The translations under genes and the position numbers were made by a program. 64,000 nt of DNA from positions 33,947-97,946 of the forward strand of contig JAZDMX010000003.1 of the NCBI GenBank assembly GCA_043800555.1, in the 5' to 3' direction. Below the pieces are notes generated by a model. That model saw only the letters and a program-made list of their open reading frames with translations. It had not been told where the DNA came from and did no database searches. The stretch comes from Candidatus Omnitrophota bacterium. GTDB taxonomy: Bacteria > Omnitrophota > Gorgyraeia > Gygaellales > Profunditerraquicolaceae. Below are positions 1 through 64,000 of the stretch, piece after piece. The stretch's first letter is position 1, and the number at the start of each line of letters is the position of its first letter.

Positions 1-872
1 CCAAACTAGCTTTAGCCGACAGCCGGCTGGAAATAAGCGAAGCTAATTCTTGCGACACAGGCATTGCCATAGGCACAACTTTTGGAAGCCTCTCCAGCAT
101 TTGCGACTTTGATAAAGAAGCGCTCATCGAAGGCGTCCGTTTCGTAAACCCCGCCTTTTTCCCTAATACCGTAATTAACTCTCCCGCAAGCCAAGTTTCC
201 ATAAAATTCAATATCAAAGGTTTTAATATTACTATATCCACCGGTTTTTCAGCAGGTTTAGACGCTATAAATTACGCCTTAAACGCTTTAAGGAACAATC
301 GGGCAAAAATAGCGTTAACCGGCGGAGTGGAAGAATTTTGTATCCAGTCATTTCTAGGTTTTTATAAGGCCGGCTGCCTTACTGATTGCCGGGGAATAGT
401 TTTAGGCGAAGGCTCCGGCATAATCGTGCTGGAAGAATTGGATTTGGCTCTTAAGCGTAAGGCCAGAATTTACGCTGAAGTCCTGGGTTTTGGCACTGCT
501 GTGCAGGATCTAAGGAAATCGATGCGGTTAAGCTTGGAAGAAGCAGGGCTTAAGCCGGAAGAAATCGATTATATAAACGCCGCGGCGAATTCAGCCGAAG
601 AGTTTGGCCTGGAAGAAGCAGGCGCAATCGCAGAGTTGTTTGGAAAAAGGGGGACGCCTGTAAGTTCTATCAAGCCGCTGGTTGGCGAGTCTTATAGCGC
701 TTCAGGCAGCCTGCAAGTTGCCGCGGCAATCAGCGCGATAGATAACCAGATGCTTCCCGGCAAGGCGCTTAATGATTCTCAAGCCCCCAAGATCGAGAAT
801 GTCCTGGTCAATGCCGCAGGCAAAACCGGTTCTAATTCCAGCTTGATAATTTCCAAATTTAAGGGATACTAA
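1..872 (+). CDS. beta-ketoacyl-ACP synthase-like protein, 5'-partial at window edge, predicted NON-catalytic (CLF/KS-beta-like): thiolase fold but Cys-His-His triad absent
   Basis: Reading frame from position 3 translates to a KAS fold. It aligns to FabF across NSPASQVSIKFNIKGFNITISTGFSAGLDAINYALNALRNNRAKIALTGGVEE. The active-site motif ATACTSG is replaced by STGFSAG (Cys to Phe). The NAHGT His motif is replaced by NAAANSA, and the GHxxGAAG His motif by GESYSASG. Stop TAA at 870-872. Confidence 0.75.
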   Translation, partial: KLALADSRLEISEANSCDTGIAIGTTFGSLSSICDFDKEALIEGVRFVNPAFFPNTVINSPASQVSIKFNIKGFNITISTGFSAGLDAINYALNALRNNRAKIALTGGVEEFCIQSFLGFYKAGCLTDCRGIVLGEGSGIIVLEELDLALKRKARIYAEVLGFGTAVQDLRKSMRLSLEEAGLKPEEIDYINAAANSAEEFGLEEAGAIAELFGKRGTPVSSIKPLVGESYSASGSLQVAAAISAIDNQMLPGKALNDSQAPKIENVLVNAAGKTGSNSSLIISKFKGY

Positions 873-877
873 GATAT

Positions 878-1621
878 ATGTTATTCAAAGATAAGGCAGC
901 TATAGTTACGGGCGGCTCAAGAGGCATAGGCAAGGCCTTAGTTTTAATGCTGGCGCAAGAAGGCGCGGATGTTGCTTTTACTTACGTTAAAAGCGTAGAA
1001 GATGCCGAAAAACTATGTTCTGAAATAATAAAGTTAGGCAGGAAGCCGTTTGCCCTGCAAATGGATGTGGCTGACTTTGACAAAGCCAGAGAATTGATAG
1101 AGAGAGTCAAAGAGAATTTCGGCAGGTTGGATGTATTGGTAAATAACGCCGGCATAATCCGGGATAAGGCCTTGATGATGATGTCCAAGGAGGACTGGTT
1201 GCAGGTCATCGATACCAACCTTAACGGGACCTTTAACGTTACCCGGAACGCCATTGTAACTTTCTTAAAACAAAAAAGCGGTTCCATCGTAAATATTACT
1301 TCGGTCAGCGGCGTTGCCGGCATGAGCCGGCAGACTAATTACGCCGCTTCCAAGGCCGGGATCATCGGTTTCACCAAATCCTTGGCCAAGGAAGTTGCGC
1401 CTTATAACATCAGGGTGAATGCGGTTGCCCCCGGTTTTATTGAAACCGATATGATTTCCGGTTTAAAAGATGAATATAAGGAAGAACTAAAGAAGAAGAC
1501 CCCATTGTCCAGGTTAGGAAGGGTTGAAGATGTTTCGGCAGCAGTGAGATTTTTGTTAAGCGAAGGAGCAAGTTTTATCACCGGTCAGACCATTATCGTT
1601 GATGGCGGTTTATTCATTTAA
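878..1621 (+). CDS. 3-oxoacyl-ACP reductase paralog (SDR family, FabG-like)
   Basis: 247 aa. TGGSRGIGKA Rossmann motif, NNAG, and YAASKAG catalytic Tyr/Lys motif. It is a second copy in addition to the housekeeping fabG at 11241. Confidence 0.85.
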   Translation: MLFKDKAAIVTGGSRGIGKALVLMLAQEGADVAFTYVKSVEDAEKLCSEIIKLGRKPFALQMDVADFDKARELIERVKENFGRLDVLVNNAGIIRDKALMMMSKEDWLQVIDTNLNGTFNVTRNAIVTFLKQKSGSIVNITSVSGVAGMSRQTNYAASKAGIIGFTKSLAKEVAPYNIRVNAVAPGFIETDMISGLKDEYKEELKKKTPLSRLGRVEDVSAAVRFLLSEGASFITGQTIIVDGGLFI

Positions 1622-1642
1622 TCTCACGGAAAGGGGGGTAAA

Positions 1643-1891
1643 ATGCTGGATTTGGAGGACGAAATAAGGAGCATGATCGCGGAGATTATTGAGAAAGACC
1701 CCGGCGAAGTTACTCTGGATGCCAAATTCTTCGAGGAATTGGAAATGGATTCGATGATGGCGCTTGAGATTATGGCCGGGATGGAGAAAAAATACAAAAT
1801 TACCATTCCCGAAGAAAAACTTACCAAGCTGACTACTTTAAGAGAAACTGTTACCGTTGCCAGGGAATATCTGGAAAATAAAAATGCTTAA
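1643..1891 (+). CDS. acyl carrier protein (dedicated ACP of accessory cluster)
   Basis: 82 aa, strong SD (AAGGGGGG) 8 nt upstream. LEMDSMMALE phosphopantetheine-attachment Ser motif. Distinct from housekeeping acpP at 12080. Confidence 0.85.
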   Translation: MLDLEDEIRSMIAEIIEKDPGEVTLDAKFFEELEMDSMMALEIMAGMEKKYKITIPEEKLTKLTTLRETVTVAREYLENKNA

Positions 1892-2321
1892 TATCGAAGA
1901 GATTCAAAATATCCTGCCTCAGAAATTCCCTTTTTTAATGATCGACCGGGTTTTGGAGCTGGAACCCGGCAGGAAGATCATCGCGTTAAAGAACATATCT
2001 ATTAATGAAAGTTTTTTTGGCGGGCATTTCCCGGGTATGCCGGTTATGCCGGGAGTTTTGATAATCGAAGCTATGGCCCAGGCTTCGATTATAATGCTCT
2101 ATTCGCCTAAAGATGCTCCCGCGGCCGATAAAACCGCTTATTACCTGGCTTCGGTAAAAGTGAGGTTCTTGCATCCTTTGACCGCGGGCGATCAATTGAA
2201 AATCGAAGTTGAGCCGATTAAAATAATTTCAGGAGCAGGTTTGGTCAAAGCCAGAGCAACTGTGGCTGGTAAAGAAGTTGCCAGCGCAGAATTAAGCTTT
2301 AGCGTTGCTAAGGCCCCGTAA
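1884..2321 (+). CDS. 3-hydroxyacyl-ACP dehydratase, FabZ-like hotdog fold
   Basis: Start ATG overlaps the ACP stop (ATGCTTAA). MLNIEEIQNILPQKFPFLMIDRVLE...FFGGHFPGMPVMPGVLIIEAMAQ matches the FabZ N-terminus and catalytic His region. Confidence 0.85.
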   Translation: MLNIEEIQNILPQKFPFLMIDRVLELEPGRKIIALKNISINESFFGGHFPGMPVMPGVLIIEAMAQASIIMLYSPKDAPAADKTAYYLASVKVRFLHPLTAGDQLKIEVEPIKIISGAGLVKARATVAGKEVASAELSFSVAKAP

Positions 2322-2324
2322 ATA

Positions 2325-3515
2325 ATGGATAAGCGCATTGTCATTACAGGGGTAGGCGTCGTATCTTCCATAGGAATAGGCAAAGAAGATTTTTGGGAAG
2401 CTTTAATCGCCGGGCAATCCGGAATAAGCAAAATTAGTTCTTTTGACACATCCGATTACCCTACCCATTACGGCGGAGAAGTAAAGAACTTTGAGCCTGA
2501 GAACAAAAATATCGGACGGGCCTCGAGCTTAGCCATAGCTTCGGCAAAGCTTGCCGTGAGTGACGCCGGGATCCAGTTAGATAATCTTAGTTCTCAGGAA
2601 ACCGGCGTAGTCATCGGTACCACTATGGGAGAATCTCAAGTTCTTGAAAAATTGAATGACGCTTGGGTAAAACAGGGGATAGAAGCGATAGACCCCAAAT
2701 TAATACCCCAGTATCCCTGCAATGTCCTTTCGTTAAATGTCGGCCAGGAATTAAAACTAGACGGCCCGAATTTTGTCATTCCTAATGCCTGCGCTGCCGG
2801 AAATTATGCCATAGGTTACGCTTATGATCTTATCCGTATGGGTAAGGCTAAAGCAATGTTAGCAGGAGGGTCGGATGCTTTTTCAAGGATAGCCTTCATA
2901 GGCTTTAACCGGCTTCTTGCCGTTGCTTTCGAGAAATGCCGTCCGTTTGATAAAAACAGAAAAGGGATGCTGGTGGCTGAAGGTTCCGGCATGCTCTTTA
3001 TTGAAACGCTGGATGCGGCTTTAAAAAGAGAGGCGAATATTTACGCTGAAATCTTAGGATACGGCTTAAGCTGCGATGCCCATCATATGACCGCGCCTTT
3101 TAGCGAAGGCATCAGCCAAGCCATTGACAAGGCGCTTAAGGCAAGCCAGACCCCCATAGATAAGGTGGATTATTTTAACGCCCATGGGACGGGAACGCCC
3201 GCCAATGACAAGGAAGAATGCCTGGCGATAAAAAAGGTTTTTGGCGATTATTATAAAAAATTACCGGTTAGTTCGATTAAATCCATGCTTGGGCATACCA
3301 TGGGAGCTGCTTCGGCAATCGAAGCGGTCACTTGCGCTTTAGCCGTCAAAAACGACATTATCCCTCCCACGATCAATTTTGAGACTCTGGATGCGGAGTG
3401 CGACATTGATTGCGTGCCGAATGTCGCTCGCAAGGCAAAGGTGGATGTCGCTTTGAACAACGCTTCTGCTTTTGGCGGCAATAACGCGTGTTTGGTGCTT
3501 AGTAAATATCAATAG
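2325..3515 (+). CDS. beta-ketoacyl-ACP synthase, KAS I/II (FabF/FabB) family, catalytically intact
   Basis: 396 aa. Active-site Cys in NACAAGNYAIG, His in NAHGTGTPANDKEE, His in GHTMGAASAIE. Starts 4 nt after the FabZ-like gene. Confidence 0.9.
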   Translation: MDKRIVITGVGVVSSIGIGKEDFWEALIAGQSGISKISSFDTSDYPTHYGGEVKNFEPENKNIGRASSLAIASAKLAVSDAGIQLDNLSSQETGVVIGTTMGESQVLEKLNDAWVKQGIEAIDPKLIPQYPCNVLSLNVGQELKLDGPNFVIPNACAAGNYAIGYAYDLIRMGKAKAMLAGGSDAFSRIAFIGFNRLLAVAFEKCRPFDKNRKGMLVAEGSGMLFIETLDAALKREANIYAEILGYGLSCDAHHMTAPFSEGISQAIDKALKASQTPIDKVDYFNAHGTGTPANDKEECLAIKKVFGDYYKKLPVSSIKSMLGHTMGAASAIEAVTCALAVKNDIIPPTINFETLDAECDIDCVPNVARKAKVDVALNNASAFGGNNACLVLSKYQ

Positions 3516-3518
3516 TGA

Positions 3519-3568
3519 GGGCGGCGCGTCATTTGACTAAACAAGCGCGGGGAAAATGATCGCCGCCC
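3519..3568 (+). terminator. GC-rich hairpin (GGGCGGCG...CGCCGCCC) downstream of KS gene; possible intrinsic terminator with weak U-tract
   Basis: 8-bp perfect GC stem at 3519-3526 / 3561-3568 with a large loop, followed by CTATTTTAT. The U-tract is interrupted, hence low confidence. Confidence 0.35.
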
Positions 3569-3609
3569 CTATTTTATATCCGCAACCTTACAGCCCTGCA
3601 ATTAATCAA

Positions 3610-3637
3610 TTTACCTTTTAATTTTTTATGGTATAAT
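3610..3637 (+). promoter_or_regulatory. putative sigma70 promoter (TTTACC-N16-TGgTATAAT, extended -10) for hydrolase/CrtI-like genes
   Basis: TATAAT at 3632-3637 preceded by TG at 3629-3630, and a -35-like TTTACC at 3610-3615. The first ATG (3647) is only 9 nt downstream, so either the mRNA is leaderless or the true start is the internal Met at 3683. Confidence 0.35.
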
Positions 3638-3646
3638 GCCACTCTT

Positions 3647-4483
3647 ATGGATAATGCAAAACTACGAAAATTTGATTTTCTTATGAAAGGCGATAATGGA
3701 AAAGCGGTTTTGTTGATTCACGGCATTACCGGTACGCCTTCTGAAATGAATTATTTAGGTAAGTCTTTGCACAAGGCTGGTTTTAGCGTGCTTTGCCGGA
3801 CCCTGCCAAAGCATTGCGGCTCCTTGAGGGAGCTAAAGAGCGTTACCTGGCAAGAGATAGCAGATTTTTGCATCAAAGACTTAGAAGGCTTAAAAAAAGA
3901 ATATCGCGATGTTTCTGTGGGCGGGTTATCTATGGGCGCTCTTATGTCGGTCCATCTTGCTTATAAGTACCCTGCTTTAGTCTCTAAGGTTGTTGCTTTG
4001 GCCCCTACCATATTCTATGACGGTTGGGCTGTCCCTAAGCATAAAATATTGATGGATATTTTATGGCACGTGCCTTTCTTGCGCAATAGTATTAATATAA
4101 GAGAGAGCTGGCCTTACGGGTTGAAGAATGAGCTTTTGAGGGCGGGCATAGAAAGGTTTTATCGTAACGCTAAAACAATAGGCAACGACGAAAAGGCGGC
4201 TATTTTCGGCAGTCCGTTTTTTCCAATGAGCTGCCTTTATCAGCACCACCTTTTTACTAAAGTGGTCAAAAAAGAGCTTTCCAGCGTCAAAACTCCTATT
4301 CTTATTATGCATGCCAAGGATGATGATATGACTAGCTCTAAAAACGCGCAATACATGTATAACAGAATCGCCTCTTCGCAGAAAAGCTTAATAATGCTCG
4401 ATGATAGTTATCATATGATAACTATCGATAAGCAAAAACATAAAGTTGCGGAGGAAGTGATTAAGTTCATTAGCGAGCCATAA
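3647..4483 (+). CDS. alpha/beta hydrolase, carboxylesterase Est/YvaK-like
   Basis: AVLLIHGITGTP oxyanion region, GLSMG nucleophile elbow, C-terminal Asp/His region (DDDMTS...SYHMI). An alternative start at 3683 (MKGDNGKAVLLIHG) matches the family N-terminus better. Confidence 0.75.
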   Translation: MDNAKLRKFDFLMKGDNGKAVLLIHGITGTPSEMNYLGKSLHKAGFSVLCRTLPKHCGSLRELKSVTWQEIADFCIKDLEGLKKEYRDVSVGGLSMGALMSVHLAYKYPALVSKVVALAPTIFYDGWAVPKHKILMDILWHVPFLRNSINIRESWPYGLKNELLRAGIERFYRNAKTIGNDEKAAIFGSPFFPMSCLYQHHLFTKVVKKELSSVKTPILIMHAKDDDMTSSKNAQYMYNRIASSQKSLIMLDDSYHMITIDKQKHKVAEEVIKFISEP

Positions 4484-4586
4484 ATGAATAGCGTTATTCG
4501 GAAGCGGCAATTATTTTTCGTCATCTTCTATCCTCTCGGATGAGCTTGAGATTTGACGTAAGCAGCGAAACCTTAATGGCGTTATT

Positions 4587-6095
4587 ATGCGAACAATGGA
4601 ATATGACGCGATTATAATCGGGGCAGGAGCCGCAGGATTGGCTTCTGCCGTTAAATTGTCCTGCCGGGGCAAAAAAATACTCTTAATCGAGAAGCAGCCC
4701 GTAGCCGGAGGCTTTTCCACTACCTTTAACAGGAAGGGTTTTGTTTTTGAGAGCGCTTTGCATTGCGTTGACGGCCTGCAGGAGGCAGGAGAGGTAAGGA
4801 AATTCATTGCAGAATACGGCATCGACAAAAAAATAAATTTTATCGAATTAACTAATTTTAGCCGGATTATCTATCCGGAGCATGATTTTACATCCGGTTT
4901 TGACCACGGGCATCTTATAGATTACCTTAAAGAGAAGTTCCCTCACGAGAAGAGCGGGATCACAAGGCTCTTTTTGGCTTTCGATAAATACTACCGTCAT
5001 TTTGACCGCTTTTACAATTCCAAATTACCTTCGTTTTTGAAGCTTACGTTGACCCCGATTTTGTATCCCGAAATCATCAGGACCGCCTTTATGACCGCGG
5101 ATCAATTTATTAGTAAACATATAAAAGACGTAAAGTTGAAAGGGATTATTACCGATATCTGGAGTTTTATCGGACTGCCGCCATCCAGGGTTTCGGCTTT
5201 TTATTACCTTATTGTCTTCCGGGGGTATTATTATCTGCCTACATTCTATATTAAAGGAAGCTCGAGCGAGCTTTTTAAGGCGATGGTTGAGAAAATAAGG
5301 GAGAATGGTTCCGAGGTGAAATTCAATACCGAAGTTTCCCGTATAGTTACCGAAGGCGGTAAAACCGTTAAAGCCATAGTTACCGATAAAGGAGAAATAT
5401 TTAACACCAGGGTTGTCATAAGTAACGCCAATCCCATAGATACATTTGACAGCCTTATAGATAACGCCGTAATTAAGGGCAAGTATCGTAAGAAGTTATC
5501 GGGTTTGGAGAAATCGATTTCCGCTACCCAGGTATATCTGGGGTTATCGCTGCCGGCGAAGGATTTAGGGATGGACCATTTTATGTTTTCCATAAATACC
5601 AACTATAGCCATGAAGAGGATCTCTCCTGTTGCCTTCGCGGCGATTATGATCATTGTTCTTTATCGTTGGTTGATCACGCCCAGGTGGAACCTGTTCTGG
5701 TGCCTAACGGGAAAGGCAGCCTTTTGATTATGGTCATGGATTCTTATGATAATTGGGATAATCTTTCTCCGGAAGAATATAAGGCTAAGAAGCAAGAGGC
5801 CGCTAAAAAGTTGATTAAACGGGCGGAAGAATATTTGCCGGGGCTAACCAGGGCTATTGAGGTCATGGAAATAGCTACTCCTAAGACTATGGAGCGCTAT
5901 GGTTCTTCGCCTAGAGGCGCTATCTACGGTTTTGCTCAGACTCCGGAGCAGTCAGTTTTTCGCCGGCTTCCCTTGAAAACAGATGTCAGGGGCTTATTCT
6001 TAACCGGCGCCTGGACCCAGCCCGGAGCCGGAATCCATGCTTGTTTTATCTCCGGAATGGATGTTGCAAGTTTAGCTTTGAAATTGTTAAAATGA
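4587..6095 (+). CDS. FAD/NAD(P)-dependent oxidoreductase, phytoene desaturase (CrtI/CrtD) family
   Basis: 502 aa. N-terminal dinucleotide-binding motif YDAIIIGAGAAGLASA...EKQPVAGG. Length and C-terminal GxWTQPGAG motif are typical of the CrtI-like amine-oxidase fold. Confidence 0.8.
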   Translation: MRTMEYDAIIIGAGAAGLASAVKLSCRGKKILLIEKQPVAGGFSTTFNRKGFVFESALHCVDGLQEAGEVRKFIAEYGIDKKINFIELTNFSRIIYPEHDFTSGFDHGHLIDYLKEKFPHEKSGITRLFLAFDKYYRHFDRFYNSKLPSFLKLTLTPILYPEIIRTAFMTADQFISKHIKDVKLKGIITDIWSFIGLPPSRVSAFYYLIVFRGYYYLPTFYIKGSSSELFKAMVEKIRENGSEVKFNTEVSRIVTEGGKTVKAIVTDKGEIFNTRVVISNANPIDTFDSLIDNAVIKGKYRKKLSGLEKSISATQVYLGLSLPAKDLGMDHFMFSINTNYSHEEDLSCCLRGDYDHCSLSLVDHAQVEPVLVPNGKGSLLIMVMDSYDNWDNLSPEEYKAKKQEAAKKLIKRAEEYLPGLTRAIEVMEIATPKTMERYGSSPRGAIYGFAQTPEQSVFRRLPLKTDVRGLFLTGAWTQPGAGIHACFISGMDVASLALKLLK

Positions 6096-6709
6096 GGATT
6101 ACTACCGGTAAGTTCAAGGGCAGGAATATTTGTATGCCCAAGGGCATACGTCCCACCCAAGGCAAAGTCCGAAAAGCTATTTTTGACATTCTCGGAGGCA
6201 TAGAAGGGCTTTCTTTCCTGGAGTTATTCGCCGGTTCAGGGGCAGTGGGCATAGAAGCAGCTTCGCGAGGGGCAAAACAAGTAGTTTTTGTCGAGAATAA
6301 CCCTAATGTCCTCAAAGTGTTATCTTCCAGCATATCCCGATTGCTGCCTACCGTGTATTTGGCTGCCGGCCAACTGGCTCAATACTGCGTATTGCCCCAG
6401 AGCGTTGAAAGCGCGCTAGGACGCTTCAACCGGGAGAAAAAGCGCTTCGATATTATTTTTTTGGACCCTCCTTACCATAATCCCTCGGGTTTCTACCCCG
6501 GAAAAGGGGCCTCCGGGGCCCCGGAATCAAAAAAAACCTTGCAAACTATTGAGGCTTATGATATATTAGCGCCCAATGGTTTAATAGTCGCGCAGCATTT
6601 TGAGAAGGATATCCTCCCCGTTGAGTTGGGAGTTTTAAGCCTGTTTAGGCAGTATAAATACGGCACTACAATTATATCCCTTTATAAAAAACATAGCTTG
6701 GCGGATTAA
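6092..6709 (+). CDS. rsmD: 16S rRNA (guanine966-N2)-methyltransferase RsmD
   Basis: ATGA overlap with the upstream stop. ...KGIRPTQGKVRKAIFDILGG...LELFAGSGAVGIEAASRGA...DPPY motifs. Conserved pairing with coaD downstream. Confidence 0.85.
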   Translation: MRITTGKFKGRNICMPKGIRPTQGKVRKAIFDILGGIEGLSFLELFAGSGAVGIEAASRGAKQVVFVENNPNVLKVLSSSISRLLPTVYLAAGQLAQYCVLPQSVESALGRFNREKKRFDIIFLDPPYHNPSGFYPGKGASGAPESKKTLQTIEAYDILAPNGLIVAQHFEKDILPVELGVLSLFRQYKYGTTIISLYKKHSLAD

Positions 6710-6753
6710 CTCAACCGGCGTATTAAATTCAATAGGCCTGATAAACCAAAAAT

Positions 6754-7242
6754 ATGTGCCAAATAGCCATATACCCCGGTACTTTTGACCCGGTAACTAA
6801 CGGTCATATTGACCTTATCAAGAGGGCGCAAGAGGTATTCCCTGAGATAATCGTAGCTGTTTCCGCTAATCCGCAGAAAGGCCCGCTTTTTGATATTAAA
6901 GAGAGAGTAGGTATGCTTAAAAAGGCTACCGTTAGCTTCAAAGGCGTTGAAGTCGTTGATTTTGACGGTTTGATTGTGGATTATGCGCGTAAACGTAAAG
7001 CCAAGGTCTTGATCAGGGGCTTAAGGATGATTTCGGATTTTGAATATGAATTCCAAATGGCTTTGACAAACAGGAAGCTTTCTCCTGATACCGAGACCAT
7101 TTTCCTTATGCCGCATGAATCATATAGTTACCTTTCTTCAAGGCTTTTGAAGGAAACAGCCGCCTTGGGGGCGGATTTATCGAACTTTGTCCCGAGTTTT
7201 GTCGAAAGGGCGCTTAAAGAAAAATTAGGCGCCAAACAGTGA
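6754..7242 (+). CDS. coaD: phosphopantetheine adenylyltransferase
   Basis: IAIYPGTFDPVTNGHIDLIKRA is the canonical CoaD N-terminus. 162 aa. Confidence 0.95.
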   Translation: MCQIAIYPGTFDPVTNGHIDLIKRAQEVFPEIIVAVSANPQKGPLFDIKERVGMLKKATVSFKGVEVVDFDGLIVDYARKRKAKVLIRGLRMISDFEYEFQMALTNRKLSPDTETIFLMPHESYSYLSSRLLKETAALGADLSNFVPSFVERALKEKLGAKQ

Positions 7243-7324
7243 ACCCGCCGAAAACAGGCGGACGCAGGTAACCGTTAGCATTTTATAACGGGGAGGCGTT
7301 GTTGTATGCGGGGTTTTTAACGGG

Positions 7325-7729
7325 ATGAAAGTCGATACACGAAAAATACCTGATGAAGGGTTAATTATTAGCGAAGAGTTTGGCCCCGAAGAATTAGACC
7401 TGGATACCGAGGTCATCAAGGTTTCCGGGCCGATAAAGGCAAGGGCAACCGTTTCAAAGAGTTATGGCGCTGTTGGCGTGATTTTGGCGCTGGAGGCGCC
7501 GATGGTTATAAACTGCAGCCGTTGCCTGGCAGAAATAAATACCGGTTTTAACAAGCAGGTTGAATTGCATTATGCCGTCGATAAGCTGGAGCCGGTAATT
7601 GAGTTGGATCCGTATATCCGGGAAGAAATAATCTTAAATTATCAAATTAATCCTTTATGCGGCATTAATTGTAAAGGTTTATGCCCTAAATGCGGCAGGA
7701 ATTTAAATGAAGGGGAATGTAACTGTTGA
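7325..7729 (+). CDS. yceD: YceD/DUF177 family protein (large-subunit rRNA accumulation protein), 4-Cys C-terminus
   Basis: Conserved position immediately upstream of rpmF-plsX. CxxC...CxxC motifs (CSRCLAEIN...CKGLCPKCG). Confidence 0.8.
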   Translation: MKVDTRKIPDEGLIISEEFGPEELDLDTEVIKVSGPIKARATVSKSYGAVGVILALEAPMVINCSRCLAEINTGFNKQVELHYAVDKLEPVIELDPYIREEIILNYQINPLCGINCKGLCPKCGRNLNEGECNC

Positions 7730-7771
7730 AAATGGATAACTTTAGTCAACGGTTATCTAGAGGAGGAAAAC

Positions 7772-7972
7772 GTGGCTCTACCTAAGAGAAGGCATTCGAA
7801 AACGCGCGGGCGAAAGCGCCGGACCCATTGGAAAGTAAAGGCGGCGGGCTTAAGCCCTTGCCCGCAATGCAAGCATCCGAAATTAGCGCATAGAGCTTGC
7901 TCTGTTTGCGGTTATTACAAAGGTAAACAGGTCATTGAGATTAAAGTAAAGGAAAAGAAGAAAAGAAGCTAA
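7772..7972 (+). CDS. rpmF: 50S ribosomal protein L32
   Basis: MALPKRRHSKTRGRKRRTHWK and a CPQCK...CSVCGYY zinc ribbon. SD GGAGGA upstream. Confidence 0.95.
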   Translation: MALPKRRHSKTRGRKRRTHWKVKAAGLSPCPQCKHPKLAHRACSVCGYYKGKQVIEIKVKEKKKRS

Positions 7973-8118
7973 AATCGAAGCGGAAAGCCGGAGTCCCGGT
8001 TGCAAATTGCCGAGATATCGTTTACCCAAAACAGCAATGCTTTGCGAACTTGAATATTGCTACGTTTGTCTGCTCGGCAGGCGGGGGTTTCGATATCCGG
8101 ATTTAAGAAGAGGGAAAT

Positions 8119-9108
8119 ATGAAGATAGTGGTAGATGCTATGGGAGGGGATTATGCGCCCGGAGTGGTTATTGATGGCACATTAGCGGCGGTTAAAGAAT
8201 ATGGCGCTGAAGTGACCTTGGTGGGGGATGAAGCTAAGATAAGCCCCTTGCTTAAGAAGTCAGGATATTCCGGCAGTAATGTTTCCATAGTGCACGCGCC
8301 GGAAGCAATCGAAATGTGCGAGCATGCCGCTTTAAGCGTGCGCAGAAAAAGAAATTCTTCTATTGTCATAGGGATAAATTTAGTCAAAACAGGGGCGGCC
8401 GGAGCTTTTTTTAGCGCCGGCAATACCGGGGCGGTGGTATGCGCTGCCACCTTGGGCCTGGGCCTTATCCCCGGGGTTGAAAGGCCCGGGATTGCCATCG
8501 TCACTCCTACCTTAAAAGGCATATCTTTAATCATCGATGTCGGGGCCAATATTGACCCCAAGCCTACCCAGCTTTTACAATACGCGATTATGGCGGATGT
8601 TTACAGCCGGACTATTTTGAATAAAACCAATCCTTCCATAGGGCTGTTGAATATAGGCGAAGAAGAAGCCAAGGGCACTGAATTTGTCCGCCAGACACAC
8701 GAGCTTTTGCAAAAGAGCAACCTTAATTTTGTGGGCAATGTCGAGGGCAAGGATCTTTTCTCGGGCAGGTGCGATATTATTGTTTGCGACGGATTTGTGG
8801 GTAACGTCGCTTTAAAAGTATCCGAAAGCGCCGCAGAAGCGATGCAGGTATTTTTAAAAAGGCATCTTTTAAGCAATCTTTTGGGTAAGATCGGGCTGCT
8901 TTTCTTGTTGCCAAGTTTAAAGCGTTTTAAGAAGGAGCTTGATTATACCGAATATGGCGGTGCCCCCCTGTTGGGAGTTAACGGCGTAACTATTATCGGC
9001 CACGGCCGTTCCAATGTCAAAGCTATTAAAAATGCCATAAGGGTAGCTAAGGAAGAAATAGAGCGTAAGTTCAACGAGAAAATCGTAGAGGCGATTAGCA
9101 AGAGATAA
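8119..9108 (+). CDS. plsX: phosphate acyltransferase PlsX
   Basis: MKIVVDAMGGDYAPGVVIDG N-terminus. 329 aa. Operon context rpmF-plsX-fabH. Confidence 0.95.
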   Translation: MKIVVDAMGGDYAPGVVIDGTLAAVKEYGAEVTLVGDEAKISPLLKKSGYSGSNVSIVHAPEAIEMCEHAALSVRRKRNSSIVIGINLVKTGAAGAFFSAGNTGAVVCAATLGLGLIPGVERPGIAIVTPTLKGISLIIDVGANIDPKPTQLLQYAIMADVYSRTILNKTNPSIGLLNIGEEEAKGTEFVRQTHELLQKSNLNFVGNVEGKDLFSGRCDIIVCDGFVGNVALKVSESAAEAMQVFLKRHLLSNLLGKIGLLFLLPSLKRFKKELDYTEYGGAPLLGVNGVTIIGHGRSNVKAIKNAIRVAKEEIERKFNEKIVEAISKR

Positions 9109-9277
9109 GTTGCCTGTTCCCTGATTCTTCAAAGTAGCCTGGCAGTTGTTGAAGAGGGCGGATGAATACGTTAGCAGGCGGCGGTTAGGGAAATCGTATA
9201 TACTGTAATTAACCGGGCATGATTTTAATAAGGTTTGAGGATATAAATATAATAATGGATAAGAAAGAAGGCAAGGG

Positions 9278-10255
9278 GTGAAAAAGGTAGGCATAATAGG
9301 CGTCGGCGAGTATCTGCCCGGAAAAGTTTTAGTTAACTCGGATTTAGAGAAAATGGTTGATACTTCTGATGAGTGGATTACTACGCGCACAGGCATAAAA
9401 GAACGAAGGCTTGCTTCTAGCGGAGAAGCCACTTCTGATTTAGCCATAAACGCCGCAAAAGAGGCCCTGGAAGATGCGCGTTTGGCGCCGCAAGATTTGG
9501 ATTTAATTATTGTTGCCACAATTACTCCCGATATGCCTTTTCCTTCAGTTGCTTCAATCTTGCAAAACACGCTCTCTGCGAGAAACGCGGCTTGTTTTGA
9601 CGTTTCTGCCGCTTGCGCGGGGTTTGTTTATGGCTTGTCAATCGCCAGCCAATTTATTGCCTGCGGAACATATAAGAACGCCTTGGTTATAGGCGCTGAG
9701 AAACTTTCCTCTGTCACTGATTGGAAAGACAGGAATACTTGCGTCTTATTCGGAGACGGGGCCGGAGCTTGCGTATTAGGCGAAGTGAAATCAGGCGGCA
9801 TAGTTTCTACATATCTTGGTTGTGACGGCTCGAATTTAGGCTTATTAAATCTTCCCGCCGGCGGCTCTAGAATTCCCGCTTCGCATGAAACGGTTGAGGC
9901 GCGCATGCATTATATCAAAATGCAAGGCAACGAATTATTCAAGATTGCCGTTAAAACTATGACCGAAGCAGCCGAAAGAGTCTTAAAACAGGCAGGCCTG
10001 AATTTTTCCGATGTAGACTTGATTATTCCTCACCAGGCGAATTCGCGGATTATTATGGCGGTTGCTAAGCGGCTTGGTTTGTCCGAAGACAAAATCTTCC
10101 TTAACATAGAGAAATATGGGAATATGTCCAGCGCTTCTACGGCCACGGCATTAGTTGAGGCGGCAAAAGAAGGCAGGATTAAGAAGGGGGATGTTGTCCT
10201 TTTGGATGCTTTCGGCGCGGGGCTGGTTTGGGGAGCTTCGGTCATCATATGGTAG
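9278..10255 (+). CDS. fabH: 3-oxoacyl-ACP synthase III
   Basis: GTG start. GIIGVGEYLPGKVLVNSDLEKMVDTSDEWITTRTGIKERR, active Cys in ACAGFVYGL, and the His/Asn region HQANSRII...GNMSSAS. Confidence 0.95.
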   Translation: MKKVGIIGVGEYLPGKVLVNSDLEKMVDTSDEWITTRTGIKERRLASSGEATSDLAINAAKEALEDARLAPQDLDLIIVATITPDMPFPSVASILQNTLSARNAACFDVSAACAGFVYGLSIASQFIACGTYKNALVIGAEKLSSVTDWKDRNTCVLFGDGAGACVLGEVKSGGIVSTYLGCDGSNLGLLNLPAGGSRIPASHETVEARMHYIKMQGNELFKIAVKTMTEAAERVLKQAGLNFSDVDLIIPHQANSRIIMAVAKRLGLSEDKIFLNIEKYGNMSSASTATALVEAAKEGRIKKGDVVLLDAFGAGLVWGASVIIW

Positions 10256-10302
10256 TTACGCATTGCCATTAAGGCGCTAACCCATAGCAAGATAATAGTG
10301 GG

Positions 10303-11216
10303 TTGCTAGATATGGAAGAAAAATTTGGATTTCTTTTTGCCGGGCAAGGCAGTCAATACGTGGGGATGGGTAAGGATTTATACGGGAATTTTCCCGAGTC
10401 CCGTTTGATATTTGACAGGGCGCAGGCATTATTGGATTTTGACCTCAAACAAATCTGTTTTGAGGGCCCGGAGGACCAATTAAAGGTAACCAAGATATCC
10501 CAGCCTGCGATTATCACTGTAAGTATTGCCGCTTTTGAGGCTTTTAAGGCTAAAAATAGGGTTACTCCCGGATTTATGGCGGGTTTAAGCCTGGGTGAAT
10601 ATAGCGCTTTAATCGCCTCTGGGAGCCTTACTTTTGAGGACGGCATCCGGTTAATTAAAAGAAGAGGCGAGTTGATGAATGCGGCAGCCGGGAAATACCC
10701 CGGAAAATGGCCGCTGTTTTGGATTTAGACGCTGTCAGGGTTAAAGAGATTTGCGCGGCAAGCGGCGCGGAAATAGCTAATTTAAATTCTCCCGGACAGG
10801 TTGTTATTTCCGGGAAAGCCGAGGCGATAGATAAAGCTGTTGTTTTATGCAACGAAGCCGGCGCAAAACGGGTGATCCCTCTGGAGGTAAGCGGAGCGTT
10901 CCACTCTTCTTTGATGTCAGAGGCTTCCGCCGGGTTAAAAGAAGAGCTGGATAAGATAGGTATTAGTGAGCCTATTGTTTCGGTAGTAAGCAATTATACA
11001 GCCTTACCTCAGGATAAAACCGCTCAGATCAGGGAGAATTTGGTGCGGCAGGTGTGTTCTCCGGTAAGATGGGAAGATTCAATGCGTTTTATGCTTTCGA
11101 AGGGGATTACGCAGTTTTACGAATTTGGCCCGGGAAAGGTGTTAAAAGGCCTTATGCGGCGCATTGATAGTAATGCGCGAGTAGTGAATATAGAGAGAAA
11201 AATTGACCTAGGGTAG
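10303..11216 (+). CDS. fabD: malonyl CoA-ACP transacylase FabD, interrupted by an apparent -1 frameshift in an A4 run at 10704-10707 (two ORFs 10303-10728 and 10707-11216)
   Basis: N-terminal ORF has FLFAGQGSQYVGMG and the GLSLGEYSAL active-site Ser. The C-terminal ORF continues MAAVLDLD...GAFHSS. Restoring one A (GGAAAAATGG) gives the expected ...AAAGKYPGKMAAVLDLD junction. Essential gene, so a homopolymer assembly error is likely. Confidence 0.85.
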
Positions 11217-11240
11217 TTAGGATGGCAGGGAGGCTTAAGA

Positions 11241-11984
11241 ATGAAACTGAAAGATAAGGTAGCTTTGATTACTGGCGGGGCCAGGGGCATAGGCCAGGCT
11301 ATTGCTATGGCTTTTGCCAAAGAGGGCGCGGATATCGTAGTTGCGGATGTCAGCGCGGAAGTGGCCCAGAAAGCGGCATTAGAAATAGAGGCTTTAGGCA
11401 GGAAGGCCCTTGCCTTGGAGATGGACGTTACGGATTACGCTCAGGTAGAAGCAGGCTTGAACAAAATTCTTGACAAATTTGGAAAGGTTGATATATTAGT
11501 TAACAACGCTGGGATTACTAAAGACAATCTTATACTTAGAATGCCTGAATCTGATTGGGATGCGGTGATAAATGTGAACCTGAAAGGCACTTTTAACTGC
11601 ATCAAGGCGGTTTCCCGGCCGATGATAAAGCAGAGGAGCGGCAAGATAGTGAGCATAGCTTCGATTATCGGCCTTATGGGGAATGCGGGGCAGGCTAATT
11701 ACGCTGCTTCTAAAGCGGGCATTATTGCTCTTACAAAGACCGTAGCTAAGGAATTGGCCAGCCGCAATATTAATGCCAACGCGGTAGCCCCCGGCTTTAT
11801 CCAAACCGAGATGACCGCCAAGCTTCCGGAGAGCGTTAAGGCCAAAATGCTGGAGGCAATACCGTTGGGTAAGCTGGGTTTACCCAAAGATGTGGCGGAT
11901 GCCTGCTTATTTTTAGTGTCCGAAGATTCCAGTTATATAACCGGACAAGTTATTACTGTTGATGGCGGGATGGTTATGGCATAA
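11241..11984 (+). CDS. fabG: 3-oxoacyl-ACP reductase
   Basis: MKLKDKVALITGGARGIGQAIA, NNAGITKD, YAASKAG. Housekeeping fab operon position. Confidence 0.95.
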   Translation: MKLKDKVALITGGARGIGQAIAMAFAKEGADIVVADVSAEVAQKAALEIEALGRKALALEMDVTDYAQVEAGLNKILDKFGKVDILVNNAGITKDNLILRMPESDWDAVINVNLKGTFNCIKAVSRPMIKQRSGKIVSIASIIGLMGNAGQANYAASKAGIIALTKTVAKELASRNINANAVAPGFIQTEMTAKLPESVKAKMLEAIPLGKLGLPKDVADACLFLVSEDSSYITGQVITVDGGMVMA

Positions 11985-12079
11985 AAAAGATCCCTTGTGT
12001 CCATGTTATTACCATGGGGTTCGGGATTAATTCGTCCGTTGCTGAATAGATGGCGGGCTCATTTAAGGAGGAAAAAAGA

Positions 12080-12319
12080 ATGGCAGTTCAAGAAAAAGTT
12101 AAGTCAATAATCGCGGAACAATTAGGGGTTAAGCCTGAAGAGGTTACTCCCGAGGCGTCTTTTGTCGATGATTTGGGCGCCGACTCATTGGATACCGTAG
12201 AGTTAGTCATGGCGTTAGAAGAGGAGTTTGGCATTGAGATACCCGATGAGGATGCCGAGAAAATAGCTACTGTCGGCGATGCCATCAAGTATATTGAAGA
12301 AAAGAGTGCTAGCAAATAA
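12080..12319 (+). CDS. acpP: acyl carrier protein
   Basis: SD AGGAGG 9 nt upstream of ATG at 12080. [29 protein letters not shown] is the canonical AcpP. Confidence 0.95.
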
Positions 12320-12344
12320 TCATTTTATATAGATATGAAATTAA

Positions 12345-12384
12345 CTTACCCCGCTATTTTTGTTTAGCGGGGTAAGTTTTTCCC
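12345..12384 (+). terminator. intrinsic terminator/attenuator after acpP
   Basis: Perfect 11-bp stem CTTACCCCGCT / AGCGGGGTAAG with loop ATTTTTGTTT, followed by TTTTTCC. This is the typical acpP-fabF partial terminator position. Confidence 0.6.
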
Positions 12385-12452
12385 GCTGCATCGTTTCTTT
12401 TGAAAGAAGGCAGCTGCCTGATTTTAAATAGTTTGGCGGGAAAGCGAGGGAT

Positions 12453-13694
12453 ATGGAGAATAGGGTAGTAATTACGGGTTTAGGGGTAATTTCTCCGGTA
12501 GGTAACGACATTACCGGTTTCTGGAAGTCGTTAAAGGAAGGCAAAAGCGGCGTAGGGCCGTTGACCAGCTTTGACCCTGCCAATTTTGATTCGCGGATTG
12601 CCGGTGAAGTAAAAGGATTTGACCCTTCTGCCTACGGCATAGATTCTAAAGATGCAAGGCGCACCGCTAAATTTGTGCAGTATGCCCTTGCTGCGGCTAA
12701 ACAGGCAGTAGCTTCTTCAGGTTTGGATCTGGATAAAGAGAATAAAGAAAGGTGCGGGGTTTTAATCGGTTCAGGCATAGGCAGCCTCTATACCATAGAA
12801 GAAGAGCATAAGATTTATTTGACTAAAGGCCCATCGCGGCTCTCCCCTTTCCTTATCCCTATGCTGATTGTGAATGAAGCAAGCGGTTTAGTGGGGATAA
12901 AATTCGGGTTTAAGGGCCCTAATTCCTGCGTAGCTACTGCTTGCGCTTCAGGTTCGCACGCAATAGGAGATGCGTTCAGGATTATAGAGCGCGGGGATGC
13001 GGATGTGATGATTTCAGGCGGCACGGAAAGTTGTATTGTAGCTACCGCTGTCGGAGGATTCTGTGCCCTAAAAGCCCTTTCCAAGAGGAATAGCGATCCG
13101 CAAAAAGCCAGCCGCCCGTTTGATAAAGAACGCGATGGTTTTGTTATGGCGGAAGGTTGCGGTTTAGTGGTTATGGAGAACCTAGAGCATGCCAAGAAAC
13201 GAAATGCTCCCATAATAGCTGAACTCGTTGGATTTGGGATGACTTGCGACGCTTACCATATAACTGCTCCGGATCCCGAAGGAGAGGGGGCCGGCAGGGC
13301 GATGAAATTGGCCCTGGCCGATGCCAAGCTTAACCCTCAGGACGTTGATTATATTAACGCGCACGGCACATCAACCAAGCTTAACGATAAGATTGAGACG
13401 TTTTCGATGAAAATGGCGTTTGGCGCTCACGCCAAAGAAGTAATGATCTCTTCAACTAAGTCTATGACAGGGCATTCTTTGGGGGCTGCCGGCGGGATAG
13501 AATTCGTGGTTTGTTGTTTGACGATAAAGGAAGGCGTTGTGCACCCCACGATTAATTATGAACACCCTGATTTTGAATGTGATTTAGACTATGTGCCTAA
13601 TTCCTCGCGCAAAGCAGATATCAAGGTATGCATGTCCAATTCTTTGGGGTTTGGAGGCCACAACGCCTCCCTCATTGCCAAGAAATTCGAATAG
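12453..13694 (+). CDS. fabF: 3-oxoacyl-ACP synthase II
   Basis: 413 aa. Cys in ATACASGSHAIGDAFR, His in NAHGTSTKLNDK, His in GHSLGAAGGIE. Confidence 0.95.
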   Translation: MENRVVITGLGVISPVGNDITGFWKSLKEGKSGVGPLTSFDPANFDSRIAGEVKGFDPSAYGIDSKDARRTAKFVQYALAAAKQAVASSGLDLDKENKERCGVLIGSGIGSLYTIEEEHKIYLTKGPSRLSPFLIPMLIVNEASGLVGIKFGFKGPNSCVATACASGSHAIGDAFRIIERGDADVMISGGTESCIVATAVGGFCALKALSKRNSDPQKASRPFDKERDGFVMAEGCGLVVMENLEHAKKRNAPIIAELVGFGMTCDAYHITAPDPEGEGAGRAMKLALADAKLNPQDVDYINAHGTSTKLNDKIETFSMKMAFGAHAKEVMISSTKSMTGHSLGAAGGIEFVVCCLTIKEGVVHPTINYEHPDFECDLDYVPNSSRKADIKVCMSNSLGFGGHNASLIAKKFE

Positions 13695-13731
13695 GCACAA
13701 AAGGGTGCCTTTCGCCTGTTTATAGCCAGAT

Positions 13732-15003
13732 ATGCCTTATACAATAACCGAAAAGATATTACTCTCCCATACCGATAAAAAAGACATAAAACCCGGTGAA
13801 TTTATCGAGGTTAATGTGGATATCGCTTTGGGCAATGATATTACCGCGCCGTTGGCTATCGGAGAATTCAAGAAAAGCGGGGTAAAACACGTTTTTGATA
13901 AAGACAAGATTGTCCTTGTCCCGGATCATTTTGCTCCGGCGAAGGATTTAAGGAGCGCTAATCAATGCAAGGTTTTGGCTGATTTCGCCAAAGAAGAAAA
14001 AATAAAAAACTATTTTGAAGTCGGTTGTATGGGCATTGAGCATGCGTTATTGCCGGAGAAGGGATTGGTGACTTCAGGAGACCTGGTTATTGGCGCGGAT
14101 TCCCATACTTGCACCTATGGCGCCTTAGGCGCGTATTCAACCGGTGTGGGATCTACGGATTTGGCCCGGGCGTTTATAGACGGTAAATGCTGGTTGAAGG
14201 TCCCGGGTTCAGTTAAATTTGTTTACAAGGGAAAGCTCAAAAAGTGGGTCGGCGGCAAAGACTTGATTTTGTTTACTATCGGCCAAATCGGGGTGGATGG
14301 CGCCCTGTATAAGGCCATGGAATTTTCTGGGCCGGTAATCAGAAACCTGAGCATGGATGATAGATTTTCAATGAGCAATATGGCTATTGAAGCCGGTGCT
14401 CGCGCCGGATTAATTGAACCTGACAATATTACTAAGGCTTATGTTAAGGGTAGGCCTAAGCCCCAAGGCCGAAAACCGCAATTCTACCAGTCGGATAAAG
14501 ACGCGCATTACGACCATATTTACCAGTGGGATATTTCCGGATTAGAGCCCCAGGTAGCTTGTCCGCACCTGCCAAGCAATATCAAGCCGGTGTCGGAATT
14601 AGGCAGGGTTAAGCTTGATCAGGTTGTTGTTGGTTCTTGCACTAACGGCAGGATATCGGATTTACGGATCAGCGCCAAGATATTAAAAGGGAAGAAAGTC
14701 GCCCCCGGGCTTAAGTTAATTATATTCCCGGCTACGCAGGAAATTTATCTGGAAGCGGTAAGAGAAGGATTGGCGGAAATTTTTGTCAGGGCCGGAGGAG
14801 TGTTTTCCACTCCTACTTGCGGGCCGTGTTTAGGCGGGCATATGGGGATTTTGGCCGAAGGCGAAGTTGCCTTGGCTACCACTAACCGTAATTTTATCGG
14901 GAGAATGGGCAGCCCTAAGAGTTTTGTCTATTTGTCTAATCCGGCAGTCGCCGCTAGCTCGGCGATTACAGGTAGAATCACTCACCCTGAGGAATTGGCG
15001 TAA
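13732..15003 (+). CDS. leuC: 3-isopropylmalate dehydratase large subunit (short archaeal-type LeuC / aconitase family)
   Basis: MPYTITEKILLSH...SHTCTYGALGA...GSCTNGR...TCGPCLGG show the aconitase-family Fe-S Cys ligands. 423 aa. Homoaconitase cannot be excluded from sequence alone. Confidence 0.9.
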   Translation: MPYTITEKILLSHTDKKDIKPGEFIEVNVDIALGNDITAPLAIGEFKKSGVKHVFDKDKIVLVPDHFAPAKDLRSANQCKVLADFAKEEKIKNYFEVGCMGIEHALLPEKGLVTSGDLVIGADSHTCTYGALGAYSTGVGSTDLARAFIDGKCWLKVPGSVKFVYKGKLKKWVGGKDLILFTIGQIGVDGALYKAMEFSGPVIRNLSMDDRFSMSNMAIEAGARAGLIEPDNITKAYVKGRPKPQGRKPQFYQSDKDAHYDHIYQWDISGLEPQVACPHLPSNIKPVSELGRVKLDQVVVGSCTNGRISDLRISAKILKGKKVAPGLKLIIFPATQEIYLEAVREGLAEIFVRAGGVFSTPTCGPCLGGHMGILAEGEVALATTNRNFIGRMGSPKSFVYLSNPAVAASSAITGRITHPEELA

Positions 15004-15173
15004 TTCTGGCTACCTTCCTGATTGGGAAGGAGGCCGTGGCGTTTCGTTACGCATATTGCTTTATACGGATGTTTGAGAGCATAGTTTGGGGAAAACGGGC
15101 AGGGTAAGGTTTCCCCCCGGGCTTGGCTCAGGAAGCGCAGGGGCTATCTACGCCCAGAGAAAGACGTAAAGAC

Positions 15174-15668
15174 ATGTTAATTAAAGGCAAGGTTCACAAA
15201 TTCGGAGATGACATCAATACCGATGATATTATTTCGGCCAAGTACCTGATTTCTACCGACGCAAAGGAGTTGGGTTCGCATTGCCTGGAGAGTATCGCCC
15301 CGGATTTTGCCGGAAAAGTAGCTTCCGGGGAGATCATCATAGCGGGAAAGAATTTTGGGTGCGGCTCAAGCAGGGAACATGCCCCGGTAGCTATCAAGGG
15401 CGCCGGGATCTCCGCGGTTATAGCTAAGAGTTTTGCCGCGATTTTCTTTAGGAACGCCATAAATATCGGGTTACCTTTTCTGGAATCGGAAGACGTGGAT
15501 AAGATAAGGCAGGGGGATTTGATTGAAATAGATTTAGACGGTGGTATAATAAACAATCTGACCCAAAATGTTACTTATAAAACGCAGAGTTTCCCCGGGT
15601 TCCTGCAGGAGTTGATAAGAGAGGGCGGCCTGATGAATTGGGTTAAAGCAAAAAAGGAGCGCAGATGA
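15174..15668 (+). CDS. leuD: 3-isopropylmalate dehydratase small subunit
   Basis: MLIKGKVHKFGDDINTDDIISAKYL is the LeuD/aconitase swivel-domain N-terminus. Start chosen at the internal Met matching the family start. Confidence 0.9.
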   Translation: MLIKGKVHKFGDDINTDDIISAKYLISTDAKELGSHCLESIAPDFAGKVASGEIIIAGKNFGCGSSREHAPVAIKGAGISAVIAKSFAAIFFRNAINIGLPFLESEDVDKIRQGDLIEIDLDGGIINNLTQNVTYKTQSFPGFLQELIREGGLMNWVKAKKERR

Positions 15669-15913
15669 TTAACGTAGAAAAGCAAAAGGTTAAAGTCTAC
15701 ATTATCACCGGGCAAGGCCTTTCGGTAAAAGGTTTCCTGCATATTGACCAGGGTATGCGGTTGAATGATTTCTTGAACAGCCGCAGGGATGATTTTCTGG
15801 CTGTTACCGAAGCCAGGATTAAATCCGCGGGCATGTTTTTATGGTTATCCCGCAGGCAAAAGGTGGTTTTTATCAATAAGAATTTTATTAGGCTTATTGA
15901 AGAATGTAAATAG
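15665..15913 (+). CDS. hypothetical 82-aa protein, translationally coupled (ATGA) to leuD
   Basis: ORF MINVEKQKVKVYIITGQGLSVKGFLHID... has no recognisable family. Sits between leuD and leuB. Confidence 0.4.
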   Translation: MINVEKQKVKVYIITGQGLSVKGFLHIDQGMRLNDFLNSRRDDFLAVTEARIKSAGMFLWLSRRQKVVFINKNFIRLIEECK

Positions 15914-16039
15914 ATCTATAATAGGGAAAAGCCCCGGATTTTTCGATTGCGGCGGTTAGAAGCAGGTTAAGGGGGGCAAAAATCAGGCATAGCCTCTAAA
16001 ATAATGCCTGAAGATAATTATGCCAGGAAAGAGGGAGTT

Positions 16040-17092
16040 ATGTATAAAATAGCGGTTATCCCCGGGGACGGTACCGGCCCGGAAGTAGTGCGCGAAGGGC
16101 TAAAGATTTTGCAGGCAGCCGGGAAAAAATTTAAATTTGAATACGAAACTAAAGAGTTTGATTTCAGCGGCAGGAGGTATTTAGAGACCGGTAAGCTGGT
16201 TAGCGACAAGGACATCGAGGAGCTAAGAAAGTATTGCGCGATTTATCTGGGCGCAGTAGGCGATCCCAATGTAAAACCCGGCATCATCGAGACAGGGGTT
16301 TTGTTGAAATTAAGGTTTGCCCTGGATCAGTATATAAACTTAAGGCCGGTAAAGCTTTATAATTCCAGTTTTTGCCCTTTGAAAGACAAAAAACCGGAAG
16401 ACATAGATTTTGTGGTTGTGCGTGAGAATTCCGAAGGCCTGTATAAAGGCATGGGCGAATTTAAGGATAAAGGGGCCAAGGATGAGGTTGCGATTCAGGT
16501 CTCCTATAATACCCGTAAAGGCGTGGAACGCTGTTTGCGTTATGCCTTTGAATTTACCCGTAAACGCAATAAAAGAAAGAAACTTCTTTTGTGCGGCAAG
16601 ACAAATGTTTTAACTTATTCCTGGGACCTTTGGCAGAGGGTTTTTAACGAAGTTGCTAAAGAGTATCCTGATGTGGCCACGGATTACGCCCATGTAGATG
16701 CTACGACGATGTGGTTTGTGAAGAACCCGGAATGGTTTGATGTAATCGTTACCGATAATATGTTTGGCGATATTATTACTGATTTAGGGGCCATGATCCA
16801 GGGGGGGATGGGGATTGCCTCTGGAGCTAACATCAACCCTGAAGGCGTATCCATGTTTGAGCCAATCGGCGGGAGCGCGCCGAAGTATACAGGCAAGAAT
16901 GTGATTAATCCGTTAGCCGCGATTTGTGCTGTTGGGATGATGCTGGAGAACCTTGGCGAGGTTGTGGCCGCTAAGGCAGTTGAGGATGCGGTTATTAAAT
17001 TTGCCAATCAAAAACTAAAAACGCTGGCTGCCGGGAAAATGGGTTATTCTACGGCTGAAGTTGGGGATTTGGTAGCGGAAAACCTTGCCTAG
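16040..17092 (+). CDS. leuB: 3-isopropylmalate dehydrogenase (isocitrate/isopropylmalate dehydrogenase family)
   Basis: MYKIAVIPGDGTGPEVV..., NLRPV, DNMFGDIITDLGAMIQGGMGIA. SD-like AGGAAAGAGGGAG upstream of 16040. Confidence 0.85.
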   Translation: MYKIAVIPGDGTGPEVVREGLKILQAAGKKFKFEYETKEFDFSGRRYLETGKLVSDKDIEELRKYCAIYLGAVGDPNVKPGIIETGVLLKLRFALDQYINLRPVKLYNSSFCPLKDKKPEDIDFVVVRENSEGLYKGMGEFKDKGAKDEVAIQVSYNTRKGVERCLRYAFEFTRKRNKRKKLLLCGKTNVLTYSWDLWQRVFNEVAKEYPDVATDYAHVDATTMWFVKNPEWFDVIVTDNMFGDIITDLGAMIQGGMGIASGANINPEGVSMFEPIGGSAPKYTGKNVINPLAAICAVGMMLENLGEVVAAKAVEDAVIKFANQKLKTLAAGKMGYSTAEVGDLVAENLA

Positions 17093-17133
17093 CGTTGCCG
17101 GGAGAGGGTTGAGTTGCCCGCGATAAGATAAAA

Positions 17134-18165
17134 ATGGGAAAATCCAAGTATAATGTTGCCGTAGTTGGCGCAGGCGTAGTGGGCATAGAGATGCTGCGTG
17201 TTTTAAAACAGCGTAATTTCCCGGTTGGAGAGTTACGCGTATTTGCCCGTTCAGCGCGGGATATAGATGTAGACGGGGATAAATATTCCGTAAAGCCCAT
17301 CAGCCCCGCGGGATTTGAGGGCATAGATATTGCTTTATTTGCCGGAACCGAAGGGGAAAAAGGAGCTGCGGTTGTTTATGCCGCAGAAGCGGTAAAAAGA
17401 GGCGCGGTAGTTATTGATAATGGCGCGGATTTCCGTATGGATCCGAAAGTGCCTCTGGTAGTCCCGGAAGTCAATGCCGCAGATGCCAAAAAGCACAAAG
17501 GCATTATCGCCAACCCGAATTGTTCGACCATACAGATGGCCGTAGCTTTAAACCCGATTCATAGAAAATCCGGCATAAAAAGGATTATTGTTACCACTTT
17601 ACAGGCTTCCAGCGGCGCCGGTAAGAGCGCTGTTGAACAGCTGAAGGAAGAAACCTTCTTGATAGCTCAAGCCGGCTTTAACGATTTGGATGTAAGCGTT
17701 GCAAATAAAGCCATGCCGCAGCAATTGGCTTATAATGTTTTCCCGCATATAGGTTCTTTTTCTGAGGGCGATTATACTAACGAAGAATGGAAGCTGGTTA
17801 GGGAGACCCATAAGATCCTGCACGCGCCCAAAATTAAGATCTCGGCGACTACGGTAAGGGTCCCGGTCAGGACCGGGCATTCCGAATCAGTCTATATCGA
17901 GACCTCCCGTTTTATCTCAGTTGACAGGGTTAAAGCTCTTCTTTCAAAAGCCCCCGGCGTAATTTTAATGGATCAGCCGGAAAAAAGCATTTATCCTATG
18001 CCTAAAGGCGTAGAGGGCAGGGATGAGGTTTTCGTCGGCCGTATCCGCAAGGATGCTTTTGTAAAGAACGGCCTCTGGTTGTGGGTGGTAGCGGATAACC
18101 TGCGTAAGGGTGCTGCTACTAATGCCGTGCAAATCGCCGAATGCGTAATATCAAGCTTGAAATAG
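17134..18165 (+). CDS. asd: aspartate-semialdehyde dehydrogenase
   Basis: YNVAVVGAGVVGIEMLRVL...NPNCSTIQM contains the active-site Cys, plus the C-terminal dimerisation region. Confidence 0.95.
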   Translation: MGKSKYNVAVVGAGVVGIEMLRVLKQRNFPVGELRVFARSARDIDVDGDKYSVKPISPAGFEGIDIALFAGTEGEKGAAVVYAAEAVKRGAVVIDNGADFRMDPKVPLVVPEVNAADAKKHKGIIANPNCSTIQMAVALNPIHRKSGIKRIIVTTLQASSGAGKSAVEQLKEETFLIAQAGFNDLDVSVANKAMPQQLAYNVFPHIGSFSEGDYTNEEWKLVRETHKILHAPKIKISATTVRVPVRTGHSESVYIETSRFISVDRVKALLSKAPGVILMDQPEKSIYPMPKGVEGRDEVFVGRIRKDAFVKNGLWLWVVADNLRKGAATNAVQIAECVISSLK

Positions 18166-18881
18166 AATACGACGGCTCAAATTACGCGGGTTGGCAGGTC
18201 CAGCCTAAAGAGCGCGGCAAGACAATCCAGGCGGTAATCGAGAGGAAACTCCGCAAGATCCTTCAGGAAAAAGTAAAATTAATTGCTTCGGGAAGGACTG
18301 ATTCCGGAGTGCACGCCTTGGCCCAGGTCGCCAATTTCCTCACTCATTCCGGCATCTCTTTATCCAAATTAAAACTAGGATTAAACGGGATCCTCCCCGA
18401 AGATATAAAGATTGTTAAAATATCCGGGGTCCCGCTATCTTTCCACAGCCGTTTCTCGGCAAAATCCAAAATTTACCGTTATACTATATTAAACCGCGGC
18501 TATTCTTCTCCTTTAATAAGGCACAGGGTTTATTTTTACCCTCATTTCTTGGATGTAGGGTTTATGCAAAGGGAAGCCTTGAGTTTGCTGGGCAGGCATA
18601 ATTTTAGCGCTTTCCAGGCATCCTTGGGAAAGGGCAGGAACCCGCTTAAGACAATAAAAAGGATTGATATTAAAAAGAAGAAGGATTGCCTGTATATCGA
18701 TATCGAAGCCGATGGGTTTTTGTATAATATGGCCAGGAACATTGTAGGGACCCTGCTTGAAATAGGCAGGGGGAGGCTGGCCCGGGGAGCAGTAAGAAAA
18801 ATATTGCTTTCCCGCAACCGCAGGCTCGCCGGCCAAACCGTTCCTTCAAGAGGCCTTTGCCTGTTAAGAGTAAAATACTAA
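18141..18881 (+). CDS. truA: tRNA pseudouridine(38-40) synthase
   Basis: MRNIKLEIEYDGSNYAGWQVQP...RTDSGVHALAQVANF contains the catalytic Asp. Confidence 0.9.
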   Translation: MRNIKLEIEYDGSNYAGWQVQPKERGKTIQAVIERKLRKILQEKVKLIASGRTDSGVHALAQVANFLTHSGISLSKLKLGLNGILPEDIKIVKISGVPLSFHSRFSAKSKIYRYTILNRGYSSPLIRHRVYFYPHFLDVGFMQREALSLLGRHNFSAFQASLGKGRNPLKTIKRIDIKKKKDCLYIDIEADGFLYNMARNIVGTLLEIGRGRLARGAVRKILLSRNRRLAGQTVPSRGLCLLRVKY

Positions 18882-20410
18882 TGCCGAATAAGCCCGTCAA
18901 GAATATATCCTGGGATTTCTTGTCCAAATTCATTATAGCTGTCTTTTTCTTCCTGCAATGCGTCCGTTGGAGCGTGTTATTGCAATCTATGGATATCTAT
19001 TATCACCTTTTGACCGCCTGGGGTTTTATTCAGGCAGGAGGTTATAGCGGCTGGGATTTCTGGCAGTTTGCTCCGGTAGGCAGGCCGCATATTTATCCGC
19101 CGTTTTTTCATCTGGTCCTGGCAGGTTTAATCAAAGCAGGGATAAGCCAGATAATCTTAGCGAAATTATGCGAGATTATCGCTCCCAGCTTGTTCCTCCT
19201 GGTTTTATGGAAGTTCGCCAGGGAGCGTTTTGACAGCTGTTTTGCTTTTTTTGTCAATCTGGCATTTTTCTCCTCGTTTTCATTCTATCTATCGCTGGCT
19301 AATCATATACCGGCAACGCTTACGTTCATATTCGGTATTTTAGCGGTCGATCAGTTTTTTAAAGGTAAGTTGCTGCGCTCCTCTATATTGCTCGCTTTAT
19401 GTTTTTATACGCATATCGGCTTATCCTGGTTTTTTGCCCTCACATTTATTTTCTACGCCTTCATTAATAAGGAAGAAAGAAAGGGCGCCGTATTTGTTTT
19501 AGGCGCGGCTTTAATTCTGGCATCTCCGATGATTATCAAAGAAGTTAACTGTTTAAAATATGTGAGCGCGCTCGGGCTGGATATGCACGAGAAATATTCA
19601 TCTAAAATAAAGGCCGCCGATCTGCTGTTTTCCCTGGCGGGCTTAGTCATTGCCTTAAGGCAAAGAGGCAGGTACGGCTTATTTGCGGCCTTTTTTGTTG
19701 CCAGCTCTATTTTCCTTGTTTATCCATACCGTTTCTTCTCCGCTGAAGGGTATTTCCCCGTGGTTATGCTTTTAGCGCTTTTTTTGAGCTGGTTGTATCG
19801 CAGGTTTAGGGGAAAAATCCTGCTTCTTGTAATCGCGTTATTCACGCTGGTATTTTCTCCCACCTTGTCTTTATATAAGAAAAATACCGTTAATAGCAGC
19901 TCAAGCTATAAGATCAATGTCTTTGACGCCGGGTTCGTTAATTTGCTTCTTGCAAAAGGCCAGATATTATGGTTTCCTAACGAGTATCTTGCTACGGCTA
20001 AACTGGTCAAAGATAATTCGCAAAAAGAAGATATAGTCTTTTGTTCGCTGGATTTTATCGGTTTGACTATATCCAGCCTTGCGGGCAGGGCAACCGCTAA
20101 CGCGCTTTTGCCCGAAATCAGGTTATTTAATGGCTACAACCCTTTTTTATCCTCCAAAATAATCATATTTACCCAGGTTGATGACCCTGTTGTTACCGGT
20201 AAGGCCATAAGCGCTTTAAAATTGATAAAGCTCGGAGAGAACGACTTCTTTGTCGTATACAGGAATCCGGCTTGCAAAGTGTCCGTCAATATCAGGAAAG
20301 CGCTTATCCCGTTTTGGCTTATTTCCATAATCGCAACGCTGGCCTTGTTGGCTTTCTGGCAGGCAGGTAAGATTGAAAAACCTTTAAATAAATTCATAAA
20401 AAAAGTTTGA
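18881..20410 (+). CDS. polytopic integral membrane protein (>=10 TM), possibly GT-C-like glycosyltransferase
   Basis: About 510 aa, very hydrophobic, no soluble catalytic motif recognised. Start is either 18857 or the second Met at 18881, which overlaps the truA stop. Confidence 0.45.
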   Translation: MPNKPVKNISWDFLSKFIIAVFFFLQCVRWSVLLQSMDIYYHLLTAWGFIQAGGYSGWDFWQFAPVGRPHIYPPFFHLVLAGLIKAGISQIILAKLCEIIAPSLFLLVLWKFARERFDSCFAFFVNLAFFSSFSFYLSLANHIPATLTFIFGILAVDQFFKGKLLRSSILLALCFYTHIGLSWFFALTFIFYAFINKEERKGAVFVLGAALILASPMIIKEVNCLKYVSALGLDMHEKYSSKIKAADLLFSLAGLVIALRQRGRYGLFAAFFVASSIFLVYPYRFFSAEGYFPVVMLLALFLSWLYRRFRGKILLLVIALFTLVFSPTLSLYKKNTVNSSSSYKINVFDAGFVNLLLAKGQILWFPNEYLATAKLVKDNSQKEDIVFCSLDFIGLTISSLAGRATANALLPEIRLFNGYNPFLSSKIIIFTQVDDPVVTGKAISALKLIKLGENDFFVVYRNPACKVSVNIRKALIPFWLISIIATLALLAFWQAGKIEKPLNKFIKKV

Positions 20411-20513
20411 CTTAACCCATAAATATGATATACTTCTTTCTCTATGGGTCGGTTGGCTAAGCTCAGGGTTAGCTTGGGCAGCCGGTAGACATGCGCAAGG
20501 AATTGTCCGAAAG

Positions 20514-20942
20514 ATGAAAACCTACACGGTAAAAAAAGAGGATATTAAAAGAGTCTGGTATTTAGTTGATGCCAAGGATAAAATATTGGGCAGGGTAGCG
20601 GCTAAAGTAGCAGCTATCTTAAGGGGCAAGCATAAAGCAATATTTAGCCTGCATATAGATACCGGGGATAGCGTTGTGGTGATAAACGCTGCGCAATTAA
20701 GGCTTACCGGAAGGAAAGCCAAGCAAAAGGTATACCGGCGTTATTCCGGCTATCCGGGTGGCTTAAGGGAAGTAACTTTTGAAAAGATGTTTACGCATAA
20801 GCCGGAAACCGTTTTTAAGCTTGCGGTCAGGCGCATGCTTCCCGGAGGAGCCTTAGGGCATGCCATGTTAAAGAAATTGAAGATTTACGCCGATGATAAG
20901 CATGCGCAGATGGCGCAAAAACCGCAAATTTTGGAGGTATAG
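20514..20942 (+). CDS. rplM: 50S ribosomal protein L13
   Basis: MKTYTVKKEDIKRVWYLVDAKDKILGRVAAKVA. Confidence 0.95.
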   Translation: MKTYTVKKEDIKRVWYLVDAKDKILGRVAAKVAAILRGKHKAIFSLHIDTGDSVVVINAAQLRLTGRKAKQKVYRRYSGYPGGLREVTFEKMFTHKPETVFKLAVRRMLPGGALGHAMLKKLKIYADDKHAQMAQKPQILEV

Positions 20943-20950
20943 ATAATTAA

Positions 20951-21346
20951 ATGAGCGCGACAGTTAAATATACAGCCGTAGGAAGACGCAAGGAATCAGT
21001 GGCCAGGGTAATACTTGTTCCCGGCAAAGGCGGTTTTATGGTCAATAAGCGTCCGTATGAGAAATATTTCTTGAGAGAAACCGATAGGATTATTGTAAAG
21101 CAGCCGTTGGATGTAACTAATAATGTGAATAAATACGATGTTATTGCTAATATTGCCGGTGGCGGGCTTACCGGGCAGGCAGGGGCCTTAAGGTTAGGCA
21201 TTTCCAGGGCGCTGGTTTCTATTGACCCGGCGTTAAAGGATATATTGCGCAAGCAGAGTTATTTAACCCGCGATCCTCGCGCAAAAGAACGCAAGAAGTA
21301 TGGGCAGAAAGGCGCGCGTAAACGCTTCCAATGGACTAAGAGGTAA
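20951..21346 (+). CDS. rpsI: 30S ribosomal protein S9
   Basis: GRRKESVARV...GGGLTGQAGALRLGISRAL...RDPRAKERKKYG. Confidence 0.95.
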   Translation: MSATVKYTAVGRRKESVARVILVPGKGGFMVNKRPYEKYFLRETDRIIVKQPLDVTNNVNKYDVIANIAGGGLTGQAGALRLGISRALVSIDPALKDILRKQSYLTRDPRAKERKKYGQKGARKRFQWTKR

Positions 21347-21390
21347 AATGGCAGTATATAGCATATAGCCTGCAGGGAGAAACAATAAAA

Positions 21391-21420
21391 GGCCTCGCTT
21401 TCCAGCGGGGCCTTTTATTT
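21391..21420 (+). terminator. rho-independent terminator after rpsI
   Basis: 8-bp stem GGCCTCGC / GCGGGGCC (one G-U pair) with a 6-nt loop, followed by TTTTATTTT. Confidence 0.6.
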
Positions 21421-21590
21421 TATCTTCCGACGAGAAAATGCTTGCCCTGTCAAAAACTTTATGCTAAAATACAAGCAAATATTTTAAGGCCTTAGCCCGA
21501 TGCGAAATGCCCGACGGGTGACTGCGGCATAAACGTTTTTAAGGGGGCGTGGCTACGGCGGGATTTTACTCTAAGATTGGGAATATATTC

Positions 21591-22628
21591 ATGGCATATA
21601 ACAGCAAGCTAAATGTCGGGATCGTGGGAGTGACCGGGTATACGGGAGAGGGGCTGATCCGGATCCTGCTTAGGCATCCAGCAGTTAAGATTTCCGGGCT
21701 TTTCTCAAGTAGCGCCTGCGGTAAAACAATTTCGGAAATATTCCCCGAGTTTAGGGCTAAGGCGGGTTTAGTTTGTTTGAGGCCGGATGTAAAAAACATC
21801 ATTGATAAATGCGATCTTGTATTTTTAGCTTTGCCGCATACCGCTTCCATGGGTTTAGCGCCGCAGTTGCTTAAGGCGGGTAAAAGAGTAATTGATTTAA
21901 GCGCCGATTACAGGCTTAAAGACTTTAAGGTTTATGAAAAGTTTTACCAGTATAAGCATGTTGATAAGGAAAACTTAAAAGATTCTGTTTACGGGTTGCC
22001 TGAATTGTGCAGGGCTCAAATCAAAAAGGCTCTGATTGTCGCTAATCCCGGTTGTTATCCGACGGCAGCGATATTGGCGTTAGCCCCGCTAGTAGCTTTA
22101 GGGGCGGTAGATTTTAACTCGATAATTATCGATGCTAAATCCGGCGTAAGCGGCGCCGGAAGGAATAAAGCCAAAGAGTTCTTCTCTTCGCCGGACAAAG
22201 AGGATTTCAGGGCTTATAAGGTTGGCGTGCACCAGCATGCCCCGGAAATCAACCAGGCGCTATCGAAACTGGCGGGTAAAAAGATTAATGTGACCTTTGT
22301 CCCGCATCTATTGCCGGTGAAGGCGGGAATATTGGAGACGATCTATGTGCAGAAAACCCATGGCCCTAAGCCTGTAGCTTGCAGCTTGGTTAGCTTATAC
22401 AAGAGATTTTACAAGAAAGAGCCGTTTGTAAGAATAAGGGATGAAGGAGATTTTCCCGGGTTAAAGGATGTAGTCGGGACGAATTTTTGCGATATCGGAA
22501 TAAAGGATAGCGCTAAAAGCGCGGTTATAATTTGCGTCATTGATAACCTCTTAAAAGGGGCTTGCGGACAGGCAGCGCAGAATATGAATATAATGTATGG
22601 GTTTCCGGAAACAATGGGGTTGTTATGA
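21591..22628 (+). CDS. argC: N-acetyl-gamma-glutamyl-phosphate reductase
   Basis: LNVGIVGVTGYTGEGLIRIL..., active Cys in ANPGCYPTA. Confidence 0.9.
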   Translation: MAYNSKLNVGIVGVTGYTGEGLIRILLRHPAVKISGLFSSSACGKTISEIFPEFRAKAGLVCLRPDVKNIIDKCDLVFLALPHTASMGLAPQLLKAGKRVIDLSADYRLKDFKVYEKFYQYKHVDKENLKDSVYGLPELCRAQIKKALIVANPGCYPTAAILALAPLVALGAVDFNSIIIDAKSGVSGAGRNKAKEFFSSPDKEDFRAYKVGVHQHAPEINQALSKLAGKKINVTFVPHLLPVKAGILETIYVQKTHGPKPVACSLVSLYKRFYKKEPFVRIRDEGDFPGLKDVVGTNFCDIGIKDSAKSAVIICVIDNLLKGACGQAAQNMNIMYGFPETMGLL

Positions 22629-22763
22629 GCACAAATAATGAATAAGCAAGCGCCAAATCTCCGCAACCAAAAGCTTGCTTATTGAGGTATCGGGTAGCGG
22701 AACTTATTTGGCGATTAGGGTTTGGGAAATCGGCGGTCAAGTTTATTTTAATTTCTAACTAAA

Positions 22764-23900
22764 ATGAAGATATCTAAAAAAGCGGTCCTTCCGGCAGGTT
22801 TTAAAGCAAGCGGGATATCCTGCGGGATTAAGAAATCAGGTAAGCCGGACCTGGCCCTGTTTTTTTCGGAAATACCCGCGAAAGCCGCTTGCGTATTTAC
22901 AACCAATAGCATATTGGCTGCGCCGGTTGTTTTGAGTAAAAGTTATTTAAAAGTTAGCGGTTCTTTTCAGGCGATTATCGCTAACAGCGGGAACGCAAAT
23001 TGTTTTACCGCCAGCCAGGGGTTAAAAGACGCGCAAGAAACCTCGCTATTTTTAGGCAAGGCGCTGGGATTGAAAAAAGAGGGCGTTTTGGTCGCTTCCA
23101 CCGGGATAATCGGAAAGAAGCTGCAAACCGCCAAGATTAGGGCCGGCATGCCTAAATTAGTCAAGGAATTGTCCCCCAGCGGAATCCATGCGGCGAAAAA
23201 GGCGATCCTGACCACGGATACTTTTACTAAAGAAGCTTCGGTTAATTTGAAGATAGGCTCTAAGCGCGTAACTATCTGCGGAGTAGCTAAGGGGGCCGGG
23301 ATGATCGCTCCGGACATGGCGACTCTTTTGGTTTTTATTTTTACGGACGCTTTTATAACCAGGGGGGCGCTTAACCGGGCTTTGAGAGCGGCGGTAAAAG
23401 GTTCTTTTAACAGCATAACCGTTGATGGCTGCATGAGTACCAATGATTCGGTTATGCTTTTGGCAAACGGAGCCAGCGGCAGCGTTTTAATCCAGGGGGG
23501 TAAGCGCCTGGATTTGTTTATCCAAGGGCTAAGCGCCCTTTGCCTGGACTTAGCTAAGATGATTGTTAAGGATGGCGAAGGCGCAAGCAAATTTATCCGG
23601 ATCAAGGTAAGTTCTGCCAGGAATTACGGAGAAGCCAAGGTAGTAGCGTTAAATATAGCCAATTCCAATCTTTTTAAAACAGCTGTTTACGGCCAGAACC
23701 CTAATTTCGGGAGAATTGCCGCTGCCGCGGGGGCAAGCGGGGTAGGCGTTAAAGAGAAGGATTTTAAAGTTAAGGTTAGTTCTCTGAAAAAGAAAGATAT
23801 AAATGTGGAAGTCGCATTGAATCAAGGCCAGGCAAGCGCTATAGTTTATACTTCGGACCTTACGCCTGAGTATATTAAAATTAATGCGGAATACAATTAA
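22764..23900 (+). CDS. argJ: bifunctional glutamate N-acetyltransferase / amino-acid acetyltransferase ArgJ
   Basis: PAGFKASGISCGIKK..., self-cleavage Thr region ...GMIAPDMATLLVF. Confidence 0.9.
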   Translation: MKISKKAVLPAGFKASGISCGIKKSGKPDLALFFSEIPAKAACVFTTNSILAAPVVLSKSYLKVSGSFQAIIANSGNANCFTASQGLKDAQETSLFLGKALGLKKEGVLVASTGIIGKKLQTAKIRAGMPKLVKELSPSGIHAAKKAILTTDTFTKEASVNLKIGSKRVTICGVAKGAGMIAPDMATLLVFIFTDAFITRGALNRALRAAVKGSFNSITVDGCMSTNDSVMLLANGASGSVLIQGGKRLDLFIQGLSALCLDLAKMIVKDGEGASKFIRIKVSSARNYGEAKVVALNIANSNLFKTAVYGQNPNFGRIAAAAGASGVGVKEKDFKVKVSSLKKKDINVEVALNQGQASAIVYTSDLTPEYIKINAEYN

Positions 23901-23911
23901 GCGAGGTTAAA

Positions 23912-24766
23912 ATGGAAGAGGCAATCAGAAAGGCGGATGTATTAATCGAAGCGCTGCCGTATATCAAGAAGTTCCATAAGAAAGTAATCGTTATAAAGTA
24001 TGGCGGGAGCATTTTAGGGGAAGAAAAAATCCGTAAAGGCGTTTTGGAAGATATTGTCTTTTTGAATTTTATGGGGTTAAGGCCCGTATTGGTGCATGGA
24101 GGCGGCCCGAATATAAGCGATAGGATGCGGCATTCCGGCAAAAAGACCGAATTTGTGGACGGAATGAGGGTCACCGATGAAGAAACGTTGTTCGTTGTGG
24201 AAGAAGAATTGCAGGCCTTAAACGATAAAATCGTTAAGGAAATATCGGAATTAGGGGCAAAGGCTGTCGGGCTAAATGGAAAGAACGGTTTGCTTATTCA
24301 GGCTGAAAAGAAAAAGGCAAAGGTGGACCTCGGGTTGGTGGGCAATATTATCGGGGTTAACTCCGGGATAATCCTGGAAGAATTAAAGAAAGACAGGATT
24401 GCGGTTATTCTTCCTATGGCTTGCGCCAAAGATAAGAAAACATATAATGTCAACGCGGATGAAGCAGCCGCCAGCGTGGCCAGGGCGCTTGAGGCGGAAA
24501 AGTTCGTTTTGTTGACTAATGTCAAAGGCATCTTGCGTAATCCCGATGACTTGCATTCGTTTATTTCAACATTGACGACTAAGGAGGCCAGGGGTTTAGT
24601 CGAAGATAAAGTTATTCAACAGGGGATGATCCCTAAGGTTAAGGCCTGTATCGATGCTTTGGAAAAAGGGGTCAAGAAGACGCATATTATTGACGCGCGT
24701 GTTCCGCACGGGCTGTTGCTTGAAATTTTTACGGATAAGGGCATTGGGACGGAGATAGTGCAATGA
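23912..24766 (+). CDS. argB: acetylglutamate kinase
   Basis: VIVIKYGGS..., amino-acid kinase fold, 284 aa. Confidence 0.9.
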   Translation: MEEAIRKADVLIEALPYIKKFHKKVIVIKYGGSILGEEKIRKGVLEDIVFLNFMGLRPVLVHGGGPNISDRMRHSGKKTEFVDGMRVTDEETLFVVEEELQALNDKIVKEISELGAKAVGLNGKNGLLIQAEKKKAKVDLGLVGNIIGVNSGIILEELKKDRIAVILPMACAKDKKTYNVNADEAAASVARALEAEKFVLLTNVKGILRNPDDLHSFISTLTTKEARGLVEDKVIQQGMIPKVKACIDALEKGVKKTHIIDARVPHGLLLEIFTDKGIGTEIVQ

Positions 24767-24814
24767 ATGGATGATGGATTTTTCTTGCCTCCGTCATCCC
24801 AAGCGAACCATAAA

Positions 24815-26074
24815 ATGAAAATCGAAGACATTTTTCAAGCCTATAATGATTATATAATGCCCACATATACCAAGTCCCCTTTGGTTTTTGTAAAGGGAAA
24901 GGGCTCTAAGCTTTGGGATATCCATAATAAGGCATATCTGGATTTTTTCCCGGGTTGGGGCGTGGGCAGCCTCGGCCATTGCCATCCCAAGGTTATGCAG
25001 GCAGTGCGGGATCAGGTATCTAAACTTATTTTTATACCGAATAACTATTATAATATCCCGCAGGCGAAATTAGCCAGAGAAATAGCCTATTGGTCATATC
25101 CTTCGAAGGTATTCTTTTGTAATTCCGGAGCAGAGGCGAATGAAGCCGCCTTTAAGCTTGCCAGAAAATTTGGCGCTTCGGCTAAGCCCAAAACCGATGG
25201 CCAGCCAGGCCCTGAGCCTGCCGCCGGAGAGGATACAAGCAGCGGGTGCAACAGATACGAAATCATTACTTTTGAGAATTCTTTTCACGGGAGGACATTG
25301 GCTACGCTCGCTGCGACGGGACAGAAAAAATACCAGGAGGGCTTTAACCCTTTGCCCGCAGGTTTTAAAACCGTCAAGTTTAACGATTTGCAAGCGGTTA
25401 GCAACGCTGTCAGCGATAAGACAGTCGCCATAATGTTGGAGCTTGTCCAGGGCGAAGGCGGAATAAATGTCGCGGATAAAGATTTTGTTTTAGGGCTAAG
25501 AAAATTATGCGATGAAAAGAAACTGTTATTTATTGCAGATGAGATCCAGACCGGGATGGCCAGGACCGGAAAATTATTCTGTTACCAGCATTATTGCGTG
25601 ATTCCGGATATAATGACTTTAGCCAAGGCGTTGGGCGGGGGCCTGCCAATCGGCGTAATGGTAGCAAAGAAAGAGATTGCCGATACCCTGGGGCCCGGAA
25701 CGCACGCTTCGACTTTCGGGGGTTCTCCGGTTATAGCCCGGGCTGCGTTGGCAGTATTTAAGGCCATACAGGAAGAAAAAATGCTCAAGAACGCCAAGCT
25801 TATGGGAGAATACCTGTTTACAAAATTGAATATCTTAAAGGAAAAGCATTCCGTAATAAAGGAAATAAGGGGATTGGGATTAATGGCCGGAATCGAATTA
25901 AATACCGCGGGGAAAAATATAGTTGAGAAATGCGTCGAAAGGGGCCTTTTGATCAATTGCACGCACGTAAATGTCTTAAGGTTGATGCCGGCGTTAAACG
26001 TTACGAAGAAAGAAATAGATAAGGCAGTTTCCATCTTAGGGGCGGTTCTGAACTCGTACGGAAATTGTCCTTAA
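24815..26074 (+). CDS. argD: acetylornithine aminotransferase (class III PLP)
   Basis: ...[14 protein letters not shown]..., [15 protein letters not shown]-Lys region [13 protein letters not shown]. Contains an extra Pro/Gly-rich insertion (about 25170-25260). Confidence 0.85.
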
Positions 26075-26129
26075 GGAAGCGGCGGCGTTGCTTCGTTTTG
26101 AGAAGAGCCCCTATCTGAGTGAGGGAAGA

Positions 26130-27056
26130 ATGAAAAAAGACCTGCTTACGATAAAAGATTTAACTACGAAAGAAATCGAAGGGTTATTCAGCCTTACCGA
26201 TAAGTTAAAAAGGAATAAGTTAAAATTCAGAAAAGTTTTAGCCGGTAAGACCATCGCGCTTGTTTTTCAGAAGCCTTCGAACCGGACCAGGGTTTCTTTT
26301 GAGGTAGGGATGTTTCAGTTGGGGGGAAACTCTCTGTATTTGTCCCCGGATGAGATAAGCCTGGGAGTAAGAGAATCTGTGGCCGACGTAGCCAAGACCT
26401 TATCCAGGTATGTAGACGGGATAGTTTTAAGGACATTTGAACATAATAATTGCATAGAGCTGGCAAAATTTGCGGCCATACCGGTAATCAACGGCCTTTC
26501 GGATTTTTCGCACCCTTGCCAGGCGTTGGCGGATCTATACACGATAAAGGAAAAGCTAAAGGCCCTCAAAGGCGTAACTTTGGCTTACGTGGGAGATGGA
26601 AATAATGTTTGCAATTCCCTGCTTTTGGCTTGCGCTAAGTTAGGCGTAAACATGAATGTGGGTTGCCCGAAAGGTTATGAACCGGATTCTCCGGTATTAA
26701 GGGATTCTAAGGCTATCGGAGATGCCACCGGGGCTTCTATCGATTTGTTCGATAAGGCGCCCAGCGCGGTGAAGAATGCGGATGTGATTTATACCGATGT
26801 TTGGGCAAGTATGGGGCAGGAAGATGAGTCTCAGAAGAGGAAAGAGGCGTTTAAGGATTTTCAGGTTAATATGGATTTAGTGAAATTAGCCAAGAAAGAT
26901 GTTTTGGTCATGCATTGCCTGCCCGCGCATAGGCAAGAAGAGATAACCGATGAGGTGCTGGATAGCAAAAATGCGGTTGTGTTCGATGAAGCCGAAAACA
27001 GGATGCATGTGCAGAAGGCGATTTTGATGAAACTATTAGGGGAGATAATTAGATGA
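26130..27056 (+). CDS. argF: ornithine carbamoyltransferase
   Basis: STRTR-type motif ([10 protein letters not shown]) and HCLPA motif ([10 protein letters not shown]). Confidence 0.9.
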
Positions 27057-28234
27057 AGAAAGTAGTATTGGCGTATTCGGGCGGTTTGGATACATCCTGT
27101 ATAGTCAGGTGGTTAAAAGACAAAGGCTATGAGGTAATCTGTTTTATGGCGGACTTGGGCCAGGGTTTGGGTAAAGGTGAAAACTTGGGCGCAATAGAGG
27201 CCAGGGCCTTAGCTGCCGGAGCAAGCAAGGTTTATATCAAGGACCTGCAGGATGAATTCGTCCAGGATTTTATTTTGCCAAGTTTACGGGCTAATACAGT
27301 TTATGAGGGTAAATATTTATTGGCGACTGCTTTGGGCAGGCCTTTAATCGCTAAGTATCTCGTGCAGATAGCCCATAAAGAAAAAGCCGATGCCGTGGCC
27401 CACGGATGCACCGGAAAAGGCAATGACCAGGTAAGGATTGAAGTTGCTTGCGCAATCCTTGATTCCGGCTTAGAGGTTATTGCCCCGCTAAGATCCTGGG
27501 AATTTAAGTCCCGGGAAGAAGAGATTGAGTATGCCAAAATGCATAATATCCCCATAGGCGTTACCAGGAAAAAACCGTATAGTATCGACAGGAATATATG
27601 GGGCATTAGCATTGAAGCAGGCGTTTTGGAGGATTTGACTCAAGAGCCTCCGGAAGACGCCTACCTGATTACTAAGAGCCCTATAACTCAAGCGACTTAT
27701 CCTAAATATACCGAGGTTTATTTTGAAAAAGGCGTGCCGAAGAAAATCGACGGTAAAACTTACAAATTAAAAACCCTGATTAGCCATTTGAATGAAATAG
27801 GCGGCTTGCATGGCGTTGGCAGGTCGGACATGGTCGAGAATAGGCTGGTCGGAATAAAGTCCAGGGAGATCTATGAAGCCCCGGCAGCGACTATTTTACA
27901 TATCGCGCATAAAGAGTTGGAAGCGCTTGTGTTGGACCGGGAACTGGCGCATTTTAAAGATATTATCAGCCTTAAATATTCGGAATTGGTGTATAATGGG
28001 CTCTGGTTTTCTCCCTTAAGGGAAGCGCTGGATGGCTTTGTGCAATCCACGCAGGAAAATGTTACCGGTTCAATCCGGCTGAAGTTGTTCAAGGGGAATT
28101 GTGTGGCCGTAGGAAGAAAATCAAGAAATTCCCTTTATAAGAAAGAGTTGAGCACTTACGGCAAGGAAGATAAGTTTGACCAGAAACTGGCCGAAGGGTT
28201 CATTAAAATCTGGTCTATGCCGTATAAGAGATAG
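27053..28234 (+). CDS. argG: argininosuccinate synthase
   Basis: [17 protein letters not shown]-loop. 393 aa. Confidence 0.95.
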
Positions 28235-28289
28235 TATAACGGACAGCAGCAGAAAGCTAAAGACAGGGAAGGGCAAATCGAGGATTAAA

Positions 28290-29651
28290 ATGGCAAAGAA
28301 ACTTTGGGGCGGAAGATTTGACAAGAAAACAGATCCTTCGGTAGAGGAATTCGCGAAATCCATACACTATGATTATAAATTAGCCGAGTATGATATTATC
28401 GGCTCAAGGATTCATGTCGCGATTCTTAAGAATTCAGGTTATTTGACTAATGCCGAAGCGATAAAGCTGGCCAAGGCATTGGATTTTATCGCTAAGAGCA
28501 TTACAAACGGGACATTCAGGTATGATAGGGATGCCGAAGATATACATACGGATATCCAGAACCTTCTACAGGAGAGAGTTAAAGATTTGGCGTTAAAACT
28601 GCATACTGCAAGATCGAGAAATGATCAAGTAGTGTTTGCTACTAAGCTTTATTGCCATTGCGCTGCGCTAGAAGTGGACCTAAAGGTCAAGGAATTGTCC
28701 TGGTGCCTGAAAGAATTGGCCTTGAAAGATGATAATAGAAGCACAATTATCCCGGGTTTTACGCATATGCAGCATGCTCAGCCGGTTTATCTAAAAGATT
28801 ACCTTTGGGCATACAGGGATATGTTGGGAAGGGATTCCCGGAGGCTGGATAATATTGCTTCAAACCTGACGGTAAACATGGGCGCAGGCGCTTTAGCGGG
28901 GACGCCGATAAATGCAGTTGAATACAGCAAAGTTATAGCGAGGGTTTTAAAGACATATAAGGGATTCGCTAAGGGGTTGAGGGTAAGCGCGATTACTAAT
29001 TCCCTGGATACGGTTAGCGACAGGGATTTTATAATAGAAATTATCAGCGCGTTATCTATCTTAGCAACGCATCTATCCCGGTTCTCCGAGGATCTGATTA
29101 TCTGGTCTACTAAGGAATTTGATTTCGTGGAAATAGATGAGGCTTTTTGCACCGGCAGTTCGCTTATGCCGCAAAAGAAGAATCCGGATGTTTTAGAGCT
29201 AATCCGGGGCTATACCGGAAGATTGTATGGCAATCTGGTAAGCGTATTAACAATGATGAAGGGCTTGCCTTTAGCCTATAACAGGGATATGCAGTTGGAC
29301 AAAGAGCCCCTTTTCAATTCATTTGAGATAATCTCTTCGGAATTAAAAGTATTTACGGGCCTGATTAAGGCGCTGAAATTCAATAAAGCCAAAATAGAAG
29401 AGCAATTACAGGATGAGTCCTTGTATGCCACGGACTTGGTTTATTACCTGGTAGATAGGAAAATACCGTTTAAGAGCGCGCATACTATTATCGGAAAACT
29501 GGTAAAATATTCAATCGATAACGATATTCAAATCAAAGATATGCCGGAAGGCTTGCTTAGAAAATTCTCCGGGAAATTTGTTAAAAAAGAAATAGTTAAA
29601 TTATTTGATCCGCTGGTTTCAGTGGGGTCAAAGAAGTCGGTTAAGAGGTAA
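28290..29651 (+). CDS. argH: argininosuccinate lyase
   Basis: MAKKLWGGRFDKK N-terminus, GSSLMPQKKNPD fumarate-lyase signature. Confidence 0.95.
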   Translation: MAKKLWGGRFDKKTDPSVEEFAKSIHYDYKLAEYDIIGSRIHVAILKNSGYLTNAEAIKLAKALDFIAKSITNGTFRYDRDAEDIHTDIQNLLQERVKDLALKLHTARSRNDQVVFATKLYCHCAALEVDLKVKELSWCLKELALKDDNRSTIIPGFTHMQHAQPVYLKDYLWAYRDMLGRDSRRLDNIASNLTVNMGAGALAGTPINAVEYSKVIARVLKTYKGFAKGLRVSAITNSLDTVSDRDFIIEIISALSILATHLSRFSEDLIIWSTKEFDFVEIDEAFCTGSSLMPQKKNPDVLELIRGYTGRLYGNLVSVLTMMKGLPLAYNRDMQLDKEPLFNSFEIISSELKVFTGLIKALKFNKAKIEEQLQDESLYATDLVYYLVDRKIPFKSAHTIIGKLVKYSIDNDIQIKDMPEGLLRKFSGKFVKKEIVKLFDPLVSVGSKKSVKR

Positions 29652-29703
29652 GAGCCGTAGCTGTTGCGCATAACTGCTTACAATATGAGAGGATAGCGGG
29701 CAA

Positions 29704-30948
29704 ATGCACGAATTCAAATATTTCCGTAATCAGCTTTACTGCGAAAAATTAAAAGTAGCGGACTTGGCTGAAAAATTCGGCACCCCGCTTTATGTTTATA
29801 GCTATAAAACCTTAACCGGGCATTTCTTGAAATTAAAATCCGCCTTTCGTTTTGTTAAGCCGCTTATTTGTTATTCGGTAAAGGCTAATTCCAACCTAGC
29901 TATTCTTAAGGCACTGGTTAATAAAGGCGCCGGGCTGGATATTGTTTCGGGAGGAGAATTATTCCGGGCTAAGAAAGCCAGGTGCCCTACGGAAAAAATA
30001 GTTTATGCCTCGGTAGGCAAAACAACTTATGAAATCGAAGAAGCGATCAAATCGGGTATTTTGTTTTTTAATGTGGAGTCTTTCCCGGAATTAAAGAATA
30101 TCCAGCATATTGCCCGCCGGCTTAAAAGGCGGGTAAACGTGGCCTTACGGATAAATCCGGATGTTGAGCCTAAGACCCATAAATATATTACTACCGGTAA
30201 GCTTACTAATAAATTCGGGATAGACTTTAAGTCTGCCAAGCGGATAATTTTATTGGCAAGGGGTTTCTCGCACGTAAAAATATTCGGGCTCCATATCCAT
30301 ATCGGCTCTCAGATTACTACGGGAGAGCCTTTTGTGGCGGCGATAACCAGGGTGGTCAGGTTTATCTCGGCGCTGAAAAACGACGGGATAAACCTGGAAT
30401 ATTTGAATATCGGGGGAGGCCTAGGGATTGTTTATGATAAAGAATCTCCGCAAACCGCGAGGAAATTCGCGGCAAGAATATTGCCTTTGCTAAGAAAATC
30501 CGGGCTAAAGATTATTATGGAGCCGGGTAGATTTATCGCCGGTAATTCCGGCATACTGGTAACCAGGGTGCTTTATGTAAAGAACACGCCAAAAAAGAAA
30601 TTTATTATCGTAGACGGCGGGATGAATGATTTGATCCGCCCGGCATTATATGAGGCCTTCCATCAAATAGCCCCTCTCAGGAAAGCAGGGGGTAAGCACA
30701 AGGCAGAGAAAGCGGATGTGGTTGGCCCAATCTGCGAGTCAGGAGATTTTTTTGCCAAAGACAGGCCTTTGCCTTTGGTGGAAGAGGGTGACTACTTGGC
30801 GGTAATGGGCGCCGGGGCTTATGGATTCAGTATGGCGAGTAATTACAATTCCCGCTGTCGTCCCCAGGAAGTAATGGTAAATAGAGATAAAATGATTGTA
30901 ATCCGTAAAAGAGAATCTTACGAGGACCTGGTCCGCAATGAAATATAG
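29704..30948 (+). CDS. lysA: diaminopimelate decarboxylase
   Basis: PLYVYS...CYSVKANSN contains the PLP-Lys, plus GGGLGI and EPGR motifs. Confidence 0.9.
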   Translation: MHEFKYFRNQLYCEKLKVADLAEKFGTPLYVYSYKTLTGHFLKLKSAFRFVKPLICYSVKANSNLAILKALVNKGAGLDIVSGGELFRAKKARCPTEKIVYASVGKTTYEIEEAIKSGILFFNVESFPELKNIQHIARRLKRRVNVALRINPDVEPKTHKYITTGKLTNKFGIDFKSAKRIILLARGFSHVKIFGLHIHIGSQITTGEPFVAAITRVVRFISALKNDGINLEYLNIGGGLGIVYDKESPQTARKFAARILPLLRKSGLKIIMEPGRFIAGNSGILVTRVLYVKNTPKKKFIIVDGGMNDLIRPALYEAFHQIAPLRKAGGKHKAEKADVVGPICESGDFFAKDRPLPLVEEGDYLAVMGAGAYGFSMASNYNSRCRPQEVMVNRDKMIVIRKRESYEDLVRNEI

Positions 30949-31008
30949 CGACGTTAACATTGCTTGTTTTTGTTTCGATTGGGATAAAGGGGTTAGCAAA
31001 GAATAAAA

Positions 31009-31812
31009 ATGAAAAGAAAAATAAAATTTACGAAGATGGTAGCAACCGGTAACGACTTTGTGGTCCTGGAAGTTGGCCCGGGCCTTAAGGTTTTGAATCT
31101 CAAGCTTTTGGCCAAGAAAATCTGCGACAGGAAATACGGCGTAGGAGCTGACGGGTTGCTCGTTTTGGGAAACTCAAAGAGAGCTGATATAAAAATGCGT
31201 ATTTTTAACGCTGACGGCTCAGAAGCTGAGATGTGCGGTAACGGCGCCCGCTGCGCAGCGTTATATATCCAGCATCCGGCGTCAAAGATAGAGACTAAAG
31301 CCGGCATTATCGATTCTTTAGCGCAAAAGGACAGGGTTAGAATAAGATTCACCGTTCCGCATAGTTTGAAATTGGGAATACCTGTATCGATAAACGGGTG
31401 CCATATAAAAACTAATTTTATAAATACCGGAGTCCCGCATGCGGTAATATTTGTTGATGGCCTTGATAAAATTGATGTAGCGGCTATCGGGAGCCAAATC
31501 CGTTATAGCAAGGAATTTGCGCCAAAAGGCACGAATGTGGATTTTGTAGAAATATCGGGGAATGATTCTATAAACGTGAGGACGTATGAAAGAGGGGTTG
31601 AAGATGAGACTCTGGCCTGCGGGACGGGAAGCGTTGCTTCGGCTCTGATTTTTGGCCTGCTTTCTTCCGATTTGACTCATTGCAAAATAAACGTGCGCAC
31701 CCGAAGCGGTGAAGCGTTGAGGGTTTATTTCGATAAAAAGGTAAATAGTTTTAGCAATGTCTGGCTGGAAGGCAAGGCAGAAATAGTTTATAAGGGGGAA
31801 TATTATGTTTAA
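31009..31812 (+). CDS. dapF: diaminopimelate epimerase
   Basis: FTKMVATGNDFVVLE, catalytic Cys in MCGNGARC and in LACGTGSVAS. Confidence 0.9.
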   Translation: MKRKIKFTKMVATGNDFVVLEVGPGLKVLNLKLLAKKICDRKYGVGADGLLVLGNSKRADIKMRIFNADGSEAEMCGNGARCAALYIQHPASKIETKAGIIDSLAQKDRVRIRFTVPHSLKLGIPVSINGCHIKTNFINTGVPHAVIFVDGLDKIDVAAIGSQIRYSKEFAPKGTNVDFVEISGNDSINVRTYERGVEDETLACGTGSVASALIFGLLSSDLTHCKINVRTRSGEALRVYFDKKVNSFSNVWLEGKAEIVYKGEYYV

Positions 31813-32683
31813 AGGCTCTATCGTAGCCATCGTTACGCCTTTTAAAAGCGGTAAAGTCGATGAAAAAAAGCTTAGGGAATTAATCGAATCCCAGATTAAG
31901 AATGGGTCTAGCGGTATTGTGCCTTGCGGGACTACCGGGGAATCCGCGACTTTGTCTTTTGAAGAGCACGAGAGGGTTATCGCGATTACCATCGAACAGG
32001 CAGCTAAAAGGGTCCCGGTCATTGCCGGGACAGGTTCTAATTCTACCGAAGAAGCGATAACTTTGACCAGGCAGGCTGCAGAGGCAGGCGCAAGCGCCTC
32101 TTTACAGGTCTCGCCGTATTATAACCGTCCGACGCAAAAAGGCCTGTACGAGCATTTTAAAGCGGTTGCCCAATCAGTAAAAATCCCGGTAATCCTTTAT
32201 AATATTTCCGGGCGCACCGGCGTCAATATTGAACCGGAGACAATCGCCAGATTAGCCATTGATTGTAAAAATATCGTAGCGGTAAAAGAAGCTTCGGCTA
32301 ACTTGGACCAGATGTCGCGCATAAAAGCGCTTTGCCCGGATAATTTCGAGTTAATTTCAGGCGATGACAGTTTGACCCTTCCGGTATTGAGTATCGGAGG
32401 CACAGGGATAATTTCCGTGGCTGCCAACATCGTTCCCAGGGATGTGGCGGATTTAGTCGGCGCTTTTGAAAAAGGGGAAATTAAAAAAGCCCAATGCCTG
32501 CATTATAAACTACTTCCGTTAGTCAAAGCCTTGTTTATCGAGACTAACCCTATCCCGGTAAAGACCGCGCTCGGATTATTAGGCATGTGTGAGCCCGATT
32601 TAAGGCTGCCGATGTGCGCGATGTCGCCTGAGAATTTAGAGAGGCTAAGGAAAGCGTTGAAAGATTACGGACTTTTAAAGTAA
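31805..32683 (+). CDS. dapA: 4-hydroxy-tetrahydrodipicolinate synthase
   Basis: SIVAIVTPF...GIVPCGTTGES...VKEAS contains the Schiff-base Lys. Confidence 0.9.
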   Translation: MFKGSIVAIVTPFKSGKVDEKKLRELIESQIKNGSSGIVPCGTTGESATLSFEEHERVIAITIEQAAKRVPVIAGTGSNSTEEAITLTRQAAEAGASASLQVSPYYNRPTQKGLYEHFKAVAQSVKIPVILYNISGRTGVNIEPETIARLAIDCKNIVAVKEASANLDQMSRIKALCPDNFELISGDDSLTLPVLSIGGTGIISVAANIVPRDVADLVGAFEKGEIKKAQCLHYKLLPLVKALFIETNPIPVKTALGLLGMCEPDLRLPMCAMSPENLERLRKALKDYGLLK

Positions 32684-32696
32684 GGAGAATAGATAA

Positions 32697-33410
32697 ATGA
32701 TTAAATTAGGCATAGCCGGGGTTTGCGGGAAAATGGGCAGGCGGATCTTCGAGTTGGCCTCCCTGGATAAAGATTTTGAATTGACTTTGGCCCTGGAGAA
32801 AAAAGGGACTCCCGCTATCGGCAGAGATATAGGTAAGCTCAAGATATCCTCAAGTATCGATGGTATTTTTCTTACGGATGTATTTGTTGATTTTACAGCC
32901 CCCGACGCAACCCAGGCCAGCCTGGATTATGCCGCAAAATACAGGAAAGCCCTTGTTTTAGGGACCACGGGTTTAAGCGATGCTCAAATAAAGAAAGTCG
33001 AAGAGGCCTCGGGGGTTATCCCGGTAGTGTTTTCGCCGAATATGGCTATCGGAGTGAATGTCTTGTTTGAGATGCTGCCGCAAATAGCTAAGAAATTAGG
33101 CCCGGACTATAGCCTTGAAATAGTGGAAGCCCATCATAAGGCTAAGAGAGATTCGCCATCCGGCACAGCCAGGAAAATGATCGAAGTTCTAGCCGAAGCT
33201 ACCGGCAGGCAGGTCCCGGCGCACGCTATCCGGCTGGGGGATATTATCGGAGATCATACAGTCATATTCTGCGGAAACTCTGAACGCATCGAAATAAAAC
33301 ATCAGGCGCATTCGCGGGATTTATTTGTCCTGGGGGCCTTAAGGGCGGCAAAATGGGTTTTTGGAAAGCCCGCCGGGTTGTATTCAATGCAAGATGTATT
33401 GAAGCAATAG
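32697..33410 (+). CDS. dapB: 4-hydroxy-tetrahydrodipicolinate reductase
   Basis: MIKLGIAGVCGKMGRRI..., EIVEAHHKAKRDSPSGTA. Confidence 0.9.
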   Translation: MIKLGIAGVCGKMGRRIFELASLDKDFELTLALEKKGTPAIGRDIGKLKISSSIDGIFLTDVFVDFTAPDATQASLDYAAKYRKALVLGTTGLSDAQIKKVEEASGVIPVVFSPNMAIGVNVLFEMLPQIAKKLGPDYSLEIVEAHHKAKRDSPSGTARKMIEVLAEATGRQVPAHAIRLGDIIGDHTVIFCGNSERIEIKHQAHSRDLFVLGALRAAKWVFGKPAGLYSMQDVLKQ

Positions 33411-33457
33411 GCAGCGCATAATATGTAGTTCAGGGAGAGAAGCTGATGGGAGAGATT

Positions 33458-34615
33458 ATGTTTAAATTATCTAAGAAGCTGCAAGAATTGCCTCCGTATT
33501 TATTCTTAGAGATTGATAAAGCCAAGAGAAAAGCGCGCGCCGAAGGCCGTGACATTATTGATCTGGGTATAGGGGATCCGGACCAGCCTACCCCCAAGCA
33601 CATAATTGAGGTATTATGCCGGGCAGCTAATGACCCGGCCAATCATCGTTATGCCCTGGATCAAGGAATGCCTGTCCTGCGCCGCGCAATCCAGGCATGG
33701 TATAAACGTAGGTTTGATGTTTGCCTTGACCCGGATTCCGAGACGCTTCCGCTAATAGGTTCAAAGGAGGGGATTGCCCATTTCCCTCTGGCCTTTTTAA
33801 ACCAAGGAGATTATTCTCTTGTCCCTGACCCTTGTTACCCCCCGTATAAAGGAGGGACGATCTTAGCCGGCGGTAAGCCGCATATTATGCCGCTTCTTGA
33901 AAAAAATGCCTTTCTCCCGGATTTAAAGAAAATACCTTTAAGCGTCCGCAATAAAGCTAAAATAATATTTGTCAATTATCCCAATAATCCAACCTCTGCG
34001 GTTGCCGGCGGCTCTTTTTACAAAGAACTGATTGCTTTCGCCCGCAAAAATGGGATTATTATTATTTCCGACCTTGCTTATTCTGAAATATGTTATGACG
34101 GGTATAAGCCGCCGAGCATCTTTGAATTTTCCGGGGCGAAGGATGTGGCAGTGGAATTCCATTCCTTATCCAAAACCTATAATATGACTGGTTGGCGCTT
34201 AGGCTGGGCTTGCGGCAACCGGAAGCTTATTTCTGCTTTAGCTAAAGTCAAATCGAATATAGATTCCGGGGTTTTTTCGGCTGTGCAACTAGCCGGGATT
34301 ACCGCGCTTAGCGGGCCTCAGGAGCATCTTGAGCATATGCGCGTTCTTTATCAGGAGAGGCGCGACGCGATCATAAGGGGTTTAAATGCTTTGGGTTGGC
34401 TGGCGTTTAACCCAAAAGCAACATTTTATGTTTGGATAAAGGTCCCCCGGGGTACAGATTCGATAAAATTCTCCGGGTTATTGCTTGAGAAAGCGAATAT
34501 TGTCGTAACGCCCGGGGTCGGTTTCGGAAAATACGGCCAGGGTTACATCCGTATGGCTCTTACAGTCAGCAGAGAGCGTATAAGAGAAGCGTTGGACAGG
34601 TTAAGGCAAATTTAG
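33458..34615 (+). CDS. dapL: LL-diaminopimelate aminotransferase (DapL-type, class I aminotransferase)
   Basis: LPPYLF N-terminal motif, SLSKTYNMTGWRLGW PLP-Lys region. Pathway context dapA-dapB-dapL-dapF-lysA with no dapD/dapE in the cluster. Confidence 0.8.
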   Translation: MFKLSKKLQELPPYLFLEIDKAKRKARAEGRDIIDLGIGDPDQPTPKHIIEVLCRAANDPANHRYALDQGMPVLRRAIQAWYKRRFDVCLDPDSETLPLIGSKEGIAHFPLAFLNQGDYSLVPDPCYPPYKGGTILAGGKPHIMPLLEKNAFLPDLKKIPLSVRNKAKIIFVNYPNNPTSAVAGGSFYKELIAFARKNGIIIISDLAYSEICYDGYKPPSIFEFSGAKDVAVEFHSLSKTYNMTGWRLGWACGNRKLISALAKVKSNIDSGVFSAVQLAGITALSGPQEHLEHMRVLYQERRDAIIRGLNALGWLAFNPKATFYVWIKVPRGTDSIKFSGLLLEKANIVVTPGVGFGKYGQGYIRMALTVSRERIREALDRLRQI

Positions 34616-34647
34616 CCTTTCTTCTTAATGGTAATGTTGAAAATTTT

Positions 34648-35049
34648 ATGGCCATTTGTTATTTAGGGATAGGGTCAAACCTGGGAAATAGGAGAAAAAA
34701 CCTGGAGCAAGCCGTAAGGATGGTTAATCTCTTAAAGGATACGAAAGCCCTGAAACTATCGTCATTTATCGAAACTGATCCTATTGGCGGCCCACCCACC
34801 CAGCCAAAATTCTTAAACGCCTCTCTTAAAATAAGCACAAAACTTTTGCCTTTAAAGCTTCTAAAAGAGTTAAAAAGAATCGAGAAGAAGCTTGGACGGT
34901 TAAAGGTTGTTCGTAACGGGCCACGGATAGTAGATTTGGATATTTTGCTTTATGCGGACAAGGTAATCAAAACGGATGAACTTATTGTCCCGCATCCGCG
35001 TATGTTTGCCCGGGGCTTTGTAATCCGGACATTGGCACAGGTAATTTAG
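34648..35049 (+). CDS. folK: 2-amino-4-hydroxy-6-hydroxymethyldihydropteridine pyrophosphokinase (HPPK)
   Basis: YLGIGSNLGNR...GPRIVDLDILLY...VPHPRMFARGFV. Confidence 0.85.
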   Translation: MAICYLGIGSNLGNRRKNLEQAVRMVNLLKDTKALKLSSFIETDPIGGPPTQPKFLNASLKISTKLLPLKLLKELKRIEKKLGRLKVVRNGPRIVDLDILLYADKVIKTDELIVPHPRMFARGFVIRTLAQVI

Positions 35050-35172
35050 TTTGCTTATATCTAAAACGGGCAGGGTTTTGCAAAATGCTGCCGGCTAGCC
35101 GGCCTTGTAATAAGTGCGATAATGTTTGAGGCATAATGATAAGCATAATTTTAATTTGAAAGAGGGTAGGGG

Positions 35173-36018
35173 ATGAAAGTAGTAAAGCTGGCGTCAGTTT
35201 TGTATAAAAGCCTAAAAATACTCAGGATGTCCGGTAAAAGCATTGGTTTTGTCCCGACTATGGGCGCTTTGCATGAGGGGCACTTAAGCTTGATTCGCCA
35301 GGCCCGTAAGGAGAATGATACGGTCGTGGTAAGTATATTTATAAACCCGGCGCAGTTTGGCCCGAAAGAAGACTTCAGGAGGTACCCGCATCCGTTGGAT
35401 AACGATCTTTGGCTTTGCAAGAAAGAGAAAGCGGATTATGTTTTCCTCCCCGGGCAAAAAGAAATGTACGGGGAAGCCTTTTCTACTTATGTAAATGTTG
35501 AATCTTTAAGCCAAACCCTTTGCGGAAAAACCCGGCCCGGGCATTTCCGGGGAGTCGCTACCATAGTTGCCAAGTTTTTCAATATAATCCAGCCGAACAA
35601 CGCTTATTTCGGGCAGAAAGACGCCCAACAGGCGGTTATTATCAAGCGGATGGTCGAAGATTTGAATATTCCGGTTAGGATAAGGATTATGCCTGTAGTG
35701 CGCCAGGATTGCGGTCTGGCTTTGAGTTCAAGGAATACCTATCTGAACAACTCCCAGAGAGAAAGCGCCTTAGTTTTATACAAGGCCTTAAGCCTTGCCA
35801 GGCTATCGGTTAAGTCCGGACAGAGGGATGCATCCAGGCTCAAGAGTAGGATGAGCCGCCTAATAAGGGCTGATAAAAACACCAGGATCGATTATATAGA
35901 TATAGTCGATGCGGGCAATTTAAATAGGCTCGATAAAATCAGGGGGGCTTGTTTTATCCTCTTAGCCGTATACATAGGGAAAACCCGACTCATAGATAAT
36001 ATTTTGATAAATGCATAA
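35173..36018 (+). CDS. panC: pantoate--beta-alanine ligase
   Basis: IGFVPTMGALHEGHLSLI HIGH motif, ...GQKDAQQ. Confidence 0.9.
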   Translation: MKVVKLASVLYKSLKILRMSGKSIGFVPTMGALHEGHLSLIRQARKENDTVVVSIFINPAQFGPKEDFRRYPHPLDNDLWLCKKEKADYVFLPGQKEMYGEAFSTYVNVESLSQTLCGKTRPGHFRGVATIVAKFFNIIQPNNAYFGQKDAQQAVIIKRMVEDLNIPVRIRIMPVVRQDCGLALSSRNTYLNNSQRESALVLYKALSLARLSVKSGQRDASRLKSRMSRLIRADKNTRIDYIDIVDAGNLNRLDKIRGACFILLAVYIGKTRLIDNILINA

Positions 36019-37912
36019 TTTAATCCATAGCCCAAAGTTAAAATATTTCTTTGTCCTCGCCTTGCTTCTTTTGTTAGGTTTTAGCGCGTATTCCAATTCA
36101 TTTAAGAACGAATTTGTTTATGATGATAACTCTGTGATAGTAAAGAACGTTTTTATCCAGCATCCCAGGTATTTGCCGCGCATTTTTAAAAGCGATGTTT
36201 TTCCGTATGCTTATGAAGCGCCGCTTTATTACCGGCCTGTGCCGGTATTTACCCATGCCCTGGAGTATCGTTTATGGAAGCTGGACCAGCGCGGGTATCA
36301 TTTTGACAATACGCTCCTGCATTGTTTCAACGGGTTTTTGATTTTTATCCTTATCAATATGCTTTTCGGAGGTTTTGGGCTGGCGCTCTTAACCAGCGTT
36401 TTATTTGTAATACATCCGATACAAACTTCTTGCGTTAATTGGATTGTTTGCCGCGATAACCTGCTTTTTTCATTTTTCGGGCTATTAAGCATTATTTCAT
36501 ACCTGGCGTTCTTAAGAAAAAAAGAGGGGTATAAGTTATTATTATCTTTATTATTTTTTTCATTAAGTTTCTTATGCAAGGATATCGCGGTTTTATTCAT
36601 CCCGCTTCTTTTGCTTTGTTTAGCCAAGGAGAAGAAGGTTAACCGGGCGCATCTAAGAGGTTTGCTGCCGTTTGTGCTCATCTTTATCGTTTATTTACTG
36701 CTAAGGGTATTTGTAATCGGGGCTTCATTCCAGATAAACAAATACGGCCATCTCGAATACGGATTTTGGCTTAGTTGCCTTAATTTCTTTAATATAATCT
36801 TGCGTTACCTCGGTTTATTAATAGCGCCTTTGGACCTCCATATAGGCAGGCTCACGCCATTCTTGACATCTTGCCAGGCCCCCGGGGCCATTTTTGTCAT
36901 GCTTGTTACCGCAGCGCTGTCCGTTTTTATCGCCTGGAGCCTGAAAAGGGGAAAGGAGGTGTTTTGGTTTGGGGCCCTTTGGTTTGTCATTTCGATTGTT
37001 TTTGTTTTTAAGGCCATGTATATAAGGGTTTATTATGGCGCGCTTATGTCGGAGCTCTGGCTTTACCTGCCGTCGGCGGGAGTCTTCCTTATAGCCGCCT
37101 ACCTCTTGCTTAAGCTAGCCAACCGCAGGGTTTTATTCATATCCTTAACAACAGGCCTGTGCCTTGTTTACATCGTGTTATCAGTATATAACAACCGGTT
37201 TTGGAGAAATGAGTTTACCTTGTTCGGGAAAACATTACGCTCTTGCGATTTTGCTAATGATATCAGGATAAATTTGGCCTACGCTTATAATGAATCAGGC
37301 GACTACGTATCGGCAGAAAAAGAATTATTAAAGGCCTTGAAGCAAAAACCCACGGCAAATGAATATGAAGCGCTGGGTGATTTTTATTTTACGAGGCAAG
37401 AGTCTCGGAAGGCGCTGGAGATGTATACCCGGGCTCTTGAGTTTAGGGCCAATCCGGTCATATTGAATAATATCGGAGCTATTTATGGGCTTTCCGGAGA
37501 TGATAAGCGGGCGTTTGATTATTTTACCTCTGCTTTAAGATTAAACGGTACCCTGCATTTAACTTATGGCAATCTCGGGGCATACTATTTGAAGAATCAC
37601 CGGTATAAAGAAGCGGAGCGTTGTTTTCTAAGGGCTTCCGAGTTAAACCCGGCGAGAATAGATTATTTCATCAAGCTGGGTTCTATTTATGTTTCGCGGG
37701 GTTCATTTGCCAAGGCTAAAAAATCGCTTGCCTTGGCCCTAGAGATTAATCCTGATTCTGCCGAGGCGTTGATTGATCTGGGGAACATATATTCGGCTGA
37801 AGGAGGCCTTAACACGGCGGCGTATTATTGGAAGAGGGCTTTGTCCTTGGATCCGGATAATAAGAGCCTGAAAGATGCTCTGGTTAAGGCCGGTTTAAGG
37901 GCAACGGAATAA
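36011..37912 (+). CDS. membrane protein with N-terminal polytopic (PMT/ArnT-like, GT-C) domain and C-terminal TPR repeats
   Basis: 633 aa. About 10 TM segments, then TPR-type repeats (AYAYNESGDYVSAEK..., ALEINPDSAEALIDLGNIY...). Confidence 0.6.
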   Translation: MHNLIHSPKLKYFFVLALLLLLGFSAYSNSFKNEFVYDDNSVIVKNVFIQHPRYLPRIFKSDVFPYAYEAPLYYRPVPVFTHALEYRLWKLDQRGYHFDNTLLHCFNGFLIFILINMLFGGFGLALLTSVLFVIHPIQTSCVNWIVCRDNLLFSFFGLLSIISYLAFLRKKEGYKLLLSLLFFSLSFLCKDIAVLFIPLLLLCLAKEKKVNRAHLRGLLPFVLIFIVYLLLRVFVIGASFQINKYGHLEYGFWLSCLNFFNIILRYLGLLIAPLDLHIGRLTPFLTSCQAPGAIFVMLVTAALSVFIAWSLKRGKEVFWFGALWFVISIVFVFKAMYIRVYYGALMSELWLYLPSAGVFLIAAYLLLKLANRRVLFISLTTGLCLVYIVLSVYNNRFWRNEFTLFGKTLRSCDFANDIRINLAYAYNESGDYVSAEKELLKALKQKPTANEYEALGDFYFTRQESRKALEMYTRALEFRANPVILNNIGAIYGLSGDDKRAFDYFTSALRLNGTLHLTYGNLGAYYLKNHRYKEAERCFLRASELNPARIDYFIKLGSIYVSRGSFAKAKKSLALALEINPDSAEALIDLGNIYSAEGGLNTAAYYWKRALSLDPDNKSLKDALVKAGLRATE

Positions 37913-37918
37913 TTTAGT

Positions 37919-38737
37919 ATGAAGAAAAAAATTGGCATAGTTGGCTGCGGAGCGATAGGATCATCTTTAGCAAAGGCGATTGTAGCTAGCTTTGCTCAAG
38001 AGGCGAAGCTTTGCTCGCTATATGATTTGAATGGCGGGCTTTCCATGCGTTTATCAAGAGAGGTTTCCGGAAGCCCCGGGTTGTCGATGGAAAATCCGGG
38101 GCAGTTGATTAAGAAGTCAGACCTGGTAATTGAAGCGGCTTCGGCAAAAGTATCCTGGGGCATAGCTAAGGCGGTTTTATCTAGCGGTAAAGATGTTATG
38201 ATTATGAGCGTAGGGGGAGTATCAAACCGCCTCAAGGAGTTAACCTCTTTGGCCAGGAAGAATAACGCGCGGGTATATATTCCCAGCGGCGCTATTGCCG
38301 GCATAGATGCGCTAAAGGCCGCGGGTGTCGGGAGGATAAATAAGGTAGTCCTTACTACTACCAAAAATCCGCTTTCATTCAAAGGAGTCAAATACCTGGA
38401 AGATAAAAGAATAGATTTAGCCGGGATTAAGAAGGAAACTGTGTTATTTTCCGGGAAAGCGGCTGAGGCGGTTAAATATTTCCCCCAGAATATCAATGTT
38501 GCCGCGGTCTTAAGTTTAGCGGGGATAGGCGAAAACAAAACGCAGGTGAGAATAATTGTTTCTCCCAAGGTTGCCAAGAATACGCATGAAATCAGGATAG
38601 AGTCTCCCGCGGCCAGTATTTTTACCCGCACGGAAAATACCTTGCATCCGGATAATCCGAAGACTTCTTTTCTGGCGGTTTTATCGGCGGTAGCCATGTT
38701 GAGAAATATCCTGGAACCGGTCAGAATCGGGACCTGA
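37919..38737 (+). CDS. nadX: L-aspartate dehydrogenase (NadX/DUF108 family)
   Basis: KIGIVGCGAIGSSLAKAI Rossmann N-terminus. About 270 aa and a C-terminal domain typical of aspartate dehydrogenase. Confidence 0.7.
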   Translation: MKKKIGIVGCGAIGSSLAKAIVASFAQEAKLCSLYDLNGGLSMRLSREVSGSPGLSMENPGQLIKKSDLVIEAASAKVSWGIAKAVLSSGKDVMIMSVGGVSNRLKELTSLARKNNARVYIPSGAIAGIDALKAAGVGRINKVVLTTTKNPLSFKGVKYLEDKRIDLAGIKKETVLFSGKAAEAVKYFPQNINVAAVLSLAGIGENKTQVRIIVSPKVAKNTHEIRIESPAASIFTRTENTLHPDNPKTSFLAVLSAVAMLRNILEPVRIGT

Positions 38738-38795
38738 TCCGGGTTTTGTGCGGGATTATAAACTACATTAACACAGAAAGGGGGTGAATACAAAT

Positions 38796-39035
38796 ATGGC
38801 AGAGAAAATAGCAAAGCTGGGAGTAATGAGGCAGAAGGGGTTCCTCTATTACATTGACTAGCAAGGCGATGTCTCCTGCGCCAAGATGGCAAGTGGCGCT
38901 AAAAAGGGAGGCAGCCCGAAAAAGGTAGCTAAGTGCTGCATCAAGAGAAAAGAAGGTTACCTTTATTTCTTGGATAAGCAAGGCGATGTCTCCTGCGCCA
39001 AGATGAAAAGAGGCGGTAAGAAGAGAAAGAAATAA
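38796..39035 (+). CDS. small Lys-rich protein built from a duplicated module (G[FY]LY[YF][IL]DKQGDVSCAKM), interrupted by an in-frame TAG at 38859-38861 (sub-ORFs 38796-38861 and 38886-39035)
   Basis: SD AAAGGGGG before ATG 38796. Contains a 27-nt perfect direct repeat CAAGGCGATGTCTCCTGCGCCAAGATG (38862-38888 and 38977-39003). The first copy reads ...TTGACTAGCAAGG where the second reads ...TTGGATAAGCAAGG. Ends in KRGGKKRKK. Not in the ORF track because the pieces are under 60 aa. Confidence 0.3.
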
Positions 39036-39043
39036 GAAAATGA

Positions 39044-39109
39044 GGCAATGGGGACGTTTCTACTTTCCTAATAATGGAATTCTAGAAAAGTAGAAACGTC
39101 CCCATTGCC
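39044..39109. repeat. palindromic hairpin repeat, copy A (intergenic): GGCAATGGGGACGTTTCTACTTT-loop19-AAAGTAGAAACGTCCCCATTGCC
   Basis: Perfect inverted repeat arms 39044-39066 / 39087-39109. Same core as the copies at 46.4, 57.3, 61.0, 61.7 and 63.3 kb. Followed by a CCCCATTTTTCC mini-motif. Confidence 0.85.
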
Positions 39110-39176
39110 TCCGTCCCCATTTTTCCTGATTTTTTCAGGGATTTACAGGGGCGCCCCCTTTTGTTATAATAATCCT

Positions 39177-39938
39177 ATGTTAGAAGGTAAAAAAGTCATA
39201 GTTGTAATGCCCGCTTATAATGCCGAACAAACTATAGAGCGGACTTATCTGGATATTCCCAGAGGCTTGGTAGACCAAGTGTTAGTTGTGGATGACCATA
39301 GCTGCGATAAGACCGTGGAAATCTGCAATAAACTTGGTTTGCCTGTCTTTGTACATGAGGATAATCGTGGTTATGGGGCCAATCAAAAGACCTGCTACAA
39401 AGAAGCCCTGAAAATGGGCGCAGATGTGGTTATTATGCTCCATCCGGATTATCAATATCCCCCTAAATTAATAAACGCAATGGCCAGCCTGGTGGCTTCG
39501 GGGATGTTCGATGTTGTTTTAGGCTCAAGAATACTGGGTGGCCTGGCTTTAAAAGGCGGCATGCCGCTGTATAAATATATTTCCAACAGGATCCTCACGT
39601 TTTTTGAGAATATCGTTTCAGGCGCAAAGCTTTCCGAATACCATACAGGGTATAGGGCATTTTCCCGGCAGGCCCTGCTTAGCCTGCCTTTAATGGAAAA
39701 CTCCGATGATTTCATTTTCGATAACCAGGTGCTTGCCCAGGCAATCCGCTTTGGTTACAAAATCGGCGAGTTAACGGCGCCTTCTTGCTACGCAAAAGAT
39801 TCCTCTTCTATATCCCTTAGAAGAAGCGTAGTTTATGGTTTTGGCGTTATCCTAACAACTTTGGCGTTATTTCTGGACAGGTCAAATTTAGTTAAATCCC
39901 GTTTATTCAATCCCCATGGCCGCAAGATCGAGTTATAG
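39177..39938 (+). CDS. family 2 glycosyltransferase (polyprenyl-phosphate sugar synthase, DPM1/ArnC-like)
   Basis: VIVVMPAYNAE...VVDDHSCDKT...DADV-like GADVVIMLHPD motifs, C-terminal TM anchor. A TATAAT sits 9 nt upstream of the ATG. Confidence 0.85.
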   Translation: MLEGKKVIVVMPAYNAEQTIERTYLDIPRGLVDQVLVVDDHSCDKTVEICNKLGLPVFVHEDNRGYGANQKTCYKEALKMGADVVIMLHPDYQYPPKLINAMASLVASGMFDVVLGSRILGGLALKGGMPLYKYISNRILTFFENIVSGAKLSEYHTGYRAFSRQALLSLPLMENSDDFIFDNQVLAQAIRFGYKIGELTAPSCYAKDSSSISLRRSVVYGFGVILTTLALFLDRSNLVKSRLFNPHGRKIEL

Positions 39939-41115
39939 GCTGGTTTTATTTTTAATTATCGCGGTAGCCATCACGTTGGTTTCTCTGACTTTCAAGAACA
40001 TCCATTTTGCCGCAAGCGCCGATGAAGGCTATTATTTCAGCTATGCTTCATCCATAGCGGATAGAGGGGTATCCGGATTTAGCGCGCTTTTCCAAGGTTA
40101 CCTTGAGAACCAACGGCACTGGCTTTATCCTAATCCGTTACGCGTAGGTTTCATCGGCCTATCGGCAATCTGGCTAAAAATAACCGGCGTTTCATTTATG
40201 AATATGGCCTATCTTTCTTTGGCCTTTTTTGTGCTTTTTCTGCTTACCTCTTATTATTTCTCGAGGAGATATCTAGGGGAGAAAATGGCCTTGCTTTTTG
40301 TAACGCTCCTGGCTTTTTCCCCGATTCAACTGGCTATGAGCAGGCGCGCGTTAATGGATAGCGCGGTAAATTTCTTTTCTTATTTATCAATATGGTTGTT
40401 TTGGGATTTTCTTAAGAAGAAGGGCCGGTTAAAATTAATATTTTTTATTGGCGCGTATTCATTCAGCATCCTTGTTAAGGAAACCGCGCTTCTTTTAGCC
40501 GTTTCTTTCCTGATTCTCTTACTGGTTGATAGGTTTGTTTATAAGAATAAATGCAGCCTAAAAGAATTTTCATCGGTATTATTGCTTCCGCCTTTTATCG
40601 CTTTAGCGGCGTATGCGCTATTGGGGTGTCTGCCGTATATCTTCGATACCGTTAAAATCATCTTAAATTCCCCGCAGGCTAATTCTTACGCGCTTTTATT
40701 CGGTTCAGGCCCGTGGTACCGCTATTTAATCGATTATATGGTTCTTTCGCCCTGGGTAGTCATTTTGTCTATCGGTTTTATTTTTTATTTTATCCTGGAT
40801 AAGGCAAATAATGAGCTAGCCGCATATTTTGTGGTTATATTCTTGGTCAATTTGGCCCTTTTCAATTTCTTCACCAAGAACTTGCGCTACGTGATGATCC
40901 TGGATTTGCCATTACGTTTATTCTCGCTTCTTATGCTCAATATTGTTGCCAATAAATTCTTCCCGCGCCAGGCGATCAAGATAGTTTCTGCCTTGGCAAT
41001 AGTCCTTGTTTTGTCCGATTACCTTAATTTTTATCATTTATTTGTCCAGGAAAGCATATATGACCCCGTAAGCTTTTATCTGCTTAAGGCCAGGCGCATC
41101 ATCCCTTTTAATTAA
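39916..41115 (+). CDS. polytopic membrane protein, putative GT-C glycosyltransferase (ArnT/PMT-like) partner of the GT2
   Basis: 399 aa, multiple TM segments. Overlaps the GT2 gene by 23 nt, which implies co-translation. Confidence 0.5.
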
Positions 41116-41130
41116 TAAAATATAAATAAC

Positions 41131-43923
41131 ATGCAAAGTGAATTTATCGATATTCGCGGGGCCAAGGAACATAATCTTAAAGATATAAGCCTTAAGTTGC
41201 CCCGCAATAAGCTTATAGTGGTAACCGGTTTATCCGGCTCAGGAAAATCAAGCCTTGCCTTTGATACAATTTACGCTGAGGGCCAGCGCAGGTTTGTTGA
41301 AAGCCTCTCCAGTTACGCCCGTCAATTCCTGGAACAACTTCAGAAACCGGATATAGAGTATATTTCCGGCTTATCTCCTACAATCGCCATTGAGCAGAGA
41401 TCTGCCGGCAGCAATCCCCGTTCCACTGTTGCGACGCAAACGGAGATTTACGATTATTTAAGGTTAATATTTGCGCGTATCGGAAAGATATTTTGTTATC
41501 AATGTTGCTCTCCGATAGAAAGGCAGAGCTCGCAGGAGATCATTGAAAGAATTTTGTCTCTACCCGCCGGATCCGATATTCTTGTGCTTGCCCCGCTTGT
41601 GAGAGGGAGAAAAGGCGAACATAAAGACGTGTTCAAGTTGATCCAAAAGTCGGGATTTGTCAGGGTACGCCTTGACGGTAAAATATATGAATTACCCGTA
41701 AATTCTAAGTTAGCCAAATACAAAACACATAATATAGAAGTCGTGGTTGACCGGCTCATTCTTAAAGAGGGTGTCAAAAACCGGCTGGTCGATTCGGTTG
41801 AAACAGCGCTAAAAGTCGGCAAAGGCATTGTGATAATAAACGCTAAAGAGGACATTGTTTTTAGCGAGCAATATGCCTGTTCTAAATGCGGGATAAACTA
41901 CGCGGAGGTTGAGCCGCGTATTTTTTCGTTCAATTCTCCTTACGGCGCTTGCCTGGAATGCAATGGTTTGGGAACGAAGATTAAATTTGATCCCGATCTG
42001 GTCGTGCCTGACCGGAGTAAATCCATAAATGCAGGGGCTATTGGCCCGTGGAAAAGAGGGGGCAGGGGGTATATACTTTATTATCGTTGGCTTATCCGGC
42101 AGTTGGCAAGAGAATTGCGTTTTGATTTAGATGCGCCGTTTAATAAGCTATCCAAAGAAAGCCAGCGCGCGATACTTTATGGATCGGAAGAAATCATCGG
42201 CAGCAAGCCCTATGAAGGAGTAATCCCGCATCTAGAAAGGCTCTTTCGGGAATCCGATAGCGATTATCTGAAGGAAGAGATATCCAGGTTTATGTTAAGC
42301 TCGGCTTGTCCGGCCTGTAGGGGCGCCCGCCTTAAAAAAGAGAGCTTGGCAGTCAGGATCAATAAAAAGAATATTTGGGAAATCACGCAGATGTCTATTA
42401 AAGAAGCGTATAATTTCTTTAGTAACCTGGAATTGGGCCAAAAAGATAAACTGATCGGGCATCAGGCCTTAAAAGAAATAATCCAGAAATTAAGGTTCTG
42501 TATTGACGTGGGGCTGGATTACCTTACCTTGGACAGAAAGAGCGCGACTTTATCAGGAGGAGAAGCGCAAAGGATCCGCCTGGCCACCCAGGTTGGCTCG
42601 GGTTTAGTCGGAGTTTTATATGTGTTGGATGAGCCCAGTATCGGGCTTCATCAGCGCGATAATAATAAGCTGCTGGATACCCTTAAGTCACTGAGGGATT
42701 TGGGCAATACCTTGCTTGTAGTCGAGCATGATGAGTCAACTATACTTAGCGCGGATTACATCGTGGATTTGGGCCCCGGGGCCGGCCGGGCCGGAGGGGA
42801 AGTGGTCTTCTCCGGCACAAAAGATGAGCTAATGGAAGATAAAAAATCTTTGACTGCTAAATACTTGAGGCGGGAATTAAAAATTGATTTACCCAAGCTA
42901 AGGAGAAGCTGGAAAGGCAAAAGGTTTTTGGAGGTAATAGGCGCCCGGGAGCATAACCTTAAAAATATCGATGTGAAATTTCCTTTAGGCACTTTTATCG
43001 GAGTTACCGGCGTATCGGGTTCGGGAAAGTCCACTCTTATCGACGATATATTGTTCAGGGCCCTGGCCCGGAAACTTTATAAGTCAAAAGAAAAACCCGG
43101 GTTATTCAGAAAAATCGCAGGGATCGAATATATCGATAAAGTAATCGTTGTTGATCAGTCTCCGATAGGCAGGACCCCGCGTTCAAACCCGGCTACTTAC
43201 ACAGGAGTTTTTAGCTATATCCGCGATATTTTCAGCCAGCTTCCTGAGTCCAAAGTCCGCGGCTACAGGCCCGGCAGGTTTTCTTTTAACGTTAAGGGCG
43301 GCCGCTGCGAGGCGTGCATGGGCGACGGGATAAAAAAGATTGAAATGCATTTTTTGCCCGATGTATACGTCAAATGCGATATATGCAAAGGCTTGAGGTT
43401 TAACGAAGCGACCTTGGCCGTAAAATATAAAGGCAAGTCTATCGCTGGCGTATTGGGGATGACCGTAGAGGAAGCCCTCGGCGTATTCAATAATATACCC
43501 AAAATACATAATACGCTTTCTTATTTATATGATGTTGGTTTGGGCTACATCCAGCTGGGGCAAGCCGCAACCACTTTATCCGGGGGAGAGGCGCAGAGGA
43601 TTAAGCTCTCCAGCGAGTTAAGCAAGCGCTCTACCGGAAGCACGCTCTATATCCTTGATGAACCGACTACGGGCCTGCACTTTGCCGATGTAGCCAAGCT
43701 GATCGGTGTTTTACAGAAACTGGTAGATAAAGGCAATACCGTTATTGTCATCGAGCATAATTTAGAGGTGATTAAGAGCGCGGATTACATTATTGACCTG
43801 GGCCCTGAAGGCGGAGATAAGGGGGGAGAGCTTGTTGTGCAGGGTAGCCCGGAAGAATTGGTTAAGAACAAGGAATCGCACACAGCGAAGTTTCTTAAGC
43901 AGGCGTTAGATAATAATGTTTAA
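41131..43923 (+). CDS. uvrA: excinuclease ABC subunit A
   Basis: 930 aa. Two ABC modules ([12 protein letters not shown]..., [10 protein letters not shown]...), LSGGEAQRI signatures, zinc-finger Cys clusters. Confidence 0.97.
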
Positions 43924-46366
43924 GCCTAAATCCCCCAGATCCAAATCCGAATTAATCCTTGATTACCCACTCCCTGGGTGGAATCTTAGAATACGGAGTT
44001 TATTCGTAGCCGGGATTTTGTCATTGGTTATTGTAGCGCAGTTAGCCTTTGGAAATTTTATTTTTTCTTCTTTTGCCGATGCGCCTGCCAGGGAAGAAGA
44101 GGCTTTGTTCCTGGCCCAAAAAGCGTATGAAGACGGTTATTATGATGTCAGCCTGGGGTTATTAGAGCGTTTCTTGAGGGATTATCCGGATTCTTCCAGG
44201 ACAATCGAAGCAAACCTGTTGATCGGAGAGTGTTTTTTTTACCAGAATAAGCTTAAGCCTGCCTTGGCAAAATTCGATGAACTGTTAAAATCCCCCGCGG
44301 CCAAACCTATAAAAGACGCTCTTTATTATTGGATTGCCGAGATCAATTTCAAGGTGAATAATTATGGCGCGGCGATTCCCTATTATGAAAAAGTAATTAA
44401 GGAATTTCCCGGTTCTTCTTATGTCCCGATAGCGTATTATTCTTTAGGGTGGTGTTTGTTCCAGGAGGGAAGATTCGAAGAGGCTTTGCATTATTTTACG
44501 TCTTTAAGCAGGGAATACCCCGAAAACCCCCAAAGTAAAGACGCGGCATTTAAGATTATAGAGTGTTTATATAACCTTAAGGATTATCATGGCCTAAAAG
44601 ATAAAACCGATTTGGCAATCAGGGAGTTTTCCCAGGATCCCCTTAAGGCGCCTTACCTTTATTTTTATTTGGGCGAAGCTAACTATTATTTGGGGAATTT
44701 TACCGCTTCGGTTGAGGCGTATTCCAAGGGGCTGGATGCTAACCCCGATAATAAAATACAGGCTTTGACCAGGCTTGATTTGGGTTGGGCATATCTTAAG
44801 CTGAAGCGCTATAAGGACGCCGAAGATGTTTTTGCGGGGTTAAAGCGGGAGGACTTGGAAAAACGCAACCTGGAGGTTTTATTGTTAGGCAGGGCTACCC
44901 TTTTAATGGAAACCAACCGCATAAATCAGGCAAAAAAGACATATGAGGAATTATCGAATTTGACCAGCGACCCTTTAATCGCCCTTCAGGGGCTCATGGG
45001 TAAGGCGGATGCTCTGTATGGCCTGGCGGATTACCCGGAGGCCTCAAAAGTTTTTCGCGAAGCTCTGACGAAAATCGATCCTAAGGATAAAGCCAGCGCT
45101 CAAATCGCGGATAAGCTACGCTACAGTTTGGGTAAGTCATTATTGAATGAGGGCAGGATTAAAGAGGCCATTGATGAATTCCGTAAGGTTGTTGATTCCG
45201 GGAGCGACGATATGTTCAAGATCAATGCCCTTTGCCAGATAGGGGACGCCTATCAGGATGAAGCAAATTATAAGAAAGCGCAAGAAACATACGATTTCTT
45301 CCTAAAGCGCTACCCGGATTCTTCCTGCAGCGATTATGCCCTATACCAGCTAGGTTCGGTTTATTTAAAAGACTCCCGGATCGAAGAAGCGATTTTAAGC
45401 CTCGAGGCGTTCGAAAAGAGGTTCCCTGCATCTAATTTCCTTGATGATGCCGCTTATACCCTTGGCTTAGCTTATTTTAATAAACGGGATTATACTTCGG
45501 CTGAACATGAGCTTAAGAGGTTCCAGGCTGGCCTTAGCTCAAGCGATACAAGGCCTAAAGCGCTTTACCTTTTGGGGAATTGTTTTTATAATTCGGGGGA
45601 TTATGCTTCAGCCCTACAGGTTTTTAAAGAAATTCCCCGCTCCGGGTGCGGGACGCTTGATGCCGGATTGCTCCAAAAGGCTGAATACGGGCAAGCGGAT
45701 TCTCTTTACCAGATGGGCAAGGAAGAGGAGGCTTTAGCAAGGTTTAAGGCATTGCGTTCAAAATACCCTGATTCAAGTTTTACTCCTGACATTATCTGGT
45801 GGCTGGGGATTTATTATTACCGGCATAAAGAACCTGATTTGGCAGGTCGCTATTTTTTGTCTATTATACAGGATTTTCCCAAGAGCGGCTTATTGCCCGA
45901 TGCTTATTATGCCCTGGGCCTTACTTATATAGATAAGGACAAGAATAAAGAGGCTTTGGATTATCTTGAGAAAGCCCTTAGTTTTAATAAGGCGGATGTA
46001 AATCCCAAGGCAGCCGTTGCTTTAGCCGAATTATTTTCCAAGTCAGGCGATTATGACAATGCTTTGCTTTATTACCGTAGCAGCATAAATGGAGCGCCTT
46101 TAGAAGATTTACCGGCCTTGCATTTTAAAATAGCTGAAATTGAAGAGGCTAAAGGCAATCTTGATGAAGCGGAAAAGGAATACTTCCAAGCAACTAAGTT
46201 ATCGGGCAAGGCCGATGCTTTTACCGTAAAGGCGCTTTTCAGGCTGGGCAGGGCCTATGAAGATAAAGGTAATTATCAGGAGGCTATAAAGGCTTATACC
46301 ATTATATTGAACATGAATTTGCCTGAATCTAAATATGCCGCAGAAAGGATTAATCAGCTTAAGTAA
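43916..46366 (+). CDS. large tetratricopeptide-repeat protein with N-terminal signal/TM anchor
   Basis: 816 aa. N-terminal hydrophobic helix, then about 15 or more TPR-like repeats (AxxYxxGxxyy... periodicity throughout). Confidence 0.7.
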   Translation: MFKPKSPRSKSELILDYPLPGWNLRIRSLFVAGILSLVIVAQLAFGNFIFSSFADAPAREEEALFLAQKAYEDGYYDVSLGLLERFLRDYPDSSRTIEANLLIGECFFYQNKLKPALAKFDELLKSPAAKPIKDALYYWIAEINFKVNNYGAAIPYYEKVIKEFPGSSYVPIAYYSLGWCLFQEGRFEEALHYFTSLSREYPENPQSKDAAFKIIECLYNLKDYHGLKDKTDLAIREFSQDPLKAPYLYFYLGEANYYLGNFTASVEAYSKGLDANPDNKIQALTRLDLGWAYLKLKRYKDAEDVFAGLKREDLEKRNLEVLLLGRATLLMETNRINQAKKTYEELSNLTSDPLIALQGLMGKADALYGLADYPEASKVFREALTKIDPKDKASAQIADKLRYSLGKSLLNEGRIKEAIDEFRKVVDSGSDDMFKINALCQIGDAYQDEANYKKAQETYDFFLKRYPDSSCSDYALYQLGSVYLKDSRIEEAILSLEAFEKRFPASNFLDDAAYTLGLAYFNKRDYTSAEHELKRFQAGLSSSDTRPKALYLLGNCFYNSGDYASALQVFKEIPRSGCGTLDAGLLQKAEYGQADSLYQMGKEEEALARFKALRSKYPDSSFTPDIIWWLGIYYYRHKEPDLAGRYFLSIIQDFPKSGLLPDAYYALGLTYIDKDKNKEALDYLEKALSFNKADVNPKAAVALAELFSKSGDYDNALLYYRSSINGAPLEDLPALHFKIAEIEEAKGNLDEAEKEYFQATKLSGKADAFTVKALFRLGRAYEDKGNYQEAIKAYTIILNMNLPESKYAAERINQLK

Positions 46367-46438
46367 GCCTTCAATAACGGTTATTTGATCTATTCTTTGC
46401 CCGAAATCCGCTATTTTAACGGGGCAGTTCCGGAAAAC

Positions 46439-46544
46439 GGGGATGGGAAAAATGGGGACGTTTCTACTTTTCAAGAAATAAGCTCGGAAAAGTAGAAACG
46501 TCCCCAATTTTTCCCCCCATTTTTCCCATCCCCATTTTTCCCTG
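46439..46544. repeat. palindromic hairpin repeat, copy B (intergenic), with extended/tandemly reiterated CCCCATTTTTCC outer arms
   Basis: Core GGGGACGTTTCTACTTTT 46454-46471, 16-nt loop, AAAAGTAGAAACGTCCCC 46488-46505. Left flank GGGGATGGGAAAAATGGGG is mirrored on the right by CCCCAATTTTTCC-CCCCATTTTTCC-CATCCCCATTTTTCCC. Confidence 0.85.
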
Positions 46545-46655
46545 TTTTTTTCAAGAGGAATCTTTTGCAGGCATTCTTTAAAACCAGAAATAGGGCGTTT
46601 CTATCCTGGTAAGCATGAGGCATTTTTCTTGCCAGCCCGGATTCGTAAATAGTAG

Positions 46656-46683
46656 TTGACAAAGAACGCAGCTATTATAAAAT
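46656..46683 (+). promoter_or_regulatory. putative sigma70 promoter TTGACA-N16-TAAAAT upstream of the type IV pilus module
   Basis: Consensus -35 TTGACA at 46656-46661 and TAAAAT at 46678-46683. 18 nt upstream of the wHTH gene start at 46702, whose SD is GGAGGA. Confidence 0.4.
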
Positions 46684-46701
46684 AAAATCCTGGAGGAAAA
46701 A

Positions 46702-46908
46702 ATGATTACAGAAATCGGAATAGTTGCCGGTGAAATATGGCATTTTTTGGATCAACGCTCAGAGGTTAGCTTGACTGAATTGGTTAAGGATATAGATAAA
46801 TCCCGGGATAATGTCCTTATGAGCCTTGGCTGGCTGGCTAGAGAAGGCCATGTGCTTCTGCGGCAAACCGGAAATGATTACAGAGTCTCTTTAAGGAAAG
46901 ATGCCTAG
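46702..46908 (+). CDS. small winged-helix DNA-binding-like protein (DUF2582-like), first gene of pilus module
   Basis: 68 aa. ...LTELVKDIDKSRDNVLMSLGWLAREGHVLL... HTH-wing pattern. SD GGAGGA 7 nt upstream. Confidence 0.45.
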   Translation: MITEIGIVAGEIWHFLDQRSEVSLTELVKDIDKSRDNVLMSLGWLAREGHVLLRQTGNDYRVSLRKDA

Positions 46909-47320
46909 CGTCAAAAACCCTCAAAAAGGCGTAATATTGCTTATTGTTTTAGCAACTGTTTTGGTAGTTATTATTTTATCCGGCGTTGTTTTGAGCATTA
47001 TAACCAATCAGGGTAGTTTAACCCGTCATAAAATAAGCAGGACTAAGGCTTATTATGCGGCTAGAGGCATAATGAACTATACCCTAGATATGCTAAGGTC
47101 AGGCACTTGGGCCGCAAGTTCAACCAGTAACAGGTACGCCTGCTTAGGGAATTGCTCTGGTTTAGGCGTAACTTCTCCTACTTACACTATACCCGTTGAT
47201 AGCGATATACCTTATAATATTTTAGTTACCATTTATCCTTTGAATCGCGCCGATAATGCCATTTTAAACGGTAAAGTAACACAGTTAAATATAAAGACCG
47301 ATTACACCTATATTCCATAA
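46901..47320 (+). CDS. PilX/GspK-like pilus-associated protein (PilX_N-type N-terminal hydrophobic domain)
   Basis: QKGVILLIVLATVLVVIILSGVVLSII then SRTKAYYAARGIMNY resembles the PilX N-terminal domain. Start overlaps the upstream stop. Confidence 0.5.
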   Translation: MPSVKNPQKGVILLIVLATVLVVIILSGVVLSIITNQGSLTRHKISRTKAYYAARGIMNYTLDMLRSGTWAASSTSNRYACLGNCSGLGVTSPTYTIPVDSDIPYNILVTIYPLNRADNAILNGKVTQLNIKTDYTYIP

Positions 47321-47532
47321 GTAAATAGCCGCATTTCCTCGATTAACTTCCGGTAAGTATATAATAGTCTAAGTAAATAGCATCTTGATAGCAGCAGCAA
47401 ATTAAGGGGCTGTTGCTCTTGTTTTATCTTATCATAAGTAAGTATAAGTAAGTATAGATAAGAAAACACTTGACAATATGAATGTTTTATGTTTTAATTA
47501 AGTCCATTATTGAATATTATGAAATACAGTGA

Positions 47533-47748
47533 ATGAAAATGAAGAGGCTTATAGATATTGAAGAGTTGGCAGATTATTTAAGGTTAAAGAAGCAGACCAT
47601 ATATAATTGGTTGAGCCAAGGGAAGATTTCTGGCATCAAGGTTGGCGGAGTCTGGAGATTTGACCTTAAGGATGTGGATAATTGGCTTAAAAGCAGTAAA
47701 CGCATGCTTCGTCAGACAAACACGCCAAAAGCAAAAGGAAGCTTATGA
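47533..47748 (+). CDS. helix-turn-helix DNA-binding protein (excisionase/MerR-like HTH_17)
   Basis: 71 aa. LADYLRLKKQTIYNWLSQGKISGIKVGGVWRFDLKDVDNWL is an HTH_17-type motif. Stop overlaps the pilM start (ATGA). Confidence 0.6.
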   Translation: MKMKRLIDIEELADYLRLKKQTIYNWLSQGKISGIKVGGVWRFDLKDVDNWLKSSKRMLRQTNTPKAKGSL

Positions 47749-49295
47749 GTGATTTAGGCATATATTTTGGGCCCAAGGCAATCGATGTTACCGAGGTAAA
47801 GGGGAAGAAGCTGGTGAATAATCTGCAGATTCCTCTTTTGGGGATTGCCGGCAATGAATTGGAAGAAAAGGTCCCTACGGAAATTAAGCTGGTTGCTTCA
47901 TTCAATGACGCATTCAGGAGAAACAGAATTGAGGCCAAGGAGGCTTGCCTTTGCCTTTCCGGCAAAGATTTAATAATCCGGACTTTTGAAATACCGGTTT
48001 TGCCTAAGGAGGAGCTACAGGGCGCCGTAGTTTTTGAGGCCAAAAAATACATACCCTTTAAAATCGAAGAGCTTATTTCGGACTATCAGATTGAGCTGGA
48101 TAAGCTAAGCCATACAAATACGGTTTTATTTATGGGTATCAAGAAAGATGCTTATGATAAATATTTTTCCATTCTTAATCAGTTAAATATCAAAGTAAAT
48201 TCAATTGAATATTCGGGGTTTAGCGTCTTAAGGGTATTGAAATTGGCCGGGATAGGCAGCAGCGGGGTAATGGGAATGCTCTGCCTTGATTCCCGCGTTC
48301 AGGATGAAATTAATTTCATCGTTTTAGATAACGGTTTCCCGCTATTTAGCCGCGATATAAACCTGGCAAGCGCTCCGGAGGAAGAATCCGGAGAGTCCGC
48401 GGGGGCTGTTCCCCTGTTTTCGGATAAGCTTAAAGCGGAGGTTCGCGTATCTTTGGATTATTACCACCGTAAATTTCCCGCTAAGCCTCTAAAAAATATT
48501 TTCGTGGTTTCCAATCCCGATTGGCGGCAGGAACTTGAAGTTGTCATAAGTGATTTGGGTTTATCCAGTAAGTTCATCGATGTTGCCAAAGTCTTCAATA
48601 AGCCGTTGGCATTTTCTTCAAGCTTTGCCAAGAGCTATAGCGCGGCAGTATCCAGGGTTGTTCCAACAAGGATTAGGCTTAATTTGATTGAAAGCTGGGA
48701 AAGGGCGCTTAAGCCGGTAAAAACCGCCACCGGCTTGGGCCTGGAGTCTTTATTAAAGAGCATAAAGTTGGATTCTCGCGTGATTATTTCCGCTGTTTTA
48801 ATTTGCGCCGGAGTCTTTATTTACGGTTTTTTTCAAACCAGCCCCCTGAAACAGGATTTAAAGATTGTGATTAACAAGAGGGTTAATGCCGGAGGGGCCA
48901 ACGCCGAAGCCAGCTCCGAAACTCTCGACAGTATTGCGCTGGATCAGGAGAAAACGCTGGAAAGCCTCAGCAGCCTTATCAAGAAACAGTTGTATGCCAC
49001 GGAAGTGCTAGGGGTTATTCCCCGCGTCCTTCCCAACGGAGTATGGCTTACAAAGTTTTCCCTAAGCCATAAAGATAATTCGGCCGAGCTTGCCCTGGAA
49101 GGGATGAGTTATCTGGGTGACAGCAATAACGAATATCAGGCGGTAAATAAATTCTATAATGACTTAAAAGAAGATCCGGATTTTGCTAAATATTTTAAAA
49201 GCGTGAATATAATCTCCATAGACCATGCGCAATTCGCCCAGGCAACGGTGACTACATTCCTGATATCTTGCAAAGCCTACAGAGAGGCAAAATAA
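47745..49295 (+). CDS. pilMN: type IV pilus assembly protein PilM fused to PilN
   Basis: The N-terminal ~330 aa has the actin-like ATPase fold of PilM (VVFEAKKYIPFKIEEL...). The C-terminal ~180 aa has a single TM (VIISAVLICAGVFIYGFF) plus a PilN-like periplasmic domain. Confidence 0.8.
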   Translation: MSDLGIYFGPKAIDVTEVKGKKLVNNLQIPLLGIAGNELEEKVPTEIKLVASFNDAFRRNRIEAKEACLCLSGKDLIIRTFEIPVLPKEELQGAVVFEAKKYIPFKIEELISDYQIELDKLSHTNTVLFMGIKKDAYDKYFSILNQLNIKVNSIEYSGFSVLRVLKLAGIGSSGVMGMLCLDSRVQDEINFIVLDNGFPLFSRDINLASAPEEESGESAGAVPLFSDKLKAEVRVSLDYYHRKFPAKPLKNIFVVSNPDWRQELEVVISDLGLSSKFIDVAKVFNKPLAFSSSFAKSYSAAVSRVVPTRIRLNLIESWERALKPVKTATGLGLESLLKSIKLDSRVIISAVLICAGVFIYGFFQTSPLKQDLKIVINKRVNAGGANAEASSETLDSIALDQEKTLESLSSLIKKQLYATEVLGVIPRVLPNGVWLTKFSLSHKDNSAELALEGMSYLGDSNNEYQAVNKFYNDLKEDPDFAKYFKSVNIISIDHAQFAQATVTTFLISCKAYREAK

Positions 49296-49296
49296 G

Positions 49297-49821
49297 ATGG
49301 CACAATCCGGCGAGCAGCTAGATAAATATAAGAACAAGGCAATAAACGCGGCGATAATCGCCATAGCCTTGATTATCGCCTACAATATTTACAAAGGCAG
49401 CCTTTCTACCAGCGACGCTTTGAGGGCAAGGATAGATGAGGAAGAGAAAAAGAGCGTTGAATTGGAAAAAATTGACAGGATAGATAAGAAGATCTCTGCT
49501 TACAAGAAGCTGCTTCCCGATAAAGAGGCTAGTTTGGTTATGGATGATATCGTAGGCATTGCTAAGTCTTCGGGCATAAAGATTTTATCTGTTAAGCCGG
49601 CGCAGGAAGAACTAGCCGGGGACTACATTAAGAATAATTTTGATGTCAGCTTAAGCGCGCCGCATTATGACGATTTGGCAAAATTCATTAATATGCTTGA
49701 GACCTCCGGCAGTGTTTATATGGTTGATAGCCTGGATATAGATAATAAAAGCAGCCTGGATAGCAGTGAGTTAACCGTTAGTTTGCGTATAAGTTCGGTT
49801 ATCGCGACAGGGCAGAAATAA
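49297..49821 (+). CDS. pilO: type IV pilus assembly protein PilO
   Basis: 174 aa. N-terminal TM (AAIIAIALIIAY), coiled-coil, then a PilO-like domain. Position between pilN and pilP. Confidence 0.7.
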   Translation: MAQSGEQLDKYKNKAINAAIIAIALIIAYNIYKGSLSTSDALRARIDEEEKKSVELEKIDRIDKKISAYKKLLPDKEASLVMDDIVGIAKSSGIKILSVKPAQEELAGDYIKNNFDVSLSAPHYDDLAKFINMLETSGSVYMVDSLDIDNKSSLDSSELTVSLRISSVIATGQK

Positions 49822-49824
49822 AAA

Positions 49825-50340
49825 ATGAAAAAAGATTGCGGTATGATTATTTTTGGTGCAGGCTTATCTTTAATGCTAGCGTTTTCATCTAGGGCATTCG
49901 CCGCGCCAAAATTTGATTTTACTCCGTCAACAGAGCTGGGGGCGGATGAGATAGCCAAGAAGTCTTCGGTTTTGTATAATTCCAGCAAAGAAGAGGCCAC
50001 CCGGCCGGCAGTCGTGTATCTTAGCCGGGGGTTAAAAGACCCCTTTAAGCCTTTTGTAACAGAGAAGAAGGCGGAGGATATAAAGAATGCCTTAAAAGAA
50101 GTGAAACCTTTGCCGGAAATGAAAGTGCAGGGTTTGATCTGGGGAGGAGTTTTTCCTCAGGCGATCATAAATAACAAAGTCGTAAAGGTAGGGGATAGCA
50201 TAGGGGAGGTAAAAATTACGGCAATAAGCGCAAAAGGAGTAACTGTGCTTTTTGCCAACATGCAGCATGAATTGTCTTCTCCGGTTGTTACGGGCCAACA
50301 GCAGGACGCTAAAAATAAAGGAGGCAGTGATGAAAATTAA
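49825..50340 (+). CDS. pilP: type IV pilus assembly protein PilP-like (signal peptide, periplasmic)
   Basis: Signal peptide ending AFA. DPFKPF motif and a C-terminal beta domain (VQGLIWGG...VKVGDSIGEVKITAI) typical of PilP. Confidence 0.65.
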   Translation: MKKDCGMIIFGAGLSLMLAFSSRAFAAPKFDFTPSTELGADEIAKKSSVLYNSSKEEATRPAVVYLSRGLKDPFKPFVTEKKAEDIKNALKEVKPLPEMKVQGLIWGGVFPQAIINNKVVKVGDSIGEVKITAISAKGVTVLFANMQHELSSPVVTGQQQDAKNKGGSDEN

Positions 50341-51922
50341 TTTTAAATTATTCGCTTTCATATTTTTCCTTTTTAACATTATATCTATTCCGGGAGCCGG
50401 CGCTTATGAGCCGGAGTCTCTTGCGCCCGATAAAGATGTTTTTATCTCTATGGACTTGCAGGACGCTTCCTTAAAAGACGTATTAAAACTTCTTTCAATC
50501 CAATCCGGCCTGAATTTTGTTGCTTCTGAGGCGGTTCAGGACAGGAATATAACTCTTTATATGGATAAGGTGCCTTTAAAGGAGGCGATGGATAAAATAT
50601 TTAAGGCGAATAACCTAACTTATGATTTAGATAAGCTGTCCAGTATATTTATCGTTAATGACTGGGGAAAACCCGCGATCCAGACAGTGACAAGAGTTTT
50701 TTACCTGAAACACGCCACTGTTTCTTCTTCCTCTTTGAAGGAGGAGATGAAAAATAGCATGAGCGGAACTTCCTCTACTTTGAGTACTTCGGGCTCTTCA
50801 AGTGATTCGGGTAGCTCTTCTTCCGGGTCCTCTTCAAGCAGCTCTAGCGATACTGGAAAATGGAAGGTAGAGGAGAATACGGGGATTACCCAGGTGGTAA
50901 AGAATATTTTATCCAAGGATGGTTCGGTAATTGAAGATTTTCGCACTAATAGCCTTACGGTTACGGATATACCCAGCAAGATGGAGGTGGTGGCCCGGGT
51001 AATCGCTTCTTTGGATGTTTCTGTCCCGGAAGTTATGCTTGAGGTTGAGATCCTGGATGTAAGCAAGAATGTTGTGGATCAAATCGGTTTTAAATTCGGC
51101 CAAACGCCTTTCAGCGTGGCTGTAAAGGGCGCTAGCATAAGCACCGAGTATCCTTTTGCCCCGTCTATGTATTCCTTCAGGGATGTCGCCAAAACCCTTA
51201 CTTCCGGGTCTATAGATATAAGCAACGGGAGTAACGGAACGAGTATTTATAATATGCAGCTGGATTTCTTAAGGACGCAAACCGATACCAAATTTCTGGC
51301 CCGCCCTAAAATATTAACTTTGAATAATGAGACTGCCGAAGTCAAAATTACTACTGATGAAGCTATAGGCGTTACAAGCGTTACGGAAGGCCAGGGTACT
51401 TCTTCTTCGACAACCACTACGGCGGAACGTTATGAAACCGGTGTTTCGTTAAGAGTAACGCCGCAGATTGACCTTGAAGCCAGAGAGGTTTTGATGTTTG
51501 TCTGCCCGCAGGTTTCCGAAGCCTCGACTACAAGCGCTTCTTTTACCAGCAATGGCCAGGTATACACGTTTCTTAATCCCGAAGTCCGCAGCACTAAGAC
51601 TACCGTGCGGATCAAAGATGGCGAAACCGTAGTCCTTGGCGGTTTAATTCGCAACCAGAATACCACTGTAATAACCAAGCTTCCCGTATTGGGAGATATA
51701 CCTTTATTAGGGGCTTTATTCAGGCATAAGAATCAATCTCCCGGCAGAGAGCGCGAGCTTTTGGTGTTCATTACTCCGCATATCATGAAAAACGGCAAGG
51801 TTGATTCAATCCCGGATAATAAGATTCCAGCCTTTCCCTTAAGGGAGCAAGCCAAGGTTATCCCTTTGACCCGGCAGCAAAACATCAGCGCTTACTTGAA
51901 TAATTTCGAAACTAAACGTTAG
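50330..51922 (+). CDS. pilQ: type IV pilus secretin PilQ
   Basis: Signal peptide, Ser-rich linker, secretin C-domain (ARPKILTLNNETAEVKI...GETVVLGGLIRN...LPVLGDIPLLGALFR...LLVFITPHI). Confidence 0.9.
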   Translation: MKINFKLFAFIFFLFNIISIPGAGAYEPESLAPDKDVFISMDLQDASLKDVLKLLSIQSGLNFVASEAVQDRNITLYMDKVPLKEAMDKIFKANNLTYDLDKLSSIFIVNDWGKPAIQTVTRVFYLKHATVSSSSLKEEMKNSMSGTSSTLSTSGSSSDSGSSSSGSSSSSSSDTGKWKVEENTGITQVVKNILSKDGSVIEDFRTNSLTVTDIPSKMEVVARVIASLDVSVPEVMLEVEILDVSKNVVDQIGFKFGQTPFSVAVKGASISTEYPFAPSMYSFRDVAKTLTSGSIDISNGSNGTSIYNMQLDFLRTQTDTKFLARPKILTLNNETAEVKITTDEAIGVTSVTEGQGTSSSTTTTAERYETGVSLRVTPQIDLEAREVLMFVCPQVSEASTTSASFTSNGQVYTFLNPEVRSTKTTVRIKDGETVVLGGLIRNQNTTVITKLPVLGDIPLLGALFRHKNQSPGRERELLVFITPHIMKNGKVDSIPDNKIPAFPLREQAKVIPLTRQQNISAYLNNFETKR

Positions 51923-51936
51923 GCTTCCTTAAATCC

Positions 51937-53669
51937 ATGTTGAATAAAGGAAAATATTTGAGGTTAGGCGAACTTCTTATCAAGGAAGGTTTGCTTACCG
52001 ATGCCCAATTGGAAAAGGCCATATCCTCCCAGCGGCAGGAAGGCGGCAGGTTGGGCGAGGTTTTAGTCAAGCTTGGCATGATTAAAGAAGACCAGATGGT
52101 GGCTGTTTTAGGCAAACAGCTCAATGTCCCCTATTTCTCGCTGGGGACCGGCATGCTTAAACCGGCTATGGATCAAGAGCTCGAGCGGCTTATTTTGCAT
52201 GATTTTGCCATGAAAAATACCGTTCTTCCCTTATCCCGCACCTTGCGCTCTTTAACCGTGGCTATGTCCGATCCTTTGGATTTGATTCTTGTTGATAATT
52301 TAAGCAAGCTGACTAATTGCGAGATTAATCCTGTTATCGCCACAAATCCGATATTATCAAGGCGATCGGGGATTTTTACGGTAAATCCACCATGTTAAAG
52401 CAGGCGGTGGAGGATACTTATGATGTTTCCGCGGCTGAACTTGCTTCTGCGGGAATAATCTCCGAAGATGAGGCTGATCAGGAATTAAGCCTGGACAGGC
52501 TGGTTGCCCGGGCAGAAGAAGCTCCGGTTGTAAAACTGGTTGATTTAATCATCCGCCAGGCAATTGATGAACGTGCCTCGGATATCCATATCGAACCGTT
52601 TAAAGATAAGATATCTTTGAGATACCGTATTGACGGTAAGCTCTATGAAATACCTCCTCCGGCAAAACACCTGCATATGCCGATTATCTCGCGCATTAAG
52701 ATTTTATCAAAACTGGATATTGCCGAGAAACGCCTTCCTCAGGACGGAGCGTTTTTGGTAAAAATTGGAGATAGGCCTATAGATATTCGCGTTTCTTCCA
52801 TACCCACGATATATGGCGAGAAAGTGGTAATGAGGCTGCTTGACCGCAGCCAGGTGGTTTTGGATCTGGGTAAATTGGGTTTTGAGCCAAAGCAGCTGGA
52901 GTTTATGCGAAAATTCATAAGAACGCCTTACGGATTAATTTTTCTGACCGGCCCTACGGGCAGCGGCAAAACTACTACTTTATATGCCATATTAAGCGAA
53001 ATAAAAGACCCCGGGAAGAATATCGTTACTATCGAAGATCCAGTAGAGTATAAGCTGGATGGCATTAATCAGGTGCAGGTTAAGCCCGAGATAGGCCTTA
53101 CTTTTGCTACGGCTTTACGCAGTTTCTTAAGGCAGGACCCCGACATAATGCTTGTCGGGGAAGTGCGCGATTTGGAGACCGCCCAGATATGCGTGCGTTC
53201 GGCGCTTACAGGACATTTGGTTTTAAGCACATTGCATACTAATGACGCGCCTACTGCCGTAAGCCGCCTCATGGATATTGGCATTGAGCCGTATATGTTA
53301 TCTTCTTCCCTGGTAGCGGTAATCGGCCAGCGTTTAGTTAGAAAACTGTGCCTGGAATGCAAGGAAGCGTATGAACCAAAGCAGGAGGAGCTCAAGAATA
53401 TAAAATTAAAAGCGGATTTAATTTATAAGGCCAAAGGATGCGCCAGTTGCAATAATACAGGGTATCGAGGCAGGATTTCCATTTCGGAGGTTATGTATGT
53501 AAATGAAGAGATAAAGAGTTTAATCAGCCAGAGAGCGTCGTTCCAGAAGATAAGGGATGCTGCCAGGGCAATCGGCATGCAGACTCTGTATGAGTCCGCC
53601 CTGAAGAAAGTCGAAGAAGGGTTGACTTCTCTGGAAGACGCGCTTTCGGTTACCTTAGGAGCTGAGTAA
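51937..53669 (+). CDS. pilB: type IV pilus assembly ATPase PilB (GspE family), interrupted by an apparent -1 frameshift in an A run at 52344-52346 (ORFs 51937-52398 and 52392-53669)
   Basis: T2SSE_N domain in ORF1. ORF2 has Walker A GPTGSGKTT, Asp box, Walker B, His box and a tetra-Cys motif (CLEC...CASC). Adding one A restores ...EINPVIATKSDIIKAIGDFYGKSTMLKQ... across the junction. Confidence 0.85.
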
Positions 53670-54913
53670 TGGCTAAATTCTTTTATATAGCCCGGAATAA
53701 AGCCGGGAATAAAGTAAGCGGGATAGAGGAAGGCGCGAACCAGGATGAAGTAATCAACCGCCTGCAGGGCAAAGATTTTATAATAATAAGTATTTCTTCC
53801 GGCTCCAGCCAGGAATCTCCTGCTCCTGCCAACTCAATTGCCGCTTCAAAAGGCAAAACCAGCCCCCAGCATAATCGGATTAACGGTTCCGACCTCACTC
53901 TTTTTTGCCGTCAGTTAGCCACGCTTCTGGGCGCCGGGGTAACGATCTTAAAGAGCTTAAATATAATTGCGCAGCAGGTTGCCAGCAAGCGGCTTTACAT
54001 TGTAATTAAAGATTTGGAAAAGAACATGGAAGCCGGATTAAGTTTTCATGAAGCGATGGCCAAGCACCCTACGGTATTCACTGAACTTTGGGTCCATTTG
54101 GTGGAGAGCGGGGAGGCCAGCGGAAACCTGGCTGTTGTTTTAAGCCGGTTAGCCAGTTATCTTGAGAGAGACGCGGCTTTTAAGAAAAAGATTGTATCGG
54201 CTCTGATTTATCCGGCGATATTGTTTTCGGCCGGTATATTGGCGTTATTGTTTATGAGTATTAAGATAATCCCTACTTTTGCCGAGATCTTCGGCAATTT
54301 TAATATCAAGATGCCTTTTTTGACCCTTGTTTTGATATATATAAGTAAGTTTATCCGGTCATATTATTTGTTGATGATCGGCGGGTTATCCGCGCTGGTC
54401 TGGCTTTTGCGCAGGTATATCTCGACTAAGGCCGGAAAGAGAAACTTTGAAGAGTTTCTTTTGAGGCTGCCTGTTTTTGGCGAAGCTTTTCGGACCATGA
54501 TTATCGAACGGTTTACTTCTGAAATGTCGACTCTCGTGGAAAGCGGGGTGCCGATACTTTATTCCCTTGAAATAGCCGAACGCAGCGTCAACAGCGTTAT
54601 TTTGGGGGAGATCATCCGTAATATTAAAGATGATGTCCGTTCCGGCAAAGCCTTGGGGCTTTCTTTGGAGAGAGGCAACTTTTTTGACCCGATGGCAGTC
54701 CAGATGATAAATATAGGCGAAGAGATCGGGGAGCTTTCCAATATGTTCAAGCGCTTAAACGCTTTTTATCAGGAATACCTGGATACGTTTCTGACGCGTT
54801 TTACCGCGATGTTTGAGCCGATCATGCTTGTCGGTATAGGCGCCGTTATCGGTATAATGGTTATCGGCATGTTCCTGCCGATATTCGAGATTGCCCAGAT
54901 TGGCACTAAATAA
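53669..54913 (+). CDS. pilC: type IV pilus inner-membrane platform protein PilC (GspF family)
   Basis: 414 aa. Two GspF repeats (...LATLLGAGVTILKSL... / ...ESGVPILYSLEIA...), 3 TM. Confidence 0.9.
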   Translation: MAKFFYIARNKAGNKVSGIEEGANQDEVINRLQGKDFIIISISSGSSQESPAPANSIAASKGKTSPQHNRINGSDLTLFCRQLATLLGAGVTILKSLNIIAQQVASKRLYIVIKDLEKNMEAGLSFHEAMAKHPTVFTELWVHLVESGEASGNLAVVLSRLASYLERDAAFKKKIVSALIYPAILFSAGILALLFMSIKIIPTFAEIFGNFNIKMPFLTLVLIYISKFIRSYYLLMIGGLSALVWLLRRYISTKAGKRNFEEFLLRLPVFGEAFRTMIIERFTSEMSTLVESGVPILYSLEIAERSVNSVILGEIIRNIKDDVRSGKALGLSLERGNFFDPMAVQMINIGEEIGELSNMFKRLNAFYQEYLDTFLTRFTAMFEPIMLVGIGAVIGIMVIGMFLPIFEIAQIGTK

Positions 54914-55049
54914 GAAAATACTTGCAATTTTCTGAGAATTGCATTAACATATATACGTGTTAAGGGCGGTATATTATAATTTATAATTTAGTTACACCCG
55001 GAGCTAATCGTTTGTTAGCCGGTGTTACCCTTGCGGGTAAGGAGGAAAA

Positions 55050-55460
55050 ATGAGGATGAAGAGAAGATGGAGCGGTTTTACGTTAATTGAACTTATTATA
55101 GTCATTGTAATTATCGGCATTTTGGCTTTAGTCGCTTTACCGCGTTATTTTGCCAACATTGAGAATGCCAGAAAAGCAGAAGCTTTGTCTACGATGCGTT
55201 CTTACCGCGAGGCCGAGTTAGCCTATTACGCCAAGAATGGAGCATATGTGGCCGTAGCAGCCTCTGGCGCGCTTAGAGTGGATATTGATGGCGATGGAGT
55301 GGCTGATATCTCAGTAGATGCCAATTCAAGCAATTTCACTTTTGCCGCCACTACCGCAGGCGTTATTACCGCGACCCATACGGCTACGGGAGGCACAGTT
55401 AATTATTATATGTGCGTGGAGAGCGGTAAGGCGGGCACAGGGACAGCTTCTTGTCCGTAA
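55050..55460 (+). CDS. type IV prepilin (class III signal: RRWSG|FTLIELIIVIVIIGILA)
   Basis: Gly-1/Phe+1/Glu+5 prepilin peptidase motif and hydrophobic alpha1 helix. 136 aa with C-terminal Cys pair. Confidence 0.8.
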   Translation: MRMKRRWSGFTLIELIIVIVIIGILALVALPRYFANIENARKAEALSTMRSYREAELAYYAKNGAYVAVAASGALRVDIDGDGVADISVDANSSNFTFAATTAGVITATHTATGGTVNYYMCVESGKAGTGTASCP

Positions 55461-55506
55461 TCCAGTAAACTTACGTGACGGAGTTATAGCAGCGAACGCA
55501 AAATAT

Positions 55507-55890
55507 ATGGCTAAAACAAACAAGAAAAACGCGTTTACTCTACTAGAGCTGCTTATTGTAATAACTTTAGTTGGTATTTTGGCTGTTATAGTTATGACTA
55601 GGTACGGGGCAGTCGCGGAAAACGCCCGCTCGGCGGAAGCATACGCTGTTTTAGCTGAGGTCGCTGCTTCGGAAAGCGGCTATTACGTGGAAAATAACGC
55701 GTATACAACTACCTGGTCGAATTTAGACAGGTATGCTGCTGCTCCCCCAAGCGATAATTTTACCTATACCCTTAATTCCGGTTATTACGGTAAGGCCGCG
55801 CCAAAATCAGGGCGGGGGACGAAGACCTATTATATGTGTTTTGACGGAACGAACAAAGGGACAGCTATCCCATCGTGTTCGACTCCTTAA
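55507..55890 (+). CDS. type IV prepilin (KKNA|FTLLELLIVITLVGILA)
   Basis: Prepilin N-terminus with Glu+5. 127 aa, C-terminal Cys pair (YYMCFDGTNKGTAIPSC). Confidence 0.8.
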   Translation: MAKTNKKNAFTLLELLIVITLVGILAVIVMTRYGAVAENARSAEAYAVLAEVAASESGYYVENNAYTTTWSNLDRYAAAPPSDNFTYTLNSGYYGKAAPKSGRGTKTYYMCFDGTNKGTAIPSCSTP

Positions 55891-55891
55891 G

Positions 55892-56350
55892 ATGAATAAG
55901 AAAATCCCGCTAGAGAAAAGTATTGGTGAAAAAGGCTTTTCTCTGGCGGGATTTACTTTATTGGAATTGCTTCTGGTGGTTACGGTTATAGTGATCCTAG
56001 CCTTAATAGCCATTCCCGGATACAATAAGTCTAAGAACAGGGCAATAGGCAAGGAAGCTGTTGCCAATCTCAAGCTTATAGCCGCGGCAGAGCGGATATA
56101 TAAGATGGAGAATGATTCCTATATTACATGCGTATGCACAAATTCTACTACTTGCGCAGCGTCTACCGGATGTAATTCCCGCCTTAGGCTGATGTTGAAT
56201 ACGTCAAACTGGCAATATGGAGTGACCGGTTCTGCCACAGCCGTTACCGTTACGGCTACTTACAAGTTAAATAGCAGTTGCAAGTATAATATTTACAGCT
56301 CAAACTTCGATTTAGACCCTGTAAAATCAGGCGCAGCAAGTTGCCCTTAG
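55892..56350 (+). CDS. type IV prepilin (SLAG|FTLLELLLVVTVIVILA)
   Basis: Prepilin N-terminus with Glu+5. 152 aa, several Cys. Confidence 0.8.
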   Translation: MNKKIPLEKSIGEKGFSLAGFTLLELLLVVTVIVILALIAIPGYNKSKNRAIGKEAVANLKLIAAAERIYKMENDSYITCVCTNSTTCAASTGCNSRLRLMLNTSNWQYGVTGSATAVTVTATYKLNSSCKYNIYSSNFDLDPVKSGAASCP

Positions 56351-56354
56351 GCGG

Positions 56355-56732
56355 ATGATGAATAAAAAAGCCCTAAGCCTGCTGGAAATAATTATTTCTA
56401 TGGTGATATTAGCTATGGTCATTGCCGGCGTAGCTAGTGTTTTTGTGGCGGGTAAGAGGTTTATACTGCATAACCGCTCCCGGATGGCCGGAAGCGAGTT
56501 AGGCAAGGTATTCCTGGATCCTCTGCAGGCTTATATCAGGCAGGACACCTGGGCCGGAAGTAATTGTTTTAATACCAATAATGCCAGTAACCCCGCTAGT
56601 ATGGCTAGTTGCCCTTCAGTCCCTGTAACTTATACCATCGGTTTTTTGACTTATACCCCTCAATATTACATTAGTAATATTAATACCAATATTAAGAAAG
56701 TGAAAATGGTGGTGAGCTGGCCTTCTGAATAA
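56355..56732 (+). CDS. minor (pseudo)pilin, prepilin-like N-terminus (KKA|LSLLEIIISMVILAMVIAG)
   Basis: Glu+5 retained, non-canonical Ala-1/Leu+1. 125 aa. Confidence 0.65.
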   Translation: MMNKKALSLLEIIISMVILAMVIAGVASVFVAGKRFILHNRSRMAGSELGKVFLDPLQAYIRQDTWAGSNCFNTNNASNPASMASCPSVPVTYTIGFLTYTPQYYISNINTNIKKVKMVVSWPSE

Positions 56733-57340
56733 TGCGCGTTGACCTTCGTCAATCCTTAACCCTGGTGGAGTTATTAATCGCCATATCGTTATTGGCGGTA
56801 ATGATCTTGGGTGTTAGTAACATCGATGTTTTCAGCCGGTATCATCTTATTACCACTGACCACCGGGCCAAGCTGCAAAATGATGTTTCGCTTTGCCTTG
56901 AACATATGACTAAGAAGTTGTCTGGCGCCATAGGCAATGAAACGCTTTATGGGGCGAATTCCGCGGTATTCATCAGCCCGAATTCTACAAACACCGCTGT
57001 TTTATCGGTATTAGCGGACGCAAACGGCAGCGGCCAGAGGGAGCTTATCGGAGGGGATTATTGGATTGGGTATAATTTTGACTCTAGCGCAAAACAGTTT
57101 AGATATTGCGGTCAATGCACCAGCTCCTTATGTTCTTCATGTTCTGTGGCGCAAGAGGTCCTAGCCAGGAACATAACCGCATTTTCAGCCTCTAAAGATT
57201 TTTCCCGGGGAAACTATATAAACGTTACTCTTACCGCTTGCAGCGATCCTACGGGGGCAACTGCTTCCTGCGGATCTTCTAATAACCCCGCAGTTACTAT
57301 GTCCACCAGTATTACCTTGCCCGCAGTTGCCGCTAACTAG
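56732..57340 (+). CDS. minor (pseudo)pilin, prepilin-like N-terminus (RQS|LTLVELLIAISLLAVMILG)
   Basis: Glu+5 retained. 202 aa. Last gene of the pilin block. Confidence 0.65.
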   Translation: MRVDLRQSLTLVELLIAISLLAVMILGVSNIDVFSRYHLITTDHRAKLQNDVSLCLEHMTKKLSGAIGNETLYGANSAVFISPNSTNTAVLSVLADANGSGQRELIGGDYWIGYNFDSSAKQFRYCGQCTSSLCSSCSVAQEVLARNITAFSASKDFSRGNYINVTLTACSDPTGATASCGSSNNPAVTMSTSITLPAVAAN

Positions 57341-57343
57341 AGT

Positions 57344-57413
57344 GGGAAAATGGGGACGTTTCTACTTTTCCGGCAGCTAAACTCAGGAAAAGTAGAAACG
57401 TCCCCATTTTCAT
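57344..57413. repeat. palindromic hairpin repeat, copy C (intergenic, between pilin block and tRNA-Ala)
   Basis: GAAAATGGGGACGTTTCTACTTTT 57344-57369, 18-nt loop, AAAAGTAGAAACGTCCCCATTTTC 57388-57413. Perfect 24-nt arms. Confidence 0.85.
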
Positions 57414-57429
57414 GATATAATAAAAATAC

Positions 57430-57502
57430 GGGCCTGTAGCTCAGCTGGGAGAGCGCCTCGTTCGCAACGAGGAGGTCAGCGGTTCGATCCCGCTCAGGTC
57501 CA
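57430..57502 (+). tRNA. tRNA-Ala (anticodon CGC)
   Basis: 73-nt cloverleaf. Acceptor GGGCCUG/CAGGUCC with the G3:U70 Ala identity pair, D-arm GCTCAGCTGGGAGAGC, anticodon stem CCTCG/CGAGG with loop TTCGCAA, T-arm GGTTCGATCC. No encoded CCA. Confidence 0.9.
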
Positions 57503-57609
57503 TAAATAATTTTTCCTGAATTTTCCGGGATACTCAAGCCAACCTAGTCAGGCGGCAGGCTAAGCAATCCCTAAGCCGTTTCCCCGGCAAAAATCCAAGG
57601 CAGTGCGGC

Positions 57610-58833
57610 ATGAAGAATATTGGCGAATTAATTTTAAGCGTAGTTTTCCTTGTTGCTCTGATTTTGTTTTGTGTTTTCCTGCCCGGTTTGTTTGATTCTC
57701 AACAATTAACCCGTTTGATGCATTCCGGTTTAAAGCCCGGGGTTTGCCCTGTCCGGGATGCGGTATTCCCCTTGGACCCTTTGAATGGCCCGGGATCGAG
57801 CTCTTTGTTAGAAGCCGGTGAAGTGTTGAAAGAGGCGTCTTTTTATCAGAAATTGGAAAAAAACGCCGTCCAATGCCGGCTTTGCCCCCGCCGCTGCGTG
57901 ATCCCGGATGGCTTACGGGGCTATTGCGGCGCGCGCCAAAACCGTAACGGAGTATTGTATACTTTGGTTTATGCTAAGCCCGTGGCAATACATATTGACC
58001 CTATAGAGAAGAAGCCTTTGTTCCATTTCTTGCCGGCTACAACCGTTTATTCGGTAGCTACCGCCGGATGCAACTTAAAATGTAAATTCTGCCAGAACTG
58101 GGAGATATCCCAGAGTAAGCCCGAAGACCTCGAGTATGTTTATCTTGAACCTAAAGATTTAGTAAGAAAGGCCAAGGAGTCAGGCTCGCCGGCAATAGCC
58201 TATACTTATAACGAGCCGACTGTATTCTATGAATATATGCTTGAGACTGCAAGGCTCGCCCGCCAGGAAGGCTTAAAGAACGTTATGCATTCTAACGGCT
58301 ATATAAACGAAGAGCCGCTTAGGGCTTTGGCTAAATTCCTTGACGCGGCTAACATTGACCTTAAGGGTTTTAGCGACGATTATTACGCTAAAATTGCCGA
58401 GGGCTCGCTCGGCCCGGTTTTAAATTCCTTAAAAATATTAAAAGAAGAAGGCGTGCATATAGAGATAACCACCTTGCTCCTTTCGGGTTTTAATGACGAT
58501 GCGCAGGGCCTAAGGAAGCTGTGCCTGTGGATTAAGGAAAATTTGGGGGCGGATACCCCTTTGCATTTCTCGAGGTTTTTCCCGATGTATAAACTAATGA
58601 GCCTTGCGCCGACTCCCGTAGAATCGCTTGAAAAGGCCAGGGAGATCGCTATTGATTGCGGATTACGTTATGTCTATATCGGAAATGTCCCGGCTAACCC
58701 GGCAGAAAATACCTATTGCCCTAAATGCAAAAAGCTTATTATTGAACGAAGAGGTTTTTTTGTCGTCCAGAATAACCTGGAAGACGGCAAATGCAAGTTC
58801 TGCGGCGAGAAAATCGCAGGAGTGTGGAAATGA
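57610..58833 (+). CDS. AmmeMemoRadiSam system radical SAM enzyme
   Basis: CRLCPRRC N-terminal Cys motif, and CNLKCKFC radical-SAM CxxxCxxC. The family-typical start aligns near 57823 (GTG/TTG, ...KEASFYQKLEKNAVQC). The ORF as drawn adds an about 70-aa N-terminal extension with a predicted TM helix. Confidence 0.85.
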   Translation: MKNIGELILSVVFLVALILFCVFLPGLFDSQQLTRLMHSGLKPGVCPVRDAVFPLDPLNGPGSSSLLEAGEVLKEASFYQKLEKNAVQCRLCPRRCVIPDGLRGYCGARQNRNGVLYTLVYAKPVAIHIDPIEKKPLFHFLPATTVYSVATAGCNLKCKFCQNWEISQSKPEDLEYVYLEPKDLVRKAKESGSPAIAYTYNEPTVFYEYMLETARLARQEGLKNVMHSNGYINEEPLRALAKFLDAANIDLKGFSDDYYAKIAEGSLGPVLNSLKILKEEGVHIEITTLLLSGFNDDAQGLRKLCLWIKENLGADTPLHFSRFFPMYKLMSLAPTPVESLEKAREIAIDCGLRYVYIGNVPANPAENTYCPKCKKLIIERRGFFVVQNNLEDGKCKFCGEKIAGVWK

Positions 58834-60470
58834 CAATAAAAAGGGATTGTCGCCATAGGCTGCTCCGGAAGCCGGGTAGCTTCCTGTTGCTTCGGCATTG
58901 TTTTGCCCTGTTTCGCAGGCGCCTTGTATTTTTGGCAACTACTGGTTTCTTAGTTTCTGTTTTGAGTTTTGGCGTTTGCCATTCGTTATATGCCGGAGGC
59001 ATAAAAGAGCCTTGCGTTGCCGGGACATTTTATCCCGAAGACCCCGGAGAGCTTTCTAAGATGATTGACGCATTCTTGGAAGAAGCAAATCCTGAAACGG
59101 GGCCGGTTGGCCGGGTTTTCGCCTTAATTTCTCCTCATGCCGGTTACGGCTATTCGGGTAAAGTCGCGGGGTTCGGCTACAAGCTTATCAAGGCCAAAGA
59201 GTATAAAACGGTGGTAATTTTAGGTACGAGCCATCACTATGCCTTTAGCGGAATTTCGGTTTATCCCGGCGGCGTATTCAAAACTCCGCTTGGAGGAATT
59301 CCGGTAGATGATGAATTTACCCAAAAATTGCTCAATAAAGGCCCGGCTGTAACATTCGTCCCGGAGGCCTTTCAAGAAGAGCATAGCGTTGAAGTGCAGC
59401 TGCCGTTTTTACAAAAGACGCTGGATAATTTCAAGATTGTCCCGGTAGTCATTGGCGACGTTTCTTTATCTACCTGCCAGAAGTTTGCCGCTTTGCTTAA
59501 GGAATCAATTAATACGCGTAATGATGTTTTGTTGGTTGTTTCTACCGATATGTACCACGGATATGATTATGAGGAGGCGGATAAAACCGATAACCTTACC
59601 TTGGCCGCTATAAAGAACATGGACGCGCAAGCCCTTTATTACGGGATTCGTGATGAGAAAATGCAGCTTTGCGGAGGTTTCGGGGTTGTAACCGCCCTTA
59701 TTTTAGCCAAAAGCATGGGCTATGATAAAGCGGTATTATTAAAACATACAAACTCTGCGGAAGTTACCAATAATATGAAAAAAGGTATCTGGACCGTAGG
59801 TTATTCAAGCTGGGCTATTGGCGCTTCTATGGGATCCAGCGTCAATGGCGGGCAGAGTCGAACCAGTGGCGCTTCTTTAGGGCCCAGCGCCAATCCGGGA
59901 GGAGAAGCCATGTTTAATAAAGGTCAGAGGAAGCGGTTGCTTGAGATTGCGCGCGCTGCTATAGAGGCATATTTAAAGAATGGCAAGGTTTTAGAGATTA
60001 CCGAGACGGACCCTGCTTTGGCAAAGACTACAGGAGCTTTTGTTACCCTTAATGAACACGGGGATTTGCGCGGTTGTATAGGAAGCCTCCTGGGGACAGA
60101 ACCGTTGTATTTAACCGTGCGGGATATGGCGGTTGAGGCTGCTACGGGCGATTCCCGCTTTAACCCGGTAAAGCTGCCGGATTTAAAGAATATTGAGATT
60201 GAAGTATCCGTTTTATCTCCTATGCAGAAAATCGACGATCCTGGCCTGATTAAGCTTGGGGTCCACGGTGTTTTAGTGCGGCAAGGCTACAAGAGCGGGG
60301 TATTCCTTCCCCAAGTAGCTACGGAAACAGGATGGTCAAAAGATGATTTTATGTCGAATTTGTGCGTCCATAAAGCGGGCCTTGCCCCCGATGCCTGGAA
60401 AGATAGATCTACCGAAATTTATATTTTTACGGCGGAAGTGTTTTCCGAGAAAGAGATGAGCGGTGGTTAA
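58830..60470 (+). CDS. fused AmmeMemoRadiSam system protein B (MEMO1 family) + protein A (AMMECR1 domain), with N-terminal Arg-rich/hydrophobic extension
   Basis: ATGA overlap with the radical SAM gene. N-terminal half has MEMO1 motifs (VAGTFYPEDP...ISPHAGYGYSG...ILGTSHH...DMYHGYD). C-terminal about 190 aa is AMMECR1 (GAFVTLNEHGDLRGCIGS...GVLVRQGYKSGVFLPQVA). The first about 50 aa (RRRLVFLATTGFLVSVLSFGVCHSLYA) look like a signal peptide or membrane anchor. Confidence 0.85.
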   Translation: MTIKRDCRHRLLRKPGSFLLLRHCFALFRRRLVFLATTGFLVSVLSFGVCHSLYAGGIKEPCVAGTFYPEDPGELSKMIDAFLEEANPETGPVGRVFALISPHAGYGYSGKVAGFGYKLIKAKEYKTVVILGTSHHYAFSGISVYPGGVFKTPLGGIPVDDEFTQKLLNKGPAVTFVPEAFQEEHSVEVQLPFLQKTLDNFKIVPVVIGDVSLSTCQKFAALLKESINTRNDVLLVVSTDMYHGYDYEEADKTDNLTLAAIKNMDAQALYYGIRDEKMQLCGGFGVVTALILAKSMGYDKAVLLKHTNSAEVTNNMKKGIWTVGYSSWAIGASMGSSVNGGQSRTSGASLGPSANPGGEAMFNKGQRKRLLEIARAAIEAYLKNGKVLEITETDPALAKTTGAFVTLNEHGDLRGCIGSLLGTEPLYLTVRDMAVEAATGDSRFNPVKLPDLKNIEIEVSVLSPMQKIDDPGLIKLGVHGVLVRQGYKSGVFLPQVATETGWSKDDFMSNLCVHKAGLAPDAWKDRSTEIYIFTAEVFSEKEMSGG

Positions 60471-61179
60471 AATAGTTGCGAGCAGCTTTATTTTGGGGCT
60501 TGCGCTCGGCAGTGGGCCGTGCTTAGCTAGTTGCGGCCCGCTGTTTTTGACTTATATAGCCGGTTCCGGCAAGGGAGTTTTAAAAAGCCTGGAGTCTTAC
60601 TTTTTATTTTCAGCGTCGCGGATATTCGTTTACTTGATTTTAGGCTTATTATGCTTTTTTTTCGGCAGGTTAATCTTTGTGAGATTAGGGGATATTTTCA
60701 AGTTTATTTTGTTTGGCGCGGGCCTCTTTGTTGTTTCCCTTGGCATACTTATGGTTTTGGGTAAGGGAGTAAATTCGGCCCATTGCTCTTTTTTGCGGGA
60801 ACGTATTCTTGAAAAAGACAGTAAAGGCGTAGTCATCCTTGGGTTATTTGCTGGGCTATTGCCCTGCGCGCCTCTAATAGCTATGTTCACCTTTACGGGG
60901 TTAACCGCTAAAAGCGCCTTCGAGAATTTATTGTATTCTTTTGCATTCGGTTTAGGGACAGCTATTTCTCCGCTTATAGTTTTAGCCGGGCTGGCAGGCT
61001 TACTCCCCGCGCTCTTCAGGAAAAAGGGGGACGTTTCAAAAAAGGGGGACGTTTCTACTTTTCCCAATACTAGCTATAGAAAAGTAGAAACGTCCCCCTT
61101 TTTCTTGAGGCTGTTCCATATTATTTGCGGTTTGATTATGGTATTCTTAGGGATTCAGCTAATTCGGAGAATATTTTAA
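60463..61179 (+). CDS. integral membrane protein with paired TM cysteine motifs (GSGPCLASCGP ... LLPCAPL; CcdA/DsbD-like thiol-disulfide or metal transporter family?) carrying an in-frame repeat insertion
   Basis: 6-7 predicted TM helices. Residues about 186-214 (RKKGDVSKKGDVSTFPNTSYRKVETSPFF) are encoded by repeat copy D. The hydrophobic reading frame resumes after it (LRLFHIICGLIMVFLGIQLI). Confidence 0.5.
   Translation: MVKIVASSFILGLALGSGPCLASCGPLFLTYIAGSGKGVLKSLESYFLFSASRIFVYLILGLLCFFFGRLIFVRLGDIFKFILFGAGLFVVSLGILMVLGKGVNSAHCSFLRERILEKDSKGVVILGLFAGLLPCAPLIAMFTFTGLTAKSAFENLLYSFAFGLGTAISPLIVLAGLAGLLPALFRKKGDVSKKGDVSTFPNTSYRKVETSPFFLRLFHIICGLIMVFLGIQLIRRIF
61021..61103. repeat. palindromic hairpin repeat, copy D (inside CDS, in-frame), with an extra 5' partial arm duplication
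   Basis: AAAAAGGGGGACGTTTC (partial) then AAAAAAGGGGGACGTTTCTACTTTT, 17-nt loop, AAAAGTAGAAACGTCCCCCTTTTTC. Belongs to the five-G / AAAAAG-flank subtype. Confidence 0.85.
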
Positions 61180-62001
61180 ATGAATAAATTTTTCTGTAAG
61201 GATTCGGATATGCAGGAGGACAAAATCAACATTTCAAATAAGGAGGATGTCCACCATATAAAGAATGTCCTTAGGCTAAAGCAGGGCGGAAAGGTTGAAG
61301 TCTCTGATGAATCGGGCAATGTTTATGCCTGCGAAATCTTCCGGATAGACGATAACGTCCATTTGGTTGTTAAGAATAAAATTTGCTCTACCGGTATAGA
61401 CCGGGGGATAGAATTAACTGTGGCAGTCGCTATCCCCAAGAAGGCCAAGATAGACGATATCATAGATAAGCTGGTCCAATTGGGGGTGCGCAGGGTTATC
61501 CCTTTGAAAACGGAACGCGTGATAGTGAAACTGGATAAGCAAAAGGAAGCCGACCGTTTTCTGCGCTGGAAGAAGATTGCGCTTTGCGCGGCTAAGCAGT
61601 GCAAAAGGAGCGATTTAGCTGTTATTGAGCCGGTTAGGAGCTTTAAGGACGTTGTCGCGGATTCAAGCAGGTTTGATTTAAAGCTTATTCCGTATTTGGG
61701 AGGGGAACGGAGAACTCTTAGGGATGTTTTAGCAAAGGGGGACGTTTCTACTTTTCTTGAGCCTGGTGCCAGAAAAGTAGAAACGACCCCCTTTGCTTTG
61801 AAAAGTAGAAACGTCCCCCTTTTTTCTAAAGTAATGGTTTTAATCGGGCCGGAAGGCGATTTTTCCGAAGAAGAGGTTCAGTTGGCTTTATCCGCGGGGT
61901 TTATCCCGGTTACGCTGGGAAGTTTAGTTTTACGCGTGGATACCGCTGCTATTGCCGTAGCCGGTTTCATCAGGCTGTTTTTAGGTCAGGAGCGGTTTTA
62001 A
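61180..62001 (+). CDS. rsmE: 16S rRNA (uracil1498-N3)-methyltransferase RsmE, carrying an about 30-aa in-frame repeat insertion
   Basis: PUA-like N-terminus and SPOUT C-terminal domain (VLIGPEGDFSEEEV...LGSLVLRVDTAAIAVAG). The segment KGDVSTFLEPGARKVETTPFALKSRNVPLFS is encoded by repeat copy E, between conserved blocks. Confidence 0.8.
   Translation: MNKFFCKDSDMQEDKINISNKEDVHHIKNVLRLKQGGKVEVSDESGNVYACEIFRIDDNVHLVVKNKICSTGIDRGIELTVAVAIPKKAKIDDIIDKLVQLGVRRVIPLKTERVIVKLDKQKEADRFLRWKKIALCAAKQCKRSDLAVIEPVRSFKDVVADSSRFDLKLIPYLGGERRTLRDVLAKGDVSTFLEPGARKVETTPFALKSRNVPLFSKVMVLIGPEGDFSEEEVQLALSAGFIPVTLGSLVLRVDTAAIAVAGFIRLFLGQERF
61731..61826. repeat. palindromic hairpin repeat, copy E (inside rsmE, in-frame): one left arm plus two right arms
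   Basis: GCAAAGGGGGACGTTTCTACTTTT, loop, AAAAGTAGAAACGACCCCCTTTGC (one mismatch, flank-complementary), then a second right arm AAAAGTAGAAACGTCCCCCTTTTTT. Confidence 0.85.
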
Positions 62002-62056
62002 ATTCCGGCTGGCTAATGGTTGGCCTTAGCCGTTATCCGGGAGTTCTTGCGATCTT

Positions 62057-63301
62057 ATGAAGATAAAATTTTATACCCTTGGCTGCAAAGTAAACCAATA
62101 TGATACCCAGAGTATCCGGGAGCGTTTTCTGGCGCATGGGTTCAAGGAGGCGCGCGGGCCAGGCAAAAGCGATTGTTATCTTATAAATACTTGCACCGTT
62201 ACGGCTATGGCCGACCAGAAATCCCGCAGGCTGATCCGGCATTGTATCAGCGAAAACCCGCAGGCCAAAGTAATAGTAACCGGTTGCATGGTTAAGAATG
62301 ATTCCGGAGAGTTAGCCGGAATTCGCGGCGTGAGCCTGATTATCAGTAAAAGTTTTTTTAGCGAAGGGATAAGCGATTTTTCTTCGCATACCCGGGCGTT
62401 TTTAAAGATTCAGGATGGTTGCGATAATTTTTGCTCCTATTGCAAGGTGCCTTTGGCGCGCGGCAGGTCAAGAAGCAGGCCCTTAACGGATGTAATTAAA
62501 GAAGCCCGGGCCCTAGCCGAAAAAGGCTTCAAGGAAATAGTCTTAACCGGTATATGCCTGGGTTCTTACGGCAAGGATCTCGGAAAAGGCATAGGGCTGG
62601 CAATGGTTATCGAAGAGATGGAGAAGATAGAAGGGTTATCGCGTATCCGTTTGAGTTCTATCGAGGCCGGCGATATTACCGAGCCATTGATCGATAAGAT
62701 GTCTAAATCCAAGAAGCTTTGCCGGCATTTGCATATTCCTCTCCAAAGCGGGGATGATGATATCTTAAAGAAGATGCGGCGTAAGTATTCGCGTAAATTT
62801 TATCTTGATCTTATTAAGAGGATAAAAGCCAAGATCCCGCAAATAGCCATTACTACTGATTGCCTTGTCGGCTTCCCGGGGGAGAAAGAAAGAAATTTCA
62901 GGAATACCCTGGATTTAATCAATAGTATCCTGCCTTTAAGGGCGCACATTTTTCCTTATTCTCCCAGAAAGGGAACAAGCGCTTATCTAAAGGCGGTTCA
63001 TCTTGGTTTTTCATCGCCCGAGCTTGTTAGAAGGCGTGTCGCTGTCCTTAAATCCGCGGCCAGCCTGTGTTCCGATAAGTATAAAAAGCGCTTCTTAGGC
63101 CGCACAATGCTTGTTCTTTTTGAAGGTAAATCCAGGGCAATGAGGGGGTGCTGGGAGGGTTATACTGATAATTATATTAAGGTTATTTTCAGGTCCCGGC
63201 GTAATTTAAAGAACAGGCTGGTATATGTCAAGCTTAAGGGTATTTTTGGCGATGCCGTATTGGCTTCCCGGAAAAAGGGGGACGTTTCTACTTTTTTCTA
63301 G
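62057..63301 (+). CDS. mtaB: tRNA (t6A37) methylthiotransferase MtaB (MiaB/RimO radical-SAM methylthiotransferase family)
   Basis: MTTase N-domain YTLGCKVNQYDT...INTCTVT, radical SAM CxxxCxxC in DGCDNFCSYCKVP, C-terminal TRAM domain. The last 9 codons (KKGDVSTFF) and the TAG stop come from repeat copy F. Confidence 0.85.
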   Translation: MKIKFYTLGCKVNQYDTQSIRERFLAHGFKEARGPGKSDCYLINTCTVTAMADQKSRRLIRHCISENPQAKVIVTGCMVKNDSGELAGIRGVSLIISKSFFSEGISDFSSHTRAFLKIQDGCDNFCSYCKVPLARGRSRSRPLTDVIKEARALAEKGFKEIVLTGICLGSYGKDLGKGIGLAMVIEEMEKIEGLSRIRLSSIEAGDITEPLIDKMSKSKKLCRHLHIPLQSGDDDILKKMRRKYSRKFYLDLIKRIKAKIPQIAITTDCLVGFPGEKERNFRNTLDLINSILPLRAHIFPYSPRKGTSAYLKAVHLGFSSPELVRRRVAVLKSAASLCSDKYKKRFLGRTMLVLFEGKSRAMRGCWEGYTDNYIKVIFRSRRNLKNRLVYVKLKGIFGDAVLASRKKGDVSTFF

Positions 63302-63338
63302 GCTTAGCGCCGGAAAAGTAGAAACGTCCCCCTTTTTC
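63271..63338. repeat. palindromic hairpin repeat, copy F (forms the 3' end and stop codon of mtaB)
   Basis: GAAAAAGGGGGACGTTTCTACTTTT 63271-63295, 18-nt loop containing TAG, AAAAGTAGAAACGTCCCCCTTTTTC 63314-63338. Confidence 0.85.
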
Positions 63339-63348
63339 TATTTTCTCC

Positions 63349-63377
63349 TTGACAAAATCGGCTTGGGATGGTATAAG
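63349..63377 (+). promoter_or_regulatory. sigma70-type promoter TTGACA-N17-TGgTATAAG (extended -10) for the pilA-like gene
   Basis: Consensus -35 at 63349-63354, 17-nt spacer, TG at 63369-63370, TATAAG at 63372-63377. Located immediately after repeat F and about 150 nt upstream of the pilin start. Confidence 0.55.
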
Positions 63378-63529
63378 TAAACAGTAAATTTGAAGGGGGC
63401 TTTGCGCAAAAGTTTTAAATAACCTCTTAAAAAGTAACCCGGAAGTTATAATTTTACAATAACCAGAAGGGGTTAAGCAGAAAACGCGCGGGAAGCCAAT
63501 CTTACCTTAGAAAGGGGGATTTTAAAGAC

Positions 63530-63931
63530 ATGAATAGAAAAGGTTTTACGCTTGTTGAAATTATGATCGTTGTGGCGATTATCGCATTATTGGCAGCTAT
63601 TGCTATACCTAACTTATTAAGCGCCAGGATGACCGCTAATACGGCAGCAGCTAAGGCCAACATCCGTAGTTTATCTACAGCCTGCGAAACGTATTCAACC
63701 GCAAACAGCGGCGCGTATCCGACCACGGTAGCTGAATTAACTACTTTTATCAGTTCCGCAGCTTCTTATTGCGCTGACGCAGCCGGCACAGCTGCTACGG
63801 TTCAGGGTTACCAATACCATTGTACTTTGGGGACAGGCAGCTATACGTTAGTGGCTAATCCGGTTACCGTAGGCACAACCGGCACTACGACATATACCGC
63901 TACTACAGGAGGAGTGCTTACGCCATTATAA
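63530..63931 (+). CDS. pilA: type IVa major pilin PilA-like (NRKG|FTLVEIMIVVAIIALLAAIAIP)
   Basis: Canonical class III signal peptide with Gly-1/Phe+1/Glu+5. 133 aa, Thr/Gly/Ala-rich C-terminal region with a Cys pair. SD AAGGGGG upstream. Confidence 0.85.
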   Translation: MNRKGFTLVEIMIVVAIIALLAAIAIPNLLSARMTANTAAAKANIRSLSTACETYSTANSGAYPTTVAELTTFISSAASYCADAAGTAATVQGYQYHCTLGTGSYTLVANPVTVGTTGTTTYTATTGGVLTPL

Positions 63932-63957
63932 GAGCGCTTCTTGTGAAGAGTTAGAAA

Positions 63958-63992
63958 AGAGGAGAGGAGAAATTTCTCTCCTCTTTTTTTTA
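63958..63992 (+). terminator. rho-independent terminator after pilA
   Basis: About 11-bp stem AGAGGAGAGGA / TTTCTCTCCTCT (one G-U pair) with a GAAAT loop, followed by TTTTTTTT. Confidence 0.7.
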
Positions 63993-64000
63993 CAGGTTAT

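Follow-up and report, generated by a model that had tools for sequence, protein, structure and literature searches.

The window, by which we mean the whole 64-kb stretch of Omnitrophota DNA that was analysed, carries an rsmE gene whose reading frame, 61180..62001, runs uninterrupted through a hairpin-forming repeat and reads ...RTLRDVLAKGDVSTFLEPGARKVETTPFALKSRNVPLFSKVMVLIGPEGDFS... across it. An earlier note on this DNA, made from the sequence alone, had described a hairpin at 61731-61826 built in frame from one left arm and two right arms, the first of these with a point change. Our analysis reproduced this layout, with an intact frame of 273 aa and a sequence that agrees with the claim for each arm. 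The features at the locus are as follows.

61180..62001, strand +: rsmE ORF, 273 aa, encoding an RsmE-family 16S rRNA m3U1498 methyltransferase, intact through the repeat
61731..61826, no strand assigned: whole segment derived from the hairpin repeat, encoding approximately residues 186-215 (KGDVSTFLEPGARKVETTPFALKSRNVPLFS)
61734..61756, no strand assigned: left arm AAAGGGGGACGTTTCTACTTTTC, read as K-G-D-V-S-T-F
61757..61771, no strand assigned: loop TTGAGCCTGGTGCCA, 15 nt
61772..61794, no strand assigned: right arm 1 GAAAAGTAGAAACGaCCCCCTTT, one mismatch, read as R-K-V-E-T-T-P-F
Between right arm 1 and right arm 2: spacer GCTTT, 5 nt
61800..61824, no strand assigned: right arm 2 GAAAAGTAGAAACGTCCCCCTTTTT, a perfect copy, in the other stop-free phase and read as K-S-R-N-V-P-L-F

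The mismatch in right arm 1 is a T>A change (AAACGACCCC, in the context AAACGACCCCC); together with the flanking AGCAAA/TTTGCT this arm pairs with the left arm over 27 nt, at 96% complementarity. RNA folding of the repeat segment gave -46.3 kcal/mol with z = -7.1, a very stable hairpin, and a run of U follows it. The partner of the left arm is right arm 1 when the 96-nt segment is folded, and right arm 2 in the minimum-free-energy fold of the 111-nt segment. A simple terminator scan did not flag the repeats because the loop maximum of the scanner is 8 nt. No target-site duplication was visible at the rsmE repeat. The left arm contains no stop codon in any of its three frames and the right arm has a TAG in one of three; given a distance of 28 nt from one right arm to the next, a single phase out of three leaves both of them open, and it is the one seen here. 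Judged from the sequence, an open phase of this kind is what would be left by a selection filter acting on insertions in a useful gene.

The protein itself is a recognisable RsmE. Pfam profiles for PUA_4 (2e-10) and Methyltrans_RNA (1.1e-40) were matched, the TIGR00046 score was 150.7 bits against a cutoff of 41, and both the N-terminal PUA-like and the C-terminal SPOUT methyltransferase domains are present. The description of the flanks given earlier therefore holds at the level of the domain profiles, but the downstream motif is LIGPEGDFS, and the segment does not separate the PUA-like from the SPOUT domain; it lies inside the latter (Pfam span 78-263). The window protein is 100% identical to an NCBI protein from a Candidatus Omnitrophota MAG (304-kb contig), and this exact protein is represented by one assembly, with one member and one contig. 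Alignments with several profiles and with all PDB homologues are split at residues ~173-186 / 215-217. Between the conserved anchors FDLKLIP and LIGPEG the window protein has 49 aa, as against 23 aa in 70 of the 116 orthologues in which this spacer could be measured, which makes the excess 26 aa; measured against the closest orthologues of 243-244 aa, it is 29 aa. The closest orthologues as a whole are 243-257 aa long and show 69-70% BLAST identity over 98% of the query, with identity to orthologues reaching 77% in the alignment. Thus, the 30 or so residues that had been proposed as an addition between conserved blocks correspond to an excess of 26-29 aa at a single site.

An open frame through a repeat could also be fortuitous if rsmE were a decaying pseudogene. 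In keeping with that idea the window protein falls below the cutoffs of the equivalog-level NCBIfam models, and RsmE is dispensable in Escherichia coli. The low scores are, however, explained by the splitting of the alignment by the insert, and all 62 invariant columns of a 20-sequence alignment are kept in the window protein, among them the invariant knot-loop motifs LIGPEGDFS and LRVDTAAIA (LIGPEGG-type and RxxTA). The frame contains no frameshift or stop, the 58 C-terminal residues that follow the insert are conserved and in frame, and the core of the structure is predicted with confidence by AF2. We therefore consider decay of the gene very improbable, and the description of rsmE as having an intact ORF is borne out.

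The segment occupies the codons for the connection between the helix ending in ...DVLAK and the strand that precedes the LIGPEGDFS SAM-binding knot loop. For the window RsmE, AlphaFold gave a model (mean pLDDT 81) that matched the RsmE crystal structures 5o95, 1vhk, 4e8b and others with a Foldseek probability of 1.0. In this model a helix at 180-186 is followed by a stretch with pLDDT 45-53 and then by a strand at 217-222, whereas in the model of an insert-free orthologue (P0004; overall pLDDT 87) the corresponding helix, 179-184, is joined to the strand at 190-195 by a 5-residue turn, with pLDDT of ~90 in this region. The remaining secondary-structure elements come in the same order in both. 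Comparison of the two models thus indicates that what the insert lengthens is the turn in front of the strand before LIGPEGDFS, where that strand has its N-terminal end; as modelled, ~30 low-confidence residues replace a 5-residue helix-to-strand connection, with no change in the fold elsewhere. Given the usual alpha/beta topology, the insert would lie on the face opposite the SAM site. The 26-29 added residues are predicted to be disordered and to extend out from the protein surface at the N-terminus of the strand, at a distance from the cofactor loop, and on this account the insert-bearing RsmE probably still works. The suggestion that the insert sits in a tolerated surface loop is supported by the two models, in which the turn becomes a low-confidence excursion and the core is kept.

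Copies of the repeat elsewhere in the window

The 15-mer GGGGGACGTTTCTAC has 14 matches with at most two mismatches in the window, where 0.06 would be expected and none of 100 shuffles reached 14. The arm matches belong to six copies of the hairpin (39049, 46453, 57351, 61026, 61737 and 63277), spread over 25 kb of the window. The five sister copies of the rsmE repeat are listed below.

39049..39104, no strand assigned: intergenic copy between 37919..38737 and 39105..39938
46453..46506, no strand assigned: intergenic copy downstream of a TPR gene (43916..46366)
57351..57406, no strand assigned: intergenic copy, TGGGGACG variant, at the place where relatives have a Y1 transposase gene
61026..61098, no strand assigned: copy in which a complete hairpin is accompanied by an additional half left arm, in frame in the DsbD_2 gene 60463..61179
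63277..63332, no strand assigned: copy over the 3′ end of mtaB (62057..63301)

Three of the six window copies overlap ORFs. The copy at 61026..61098 adds 24 aa to the DsbD_2 membrane protein before its last TM helix, and the copy at 63277..63332 has replaced the ancestral stop of mtaB and added RKKGDVSTFF. Neither change was found in the orthologues compared (four of DsbD_2 and six of MtaB, both sets including L199, the sister of the window). The copies in DsbD_2 and mtaB are lineage-specific, and with rsmE between them three consecutive genes of one operon have thus been modified in the lineage of the window. The head of the repeat also differs with location, in that TGGGGACG is found in the three intergenic copies and GGGGGACG in the three coding-associated ones; the intergenic copy at 57351..57406 is followed by a tRNA at 57430-57502.

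By eye, the loops of the different copies look related, in one orientation or the other. The idea that the arms had inserted around unrelated local sequence was dropped in view of this likeness. No direct duplication flanks the copies; instead, the flanks are inverted complements of each other, either an A-run and a T-run or a lineage-specific palindrome.

Occupied and empty rsmE sites in related genomes

At least eight extra residues at the insert site were found in 18 of 116 Omnitrophota RsmE orthologues. Four arm sequences occur at this site, GGGGACGTTTCTAC, GGGGACGGTTCTAT, GGGGATAACCCTGT and GGGGACAGCCACCT. Locus L001 has AAAAAAAGGGGACGGTTCTATTTTTT…AAAAATAGAACCGTCCCC and L205 has GGGGACAGCCACCTTTTT/AAAAAGGTCGCTGTCCCC, and a 45-nt version, GGGGACGGTTCTAT-TGCTAATGGCTCAAAGA-ATAGAACCGTCCCC, is common to L002, L200 and L201, in the same codon phase and with a homologous loop. 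The same 45-nt element is present in L199, where its arms are altered and its fold has decayed. When the occupied sites were folded and compared with shuffles, six of the seven gave z = -6.0 to -8.5 and L199 gave z = -0.7; two empty sites gave z = +0.3 and +0.9. Metagenome orthologues, which are mostly insert-free and show ~45% identity among the matches listed, served solely as empty-site controls. After masking of the insert, a neighbour-joining tree was built, in which the occupied orthologues were interleaved with empty ones.

A close comparison is that between L002, which has the insert, and L198, which does not, a presence/absence difference between close variants of the kind that had been suggested as a check. 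The two loci are 96.7% identical over 20 kb, and indels of 3 nt or more were confined to the region of the Y1 transposase gene, an 84-bp segment next to it and the rsmE patch. This patch measures 63 nt in one locus against 27 nt in its counterpart and differs along its whole length. Neither a clean insertion junction nor a target-site duplication was found in this pair, which makes recombination or conversion as plausible as simple transposition. Taken together, the sequences indicate that the rsmE site is recurrently occupied in the clade and that the event is not a one-off. Part of this recurrence probably reflects the loop being a permissive place in the protein, since at this site an unrelated repeat peptide (…SRFHGNDV…) is found in one orthologue (P0092) and LPLPLP runs in several others.

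The earlier note had held that a homologous segment at this position in orthologues from unrelated lineages would refute its reading. This condition applies in part: many orthologues do have a hairpin-derived segment there, and they belong to the same phylum, at 57-77% identity. The reading of the segment as an insertion nevertheless stands, because most orthologues are without it, loci that are 96.7% identical differ in it, and empty sites are unstructured.

The shared features of the occupied sites raise the question of whether the hairpin has itself been selected, either as an RNA attenuator, a terminator or a processing or stability site that tunes rsmE-mtaB, or as a DNA recognition site, in which case it would be old and would have been maintained by compensatory change. 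Consistent with this, L002, L199, L200 and L201 share the codon position, the phase and the homologous loop of the 45-nt version; self-complementarity of the arms is kept, with changes on both sides, in all lineages except the L199 relic; and the hairpin in the window combines high stability with the U-run that follows it. However, the bare 23-aa spacer is the commonest state among the measured orthologues, occupied and empty sequences alternate on the tree, and near-identical strains differ in presence and absence. In L199 the element shows plain decay, the same repeat is found in unrelated genes, and the arms at the rsmE site track the dispersed family of each genome, as re-insertion or conversion predicts. 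In view of these observations we regard a selected role for the hairpin, the main alternative, as improbable.

On the favoured account, the repeat family of the genome itself either re-inserted the window copy recently or converted an older copy at the site, because the perfect arms of the window copy match the other copies in the genome while the sister lineage has a decayed relic. The double right arm rests on one assembly, and palindromes are prone to chimeric reads, so that an assembly artefact caused by the palindromic repeat could account for the whole segment or just for its second right arm. Two independent assemblies of a relative, L002 (ENA) and L003 (Logan), however, contain an identical hairpin at the same site, the insert in the window is in frame and stop-free, and tandem extra arms are also found at 61026 in the window and upstream in L029. 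An artefact is, in our judgement, very improbable.

The 14-nt core and its association with Y1 transposase genes

A scan of species-representative genomes for exact matches to GGGGACGKTTCTAY-N8-38-RTAGAAMCGTCCCC recovered at least 114 stretches. About half of the matches listed were from Omnitrophota; the others listed came from cultured Butyrivibrio isolates, many Clostridia MAGs and an Aminicenantes chromosome, with further hosts in the Planctomycetales, Bacteroidales, Deltaproteobacteria and Coriobacteriia. In other MAGs and in isolates the repeat was present on multiple contigs per genome. The one match that would point to an archaeal host, in Aenigmatarchaeota (L047, a 3.3-kb contig), was set aside as a probable mis-binning, because its loop resembles that of the Omnitrophota locus L010 and both were sampled in one campaign (Sandtown C versus D1).

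The 14-nt core GGGGACGKTTCTAY is nearly invariant and its flanks are lineage-specific. The outer and inner flanks are complementary across the core, with a mean helix of 4.4 bp as against 2.4 ± 0.17 bp in cross-paired controls (0/200 reached the observed value), so that each arm can fold alone and the doublet can fold as one long hairpin. Across genomes, 14 of the 137 copies listed lie inside long ORFs and ~90% lie outside; the hosts of intragenic copies elsewhere include PriA, an MtaB-like enzyme and a radical-SAM/DUF3641 protein. An Rfam search at permissive E-values, covering 38-64 kb of the window and six loci, returned only sub-threshold miRNA-hairpin noise on the repeats. Full-text searching of the literature for the core returned primers only, and no description of Omnitrophota repeats was found in the literature searched, including a HuH phylogenomics paper.

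Homologues of a 196-aa Y1_Tnp protein are encoded beside or between cores. In L071 one left core and one right core enclose the Y1 gene, in L029 hairpins are present on both sides of it, and in L053 and L103 there is a hairpin within ~100 bp of it. The best NCBIfam match of the protein is to the REP-associated tyrosine transposase model, at 74 bits against a cutoff of 80. The family is widespread in Omnitrophota and has a fixed length of 195-196 aa. In L001, L002 and L202 the Y1 gene is found a few kb upstream of rsmE, where its position is conserved; in these and in L203 and L204 it has a flanking inverted repeat of its own, which has only the GGGGACG head in common with the core. A tblastn search of the 64-kb window found no Y1 transposase gene, and the equivalent position there holds a hairpin copy and then the tRNA. 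Membership of the class of REP/TIR repeats with a Y1 transposase is only partly demonstrated for the source genome, and we infer mobilisation by a Y1 enzyme from other genomes, in which such genes are bracketed by the core.

These results lead us to propose, with reasonable confidence, that a Y1-associated palindromic repeat inserted into, or was restored in, a permissive 5-residue turn of RsmE and persisted there since it was in frame and free of stops. The segment would be a dispersed copy of the REP/REPIN or TIR-repeat type, with two inverted arms of ~23 nt, a short, fast-diverging loop and an extra tandem right arm. Its mobility may be due to a RAYT/TIRYT-like HUH Y1 tyrosine transposase that uses hairpins of single-stranded DNA as substrate, and its survival in rsmE would be the work of a selection filter, through which only insertions with a length that is a multiple of three could pass.

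A broader proposal is that the core with its cross-complementary flanks represents a single undescribed Y1 (RAYT/TIRYT-like) mobile system that spread through, or was kept in, Omnitrophota, Clostridia (including the cultured Butyrivibrio), Aminicenantes, Planctomycetota, Bacteroidales and Deltaproteobacteria, and that either has a real preference for inserting into a single helix-to-strand loop of rsmE or is retained there by selection. This we put forward tentatively and consider rather unlikely. If it were true, the loop would be a recurrent, phylum-wide landing pad for in-frame insertion, and the hairpin possibly an RNA element within the operon. More generally, the in-frame copies in three genes, the recurrently used rsmE loop and the presence of the core near Y1 genes in several phyla suggest an undescribed, widely distributed family of the REP/TIR type, and such a family would shape protein sequences in poorly studied candidate phyla. 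A practical consequence is that peptides like KGDVSTF, GDGSIF and KIEPSP in MAG proteomes are to be read as derived from the repeat and not as motifs.

Comparison with known repeat systems

Palindromic selfish DNA that lies in frame in housekeeping genes is known from the Rickettsia palindromic elements (RPEs), on which Ogata et al. are said to have reported in 2000. The host proteins are apparently functional and the inserts are thought to be at the surface. RPE-1 is ~100-150 bp long and confined to Rickettsia, and we know of no dedicated RPE transposase. The in-frame palindrome in a housekeeping gene makes the element described here a functional analogue of RPEs, set apart by its host and its size; at 45-90 nt it is shorter, and it is linked to a Y1 transposase family.

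MITEs (Correia/NEMIS, RUP and Nezha among them) are likewise short, non-autonomous inverted repeats that form hairpins, can be co-transcribed and occasionally lie in ORFs. They differ in having TIRs recognised by DDE enzymes and direct target-site duplications, whereas the outer flanks here are inverted complements.

The REP/RAYT and REPIN systems, reportedly described by Nunvar in 2010 and by Bertels and Rainey, and the TIR repeats with their TIRYT genes are alike in consisting of short dispersed palindromes, often in inverted dimers or clusters. In the REP and TIR-repeat systems most copies are just downstream of genes and some, as in the present case, are in frame within known genes, adding 20-30 aa. 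Y1 (HUH) genes are bracketed by the repeat in those systems, and for the core described here such bracketing was seen in genomes other than that of the window; the repeats next to TIRYT genes have a GGGG-headed motif. REPs inside known genes are mostly dimers or clusters that encode 20-30 aa, Rickettsia RPEs belong to the same kind of element, and in two Xanthomonas species the recB genes have REPs that differ but occupy approximately the same position (Di Nocera, De Gregorio & Rocco 2013, PMC3733652). The same work describes RAYT-like TIRYT genes flanked by inverted repeats with a GGGGWSAS head, dispersed copies of which form dimers and clusters (PMC3733652). In our material this head is matched exactly by GGGGACAG (L205 and the extra arm of L029), and GGGGACGT of the window and the common GGGGACGG differ from it at position 7 or positions 7-8.

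Several features distinguish the repeat described here. Its core sequence and its Omnitrophota host are described neither in PMC3733652 nor in the literature found. It has a 14-nt core with cross-complementary, lineage-specific flanks, and not a GC-rich stem with a GTAG tag at its foot; GTAG/ATAG and CGTC are present in the arms, in internal positions only. A large share of the copies overlaps ORFs here (three of six in the window), and the same 14-mer is found in several phyla.

Because the phenomenon has these precedents, the natural experiment on insertion tolerance that had been seen in this gene is less unusual than was assumed. The natural alleles that it calls for do exist, as empty, relic and occupied sites, and with the ~97%-identical pair L002 (45-nt version) and L198 (empty) as natural controls the tolerance is directly testable. 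As modelled, the acceptance by a SPOUT methyltransferase of ~30 foreign residues before its cofactor-binding strand would be one more well-documented case. An in-frame hairpin is a type of event already documented; what is additional here is the recurrent site and the cross-phylum 14-nt core, which together with the cluster of three modified genes are the aspects of modest interest beyond it.

Repeat copies in the genes beside rsmE

The two genes that flank rsmE (61180..62001) in the window also carry copies of the hairpin repeat:

61026-61098, in-frame copy with an extra half left arm, inside the ORF of a DsbD_2-family membrane protein (60463..61179)
63277-63332, hairpin copy across the end of mtaB (62057..63301)

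The first contributes 24 aa (KKGDVSKKGDVSTFPNTSYRKVETSPFF) to the DsbD_2-family protein, N-terminal to its last TM helix, and this insert was absent from all four orthologues compared. At mtaB the ancestral stop has been lost to the hairpin copy, which lengthens the protein by RKKGDVSTFF; the six MtaB orthologues compared all stop 10 residues sooner.

The repeat in the window was also seen to fall into two sub-variants:

39049-39104, 46453-46506 and 57351-57406, intergenic sub-variant, starting TGGGGACG and ending CGTCCCCA
61026-63332, three clustered copies of a coding-associated sub-variant, starting GGGGGACG, in A-run/T-run surroundings

The RsmE loop and other host genes

The loop before LIGPEGDFS that holds the repeat in the window RsmE contains an unrelated repeat-like peptide (…HPRESGDLKKMDSRFHGNDV…) in orthologue P0092, and LPLPLP low-complexity runs in orthologues P0046, P0069 and P0088. 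Together these suggest that the loop is generally permissive. Further in-frame copies of the family were found to interrupt ORFs at compared loci from other genomes:

L026, 7800-7835, MtaB-like radical-SAM domain
L111, 589-641, PriA helicase
L004, 4347-4395, radical-SAM/DUF3641 protein
L031 and L101, two very long ORFs

A Y1 transposase gene upstream of rsmE in relatives

In relatives, a gene for a 196-aa RAYT-like Y1 transposase lies a few kb upstream of rsmE, at a conserved position with pseudopilin genes on one side and a tRNA on the other:

L001, 6501-7091, Y1 transposase gene
L002, 6077-6667, Y1 transposase gene
L202, 3001-3591, Y1 transposase gene

No Y1 transposase gene was present in the corresponding window interval (57341-57609), where only the hairpin copy at 57351-57406 was found, followed by the tRNA (57430-57502). 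The Omnitrophota loci L002 and L198 (20 kb each) are 96.7% identical. Indels of at least 3 nt between them are confined to three places: the region of the Y1 gene, a segment of 84 bp adjoining the tRNA, and the hairpin patch in rsmE. In this pair, the locus that has the Y1 gene is also the one that has the rsmE hairpin.

A conserved motif (…GTTAGATTT…ACGTCTATTA…AGGAGG) was also noted ahead of the Y1 start codon in distant genomes (L001, ~6430-6500; also L002, L053, L071, L103 and L202-L204). It may be a promoter, an operator or a transposase-binding site.

The 14-nt core across phyla and the architecture of the arms

A scan of genome contigs for hairpins built on the 14-nt core GGGGACGKTTCTAY gave exact matches in many phyla (L004-L117); this spread is a lower bound, and the true one is larger. 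Butyrivibrio isolates from culture are among the carriers listed, as is an Aminicenantes chromosome. The sole archaeal match listed, a 3.3-kb contig binned as Aenigmatarchaeota (L047), is probably mis-binned: its hairpin loop resembles the loop of the Omnitrophota copy L010, and both come from one sampling campaign (Sandtown C vs D1).

Across loci L006-L102, the outer and inner flanks of the core are complementary to each other (X-core-X'), with a mean helix of 4.4 bp compared to 2.4 in controls. Examples are:

L033, 2262-2319, X-core-X'
L072, 154-209, X-core-X'
L088, 5987-6042, X-core-X'

We found no description of this architecture. As the outer and inner flanks are complementary, every arm makes up a small stem of its own, in which the conserved 14-mer is the loop.

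Follow-up and report, generated by a model that had tools for sequence, protein, structure and literature searches.

REPINs are inverted doublets of REP sequences that enclose a less conserved spacer and flank RAYT genes (Bertels and Rainey 2011, PMC3116915). According to Di Nocera et al. (2013, PMC3733652), REP termini often provide the flanking ORF with its TAG stop codon, ~10% of intragenic REPs are found at ORF ends, intragenic dimers encode 20 to 30 aa, and the spacers of dimers can be variable. The same study described "TIRtrons," in which Y1 (TIRYT) transposases lie between TIRs starting with GGGGWSAS and TIR dimers are dispersed. Subclass 2.1 of Quentin et al. (2018, PMC6006769), for which a C-terminal HTH domain has been reported, matches TIRtron/TIRYT.

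We analyzed a 64-kb stretch of DNA from a Candidatus Omnitrophota bacterium (the window), in which an initial annotation had drawn attention to a hairpin repeat covering the 3' end of mtaB. We consider it likely that this hairpin, which we call copy F, is a member of a family of nonautonomous palindromic repeats of the REPIN/TIR-dimer type and that it inserted at or beside the stop codon of mtaB. Repeats of this type have not been previously described in Omnitrophota, and a literature search on Omnitrophota palindromic repeats returned nothing relevant.

The window contains 13 matches to the 19-nt core of the repeat, where 0.02 would be expected, and these matches are organized as six hairpins with the units in inverted pairs at 6/6 loci (Table 1). 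The repeat unit is ~25 nt long and reads GAAAAW-GGGGACGTTTCTAC-TTTTC. The family is lineage-restricted, and each copy consists of two inverted ~25-nt units and a short copy-specific spacer. Only the arms are conserved in these 66- to 107-nt elements: they are 96 to 100% identical among copies, while the loops (12 to 18 nt) differ in all six and have no significant likeness to each other or to transposase-proximal TIR sequence. All six copies are predicted to fold into very stable structures (-45 to -66 kcal/mol, z between -6.6 and -10.3). Copies A, B, and C carry ...AATGGGGACG, where copies D, E, and F have ...AAGGGGGACG, and the other arm is changed accordingly. Copies A, B, D, and E also contain additional single or partial units, which in copy B are stuttered partial units on either side.

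Table 1. Positions of the repeat copies in the window and of the features at the mtaB-pilin junction
Feature	Position	Strand	Basis
Copy A, intergenic, between aspartate dehydrogenase and glycosyltransferase genes	39042..39111	.	
Copy B, intergenic, between a TPR gene and the type IV pilus cluster	46432..46538	.	
Copy C, intergenic, 6 nt past the last pilin-like gene's stop codon, 18 nt before tRNA-Ala	57346..57411	.	
Copy D, in frame in a DsbD_2-family gene (ORF 60463-61179)	61016..61108	.	
Copy E, in frame in rsmE (ORF 61180-62001)	61731..61822	.	
mtaB ORF, 414 aa with repeat-derived tail and TAG stop	62057..63301	+	TIGR01579 profile
Codon S404, last native MtaB residue	63266..63268	+	Orthologue stops directly after; last strand 400-404 in model
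Ten appended codons, R (junction codon) and KKGDVSTFF	63269..63298	+	
Copy F, over the mtaB end	63271..63338	.	
Copy F left arm, GAAAAAGGGGGACGTTTCTACTTTT	63271..63295	.	Inverted-repeat search
Copy F loop/spacer, TTCTAGGCTTAGCGCCGG, copy-specific, holds TAG	63296..63313	.	Loops of the six copies unrelated
Copy F right arm, ends CCCCC TTTTT	63314..63338	.	Inverted-repeat search, fold
Promoter of pilin-like gene (TTGACA, 17 nt, TATAAG)	63349..63377	+	Conserved in orthologous loci
Pilin-like gene, N_methyl prepilin motif	63530..63931	+	Pfam; gene order as in relatives

Three of the six copies are intergenic, with B and C shortly past stop codons, and the other three lie in or overlap ORFs. It is unusual for "extragenic" repeats that half of the copies touch coding sequence. 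Copies D and E are found in the two genes immediately upstream of mtaB. The DsbD_2-family protein with copy D has 238 aa, versus 215 aa in relatives, and the inserted peptide (RKKGDVSKKGDVSTF-PNTSY-RKVETSPFF) is encoded by a full hairpin together with a partial left unit, upstream of the last membrane helix. RsmE with copy E has 273 aa, versus 243 to 257 aa in relatives; here, a left arm, a loop, and two right arms add ~30 aa (GDVSTF-LEPGA-RKVETTPFA-L-KSRNVPLF) to a linker of variable length, and the 273-aa protein is listed by NCBI as RsmE, a normal gene product.

The identity of MtaB, whose sequence is 100% identical to a protein from an NCBI "Candidatus Omnitrophota" MAG, is supported by the TIGR01579 profile (407.9 bits vs. 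a cutoff of 357) and by the presence of Radical_SAM and UPF0004 domains. The protein ends with ...GIFGDAVLAS-RKKGDVSTFF. As initially noticed, the ORF runs into the repeat and its TAG stop (63299-63301) lies within the hairpin loop. The tail does come from the left arm, but the count of nine repeat-derived codons given at first has to be revised. Ten residues are appended, of which 8 to 9 codons lie inside the left arm; the last F codon sits at the arm-loop border, and the CGG codon of the junction Arg (63269-63271) has only its last base within the repeat. Similarly, the idea that the repeat supplies both codons and stop is right for the codons, which are in the conserved arm, but the TAG belongs to the variable loop. 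By direct reading, the left arm is free of stop codons in every frame, and a TAG interrupts just one frame of the right arm. The two 25-nt arms of copy F are 100% complementary and 18 nt apart, and the RNA is predicted to fold at -52.9 kcal/mol (z = -8.06), with 0/200 shuffles as stable.

How the end of mtaB looks when the site is empty could be seen in three relatives for which DNA was available (L003/L004, L005, and L006), whose MtaB are 74 to 76% identical to the protein in the window. The three are syntenic, with the gene order radical-SAM/Memo-AMMECR1/DsbD_2/RsmE/MtaB/pilin. Their MtaB end with ...VLAS or ...ILAA, followed by TAA, a spacer of ~36 nt, and the same promoter. The repeat core is not found in the ~37 kb of DNA from these relatives, and their orthologous spacers have no significant structure (z between 0.1 and -1.7). 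Since these proteins end without any repeat, the tail and the stop are owed to the hairpin, as had been proposed. We also compared the MtaB C terminus with orthologues more widely, using the 97 with a complete last strand among the 120 homologues listed. These 97 Omnitrophota-type orthologues naturally carry tails of 0 to 24 aa at the insertion point, after the equivalent of S404, and 21 of them stop exactly at the ...VLAS equivalent with no tail. Because none of the 97 listed orthologues ends with a KKGDVSTFF-like sequence, they offer no example of such a tail without the repeat. An ancestral tail or a native terminator at this site is ruled out by the orthologue comparison, which revealed neither such a tail nor any structure in the spacers. 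Judging from these alignments, the hairpin is an insertion and the mtaB tail an add-on.

The native 3' end of the mtaB coding sequence was extended and not replaced by the insertion, which is where we depart from the original description. Native MtaB is complete because every residue through S404 has been kept; the stop codon was displaced and, together with a few (~8) to ~26 nt of spacer, is all that was lost, for a gain of 10 residues. Pfam makes no call for the TRAM domain that had been thought to end at ...VLAS, but a C-terminal beta-domain is present, with its last strand spanning residues 400 to 404 in an AlphaFold model (65 sequences, mean pLDDT 89.4). In this model, the appended residues are coil and residues 409 to 414 have a pLDDT <50, so that the tail is predicted to be a disordered appendage after the last beta-strand. 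It is probably neutral for MtaB. We note that ms2t6A methylthiolation is dispensable in model bacteria, and "essential-class" is therefore too strong a label for mtaB.

The insertion also brought a hairpin close to the promoter of the downstream pilin-like gene. This promoter has a -35 TTGACA (63349-63354) and a -10 TATAAG (63372-63377) preceded by a TG extension, and it was missed by a consensus scan because position 6 is G. The -35 and -10 are invariant across orthologous loci and the whole promoter is conserved. Its distance from the repeat can be given more exactly than at first: 10 nt separate copy F from the -35, which begins at the 11th nt. Copy F has the intrinsic-terminator feature of a G+C-rich stem followed directly by a U-run. 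Its stem base is GGGGG/CCCCC, then comes the T-run TTTTTCTATTTTCT (also given as UUUUUCUAUUUUCU), and the CCCCC TTTTT of the right arm with the downstream TATTTTCT makes a terminator-like stem base plus T-run. A terminator scan made no call at copy F, whose geometry is outside the limits of the scan; a 25-bp stem with an 18-nt loop is also outside usual terminator geometry. From these sequence features, a role as terminator or insulator, as initially suggested, is plausible, and copy F is probably able to terminate or attenuate mtaB read-through.

Whether this would be the reason for its presence is another matter. Copy F could be a domesticated regulatory hairpin, selected as a bidirectional terminator/insulator for the pilin promoter or, because the stop codon is in the loop, as a translation-coupled attenuator. 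The terminator-like base 10 nt before the -35 is in line with this, as is the fact that relatives have no structure at the site. So is the position of other copies, since operon borders are where A, B, and C lie, the type IV pilus cluster has B on one side and C on the other, and related hairpins on other contigs sit just past gene ends. However, the relatives keep the same promoter without a terminator there, and termination would do harm at copies D and E, which lie within genes that are transcribed together. The position of the copies thus looks opportunistic, and we regard selection for a regulatory function as unlikely.

Key evidence on the type of element comes from outside the window. 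Scanning JGI metagenomes with an 18-nt arm identified 19 contigs, with true hairpins in five of them (L007, L011, L013 with two hairpins, L015, and L021), which range from 38 to 65% G+C. One, L015, could be assigned to Candidatus Aminicenantes via a protein that shares a 90%-identity cluster with one of its own. On L013, two hairpins (975-1010 and 1686-1721) whose arm aaaaGGGGACGTTTCTACtttt is the window's arm lie on either side of a gene (1016/1100-1699) encoding a Y1 transposase. The protein matches PF01797 (Y1_Tnp, 27.2 bits vs. a cutoff of 23), has HUH (HTHFHLL) and tyrosine (RYIELNPV) motifs, and has its own TAG stop inside the second hairpin. Its sole NCBIfam match is NF047646, "REP-associated tyrosine transposase," at 50.6 bits, which is below the equivalog cutoff of 80. 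No PDB entry matches it by sequence, and no C-terminal HTH domain was detected in it. Homologues that are ~50% identical occur in Pseudomonadota, Deltaproteobacteria, and other MAGs. On four contigs (L030-L033), each Y1 gene lies between inverted motifs starting with GGGGACGTT, ~175 nt upstream and 40 to 65 nt downstream. A repeat finder called TIRs of 34 to 73 nt with 73 to 79% complementarity on L030, L032, and L033; it called none on L031, where an inverted GGGGACGTTTCC motif is nevertheless found on both flanks. L030 has a second TIR pair 10 kb from the transposase. In the window itself, no transposase gene was found by Pfam analysis of ~34 proteins or by tblastn with the L013 protein; therefore, the Y1 link rests on other organisms.

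Other searches for the repeat returned little. In GTDB representative genomes, which do not include that of the window, the two-arm pattern identified only two single hairpins, on contigs from Lachnospiraceae and Clostridia, both of which resemble chance matches, and four single-arm matches without partners in viral contigs were also taken as chance. Rfam returned only subthreshold miRNA-hairpin noise, and literature matches to the motif were limited to unrelated primer sequences. With the 43-aa repeat peptide, a word-index protein search yielded no candidate, and HMMER over 1.84 billion representatives found only two unrelated low-complexity proteins.

We favor the REPIN/TIR-dimer interpretation because the arm flanks the Y1 gene of L013 and the homologues of this transposase are flanked by GGGGACGTT repeats. 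The following scenario can be proposed. The element would be nonautonomous and, in the form of a single-stranded hairpin, would depend for its movement on a Y1 (HUH) transposase of the RAYT/TIRYT type, whose gene would be present as a single copy elsewhere in the genome. To our knowledge, transposition in vivo by any RAYT is still undemonstrated. Comparison with relatives shows that one copy inserted at or beside the mtaB stop codon, which was thereby lost. Ribosomes now read on through the left arm, which here encodes KKGDVSTFF, and halt at the first in-frame stop, the TAG in the spacer loop. The transcript gains a very stable predicted hairpin 10 nt ahead of the conserved pilin promoter. With a ribosome positioned at the TAG of the loop, the left arm would be occupied, and the highest level of termination would be expected if translation falls behind transcription. 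Copies D and E, which are translated throughout, would be expected to stay unfolded.

The loops raise the question of how the pairs are built. One possibility that we find doubtful is that the ~25-nt arm would be the mobile unit, with pairs built around 12 to 18 nt of host DNA, within a RAYT/TIRYT system that spreads horizontally. The arm sequence is common to Omnitrophota, to the contig attributable to Aminicenantes, and to the other contigs spanning 38 to 65% G+C. If true, this would be an undescribed way of building hairpins, unlike vertically inherited REPIN-RAYT systems. The local part of this idea, in which a single arm was inserted and a second insertion or template switch formed the pair around host DNA, would make the copy F loop and its TAG native. 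Indeed, near-identical arms surround six loops without similarity, and extra single or partial arms occur not only in four copies in the window but also on L011. Removal of the arms alone brings all three proteins back to the size of their orthologues (404, ~250, and ~214 aa). The copy F loop is also weakly colinear with the native spacers of L006 and L005 (shuffle p = 0.0105 and 0.0325, respectively), with 13/18 positions alike in our reading of the alignment with L006, and it may be native spacer DNA. However, neither the copy F loop versus the L003 spacer nor the loops of copies D and E versus native sequence show significant likeness, and L013 and L007 have the window's arms with essentially no spacer. 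Moreover, variable REP-dimer spacers have already been described without such a model (PMC3733652), and there is no known mechanism for it. We thus hold insertion of single arms to be improbable.

It is even harder to see the unit as a DNA-uptake signal like the DUS/USS of Neisseria and Haemophilus, which are often paired into terminators. It is a short conserved unit, often in inverted pairs after genes and sometimes inside ORFs, in a genome that is rich in type IV pilus genes and has a pilus/secretin cluster in the window. But there are just 13 units in 64 kb, nearly all of them paired, the copies lengthen genes by insertion and not by substitution, and the unit flanks a Y1 transposase gene, which makes this reading highly improbable. 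CRISPR, attC, operator-site, and uptake-signal identities were all set aside, considering that the family consists of 25-nt inverted pairs that are inserted in genes and linked to Y1. That the source is a MAG might raise the suspicion of an assembly or sequencing artefact, which we dismiss almost entirely, since the six copies have different loops and flanks, two of them keep long ORFs in frame, related hairpins are found in independent assemblies, and the extended proteins have been annotated by NCBI.

With copy F read as a REPIN/TIR-dimer-type repeat, the comparison with syntenic empty sites captures a selfish palindrome that has rewritten the end of a gene and added peptides to three adjacent housekeeping genes, none of which was destroyed. 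This extends the range of REP/REPIN-TIRYT systems to the uncultured phylum Omnitrophota. Annotators should be aware that, in such MAGs, C-terminal extensions or unusual internal peptides like KKGDVSTF or KVETSPFF originate from repeats. Should the hairpin terminate transcription, the repeat would have set up a new boundary between operons, 10 nt ahead of the conserved promoter of the pilin gene. Current understanding is not overturned, as repeat-supplied stop codons and in-frame peptides have already been documented, in the REPs cataloged in 2013 (PMC3733652).

Among known systems, the resemblance of copy F to an intrinsic terminator lies in the G+C-rich stem base, the T-run, the symmetrical A-run/T-run flanks (as in the bidirectional type), and the location just after a gene. 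In contrast, its stem and loop are far larger, it has a stop codon inside, and its sequence is repeated. The Rickettsia palindromic elements (RPEs), reportedly described by Ogata et al. in 2000, are also palindromic selfish repeats that are tolerated as in-frame peptides in housekeeping genes. We know of no link between RPEs and a transposase. They differ by being 100 to 150 nt long and conserved over their full length, when only the arms are conserved in the shorter elements of the window, and there is no sequence similarity between the two. RPEs are also mentioned in PMC3733652. Another comparison is with intragenic and stop-supplying GTAG/CGTC REPs, for instance those of Opitutus terrae and Rickettsia conorii (PMC3733652), which overlap ORF ends and supply the stop, form in-frame dimers that add 20 to 30 aa, and have RNA-modification genes among their hosts. 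Yet, their sequence is different and their TAG is that of the GTAG tag, whereas the stop in the window is in the spacer loop.

The REPINs share much of the architecture. Several characteristics are common to both, i.e., inverted conserved units with a less conserved spacer, a long ssDNA/RNA hairpin, doublets that far outnumber singlets, and an arm that (on L013) flanks a Y1/HUH transposase gene. They differ in that the units in the window are not themselves palindromic with an unpaired GTAG/CGTC tag, a feature that we looked for specifically: self-complementarity of the arm is weak (GAAAAG/CTTTTC), and CTAC and GACG are inside the long stem. Besides, the spacer is only 12 to 18 nt and has nothing in common from one copy to the next, half of the family lies in or overlaps ORFs, the host belongs to Omnitrophota, the L013 transposase does not reach the equivalog cutoff for RAYT, and no cognate gene is seen in the window. 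Finally, when the family is compared to TIRtron/TIRYT, the starts of the inverted repeats on L030-L033 (GGGGACGT) fit the GGGGWSAS consensus at 6/8 positions, the HTH of subclass 2.1 is undetected in the L013 protein, and the published examples come from other phyla. The resemblance lies in Y1 genes that sit between inverted repeats with a GGGG start, called as long TIRs on three of these four contigs, and in TIR copies dispersed at moderate abundance as dimers or clusters, which in the window amount to six dimers plus partial units.

Where the palindromic repeat (REP/REPIN type; hairpin copies A to F in the window) has entered coding sequence in copies D and E (see table), it has done so in frame. 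Copy E adds about 30 aa to RsmE, within a linker of variable length, and the resulting 273-aa protein is a normal RsmE in the NCBI annotation (MFH0855048.1). Copy D is inserted ahead of the last membrane helix of the DsbD_2 protein, which has 238 aa versus 215 aa in relatives, and its layout, a partial unit plus a hairpin, is also present in L011, a metagenome contig carrying a hairpin with the window's arm sequence.

Coordinates of the repeat copies and associated features
Feature	Position	Context	Composition
Copy A	window 39042-39111		T-type
Copy B	window 46432-46538		T-type
Copy C	window 57346-57411		T-type
Copy D	window 61016-61108	inside DsbD_2 ORF 60463-61179	partial extra left unit and full hairpin
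Copy E	window 61731-61822	inside rsmE ORF 61180-62001	three arms: left, right, second right
tRNA-Ala(CGC)	window 57430-57502	begins 18 nt past copy C	
Ordinary intrinsic terminator	window 63955-63990	3' of pilin-like gene	AAAAGAGGAGAG...CTCTCCTCTTTTTTT
L015 hairpin	7579-7623	directly past gene end	window's arm sequence
L021 hairpin	4836-4895	directly past gene end	window's arm sequence
L011 hairpin	843-913	directly past gene end	window's arm sequence

The copies fall into two sub-families, with T before GGGGACG in A/B/C and G in D/E/F, and this difference is matched by a compensating base in the opposite arm. Since the G-type copies (61016-63338) all lie within 2.3 kb, in three neighboring genes, their clustering suggests local spread. 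Among the T-type copies, stuttered partial units (GGGGATGGGAAAAAT / ATTTTTCCCCCCATTTTTCCCATCCCC) flank copy B at 46432-46453 and 46507-46538 and lengthen its hairpin to 41-nt arms; copy A has an additional CGTCCCCATTTTTCC 3' of its right arm.

A greedy ORF call over window 1-64000 (ORFs of at least 70 aa) placed 63 of the 64 chosen ORFs on the plus strand; the one exception, 37996-38892 on the minus strand, shares sequence with the aspartate dehydrogenase gene and appears to be a spurious call. Synteny with the relative L003 breaks upstream of the radical-SAM gene, at a likely integration site, since the position in L003 that matches tRNA-Ala(CGC) of the window is occupied by an HTH_17 gene alongside a phage-type integrase (L003 3003-4106). 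The promoter and ~150-nt leader of the pilin-like gene (63349-63529) are strongly conserved in an alignment with the related loci L003-L006. Within this stretch, the Shine-Dalgarno AAGGGGGA is paired with CUUACCUU in a small hairpin (63498-63521); Rfam gave no match, and the consensus fold is weak (-9.7 kcal/mol). The terminator following this gene indicates that the genome carrying the repeat uses conventional short terminators too.

The repeat arm is common to distant lineages, as shown by its hairpins in contigs of 65% (L015, attributable to Candidatus Aminicenantes), 64% (L021) and 38% (L011) G+C. Separately, L011 holds a second, distinct hairpin with the GGGGACG start in common (GGGGACGGTTCTCT..AGAGAACCGTCCCC; 1265-1294), intergenic between two genes and adjoining lexA. 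Finally, positions 975-1721 of metagenome contig L013 comprise a Y1 (RAYT-like) transposase gene together with the same hairpin as the window's on either side. The TAG stop of this gene falls within an arm of the downstream hairpin. This parallels mtaB in the window, whose ORF runs into copy F and ends at a TAG in the hairpin loop.
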